Positions 1-38,724 of a stretch of 38,724 nucleotides of DNA are shown piece after piece. Each line of letters begins with the position of its first letter. Positions within the stretch are counted from its first letter, which is position 1. The stretch is from Octopus bimaculoides (taxonomy: Eukaryota). The notes beneath the pieces were generated by a model. That model made no database searches and had not been told where the DNA came from. It saw only the letters and a list, made by a program, of their open reading frames with translations. The stretch covers positions 174,517,501-174,556,224 of the forward strand of contig NC_068981.1 in the NCBI RefSeq assembly GCF_001194135.2. The letters are read 5' to 3'. A program made the translations under genes and the position numbers.

Positions 1-1
1 C

Positions 2-307
2 TATTAGAGGTGTGAGTGCCCGGCAGAACAGGAGTGGAGAGAGCGTGTCTCCCTGGAATATTCCTCTTCTAATGGGGATGGCTTTCGTTTTCACAAGTCC
101 CTCTTTTGTTTGGAGCTGTAGCACTGTCTGCCATTTGTTCATTGAGTGCTCTATGTATTTTATGATAATTGGTGCCACCTTGTTTATGGCTAGTGTTTCC
201 AGAATCCACGTGTGGGGAACACTGTCGAAAGCCTTTTGGTAGTCCACCCAGGCCATACTGAGGCCTTTCTTCTTTCTGCGGCTGTCTTCAGTTATGGCTT
301 TATTGAT
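2..307 (-). mobile_element. Non-LTR retrotransposon reverse transcriptase fragment, R4/Dong-like, 5'-truncated, runs off the window start
   Basis: Manual minus-strand translation gives 102 stop-free codons: INKAITEDSRRKKKGLSMAWVDYQKAFDSVPHTWILETL...IPIRRGIFQGDTLSPLLFCRALTPLI. It carries the RT motifs D-x-x-KAFDSV and GIFQGD-x-LSP. The WVDY-KAFDSVPH-W and RGIFQGD wording is typical of R4/Dong elements. Not in the ORF track. Confidence 0.9.
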
Positions 308-311
308 CGAT

Positions 312-341
312 TTATTATTATTATTATTATTATTATCATCA
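312..341. repeat. (TTA)n/(TCA)n microsatellite abutting the RT fragment
   Basis: About 8 TTA units directly visible. Confidence 0.9.
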
Positions 342-496
342 TATCAACTGTAGAACTTGGCTAATATTAATTTTATCCACCTGGCGGTGAAAATCAAAGT
401 AGATTCGGTTAGGGTTGAAGTCGTAAATAAACAAGTGGAAGGTAGTTTACATATCACTCGATTTACCAATCCACCGTCCTTACAAGTACTAACACT

Positions 497-720
497 ATCA
501 TCATCATCATCATCATCATCATCGTTTAACGTCCGCCTTCCATGCTAGCATGAGTTGGACGATTTGACAGAGGACTGGCGAACCAGATGGCTACACCAAG
601 CTCCAATCTGATTTACCAGAGTTTCTACAGCTGGATGCTCTTCCTAACACCAACCACTCCGAGAGTGTAGTGGGTGCTTTTACGTGCCACCGGCACGAAG
701 GCCAGTCAGGCGGTACTGAC
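497..720 (-). mobile_element. RTE-type 3' tail (SINE or LINE end) with (GAT)n tail
   Basis: The minus strand reads ...ggttggtgttaggaagagcatccagctgtagaaac...ggacgttaaacgatgatgatg, a recognisable RTE-related 3' end followed by a trinucleotide tail. Confidence 0.7.
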
Positions 721-913
721 TGCGTTTAGTAATATTGGTGGTTGCCAGTGAGTTCAAACAGAAGAAAAAGTGGTCTTAATAGCTTTGTTGTCATTTAACC
801 CCCAAACAATCTTGATAACGCAATGCCATACTAAAAGGTGTTGAAGCTATGATAAGACTTCCATTTTACAGAGAGGAACTCTAGAACTAATGTATTCTTT
901 CTTTATAAGACAA

Positions 914-1132
914 TTGTTGTTGTTGTTTAACCCTTGGTCAGCCCTGATCGATTAGACTTATCCTCAATAGCATTCCATTTCTGATCATACCATTTTTTAT
1001 TATACATAGACAATCTCCACCCACATTACCTAATTCTCCATTTCTAAAACATCGCAGAATGATTTGATGGAGATTTGACTGCTTTTCCTTGCAAGTCTAG
1101 CAACCATTTATAATCTCTCCCATTGGCTCGTT
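914..1132 (-). mobile_element. Old SINE-like interspersed repeat (family D, (CAA)n tail)
   Basis: The string gttgttgtttaacc..ggtcagccctgatcga..gatttgatggagatttgactgct recurs in degenerate form at 4548, 5148, 7690, 9030 and 22878. Confidence 0.6.
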
Positions 1133-1699
1133 TCAAACAGGAGAATACGTAAATGTATGTAGTAGAAAACCAACGACAGTTACTCCATCTCATTAGTTGA
1201 TACTTTCAGATTCTAGCTTCCTCTCCTCTCCCTTTCACTTCTACATATCTCCCTCTCCCCTTCCTCTCTCTCTTCCTCCTCCCTCTCTTTAATAACTTCT
1301 TACTTCTATTTTCACAGCATGTCTCCCCACTCAGCTGTTATATTTTCACATGTACTATTTCTCTCACCTCTTTCCACATCGTGAAAGTTAATATATAGTT
1401 TCTCATGTGACCACATAGCATAGACACATCTAGTGACAATTTCTTCACCAACGATATCCAGCTCTTCGTTTGATGTTCCAGGTGAAATTAAATAAAGGAC
1501 ATTATAAAACAGTTAACTCTTAACACTAAAACGCTTTTTCTCGTCTTTCTTTTTCTATTTTCTGTCTTTCATTCACGCATTCAGTATTTTTCCACCACTT
1601 TTTCTGTTCTCTTTCTCTCATTTCTCTATAATATACATTCGTACATGCATACGTACTACACACGCGCGCGCTATATCATGTGTAAGTATGTTTGTATGT

Positions 1700-1709
1700 A
1701 TGCAGTTAG

Positions 1710-1763
<54 letters not shown>

Positions 1764-1928
1764 GTAATTGTATAATTACTTATGCGCATACGTGTGTGTG
1801 TGTGTATACACACATTATATTGTATTGCGTATTCAATATATATATTATATATATAGGTATATATATATATGTGTGCATATATTTGTGTGTGTGTGCATAT
1901 ATACATAATTTCTATTGCGTATACAATA

Positions 1929-2002
<74 letters not shown>

Positions 2003-2230
2003 CATACGTATTTACACACATATATGTGTACACACAGGTACAGCCTCCACCACATATACATACACACATATTATCTATGTGTGTATACCTATGCGTATAT
2101 ACTTGTGTATGTGTGTGCCTGTGTGTAATATGCATAAACAGCGGATGCATTACTATATTTAATGGCTTTCGAGATTTAAAGAAACATCAAACACGCACAC
2201 ATACACGCACGCACACACGCACATGATGTA
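1700..2230. repeat. Compound (CA)n/(TA)n/(TG)n microsatellite tract
   Basis: Directly visible; explains the [12 protein letters not shown] ORFs. Confidence 0.95.
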
Positions 2231-2656
2231 TGCATGGAAAAGAAAAATATCTGTATAGACCTTCTTTTTAACGATTCCTGTCAGTGATGAATCCATTGAA
2301 CATCAAACGTAATTTTACTAGTAACTAGTTTGCAATTTAAATAACTAGGAACCAACGTAACGTCAAAGATTACCAGTTAGTCGAAGTTTTACTATAAACT
2401 CACTGCAGATCGAACACGAGTATATAATAGTAAATTCATATTGATCATATTTGAAACACACATCGTCTGTTATATTCAAATGTATATTTTAAGCTTTCCA
2501 ATGATATATATAAATTCAATTTTTTTTTGTAGTTTCGCAAATGGTCTCGGATCAAATCAATGACGACAATGGATATGCAGATGTTGCTCGCAGAATGTAG
2601 ATTCTATTGAACTATTTTTCGGGAGTGAAGTCGAATTTTATGTTAAAGAAAAGTGG

Positions 2657-2822
2657 GCGCAGGCAGGGTTGTGTGGTTAAGAAGCCTGTTTTGCCAGCTC
2701 GTGGTTACGGGTTCAGTTTCCTGATTGCGCGGCACCTTGGATAAAGGATCCTGCTATACCCTAGACTGACCGATACCTTCTGAATGGTCTTGATAGAGGG
2801 AAACTATGTGGGAGCCATCGTG
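2657..2822 (+). mobile_element. tRNA-derived CORE-like SINE, 5' half (family A), degenerate
   Basis: A-box-like tgtgtggttaag, B-box-like gggttcagtt, then ggcaccttgg. Homologous to 24734-24892. Confidence 0.75.
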
Positions 2823-2838
2823 TTTACATACATCCATA

Positions 2839-2939
2839 CCTACATACATGCCCTGAAGAAACTGCACTGGTTTTATTGTAGGGCTGAAATTGCAACGGTT
2901 ACTAATCGGTGCGATTGAAACGTGTTGGTCTATGTAAGG
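2839..2939 (+). ncRNA. Type I hammerhead ribozyme motif with extended stem II
   Basis: CTGAAGA 2853-2859; stem II 2860-2872 with 2904-2916 (12 of 13 pairs); GAAA 2917-2920; short stem III ACGTGT; NUH triplet GUU ending at 2926; stem I 2850-2852 with 2927-2929 and 2841-2846 with 2931-2936. Confidence 0.7.
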
Positions 2940-3049
2940 CGGTATATAAATTAAAGAATTAAAGGTAATGCTATGCAACTTCGCAGTAATCTTTACACAC
3001 ACACACACACAACCACGCCCCCCACACACAAACACGCCCCCCCCACACA

Positions 3050-3716
3050 TATAGGGGCCTTCCCAAATAGGGGTGTCCCCAAATAGGCCGTACTCAATCG
3101 CATATGTAGGACCGACTCCCTGAGTTTTCGCCAGGTCTCAGGAAGGCGACTATTTTGCATCTACCGCCAACGTGCATGTCTGGATTATGTGCTTCTAGTT
3201 TCACCAAAACCTGCTCCCACCATCCTTACCCCATCGTCATTNNNNNNNNNNNNNNNNNNNNNNNNNNNNNNNNNNNNNNNNNNNNNNNNNNNNNNNNNNN
3301 NNNNNNNNNNNNNNNNNNNNNNNNNNNNNNNNNNNNNNNNNNNNNNNNNNNNNNNNNNNNNNNNNNNNNNNNNNNNNNNNNNNNNNNNNNNNNNNNNNNN
3401 NNNNNNNNNNNNNNNNNNNNNNNNNNNNNNNNNNNNNNNNNNNNNNNNNNNNNNTCTTCTGCTTGGATCAATCGTTGAGTTTAGAGATTTAGTTTCCTCT
3501 GATTGATCTTCCGTTGAGGTCTTAGCTTGGTGTGGTGATTGGCAAGGACAGCGCTCCTGTGTCCTTGTTTGAACAGACATTGTTTTTAGTTCTAATAGGT
3601 GCCCTCACAGCCTCCTCCAAGGTCCAGCAAGCTGGTTTAGTCGCCGACGACCCGACCATGATTGAGAGGAGCGGGAATACATGGTTACCCGTTGTCGCCA
3701 AGAAGAAACCTCAGCA
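3050..3716 (-). mobile_element. Probable RTE-like LINE 5' region, decayed, interrupted by an assembly gap
   Basis: GC-rich island. The 5' end carries gtcgtcggcgactaaacc, similar to the RTE 5' motif at 26773. Protein similarity to an endonuclease N-terminus is weak and frame-broken. Confidence 0.35.
3242..3454. other. Assembly gap (N run)
   Basis: Run of n. Confidence 1.
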
Positions 3717-3751
3717 CCACACACAAACACGCGTGCGCGCACATATATTTT

Positions 3752-3972
3752 GTGTCTGTGTTTGTCATTCAACCAACACCACTTGGCAACCGGTGTTGGC
3801 TTGTTTATGGTCCTGTAACATAGCAGTTGGGTAAAAGAGACATAGAATAAGTACCAGTCGTAAAAGAAGAATAAACATAAATACGGAGGTCTATTTGTAA
3901 GACTAAAACCCTTCAAAGTGGTGTCCCAGTATGGCTGCCATCCAATGACTAAAGAAAGTAAGAGATAAAACA
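3752..3972 (+). mobile_element. Family A SINE 3' half, degenerate
   Basis: cacttggcaaccggtgttgg...gacatagaataagtacca...cagtatggctgcca...gtaaagag matches 9962-10159 and 24930-25138. Confidence 0.75.
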
Positions 3973-4383
3973 TAGAGAAAAGTTAAGTATTTGTAGCTTC
4001 TTGAAGACATTGCGTATTAACCTATTTGTAAATTGGTTGGTGATTTGAAACCGAAAAAGCTGTATTACGTTGTATCACTGGTAATAGCATATAACTCCCA
4101 TTGTGGGTATTAGTTGTCCGGACCTTGTTCGATATCTGCAGTGATCAAAAGTTATGTCAGATTGTTATTGCCACTTGTAAAATAGCAAGTGTTCTAGTGC
4201 CAAGTGAAAGTAGGGGTGTGGCCAAAGATAGCTTTTGTGTTTGCAACTTAATTAACAGGCTTCATATGCCAAGAGAGATTTTGCGCCCTTCTCGTCTCGT
4301 TTTGCAACGTCACTGTTTCTTATACATGGTGATCGATGTCTGTCAACTTAACGTGATAGCTCTGTAAGTAAAAAGAAAGTGGT

Positions 4384-4385
<2 letters not shown>

Positions 4386-4426
<41 letters not shown>
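4386..4426. repeat. (GATA)n microsatellite
   Basis: Directly visible. Confidence 0.95.
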
Positions 4427-4427
<1 letters not shown>

Positions 4428-4547
4428 GATTGGGTATGCGGGAGAGAAAGTGAGGGAGATAGAGAATGTGGAGAATGAGTTGTGGAAGAGCAAATGAAGA
4501 GTGTTCAAGGAATTATATGTAAAAACTATTGTTCGTATTTCTTTTGA

Positions 4548-4760
4548 GCTTTAGATTAACTCTGTCGAGCAGATTTATGGTTAAACGCGTCTAAAGCTCA
4601 CCATACTGTCTTTATTTCAGACGTAATAAATATAGCTCTGCATTATCTTATGCATCAAAGTACGATAATTTCTCAAGATGATAGTGTGTAAGACGAGAGA
4701 GATTTAACTGCTTTTTCTAGCAGGCCGAGTCACAATGTAGACATCTTGTTGGTTCGATCA
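4548..4760 (-). mobile_element. Family D repeat, degenerate
   Basis: gtcgagcagatttatggttaaa...ctctgcattatc...gatttaactgctttttctagcagg. Confidence 0.55.
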
Positions 4761-5147
4761 TATACTTTACTAAGGATAGAGGAATGAATAATTTCCAAGA
4801 CTCTTCATCAATTTTCAAGACAACTATCTATTTATCATTAACAGGCGATAAGCATGAAAATCTTGTTCAAATCAGGTTATTTCGACAATTCACCAACCGA
4901 CTAGAACTATTCCAAACCATTAACCTTCAAAACCTAATCTACCAGAACTATTTCAGGGGGACTGGAGGTGCTGTGCTTGAATTCAGTAATGACTGAGAAA
5001 TAGTTAACAAGGGAATTACCAATCTACTGATAAAAATTGATAGTTTCTGAATTGTCTTATGCATTAATCAGCGACACAAGAACAATCGGGGCAAGATATT
5101 CATGGGGATAGCAATAAGTGTAAATCACTGGACACCTAACGAGCATT

Positions 5148-5395
5148 ATGTTGTTGCTTGGAGTTTGGTCAGCTCTGATCGAGTACAAATATCATAAAGC
5201 TATTTCAACCATGATTACTGCATGCATTTATGGGTATAAGTAATCACTATCTTAGCCATTCCTTATCTGTTGTCTATTCACATATGGCCTGATAGGATAG
5301 ATCTATGGTTAAAGGCATTCACGGAATGAAAATCTGATATTTATAAATCAAAGACTACATTATTTCTTTGTGTCCTTTAACTTGAGATGGTAGCT
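5148..5395 (-). mobile_element. Family D repeat, two partial tail copies
   Basis: tgttgttgcttggagtttggtcagctctgatcgag and gatctatggttaaaggcattc...gactacattat. Confidence 0.5.
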
Positions 5396-5412
5396 AATAT
5401 TGATTTAAAATA

Positions 5413-5610
5413 TTGGCACCATGTCAAGTTCGGAGGAGTTGGGTATGTCGATTACATCGGCTCTCAGTACTCAACTGGTATTTATTTTATCGACCCCAAA
5501 GAGATGAAAGGTAAAGTCGACTTCGATGGAATTTGAACTCAGAACGTAAAGACGAACGAAATGCCGCTAATCATTTTGCCCGTCGTGGTAACATTTCTGT
5601 CAGCTCGCTG
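5413..5610 (-). mobile_element. tRNA-derived SINE family B (central domain resembling Meta/Sauria SINEs)
   Basis: The reverse complement has a gagttcaaattcc B box and gtcgactttacctttcatctctttggggtcgataaaataaatacca. Near-identical layout to 17214-17421. Confidence 0.85.
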
Positions 5611-5661
5611 TTTTTGATTATAGTGAATATTTGAGAGAGTTTGGCTACGATTTCTCTCCGA

Positions 5662-5920
5662 GGGTTCCATCCCACCACACCCCGATTTCCGGGCCAAAAA
5701 GAAAAAAATGGTTTTGTGGCATATTAGGAGGTCACCGTAATTCATTCAACGCAAAAAGAAAACAATTTCCAATGATTCCAGAATGGGGGGGGGGGTCCGG
5801 TTTCCCACCACCACTTATTTCCAGACAAAAATAAGGGGTTTGCGGCACATTAGGACGTCTGGGTACTTGATTCCACGCAAAAATCCGAGATTTTTTTCTT
5901 AGTGAAAATCGTGGTGGTGA
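5662..5920. repeat. Two diverged tandem units about 126 bp apart with an inverted terminal motif; possible MITE-like element
   Basis: 45-nt cores at 5713-5757 and 5839-5883 match at 36 of 45 positions. ccaccac...gatttcc at the start is mirrored by gaaaatcgtggtgg at 5905-5918. Confidence 0.5.
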
Positions 5921-6994
5921 AGTATGAAAATTTACCATATTCAGTAGGTAGGGACGTTTCGAGTTTTTGCATTGCTCCATTTGAATATCTATATTAACTC
6001 TCTTTGTGCATGTATGTATATATGTATGCATGTATGCATGTATGTATGTATGTATGTATGTATATACACACACATACATATAAACTCAAACATAAACGTA
6101 CAACCTCAAACGCATGTACAGTTCATGCATTAGGTATTTTTTAATACATACATAATGATATCATGAAGCTTAGTAAACGTTCTAGGACCTGAGATCGATA
6201 CATTGCGTCTCACCTAGAAGGCTACGTCTTTGCTATACAGATATAAATAAAAGAAAAAGAAAAAACGGAATTAGCTACTAGAAACTTGATCATTTCAATG
6301 AAAGGAAAGTATTCCACGCGACAATATAAAATGACGATTGTGCCATTTTATTTTTCAATATATCACCCATATCTTCAATAGCGGACCAATGATAAATGCA
6401 AGGTACTACTTTCCCATCAGACATGGCATTGTCACTAAAATCTTCTGTAATGCTATCGGTAAGAAGAATTATCCAGATGACCTTATCAAAGGCACATCAC
6501 AATCAGAGTAAAATATATCACACCTTTAAAATAGAGAGTATGGTTGAAGCATTCCAATAAAAACAGCAATCCGGTATATGCACAATAAACTAAATGTTGT
6601 TGTATGGGTCGGGAAGCAAAACTTAAGCATTCTTGCAGAACCCAGCAGATGAGAATATTCCATTAGAATTTGCATAAAAATGACAACATCAATGGATAAT
6701 CAATCAAAATTACCTGCAGCTCTTATACCCAAATTATAGATTTCCATTTGTACATGTTACCATAGATATATACGTAACAGAAGACCTGCATCAAAACCTA
6801 TAAATACCGGAGTTCTACAAAGGAACAGAGCAGATTGATTCACATTCTTCAAATGTAATCGATGAGAGGTAGCGGAAAATTTATAAAATATTCAAGGGAC
6901 TCTCCATTTGAATGTCCTGGGCTGAAAATATCTACCCAAATACACATATTTTGCAAAGGAAGGCAAATTAAATAAACCCCAGAGAAAACATGTA

Positions 6995-7031
<37 letters not shown>

Positions 7032-7483
7032 NNNNNNNNNNNNNNNNNNNNNNNNNNNNNNNNNNNNNNNNNNNNNNNNNNNNNNNNNNNNNNNNNNNNN
7101 NNNNNNNNNNNNNNNNNNNNNNNNNNNNNNNNNNNNNNNNNNNNNNNNNNNNNNNNNNNNNNNNNNNNNNNNNNNNNNNNNNNNNNNNNNNNNNNNNNNN
7201 NNNNNNNNNNNNNNNNNNNNNNNNNNNNNNNNNNNNNNNNNNNNNNNNNNNNNNNNNNNNNNNNNNNNNNNNNNNNNNNNNNNNNNNNNNNNNNNNNNNN
7301 NNNNNNNNNNNNNNNNNNNNNNNNNNNNNNNNNNNNNNNNNNNNNNNNNNNNNNNNNNNNNNNNNNNNNNNNNNNNNNNNNNNNNNNNNNNNNNNNNNNN
7401 NNNNNNNNNNNNNNNNNNNNNNNNNNNNNNNNNNNNNNNNNNNNNNNNNNNNNNNNNNNNNNNNNNNNNNNNNNNNNNNNNNN
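7032..7483. other. Assembly gap (N run)
   Basis: Run of n. Confidence 1.
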
Positions 7484-7689
7484 ACTATTCAATGGTTTTG
7501 TGGAAAAATAGACATCTGTATCAATCCTGAACGATATCATTATTAGCTTATAAATATAGAATCTGTTCCGTAAAGTTTTAGATATCAAATGGTTATTTTA
7601 GTTATTGTAACAGAAAGAAAAATTACTGCAGCAGAAGAATTAGCTGAAAATACATCAAAAGAAAAAGAATGACAACATTGATGTATCTG

Positions 7690-7850
7690 TTGTCACTCGG
7701 TGTGACAGAAATAGCTATCACATATCACTCTAACTACACCGTAATATCTTAAAGCAAAGCGGATAATGCAGCTCTGGATTTATATACCTTGTAAAAAAAA
7801 AGGGTTTGGTGGATCAGATGTTATTTGGGAAAAACAACGACAAACAGTAA
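7690..7850 (+). mobile_element. Family D repeat, degenerate, opposite orientation
   Basis: gaaatagctatcac...ggataatgcagctctgga...aaacaacgacaaac. Confidence 0.45.
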
Positions 7851-8717
7851 TGATAGAAGGACTACAAGTGTTTGGTAAAAAGCATTTGACGTAATAATTA
7901 TCAACACAGAAATCACTACGATTATAGCAACGCAAACTCAAGCATAGGCATTTTCATCCCCGATGTTATTATTATAATTATCATTCATCTTCGGAAACAC
8001 AAATAATTGTTTGTATTGAACGACTTACTTATGGTCAAAATGGGTAGAAAGGGCTAATATGAAAGTACTGATTCGTATAAAATAATAACGTGGTTGTCAA
8101 ACTTAATGAGCAGATGATAGAAATGCACACAGCGGTTCAAATCTTTTGTTATGAACGGGAATTCTTTATGTTATCCAAATAAGTGATTACCATGGTTTAC
8201 GAAATATCTGATGAAGACTCATTTGTACTGTCTTAGCTGTATTATACTTACTGTTGGTGGCTTTTTGTCTAAGAAATCCTTGTAAATCTTACAAATCTAA
8301 CAAAACAAAAAAAAAGATGAAGTCCTTTTGCAAATATAATCTGCATCTCTATATACGTATGGCATTAAAAGGAAGTACTATTATTCAATTATCGATCATA
8401 GTTCGAAAATTGCTGCACGATTTATAAGTTAGAATCTATTTAAAAATCTCATCATTATTCTTTATAACTTTTGCAGTTATTTAGCCCCTGGTGATTCTCG
8501 ATGAAAGAAATCTATCATTAAAGGTAATCCATTTAAGACCATGTCGTCTTTGAAGTAGTTGTATGCTGTCAACTTAATGTGACAGTCCCTTGAAGGGAAT
8601 AATACTACTGTTGGTTAGACCTAGGAAGCTGCACCGCTTGCTGTCGGCCTTGATGCATTTCCTGTGTCCTTATGCTTACAAGGGGGAGACAAGCACCTCC
8701 ACCCAGCTAAGCCCGCA

Positions 8718-8760
8718 TCCAGAGACACATTTCTGAGTCTTTGCTCGTCATCAGTCTGGA
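8718..8760 (-). ncRNA. Type I hammerhead ribozyme motif
   Basis: Minus strand: tccaga CTGATGA c-gag-caaaga-ctc-a GAAA tgt GTC^ tctgga. Perfect 6-bp stem I, intact core, GUC cleavage triplet, C-A mismatch at the base of stem II. Confidence 0.8.
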
Positions 8761-8886
8761 GTAGCATGGCGAAGTAGTTGTATGCTGTCAACTTAATGTG
8801 ACAATCCCTTGAAGGGCCCTGACACATTTCCTGTGTCCTTATGTTTAAAAGGGGGAGATAAGCACCTTCACCCAGCTAAGCCTGCA

Positions 8887-8908
8887 TCCAGAGACATGTT
8901 TCTGAGTC
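8887..8908 (-). ncRNA. Hammerhead 3' half (5'-truncated second copy)
   Basis: Minus strand: gactca GAAA cat GTC^ tctgga with palindromic ACATGT stem III. The CTGATGA half is absent. Confidence 0.65.
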
Positions 8909-9029
8909 ACTACTGCATAAATCTCTCTGAGAGAGTTAGAAATGTATTATTTCTAAACATGTTGTCTTTGTTTGCTATTCACGCTAATTATATTATATTC
9001 TTTTACTATTTATGGAATTTGAATGAATG

Positions 9030-9090
9030 TTTCTAGGAAATTTGGTCGTTGTTTCGAGTAGGTTGACCGACCACGTAGATGCCCTTTCAG
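9030..9090 (-). mobile_element. Family D repeat head fragment
   Basis: gaaatttggtcgttgtttcgagtaggttgaccgaccacgtaga resembles the gatttg(g/a)ctgct..tctagcagg part of other copies. Confidence 0.45.
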
Positions 9091-9545
9091 TGTCTCCGGA
9101 AGTTACCTGTTTATAAGAGTAGTACCGCAATAGCAACAAATATATCACATTTATTAAATTAAGACTTATTTTCGTGTTGGGTGTCCCTAGTAAGGTTTTC
9201 CCGAAAAGAAATATAATACTATGACATCCAAACGAAATAGACAACAGTAAGAATACATACATACATACATACATACATACACACATACATACATATATAT
9301 AGGTATAAGTTAGAGGTATTTAAAACCTCTAATGGATGGTTAAATACAAAGGCGCTCCTGGTGATTAGCTGCGTAGGTACAGTCCTTGGTAAAAGGTATA
9401 CGGTAGCATGTAATTCAGCGGGTAAACCGTAGTTTAAATTATATGCAAGAAGAAAATGGAGGAAAAATAACAGAAAGAAGTTTGTCGTTTGCACTAATAA
9501 GCTATTAATTTAAATTAATTTGATAAAGAAAAGTGGTAGTAATAG

Positions 9546-22960: not shown

Positions 22961-23347
22961 GATTTAATCTACTTAAGGAATGCAGAAACAATGTTATATT
23001 CCCTATCTCTGAATAGTAACTGTCCAGAGAGTAAGAAAGTAAAAAATACAGAAGGAAAGCAAATCGACCGTATATATTTCCTACATGTTTTAAAGGAACA
23101 TCGACCAACTAGTTTCCTGATCCCAACTTACGTTGTATCGACAATCTCCAAAACGAGTGAAATAACGTTATGTGCAGCTACTAGGACACCTAAAAGGAGA
23201 AAAAAAAATTAATTCGTATAATAATAATAAAGCAAAATTTTTAAAATATATAAGCTCTGGGCGGTTTTCTCCCCTAGAGGGAAAATTCTCCGTCCCTTCT
23301 ATTTCTTAGCAAACTCTCTTTATCTCCGTCACTTACGCCGAAAGCAA

Positions 23348-23363
23348 CCGTAGGTGGCAGCAC
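23348..23363 (+). promoter_or_regulatory. CTCF-like motif
   Basis: CCGTAGGTGGCAGCAC. Confidence 0.35.
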
Positions 23364-24390
23364 CAATAGTCGCCAGCCAAAAATTCCAACTTTTATGATA
23401 AAATGCGAAATACTTTCGTCATAGATCTGTGAATTGGTCAGTATCACAGGGTCACAGTTTTACAATTCCATAAATCACTACCCAAATAAGTCTAAGTCCC
23501 ATTCATTAGATATTAAGTCCTTCGTACCTTTAAAATTACGGTTGTTCGTTGCTGTTATGCCTTTGGGAGTAGGTGTACTTCAAATTTATTCATTTCACGC
23601 TTGGAACCGATTATAGTTTACGCCTAAAAGAAATTGTGATAAGCCATATTCATTTCCATAGAGAAGATCTAAACAGCTCAACACCAAGAAACTGCTGTAC
23701 CCACCTTATTTACTAATTTGCGTAGTTTGTAAACGATAAATGAAAATTATAAAACGAAAGCGAAAATACAATAGAACAGGATGATAGTGACGTACAACGC
23801 CGTTGTATATTGAAATATAACAGGTCGCGACACGTGAAAAGCACACTAATACTGTATTAAAACTGCGATAAGTTTCAGGGTTGTGTTTGTTGAGATATTT
23901 ACTTTGTTCTGAATGTTGTATGAAATTACTAACGATAGACTGACATTCATCATTATATTTCTTATAAATCATATTTTGGTTTCTACATTTCATAATAAAG
24001 ACAATAATTTATCTGACGACAGGGAGGAAAGCTTTCTGTTTGACGTATTCAATAATATGTGATAATTGATAAATATAGTTACGAACCAAAGAAGCCTATG
24101 ATGATAGAACTTTAGCTACATATTCAATAACGCCAAACAGATAAGACAAGAATCTTCTGCTAAGTAGGTTACATTGGACAATAGCGTTTTGCATGTAATA
24201 TTTCTATAAAAGATATGGTATCTATTCGCGATAGTTAACAGAACCACCAGAGGCCATGTACAATTACGGTTCTCGCCTAGTGACACGATGGAACTTATGC
24301 AGTATATTAACTCGCAATTGTTAAACTGGTGAGAGCAGTATTTTATCCATTCAGTAGGTTTATTTATATACAGAACAATTATTCTAACTT

Positions 24391-24720
24391 TTAGGCACAG
24401 AGCCAGCAATTTTGAGGGGAGGGGTAAGTGAATTATATTGACTTCAGTGCTCAACTAGTATTTATTTCATCGACCCATGGATAGTTGGAAGACAATGTCG
24501 ACCTGGGCGGAATTTGAACTCAGAGCGTAAGACCGGAAGAAATATCGCGAAGCATTTTATCCAGCATGCATACGATTCTAAATGCACAAGGCCTGAAATG
24601 GACAAGTCAATTACATCGACCTCAGTATTCAACTGGTACTTATATCGACCCCATATTTAATCGACCCCGGTGGTACTTGAACTTAGAAAGTAAAGTCGAA
24701 GTTAATGCAAAATATTTTTT
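24391..24720 (-). mobile_element. Family B SINE plus an adjacent partial second copy
   Basis: 24391-24580 is near full length; 24588-24720 is partial with a duplicated atcgacccc. Confidence 0.8.
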
Positions 24721-24733
24721 CGCCTTTATATAC

Positions 24734-25138
24734 AGGAGTGGCTGTGTGGTAAGTAGCTTGCTTACGAACCACATGGTTCCGGGTTCAGTCCCACTGCGTG
24801 GCACCTTGGGTAAGTGTCTTCTACTATAGCCTCGGACCGACCACGGCCTTGTGAGTGGATTTGGTAGACGGAAACTGAAAGAAGCCCGTCGCATATATGT
24901 ATTAATATATATGTATGTATGTGTGCATAAGTTTGTTTGTCGGTGTTTGTCCCCCCAACATCGCTTGACAACCGATGCTGGTGTGTTTACGTCTCTGTAA
25001 CGTAGCGGTTCGGCAAAAGAGACCGATAGAATAAGTACCAGGTTTACAAAGAATAAGTCGTGGGGTCGATTTACTCGACTAAAGGCGGTGCTCCAGCATG
25101 GCCACAGTCAAATTACTGAAACAAGTAAAAAGAAAAGA
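24734..25138 (+). mobile_element. Family A CORE-like SINE, full length, with internal (TA)/(TG) spacer
   Basis: ggagtggctgtgtggtaag A box, gggttcagtccc B box, tggcaccttgggtaagtgtc CORE-like region, spacer at 24893-24930, 3' half ending in an A-rich tail. Confidence 0.92.
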
Positions 25139-26569
25139 AAGCATAAAGAGTTTTAATGCTGAGAAAGTGAATGTTTCTTTTCCAACGTCAAAATTCAGAG
25201 TTAATTATTTTCGTTACCTTCATTTAACTTTCCTATAAATTCATGTGTCAGTGAAGACAACTTCTGGTATGCAATTAATATTTTATAGTTATATGATGAT
25301 AGTGGAATATACTTTTCAAAACCTACTTACGTTCAGAGATGCTCAGATGTTCTAAATGTAGAATTACTTCAAATATTATGTGATAAAATATCACGAGATC
25401 TTATTAACATCCCTAATGATACAAAAGTAAATGTATAGAGATCATATATAACATATGAACGATACTTGTTTGAATTAATATATTGATCGACCTTTAGGTC
25501 ATAATAACAGAGTTACAAAGATTTACTTGTGGCAGAAGTAACATATACGCACTTGAACAAGTTGCCAAGAGCATTCTCTCACATACTATCATGAACTAAT
25601 TAAAAACATCGTTGGGGACATAGGATCGATTGATCAAATAGTGATTCTACTTGAAAGACGTGATTAGTTAGCTTTGAATTTTTATGGTCATACCACAGAT
25701 GTGTCTATCTTGAAAGGTCAATAAAGTTTACTTTATAACTGTTTTACAATGCTTTAAACTTTCAGCCAACTAAAAAGGCAACGAAAGAGAAATGCACAGT
25801 AGGCATTTAATGTTCATGTAGCACATAGTTGCGTTGTGGCCAGAAAACTTTAGATGTAGACACATACAAAATATACACACGTGTTTCTATATTTCATTAT
25901 ATCATTTAATACCCAACACACGTGCACATACCTATATAGACGAGTGGACAAACGAACGGAACTAGCACTTAACACACACACACACACGTAAATATGTCCA
26001 ACATGATCAGATGTATAATGTTGTGTAGTTGAAGAAATGTGGTGTACTTGAAGAAATCGCTCTATTACACTCAATCTTTCCTCTTCTGGAATGTCGGCTA
26101 GCACCTCGACTGAGAATGTTAGTTTACAACAGTTTATCCGGTAGATTAACGGCATCAAACTGACATGTCTGAACTTTTCAATTGCTTGAATAAGTGGACT
26201 AGCAAGTCCATTATATGAGCATGTATATGGTTGAGTAGTCCTCGTTCACATGTATCCTTATAGTAAACCACAAGAGAAATGAACATGACATATGTGGCAA
26301 GGTTAGGTTATATATTTAAAGTGAAACTCCATCCGACGGACTTCTATAGATATTCTGTCAACAAAGTCAATACAAATTCACACAAAAGGAACGACTATAT
26401 AAAATGGTGGTCACCCATGCAATCATCTAAAATGTAGAACCCGTGACCGGAACACCGAATATAGGCTTGTTTAATACTGTGGTAAGCATGTTTAATATAG
26501 GCCATCACGTCATACACACATACTCGTATATAATATATGTATCATCAGATTAACCACGTAATAGTATTA

Positions 26570-26840
26570 CTAGTACTAGCAGTAGTATGAGGGCATGCGC
26601 TGTAACAGAGCGTCGCTCTATCCACTCTTTGTTGGTGATTCCATACTACTCATGGCGGATGACAGCCCAGGACCAACACTCAAATGATAACCCTCCAAAT
26701 CATGAATCTCTTTGGATAGTCTTTGCTGGTGGAGGTTTTACTAGGTCGGAGTGAAAATCCTACCTCGACCTCTTTTAGTCGCCTTTTACTACACAGAAAA
26801 AACGCGGGGTTTATTCTTTGATATACTGATCCCCACCACA
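26570..26840 (-). mobile_element. Short (about 270 bp) RTE-derived non-autonomous retroposon
   Basis: 5' end tgtggtgggg...aaagaataaaccccgc...gtagtaaaaggcgactaaaagagg resembles the recalled RTE 5' motif. The 3' end has a hairpin, then gccctca and a TAC-like tail. Confidence 0.55.
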
Positions 26841-26904
26841 ACATAATATTGGCAGAATATAATAATTATAAATGAGGAGAATAAATATCAATATACGCTA
26901 AGTA

Positions 26905-26980
26905 GTCGGCGAGGTAGCAGTATCGTTAGCATGCCAGACAGAATGCTAAGCGGCATCTTGTACATCTTTACGTTCTAAAT
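26905..26980 (+). mobile_element. Family B SINE head fragment
   Basis: gtcggcgaggtagcagtatcgttagcatgcc...atgctaagcggcat. Confidence 0.7.
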
Positions 26981-27212
26981 CGTTCCTAGAAAGGAATATA
27001 TGTTTAGAAGGACCAATCCAAGGTAGGCATAAGACATATGCATCTGAGATGACATTTTGCATGCGTATCTCTGGAACATCCTAGATACTTTCGGAGATGT
27101 ACTAAACGTAATTATTTCAAACAGGAAGAAGGTATTTCTTGTTTTATGTAACCAAAATGTAGGTATGTGTTTGTATTTTTACATTAGAGTGTCCACATAT
27201 TGATTTCAAATT

Positions 27213-27408
27213 TTGGCACAAGGTCATCAATTGTGGGGGAGGGTGAAAATCGATTACAACAAGCCCCGTGCTCAACTAGTACTTACTTAATCGACCCCGA
27301 AAGGAAGAAGTCGACCTCGGCAGAATTTGAACTTAGAATGCGCACACAGACTGAATGCCGCTAAGCATTTTACTTAGCGGGTTAACGATTCTGCCGGCTC
27401 ACCGCCTT
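27213..27408 (-). mobile_element. Family B SINE
   Basis: ggcacaagg...atcgaccccgaaagga...ctcaccgcctt. Confidence 0.85.
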
Positions 27409-27622
27409 AGTGTATGTTCGGGTATTGCTGCTGTTATTTCTCTGGTTTCGTTCCTTGCTTGGATCTTATATCTTATGGAAATTTAATTTTTTGTTTATTT
27501 TATGTATAACTTTGGTTACTATTATCTACTTGTTATTTGTTGAACTGTATATTTTCTCTATACTATATTTTTTCTATATGCATATTGTTTTCTATATTCA
27601 CAGTTATACAGGTTTCAAATAT

Positions 27623-27787
27623 TGGGACAAGGCTAACAATTTCAGGGAAGAGGGTAAGTCGATTACATTGACCACAGTGCTAAAGTCGTACTTATTTTGT
27701 CGAACCCAAAAATCTAAAAGGTAAAGTAGACGGAATTTGAACTCGGCAGAATTTGAACTTAGAACGTAGGGACGGACGAAATGCCAC
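27623..27787 (-). mobile_element. Family B SINE, partial, with a small internal duplication
   Basis: gaatttgaact occurs twice in gaatttgaactcggcagaatttgaacttag. Confidence 0.8.
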
Positions 27788-28315
27788 CTCGTCTCCTTCA
27801 TATTGACAGTGATATGTACCTACTCATATGTTTTGTGTTTCAATTTAGATATATGTGCCTGTGCGTCTGTGTGTGCATCTATAAATAGAATACTTGTACA
27901 CTTTTTTTGTTGATCTTACCATCACGGTACAGTACATTATATATATATATATGCGCGCGCGCGCGTATGTATGTATGTATGTATGTATGTATGTATGTAT
28001 GTATATCATGGCTCTTTTAAGAGTTGACATCCTGCCCGCCCGATTATTAATAACTTTATTATACTGTAGAGTATTTTCCTTTCATCTGACAGTCATACTG
28101 CCCTGTAACCCGATAAATAGTGGACAAGACAGTTTCTTGTCAAATATTTGAAATCGACCTGCGAACTTATGCACTTATTCTTTATTTCTTCATATTTCTT
28201 ATTCTCTTTGCTTTTTTATCATTTATTTACTCACACACACACATACACATATACATATATGTATACACATATGTGTACGTATAAAAGCATACACATATAA
28301 ATACATATACATATG

Positions 28316-28346
<31 letters not shown>

Positions 28347-28366
28347 ATATGTATGTATATATATAT

Positions 28367-29224
28367 NNNNNNNNNNNNNNNNNNNNNNNNNNNNNNNNNN
28401 NNNNNNNNNNNNNNNNNNNNNNNNNNNNNNNNNNNNNNNNNNNNNNNNNNNNNNNNNNNNNNNNNNNNNNNNNNNNNNNNNNNNNNNNNNNNNNNNNNNN
28501 NNNNNNNNNNNNNNNNNNNNNNNNNNNNNNNNNNNNNNNNNNNNNNNNNNNNNNNNNNNNNNNNNNNNNNNNNNNNNNNNNNNNNNNNNNNNNNNNNNNN
28601 NNNNNNNNNNNNNNNNNNNNNNNNNNNNNNNNNNNNNNNNNNNNNNNNNNNNNNNNNNNNNNNNNNNNNNNNNNNNNNNNNNNNNNNNNNNNNNNNNNNN
28701 NNNNNNNNNNNNNNNNNNNNNNNNNNNNNNNNNNNNNNNNNNNNNNNNNNNNNNNNNNNNNNNNNNNNNNNNNNNNNNNNNNNNNNNNNNNNNNNNNNNN
28801 NNNNNNNNNNNNNNNNNNNNNNNNNNNNNNNNNNNNNNNNNNNNNNNNNNNNNNNNNNNNNNNNNNNNNNNNNNNNNNNNNNNNNNNNNNNNNNNNNNNN
28901 NNNNNNNNNNNNNNNNNNNNNNNNNNNNNNNNNNNNNNNNNNNNNNNNNNNNNNNNNNNNNNNNNNNNNNNNNNNNNNNNNNNNNNNNNNNNNNNNNNNN
29001 NNNNNNNNNNNNNNNNNNNNNNNNNNNNNNNNNNNNNNNNNNNNNNNNNNNNNNNNNNNNNNNNNNNNNNNNNNNNNNNNNNNNNNNNNNNNNNNNNNNN
29101 NNNNNNNNNNNNNNNNNNNNNNNNNNNNNNNNNNNNNNNNNNNNNNNNNNNNNNNNNNNNNNNNNNNNNNNNNNNNNNNNNNNNNNNNNNNNNNNNNNNN
29201 NNNNNNNNNNNNNNNNNNNNNNNN
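28367..29224. other. Assembly gap (N run)
   Basis: Run of n. Confidence 1.
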
Positions 29225-29269
<45 letters not shown>

Positions 29270-29279
29270 TAAAAGAGAG

Positions 29280-29735
29280 TCGAGAGCGCATCCGAAGTAA
29301 CTGCCTAATACTATTTGGCCAAAAATGCCAGTGCTGTTTTCCTGAAGGTATAGGAGATAGAATCTGCAATGGATTTAGCCATTGCAGGCGTTTGTCTCCA
29401 GAGATGACATATATCGCTTTTGACAAAGCAAAATGATGGCTGCCAGCACCGATAAAAGATTGGGAAGACAGCTGAAGTTCACCAGAACATCACAAAGGTC
29501 ATACTAGTAGTGATGTCGGAGATATCGAAACAGGTTACTCCGTTAGTAATCTTCTTTTTCTGGGAAAAAAGTGGAGGAGTTGCTTCAGGTGTAGAGTTCA
29601 TTGATTTATGTGAAAACATTGAACGGTGAGCAAAGAGTGATTCCAGTTAGGTGGAATAAAGAGGGTCCGCAAGCCAGTTCCTTTGCAGAGCCCACAATAT
29701 ATGGAAGAACCATAGAGGCAAAAATTGCAATTCCG
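29280..29735 (+). mobile_element. Highly decayed RTE-like RT C-terminal fragment
   Basis: One frame from 29369 reads MDLAIAGVCLQR*HISLLT...KIGKTAEVHQNITKVILVV...[15 protein letters not shown]...[17 protein letters not shown]. This parallels the RTE pattern YADD...NxxKTKVM...EFxYLG...IWK; several stops. Confidence 0.5.
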
Positions 29736-29768
29736 TACACATTTTCCATGCAAACATGTATTTCTTTA

Positions 29769-29769
<1 letters not shown>

Positions 29770-29819
<50 letters not shown>

Positions 29820-29896
29820 TTGTCTGTCCATCTGCTCTGTCTGTCTGTCTGCCTGCCTGCCTGCCTACCTGTCTGTCTGCCTGCCTGCCCGACTGC

Positions 29897-29980
<84 letters not shown>
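29770..29980. repeat. Compound (TCTA)n-(TCTG/CCTG)n-(TCTA)n microsatellite
   Basis: Directly visible. Confidence 0.95.
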
Positions 29981-29981
<1 letters not shown>

Positions 29982-30273
29982 CTCTAAACACTTCCTTTTT
30001 CATGTTTGTTGCTATTCAATTTTTAAAAATTTCTATTTGCTGTATTTTCCGATTTATTACGTTTCTTTACATTTTCTTTTGATATAAATCAACATCTTAT
30101 AGACCATGTGGTTGCGGTCTTATCAATTGAGAGATGCTGTTCATGCTTTTAGGTGCTGTTTCTATATACTTTCTGCGACGATTTATTTTGCGTTCAATCA
30201 TTACAAGTGATCGTTCCTCACAGTGCTAAAATGGTTGAAACGGTATCTTTGAATAGTAGAACAAAGCATTCAC

Positions 30274-30344
<71 letters not shown>

Positions 30345-30345
30345 G
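30274..30345. repeat. (ACT)n microsatellite
   Basis: Directly visible; explains the poly-T/poly-V ORFs. Confidence 0.95.
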
Positions 30346-30447
30346 GTGATGGCGATGATGATAAAGAAAATGATGTTAATGATGACAATAATATATACAA
30401 ACATATACATATCCACAATTAATACAATATCTATTATTTATCTTTTA

Positions 30448-30591
30448 TGCTTTACTTGTTTCAGACAGTAGACCGTAGCCATGCTAGGGCACCGCTTTGA
30501 AGGGTTTTTAGTAACCGAACCACTAAAATACGTGGACGTAAACAGACAAACACCAGTTGTCAAGCGATGTGAGAATGGACCCAAACACAAA

Positions 30592-30600
<9 letters not shown>
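30448..30600 (-). mobile_element. Family A SINE 3' half with internal deletion
   Basis: ttacttgtttcag...gccatgctagggcaccgc...ttgtcaagcgatg. Confidence 0.8.
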
Positions 30601-30642
<42 letters not shown>

Positions 30643-30879
30643 ACACACACACACGTACACGCACACATGCACATGTACACACACACAAATAAATATACAC
30701 ACATTTTTAGTCCCGCCAAATTTTATGAGGAAATGATTATCGCCCTTGTAATGGCTGTGACCACTGAGGGAATTACATGTGCTTGACAACGGTATGTTTC
30801 CGAGGATTAATAATTTCTTAGATATAAATAGAAGAAGGGCAATCTATTACCTTAACTAAAGTTTAAGACATTAGAACCA

Positions 30880-31290
30880 CCACAGAGTCATATCATTGCA
30901 ATCATTTGCGAAGTGTCACATTACAACCGCATCATAGTTTGTATCATTACAATCACAACTTAGCTGCATCACTTGAATCCTTGCTCGGGTGTTTCATTGA
31001 AATTGAAACAGTGTTGTGTCATCACAAGTACCACAGCAATCTCATCTGAATTACCTACGTTGTCTCATTACAACCACCGCTTATCCGTGCCATTAAAAAC
31101 AACACTACTGAGGTGTTTCATTACAACCACTACAGAGGTGTTTCATTACAGTTACTCGTAGCGCTTTCAATACACCCAACATTGAATTGAGCTTTGTCAT
31201 GAGATCCACTGCAAATACTATTGGCTGTATCTTAATCAATTAGAGATATCACTGCAACTGCCAATAAAGTGTTTCATTATAACCAATGTA
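30880..31290. repeat. Degenerate minisatellite, about 25-bp unit
   Basis: gaggtgtttcattaca at 31110 and 31135; variants at 30915, 30941, 30988, 31063 and 31269. Confidence 0.7.
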
Positions 31291-31510
31291 CTTTCATGTT
31301 GCGCAGATTTTTATACGTATTAAGCTTTAAAAGTATTTTCCTATATATTTATTTCATAATATGAATAAGGTACTTAAGGAATTTGTCTGTCTCTTTCCAC
31401 ATTTAATTTTTTTATAAGTTTTTTTAAACTTTTTTTTATAGTTAATTAAAGAATCATTGGGCAATGTGAGGTGATAAGATAATATATATTACATAAACTA
31501 AAATACAATA

Positions 31511-31600
31511 TATAAAAAGATGTGATAATGATGTTAATGATATCAAAAGACGTGATAACGATATTAATGATATAAAAAGACGTGATAATGATGTTAATGA
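31511..31600. repeat. 30-bp unit x3 tandem repeat
   Basis: tataaaaagacgtgataatgatgttaatga at 31511, 31541 and 31571 with 1-3 differences. Confidence 0.9.
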
Positions 31601-31667
31601 TGACATTTATATATACATACATATGCATATCTATAATTATTACAATATCTATTATTTATCTTTTACG

Positions 31668-31790
31668 CATTACTTGTTTCAGACAGGTCACCACTTTGAA
31701 GGGTCTTTAGTAGAAAAAATTCGACTGCAGTTCTTACTTTTAAAAGTCTGGTACTTATTCTCTCAGTCTCTTTAACCGAACCACTAGCAA
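31668..31790 (-). mobile_element. Family A SINE 3' half, degenerate
   Basis: ttacttgtttcag...ggtacttattctctcagtctctttaaccgaaccac. Confidence 0.7.
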
Positions 31791-31854
31791 AACTTAATAG
31801 AAAACTATAGAATGAACAGTGTTTCTCTAAATAATATTAATCGTTTCTAGCATA

Positions 31855-32040
31855 AGCGCAAAATCTGAAATTTTAGGAAGGGAATTATCGATACCACCAA
31901 CCGTAGTAGTTGACTGATATTTTATTTTATCGACCGCAAAAGGACGGAAGAAAAAGTTAACCTCAGTAGTATTTGAACGCAGAAGTTAAAGAGCTGGTAG
32001 AGAGGAGGCTCAGGATTTTGTCCGACACGCAGACGGTTTT
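31855..32040 (-). mobile_element. Family B SINE, degenerate
   Basis: ttttatcgaccgcaaaagga...atttgaacgcaga. Confidence 0.65.
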
Positions 32041-32151
32041 ACCAATGGACCAACATAATTTGATTAAGGATGAACTGAGAAAATAGGGACTAATTTCAGA
32101 GCATAAAAAATCTCATACATACATACATACATACATACATACATACATACA

Positions 32152-32185
<34 letters not shown>

Positions 32186-32367
32186 CATACATATATACAT
32201 ACATACATACAAACATACATACATACCTATGTTTGTATATGTATATATACTTACGCACATACACATATGGATATATATATATATATATACACATATTTAC
32301 GTACATACGTACACATAATCCCTACACACACACCTACATACATGCATACACTCAAAAACTAACACGC

Positions 32368-32451
<84 letters not shown>

Positions 32452-33214
32452 ATACTACAACAAGCACACATATATACACGCATACATATAAGCACACGTT
32501 TAGTGCTGACGGTCGGAAGCAAATAATCAATAAAAACAGTCGTGGTTTATTAATATATTTTATTTTGTCGAGTTGAATTGACCTTGTCCTTCATTCTTGT
32601 AAAGTAGAAAGTGTTTGTGGATTGACAGTTTGCACGGATCGGTGACTTTGGTATTGTTCGGTTTTCTTCATGAGTAACCTAATTAGTCTTGGATAATGAT
32701 TAAAGAAATTGTGTCTAACTGTGAGATTGTGTGGCATATGTGTATGTTTGTGCGTGCGGATATGTGTGTACGTACGTATCTATATGTGTATGTGAACTCA
32801 TAAGGCTTTTTACAACTTATAGAAATTATCCATAACATCTGTTGATATTTCGGCTTGAAAAGATGCCATATTCATAGCAAGACAAACAAAGCGAATAGTA
32901 ATAAGCACTTATAAGTTAGATTAAGAATGAAATAAATGGAGACAACAAGAATTCAAATGTTACAATGTTGCCGAAGTAAAATGCTTTCATATCGGATGGA
33001 ATTCTCGAAATTAAATTTCTAAACAGGTATCATTCCAAATTATTCCGAATATAAAACCATTCTTCGTTGCCTGCAATTCTCCTATCAGTCCTTCGGGAAT
33101 AAAATATATCTTATATATATAACTTCCTTGCAAACGCTTTGTACATCTTAGTTGCTGACCTGATACACCATCGCATTCTCCACCTCTTTCTCCAATAGCA
33201 CCATAAATGACCAT

Positions 33215-33365
33215 GGGATTGCACCTAGAAAGCTACCCTCCGAGGCACAAGTTTGGGCAAGGTTGTTTATGGAAGACCAGCAGTAACCACCAATATTATC
33301 TCCACACCATCTATGTTATCCAAGAGAAAGGCAAAAACTGAGTGAACTGCAGCAACGTGAAATAT
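33215..33365 (-). mobile_element. Family C SINE 3' part with deletion
   Basis: ttatccaagagaaaggcaaa and ctgagtgaactgcagcaacgtgaaat are reverse complements of 21400-21490. Confidence 0.75.
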
Positions 33366-34284
33366 GTTTATGTGTATGCGTATACGCATATACGTAGAAG
33401 CTCTGATAAAATAAGGGAGATAATTCCCATGATCTAAGAAAACATGTCAGAAAAGGAATAGATTGATTTTCAAACGCCACATATAGACTGGTGATTCCCT
33501 CATTAGCATACTGAAATTATTATCTACACTTCGTACTACACCCCATTGTCATAGTGCAGTCTACTATTTTCTACAGATCATTGGAAAGATTTGTCTATTG
33601 AAATACAAAAAACCCCACAAAATAATAAACAAAAACTTTGAGTATATTCTCGGTTAAATTTAAACTAAAACTAAAAATAGCTACGGGAGATAACAAATTC
33701 AAACTGTTTAATGACATGAATATGTTAAAGAATGATTATTCACAATATAATCTTACTCTATTGATATTTCCTTCTGAATGTAAATAAAATCCTGTCGGAA
33801 AATGCTAAGGTGTCGCAACGAGGAAGGGAGATAATTCCAAGAAATTAAGAACGAAGTTTATGTATTCAAGGTTTGAGGAAAAGACAACCTGACCTCTGTG
33901 TAGACGAGAAGGGGAAATACAGACTTTGCTGGCGAAGCAAAATTATATTTCGGTCAGCTTGACATCACTATCATGGTACAATGTTGTAAACCTTGTTTAT
34001 AACGACATACTGCCCTCCATGCACACACGTACCCACATACATATACGCACAACACACGCACGCACATAAACATACGCGCGCGCGTACGTACACACATAAG
34101 CGTGTACATTCACACGCACTAATACGTATACCTGTTCGATAGTGCATTGTCTCATGCTCATGAGATACATGAGATATAAAATATGTATCAGTATATATAT
34201 GCATTAACTTTGGATATCCTTTTGCTAATTTTGATATATATATATATATGTATATGTTTCTCTCTCTCTCTAAATATATATGTA

Positions 34285-34338
<54 letters not shown>

Positions 34339-34349
34339 CATAAATATAT

Positions 34350-34380
<31 letters not shown>

Positions 34381-35499
34381 ATGTATATACATCTATGTGT
34401 TTGTGCATTTATATGCATAATGCTACATCAACATATGCGCATGAGTTTACAGAAACCCTCACAAACACAGAAACACACACTCACAGACATACATATACAC
34501 GTAAAGAGTGTGTGAATATGTGAGATCGGGAGTTCTTGCATTAATATTTGTGTGTGATATGTTTCCCTAGATACGTATGTAATTTACTAGAAATTTGGTG
34601 GAAACCATTTTTTCTCCTTTCAGAATAACTCTTGTAAAGATTTTTTTCTTTTTCATAAAATAATTAGATATCGGAATATGTACGTAGGAGTGGGCTGAGA
34701 CTACGTAAACACTAATGAAAGAAAATTTTGAATAGTGGGAGGAAGCAGAAATGGAATTTGTTTGCAAGGGTTAAAATGTTGGAAATTATCCCAGCTATGT
34801 GAAATTAGAAAATATATTTTATGTTTGTTTTTGCTTCTTTTTGTATTTTCTTTTCTTTCTTTTTTTTTTCGTTTTTATTGTCAAAGGTAAAGCCTATCTG
34901 AAAGGAGGTTTCCAATACAGATGGAATATTTGAATAAATGAACAGCCTGATAAACAAATAAATTATCGGTAGCATTTTACTGTCTGCTGGAAATTTCGTG
35001 CTTGGAATCATAAACGATATCTTCTTCCGAGTAGTAATTGCCAACAACACTTTATTTCACATACAACTCTGTCGTCTGTTTTGACCGATTCAGCTTTCTT
35101 CTCTTGCTCATTAATGTTACAGAAAAAAAAAGTATTCATTCAGTGTGGTGGCAGAAACACAGAGCTATCTTTATAAGTCAATAAGAGCTAATAACAACTG
35201 TATAGTTAGTATGCAATGAAAGATATACTTATAATTTTTTGCCATTATGGTTTATATCAAATGGAGCCTACTTGTAATAAAAGTTAATAGCGCAAGAGAG
35301 ACTACAAGCGAACATACGTATTTCAGCAAACAGTACAATAAAGTGTATGAGCTACAAGACGGCTCGAGAATTATTTCAAAATGCGGTTTTTATTATATTG
35401 TTAATAAAAACGTGTCGCGTTATTAGAATTGGCTTCTATAATGTTTCATCGAGACACATAAATGAAATACCTTTTCACTCGCTCGCTCGGTCACTAACT

Positions 35500-35615
35500 A
35501 ACTAACTCACTCACTCACTCACTCACTCACTCACTCACGCATTCTCTCGCTCTTTCGCTCATTCGCTCTTTCGCTCTTTCGCTCTTTCGCTCTTTCGCTC
35601 TCCCTCTCTCTCTCT
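35500..35615. repeat. (CTCA)n followed by (TTTCGCTC)n and (CT)n
   Basis: Directly visible. Confidence 0.9.
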
Positions 35616-37064
35616 CTATATATATATGCATAATGCATAAACAGACTAATATAATGTACTTGTAGACTAAACGATTTATAAAATGATAATAGTATTGTAT
35701 TTCCATATATGACATTGGAAAACTAAATACATAAATAGAATTTCCTTTAATAGAAGCCTGCACCTCAATTAAATTAGTTTATGGAACCAAAACTACAGCA
35801 CAGACCAATTTATCATCAATTCATTAGTATTATATTTCGTAATATATGTATATTATGTAGTAAAGATTCATAAAAGCTAAGAAATTCACGTATTACAACT
35901 TGAAACTACTGTAGTTGTTCAAAATCTAATTAGAGAGAAACTGAGCACAACAGAAAATATTTTTATGAATATATTAATGATGTATATAATTACACGCATT
36001 CTATATTTGAATATGTATGTATGTATGCATGTATGTATGTGTATATATTTGTGTGTGTGCAAATATATAAATGTTATATATGCATGGTTGTGTGTATATA
36101 TGTGTATAGAGTGCAAATTTAAGTTGTATGATATATAACCAGTATTTACATCGCTATATCTGTTTTTCAACATCGAAAGAGAGCAGACATAACTTTCACT
36201 GAAACATATGTAAGATGACGTAATTAAATAATTTATGAAGCAAGTCACCAACTTTACACACACACACACACATACATACATACACACACACAAACACACA
36301 GACACACACGGTTGTGGGTCTTTACCATCTTGTCTGATATTTAATCTCGGCTTGAATTTTAAAAATCTCGAAGTATTATAACTGAGCCTTCTTCTCACTG
36401 TTGGTCGACACCCCCCCACAATATTTTATCACTTTAAAAGGGTCCGTTTACCCCCATACACACACACATAACACATTTCAACGTAAATACGAAATCCTAC
36501 GCCAATTACCAATTCCTCAACAACTTTATTCATACTGACGGACACAGATATACACTCACATAGACTCACCAACTTCACACAAATTCCCGTGCACCCGTTC
36601 TCACCACCCACGTAACAATTACACGTACACCGATTTATGCCTATTGAAGCCCAGTAACCAACACAACCGAATTTACGTACATACATACAATCCTTCCTTA
36701 TTTCTGATTCCAGACGCACAAACACTCTTACATATGCATTTGCATCCCAACACACCTCAGTCTTTAACTATTTCAGAGGAAAGCACTCCCCTTTAGTTTT
36801 TTTACTCTTTAAATCCTTGCCGCGCCATTCGGCATAATTTACTAATTATTTGTTAAATATTTTAAAAGTTGTCTAATATTTTAATGAAAAAAATATCACG
36901 CATTTTTCATTTTTTTTTTTTCATTAATTTTCTCATTGCAGTGGTTTTCTTGCTCAGTATCGTTCCTTATATTTGTCTTTACTATCTATCTATCTATCTA
37001 TCTATCTATACACGCATATATACATATATGTATGTGTGTGAGTATATGCATGCATATGTATGTT

Positions 37065-37325
<261 letters not shown>

Positions 37326-37341
37326 ATATATATATATATAT

Positions 37342-37561
37342 NNNNNNNNNNNNNNNNNNNNNNNNNNNNNNNNNNNNNNNNNNNNNNNNNNNNNNNNNNN
37401 NNNNNNNNNNNNNNNNNNNNNNNNNNNNNNNNNNNNNNNNNNNNNNNNNNNNNNNNNNNNNNNNNNNNNNNNNNNNNNNNNNNNNNNNNNNNNNNNNNNN
37501 NNNNNNNNNNNNNNNNNNNNNNNNNNNNNNNNNNNNNNNNNNNNNNNNNNNNNNNNNNNNN
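37342..37561. other. Assembly gap (N run)
   Basis: Run of n. Confidence 1.
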
Positions 37562-38450
37562 ATTTAGTAATTTCGTTACTTTGTGCACTGTATATTTCTC
37601 CTAGGTGTTCTTTAAAAATAATATCAGCTGTGTATATAAGAGTATTAATATTCCAGTCATTAACATCATATGATTCCATGCGCCCTTCAGCAACATCGTT
37701 GATTACCTTAAACATTAGATCGGTGATTTATTTTTCACTCGTGTTGGGAATAGCCTGTTGCTCAATGAAAGCTTTGAGAAAGTAGAAAATTTTGTGCGAA
37801 TTGTAATTTTTAAATGTTTTTGAGTTGGATGTATTCTGCAGTTTTCGCTACTAAGGCAGCTAAATTTGGAGACACACTCGAATTTAGCGATGGTGGTTTG
37901 TTTACATTATTTTTTTATGCCGCTTCTGGCAGATTTTGACCCATTTTCAGTGTTTTGGAAGGATCGAGGACCAGTTGATTTGTGTTTTTACAAAAGATGT
38001 TTGTTGTCGGAGCTCTTTCGCCGTGAAGGTATTTAAGTTCAGATGAGCTTCACCCAAGTATTGTTTTAATCGCTTCATGTATCCAATTGAAGGGTAATTT
38101 CGGGCTTTTTCATAGCACCGAAGTAAATCTTGGTTTAGTTGTTGAGTCCAACTTACTGGTGAAGTAGTTCTGATTTCATCGGTGGTGACGTTGTTAGTTT
38201 CACCTGTGGTGGTGTTAGTTTCAGCCATAATCGTGTTAGCGAGATTCCACGTGGTGTAGATGTATATTTTAAAATCTGTTCAGGATAGCGCTAGGATGGC
38301 AAGTAAAAGGTGTTTCTCTTATTAATTGCTGGAGAAATAAACCGGTTACGAATTTAGGCAGGAGAAGTTGACATATTTCTAGAGGAAGGCGTTCAAAACG
38401 AACTTTTTAAACATTCCTCTACACCTGCACGTCCGATGCTAACGGCGCGA
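37562..38450 (-). mobile_element. R4/Dong-like LINE 5' end: about 220-nt 5' UTR plus decayed ORF N-terminus
   Basis: ORF 38228-37947 has WT..LN.DLL.CY..A......GYMKRLK......FT.K.LRQQ, typical of R4-clade N-termini. Later frames give NRLFPTRV and WNINTLIYTA. Frameshifts and stops are present. Confidence 0.7.
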
Positions 38451-38663
38451 TGTATGTATGTATGTATGTATGTATGTATGTATGTATGTATGTATGTATG
38501 TATGCATGTGTGTATGTATGTATGTACGTATGGTATGCACATATGTATGCATGTATGTATGAATATATGAATATCTGTACGTACAAATATGCAACACATA
38601 AATATGTTAAGTACACAAATAGTAAGATATATGTTAATTTATGGAACAATTTCTTGAAATAAA

Positions 38664-38724
<61 letters not shown>
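38450..38724. repeat. (ATGT)n and terminal (CT)n microsatellites
   Basis: Directly visible. Confidence 0.9.

Follow-up and report, generated by a model that had tools for sequence, protein, structure and literature searches.

Introduction

The closest described relatives of the octopus locus considered here are the metazoan non-LTR retrozymes, whose definition as a family and whose life cycle were set out by Cervera and de la Pena (2020; PMC7229834). Examples include Mg353 from Mytilus galloprovincialis, Amil224 from Acropora millepora, and the 174-nt Rtz of Philodina roseola (PMC7229834), and such repeats occur widely among invertebrates, a mollusc being one of the hosts (Cervera and de la Pena, 2020; PMC7229834). 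They are arranged as head-to-tail non-coding repeats of 170-400 nt, each with one type I hammerhead ribozyme, have a GC content below 50%, and lack an LTR, a primer-binding site and a polypurine tract, and the circles of published retrozymes have been described as strongly self-paired. Their target-site duplication, when present, is longer than 4 bp, and the genomes that host them also hold Penelope-like elements (PMC7229834), to which retrozymes have been linked in a 2026 preprint (10.64898/2026.07.22.740005). Penelope families are annotated in the literature in both Octopus vulgaris and O. bimaculoides, and for one Penelope-like element insertion in vitro proceeded from unprocessed RNA, with no requirement for cleavage by the hammerhead. 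The plant LTR retrozymes (Cervera et al., 2016; PMC4918200) are likewise non-autonomous, with hammerheads that delimit a circularised RNA presumed to be the transposition intermediate.

The hammerheads of such elements are built on a conserved core (C3 U4 G5 A6 N7 G8 A9, G12 A13 A14, A15.1-U16.1, and H17). The type I topology comprises an open helix I of ~6 bp, a closed helix II of ~4 bp, and a helix III of 1-2 bp that is capped by a palindromic loop of 2-4 nt (PMC4209133). The ribozymes of the axolotl and newt satellites, including Ax330, cleave efficiently only as dimers. Our literature search found no paper on retrozymes in cephalopods, in line with a first-pass annotation of the present locus, according to which none is known to have been described in this group; the implied novelty is tempered, however, by the 235 Rfam Hammerhead_1 loci listed in the giant squid genome paper and by the wide occurrence of these repeats among invertebrates.

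Results

The window analyzed, by which we mean the whole 38,724-nt stretch of O. bimaculoides DNA, contains on its minus strand at 8760-8718 the motif UCCAGA-CUGAUGA-CGAGCAAAGACUCA-GAAA-UGUG-UC^UCUGGA, which forms the core and proximal helix I of the sole complete type I hammerhead (8770-8709, minus strand), with predicted cleavage after C8724. The catalytic core nucleotides (CUGAUGA, GAAA, and UC^; 8754-8724) are all present. In helix I six of six pairs are Watson-Crick, beyond which come an internal loop (UAC/U) and a further, distal stem of 6 bp. Helix II (CGAG/CUCA) consists of 3 bp with a C.A at its base and carries the 6-nt loop CAAAGA, while helix III is a single A-U pair that is closed in the complete copy by the 4-nt loop UGUG. 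The motif has the three-helix type I topology (PMC4209133), and elements for the tertiary contact between loops 1 and 2 appear to be present, judging from their likeness to the UAC and CAAAUA of Schistosoma mansoni. The extended helix I is reproduced by the minimum-energy fold, and the minimum-energy fold of the region as a whole is not the hammerhead fold. The departure from the usual pattern is at position 10.1/11.1, where the normal G10.1-C11.1 is replaced by a C.A that our custom covariance model flags as a non-standard pair, and it is possible that an ancestral C-G at this position was lost through CpG decay. Loop 3 is non-palindromic in the complete copy (UGUG) but palindromic in a second, partial copy, or half-site (CAUG), whose ACAUGU is self-complementary with a self-duplex energy of -6.0 kcal/mol.

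The custom covariance model, trained only on three validated retrozyme ribozymes from coral, mussel, and axolotl, returned the motif as its top match in the window, with a modest score of 18.9 bits and an E-value of ~0.0025 that is only roughly calibrated; three independent control hammerheads gave 30-38 bits. The engineered Schistosoma N79 ribozyme and the axolotl Ax330, which were misaligned by MAFFT, were left out of the model alignment. A search with the Rfam hammerhead models, proposed in the first-pass annotation, gave no match at the gathering score, nor at E<=10 on either 701 nt or 101 nt. Rfam also misses three perfect, textbook type I control hammerheads with a 1-bp helix III, and the negative result therefore carries little weight; we accordingly dropped the Rfam silence as proof of absence. 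Three marine metagenome contigs that match the ribozyme pattern belong to an unrelated element of ~727 nt and were kept only as positive controls. As for chance, one occurrence of the bare core pattern is seen in the window where 0.06 are expected, a stricter descriptor that requires all six pairs of helix I and 3 bp of helix II was found in none of 600 simulated windows, and the product of partial frequencies is at most ~3e-4 per window. At this rate a 2.8-Gb genome could contain, by chance, as many as a few tens of such motifs, so that the motif alone is not decisive. What settles the matter is its context, namely a tandem repeat phased with the cleavage sites, matches to canonical animal hammerheads outside the core, and the covariance-model match. 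On the same evidence the hammerhead within a minus-strand tandem repeat that the first-pass annotation described is confirmed.

The repeat occupies 8908-8552 on the minus strand and comprises ~1.9 short head-to-tail units. GUC lies at 8726-8724 and once more at 8895-8893, so that 169 nt separate the two predicted sites of cleavage (8724/8723 and 8893/8892); all of the coordinates in the first-pass annotation, this spacing among them, proved to be correct. The first unit (8908-8887), of which the 5' end is missing, holds the hammerhead 3' half-site GACUCA-GAAA-CAUG-UC^UCUGGA with its predicted cleavage at 8893/8892, and is truncated by the 5' boundary of the insertion described below. Unit 1 (8892-8724) is a monomer of 169 nt bounded by the two predicted cleavage sites and has a GC content of 46.7%. 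Unit 2 (8723-8552) is truncated at its 3' end, which reads ...CAACUACUUC, and stops short of its own ribozyme, the 5' half of the next hammerhead being absent. The array as a whole thus holds one complete ribozyme (8760-8718) and one 3' half-site (8908-8887). Self-comparison of the repeat gave one block of 94 nt with 89% identity at a spacing of 169 and one of 46 nt with 98% identity at a spacing of 219, from which it follows that the extra segment in unit 2 measures 50 nt (8647-8598, minus strand) and not the "about 51" reported previously, although its presence was correctly noted. This segment is missing from unit 1; two units cannot tell an insertion from a deletion, and the monomer could be 219 nt instead of 169 nt. 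The array is not reported by TRF, as is to be expected given the indel and fewer than two full copies. When the two units are aligned there are 11 differences in 139 positions (~8% divergence), of which 10 are transitions, and several of the changes fall at CA/TG pairs, pointing to lost CpG. Each of three hairpins proposed in the first-pass annotation is present, but one of them, GACACA/UGUGUC, is intact in unit 1 only.

The array is enclosed by a probable target-site duplication, of which the upstream copy, CAAAGACAACATG (8970-8958, minus strand), matches the downstream copy, CAAAGACGACATG (8552-8540, minus strand), at 12 of 13 positions. The downstream copy abuts the last repeat base. The consensus is CAAAGAC[A/G]ACATG and the lone mismatch is a CpG to CpA change. 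A match of this quality has a P of ~0.001-0.004, as it arose at ~0.001 in shuffles and was equaled by 2 of 466 real chunks of the window. Between the duplication copies of 12-13 bp lies an insertion of 405 nt (8957-8553) with a GC content of 45% (45-48% for the element and 46.7-47.9% for the repeat) against 32% in the flanks, which are unique in the data searched. Given the duplication, it is probable, on this reading of the sequence, that the array is an inserted one. A leader of 49 nt (8957-8909, minus strand) makes up the 5' end of the insertion, filling the interval from the upstream copy of the duplication to the start of the repeat; it is not part of the repeat and contains two small palindromic hairpins (fold of -9.1 kcal/mol). 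Comparison of the leader with the monomer, the 50-nt indel, and both strands of the element gave nothing significant, its weak 14/18 match to the reverse complement of the ribozyme 3' half having a P of ~0.16, and a simple rolling-circle copy of a circle does not account for a leader inside the duplication. The 3' junction has no poly(A) or simple-repeat tail.

The element is non-coding, with short open frames and no Pfam domain in any frame. No homolog of its open frames was found when the translated sense frame was compared with 5.8 billion proteins, and the translated plus-strand frame gave one spurious low-complexity match only (P0003) among 1.84 billion representatives. Among stop-free segments of at least 40 aa on both strands of 3500-14000, that is, 5 kb either side, there was no Pfam match (E<=1) and hence no reverse transcriptase or GIY-YIG domain, the one unread stretch in this interval being a 452-nt assembly gap at 7032-7483. 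No Penelope-like element was seen in the window, and the possibility raised by the first-pass annotation that the repeat is the pLTR of a full-length Penelope element is not borne out, with no reverse transcriptase or endonuclease within 5 kb. No tRNA gene was found and there is no B box within the element, which makes an internal tRNA-type polymerase III promoter unlikely. There is no evident gene context around the locus.

We found no second copy of the element in the 38.7-kb window (blastn) and none in two O. vulgaris loci (40 kb), and there were no matches of two repeat-specific 24-25-mers to viral contigs or of a repeat 20-mer to metagenome contigs and prokaryote genomes. Elsewhere in the window, repeats match O. 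vulgaris chromosomes at 75-89%, and a SINE-like repeat has O. vulgaris predicted proteins as its only protein matches; these shared repeats locate the host within Octopus or close to it. A transposon-like ORF at 37947-38228 has no homolog, and exact look-ups of two window ORFs returned no record. The circular fold of the 169-nt monomer has an energy of -39.5 kcal/mol compared with -38.3 +/- 4.3 for shuffles (z -0.28), and hence the high self-pairing of retrozyme circles is not seen in this monomer, which represents a decayed copy rather than a family consensus.

Discussion

We propose that the octopus locus is an old insertion, in an octopod genome, of a short tandem element that bears hammerheads, is non-autonomous, and belongs to the metazoan non-LTR retrozyme type, a reading that we consider reasonably probable. 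The ribozyme is, from the custom model and the matches outside the core, a genuine canonical animal type I hammerhead, and the locus looks like the decayed relic of a non-LTR retrozyme-like element, real but of a kind already known. The membership of a retrozyme-like family put forward in the first-pass annotation is favored in part, by this hammerhead, by a tandem repeat of retrozyme size, and by the lack of Penelope domains within 5 kb; the locus is the single copy seen in the data searched, and a multi-copy family is therefore putative. Were the array intact, a multimeric transcript would cleave itself behind the GUC of every unit, probably as a double hammerhead (dimer) in which neighboring ribozymes pair through helix III, the dimer form being probable because helix III comprises just one base pair with a self-complementary loop. 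A host tRNA ligase of the RtcB type would close the unit-length RNAs, whose ends would be 5'-OH and 2',3'-cyclic phosphate, into circles, and the circular or multimeric RNA would be copied to tandem cDNA and inserted at a staggered break. For copying and insertion the reverse transcriptase and endonuclease would be supplied by an autonomous partner, of which a Penelope-like element is the likeliest. These steps, from self-cutting to insertion, are modeled on the known biology of the family, and the circle is an assumption even there, as one Penelope-like element inserts unprocessed RNA in vitro.

This last point also speaks for an unlikely alternative, in which a LINE or Penelope enzyme copied a linear read-through transcript of a satellite- or SINE-like hammerhead repeat, with no circle involved and with the two units simply mirroring the donor array. 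The 49 nt unrelated to the repeat at the start of the insertion would fit a transduced donor flank or 5' filler, and the monomer circle has no unusual self-pairing; on the other hand, the 3' junction lacks the poly(A) or simple-repeat tail, the unit has no tRNA-like or B-box promoter element, and those elements of like architecture that have been examined (coral, mussel, and axolotl) accumulate as circles. The leader enters also into a reading that we regard as distinctly unlikely, namely that there is no separate retrozyme family and that the locus is a piece of a Penelope-like element, its hammerhead sitting in a solo or partial pseudo-LTR that a tandem, truncated insertion left behind. Pseudo-LTRs carry hammerheads, Penelope insertions are partial tandems with target-site duplications of variable length and a short extra tail at one end, Penelope families are present in octopus genomes, and retrozymes derive from pLTRs, as argued in 10.64898/2026.07.22.740005; the leader, with its 14/18 match, could then represent a tail of this kind or a truncated copy in inverted orientation. 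However, that match is not significant, the unit is just 169-219 nt, no reverse transcriptase or GIY-YIG signal was seen in the open segments (at least 40 aa) for 5 kb either side, and the ribozyme is of canonical build (a helix I of 6 bp that carries a tertiary-contact loop, a four-position helix II, and a looped helix III), unlike the minimal Penelope type. A Penelope pLTR at this locus was rejected for the lack of a nearby reverse transcriptase or endonuclease domain together with a ribozyme that is not of the minimal type.

Two further explanations can be considered. That a hammerhead-like motif arose by chance within an unrelated local tandem duplication seems very improbable, even though a relaxed descriptor would be found up to a few tens of times per 2.8-Gb genome, Rfam gives no match, the most conserved pair of helix II is mismatched, and the locus is single in all data searched. 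The motif is phased with the repeat, such that a second GUC^UCUGGA lies exactly one unit upstream, the UAC/U loop is exactly 6 bp from the core, both the CAAAxA pattern of loop 2 and GAAACAUGUC match validated ribozymes, the custom model gives an E of 0.0025, and the target-site duplication and GC contrast mark an insertion rather than a local duplication. The locus being single in the data searched, together with a canonical type I ribozyme that has tertiary-contact elements, might also bring to mind a single-copy regulatory ribozyme domesticated by the host, comparable to the conserved intronic hammerheads of amniotes. This we consider the least credible reading, as the units have drifted by 8% with CpG decay that extends to loop 3 and the helix II base of the ribozyme, the tandem layout and the target-site duplication point to a mobile origin, and no gene context is evident.

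Taking the locus as a retrozyme-like insertion, this copy is probably inactive, to judge from its one complete ribozyme, the C.A at 10.1/11.1, the lost self-complementarity of loop 3, and the lack of an evident internal promoter. The suspicion voiced in the first-pass annotation that it may be inactive is thus borne out by the C.A base of helix II, the non-palindromic loop 3, and the single full ribozyme. The ~8% divergence between units, mostly by CpG-type transitions, suggests an age of roughly 10-25 million years, which is a rough figure. A more speculative proposal, which we advance tentatively and think doubtful at present, is that octopods harbor a still-active retrozyme family, the first to be characterised in cephalopods, with units of ~170-220 nt, a hammerhead that depends on the dimer form and has a non-canonical pair, possibly C-G, at 10.1/11.1, and abundant small circular RNAs, of which the present locus would be a dead copy. 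If the element were multi-copy and expressed, cephalopods would join the animals that make small ribozyme-processed circular RNAs, the compact monomer of 169-219 nt would serve the study of dimer-dependent hammerhead cleavage, and a dated insertion with flanking duplications and an unusual leader at its 5' end would bear on whether the template is a circle or linear and whether or not the enzyme is of the Penelope type. At its present standing of one decayed copy, its main practical use is in seeding the annotation of repeat libraries for octopus.

Comparison With Known Hammerhead-Bearing Elements

Like the metazoan retrozymes, the octopus element is non-coding, has no LTR, primer-binding site or polypurine tract, has a GC content of 46.7-47.9%, and is flanked by a probable duplication longer than 4 bp. 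It differs from them in that the locus holds ~1.9 units with one complete ribozyme, whereas retrozyme arrays run from dimers upward, with monomers of about 150-450 bp, and an active element is expected to have a hammerhead in all repeats, in that its predicted circle is not highly self-paired, and in having a 49-nt non-repeat leader inside the duplication. Outside of the ribozyme there is no detectable sequence similarity to the published elements.

It is within the ribozyme that the resemblances are found. The satellite hammerheads of axolotl and newt (HHR_Amex1 in Rtz330 and HHR_Amex2 in Rtz353) share with the octopus half-site a 1-bp helix III under a palindromic tetraloop, although the palindrome is lost in the complete octopus copy (UGUG). 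The GAAACAUGUC of the octopus half-site is identical in Ax330, in which loop 2 is CAAAAA where the octopus has CAAAGA, both of 6 nt. The helix II base is also mismatched in HHR_Amex2, an active ribozyme, as U.U in place of the octopus C.A. The octopus monomer is half the size (169-219 nt compared with 330-350 nt) and its host belongs to another phylum. With Sm-alpha of S. mansoni (GGAUG-UAC-UACCAG-CUGAUGA in the helix I region), which serves as the structural model for hammerheads, the octopus ribozyme shares an identical core, a 6-bp helix I, a UAC bulge opposite a single U, and a distal stem; loop 2 is CAAAUA in S. mansoni versus CAAAGA, helix II is GUCC/GGAC with the canonical G10.1-C11.1 versus CGAG/CUCA with C.A, and helix III is longer in S. 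mansoni than in the octopus motif.

The remaining systems are more distant in architecture. The minimal Penelope-type hammerheads have the same type I topology, a very weak or absent helix III of palindromic character, a proposed action as dimers, and tandem insertions with variable target-site duplications. They have, however, a helix II of 6-8 bp, a helix I of 4-5 bp, no helix III loop, and an extra base between 9 and 10.1, as opposed to the 3-4 bp helix II, the 6-bp helix I with its distal stem, and the 4-nt helix III loop of the octopus ribozyme, and they flank an open reading frame for reverse transcriptase and GIY-YIG of which there is none within 5 kb of the octopus locus. The plant LTR retrozymes differ in using type III hammerheads placed in LTRs of ~350 bp, in having a primer-binding site, a polypurine tract, and 4-bp duplications, and in their GC content above 55%, circles of 600-1000 nt, and Gypsy-type partners.

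Architecture of the element and its insertion signature

Sequence reading and repeat finding place a head-to-tail repeat at 8908-8552 on the minus strand, an array that TRF did not report in the window. It consists of a 94-nt block (89% identical, spacing 169) and a 46-nt block (98% identical, spacing 219), and unit 2 (8723-8552) therefore holds 50 nt that unit 1 (8892-8724) lacks, which unit alignment assigns to 8647-8598 (minus strand). The array starts within a unit (GACUCA-GAAA-CAUG-UC^UCUGGA) and likewise ends within one, at ...CAACUACUUC, so that it comprises about 1.9 units in all. The coordinates and hairpins of the first-pass annotation are all correct on the minus strand, as is the 169-nt distance it claimed between two predicted cleavage sites, GUC^ at 8893/8892 and 8724/8723, and a monomer length of either 169 or 219 nt is possible.

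The borders indicate a probable target-site duplication of 12-13 bp around a 405-nt insertion (8957-8553). The downstream copy, the 13-mer CAAAGACGACATG (8552-8540, minus strand), adjoins the last repeat base, and the upstream copy, CAAAGACAACATG (8970-8958, minus strand), has one mismatch, CpG to CpA. An equally good match within 150 nt upstream had a frequency of ~0.1% in shuffled sequence, and 2 of 466 real window chunks also gave one; metazoan retrozyme duplications, if present, exceed 4 bp (Cervera and de la Pena, PMC7229834). The GC content of the insertion (45%) and repeat (48%) relative to the flanks (32%), and the uniqueness of those flanks among the sequence compared, fit an insertion. 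Its first 49 nt (8957-8909, minus strand) lie outside the repeat, form two small palindromic hairpins and have no significant similarity to the repeat unit; this leader could be 5' filler, donor flank carried along by transduction, a truncated fragment in inverted orientation or a Penelope-type tail. On the plus strand, 8894-8962 gives a weak Rfam match to SNORD79 that stays far below gathering (20.1 bits, E 1.8); the leader's palindromic hairpins account for it, and it is almost certainly noise.

The hammerhead at the unit junction

The junction at 8760-8718 (minus strand) reads UCCAGA-CUGAUGA-CGAG-CAAAGA-CUCA-GAAA-UGUG-UC^UCUGGA, and as judged by sequence it fits the canonical metazoan form, with a helix I of 6 bp, a helix II of 4 bp and a helix III of 1-2 bp capped by a small palindromic loop (PMC4209133), save for a C.A at 10.1/11.1. 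Rfam, which the first-pass annotation had proposed as a check, gave no hammerhead match at the gathering score, nor at E<=10 on stretches of 701 and 101 nt, yet it was also silent on three control hammerheads in marine metagenome contigs, found with a pattern specifying this helix I and core, that are textbook type I (GACC/GGUC helix II with G10.1-C11.1, GAAA-CUA-GUC), and hence Rfam is blind to this short-helix-III architecture. A covariance model trained on only three retrozyme ribozymes with experimental validation, coral Amil224, mussel Mg353 and axolotl Ax353 (sequences from the supplement of PMC7229834), and searched with filters off, scored the controls at 30-38 bits and the window motif at 18.9 bits (E ~0.0025, roughly calibrated), the top match in 38.7 kb, with a runner-up at 13.2 bits that is without the core.

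The motif by itself would not be decisive, as its descriptor was found in 0 of 600 simulated windows while partial frequencies permit as many as a few tens of random occurrences per 2.8-Gb genome. We take the hammerhead to be real because features beyond the catalytic core also match. In the minimum-energy fold of 8771-8709, a proximal 6-bp helix I is followed by a UAC/U internal loop and a distal 6-bp stem, the same helix I layout as in the Schistosoma mansoni ribozyme (GGAUG-UAC-UACCAG-CUGAUGA); the 6-nt loop 2, CAAAGA, compares with CAAAUA in S. mansoni and CAAAAA in axolotl Ax330; and the half-site, the hammerhead 3' half at 8908-8887 (minus strand), is GAAACAUGUC, identical to Ax330. A chance motif is accordingly very improbable.

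The control contigs, OBQE01000158.1 (1-1284), Ga0314680_10104106 (627-671) and OQVM01076114 (763-806), have the type I hammerhead AGCCAGA-CUGAUGA-GACC-UGAG-GGUC-GAAA-CUA-GUC^UCUGGUG in common. In OBQE01000158.1 it repeats after 727 nt with a near-identical overlap, and this contig terminates in Illumina adapter, so it derives from an element of ~727 nt that is either tandem or circular. The other two have sequence in common with it outside the ribozyme too.

State of the copy and its surroundings

Of the 139 positions aligned between the two units, 11 are different, all but one through transitions. At two sites, one of which is ribozyme loop 3, CA in one unit stands against TG in the other, the pattern left when an ancestral CpG decays independently in each copy. 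The helix III self-duplex is predicted at -6.0 kcal/mol for the half-site (ACAUGU) and -3.9 kcal/mol for the inferred CpG form (ACGUGU), and none forms for the complete copy (AUGUGU, +0.4 kcal/mol). With the Jukes-Cantor calibration cited for O. vulgaris repeats, the pairwise distance of 0.084 points to an age of some 12 million years, an approximate value that CpG sites inflate. Since just one ribozyme is complete, no promoter of tRNA type was found in the element, and the C.A at 10.1/11.1 is accompanied by defects in loop 3 and in folding (the minimum-energy fold of the region differs from the hammerhead fold), this copy is probably inactive, as the first-pass annotation suspected.

The window, part of a gapped draft scaffold, is AT-rich and dense in microsatellites, and has six N runs totaling 2085 nt (3242-3454, 7032-7483, 20093-20338, 21506-21601, 28367-29224 and 37342-37561), most beside AT or AC microsatellites. 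A SINE-like repeat of ~410 nt (24733-25141, 9899-10161, 12316-12495, 37164-37341 and weaker copies) matches two Octopus vulgaris chromosomes at multiple sites (75-89% identity). A spurious translation of it (12254-12490) matches only two proteins, each a 'Hypothetical predicted protein [Octopus vulgaris]', whose chromosomal loci have several repeat families in common with the window (75-89% identity). The host is therefore an octopod near O. vulgaris, though probably a different species. A second short interspersed family (5441-5614, 10215-10362, 17200-17421, 24417-24651 and 27198-27409) also occurs at these O. vulgaris loci, at ~70-81% identity. Two neighboring protein-like frames at 37562-38228 (minus strand) have the appearance of a transposon remnant: one of 93 aa (37947-38228), with no homologue among 5.8 billion proteins and absent from records of called genes, and one of ~50 aa (37562-37715) that enters an assembly gap.

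Further copies of the element were found neither by DNA pattern in viral, metagenome and prokaryote collections, nor by frames translated from the repeat in two protein collections, nor in the window or 40 kb of O. vulgaris sequence, and exact look-ups of the window ORFs returned no record.

Origin of the element

We propose that an old insertion of a non-LTR retrozyme-like element, now dead, occupies the locus, which we consider reasonably probable given non-coding units in tandem whose phase is set by a canonical type I hammerhead, the signs of an insertion, an octopod host and no nearby coding partner. By analogy with the published biology of the family, multimeric transcripts would self-cleave, probably as a double-hammerhead, since helix III has just one pair and a self-complementary loop; tRNA ligase would join the RNA ends, and a Penelope-like enzyme would reverse transcribe and integrate the product. 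Penelope-like elements are present in octopus genomes according to published annotation, and animal retrozymes are presumed to have them as partners.

The circular RNA step is an assumption, because one Penelope element inserted in vitro from unprocessed RNA and a linear template accounts for the 49-nt leader at least as well as a circle; on these same two grounds a hammerhead repeat retroposed off a linear transcript deserves consideration, and we regard it as unlikely. That the repeat is instead a Penelope pLTR fragment is more doubtful still. The first-pass annotation had raised a position at the terminus of a full-length Penelope element, and in stop-free segments of >=40 aa on both strands of 3500-14000 there is no Pfam match at E<=1, the only unread stretch, a 452-nt assembly gap (7032-7483), lying 1.1 kb from the element; hence no recognizable reverse transcriptase or GIY-YIG gene adjoins it. 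A domesticated ribozyme is scarcely credible.

Our literature search found no paper on octopus retrozymes or analyzing octopus hammerheads, and there is no cephalopod among the entries in the supplement of PMC7229834, in keeping with the first-pass annotation, which knew of no cephalopod retrozyme; its implied novelty is reduced by the 235 Rfam Hammerhead_1 loci in the giant squid genome paper and by hammerhead retrozyme repeats that are reported to be widespread among invertebrates, a mollusc included (PMC7229834). The element belongs to an established kind, and this locus is a single decayed copy of it. Published retrozyme circles are described as highly self-paired, whereas the circle predicted from the 169-nt monomer of this decayed copy does not exceed shuffled sequence in stability (z -0.28).
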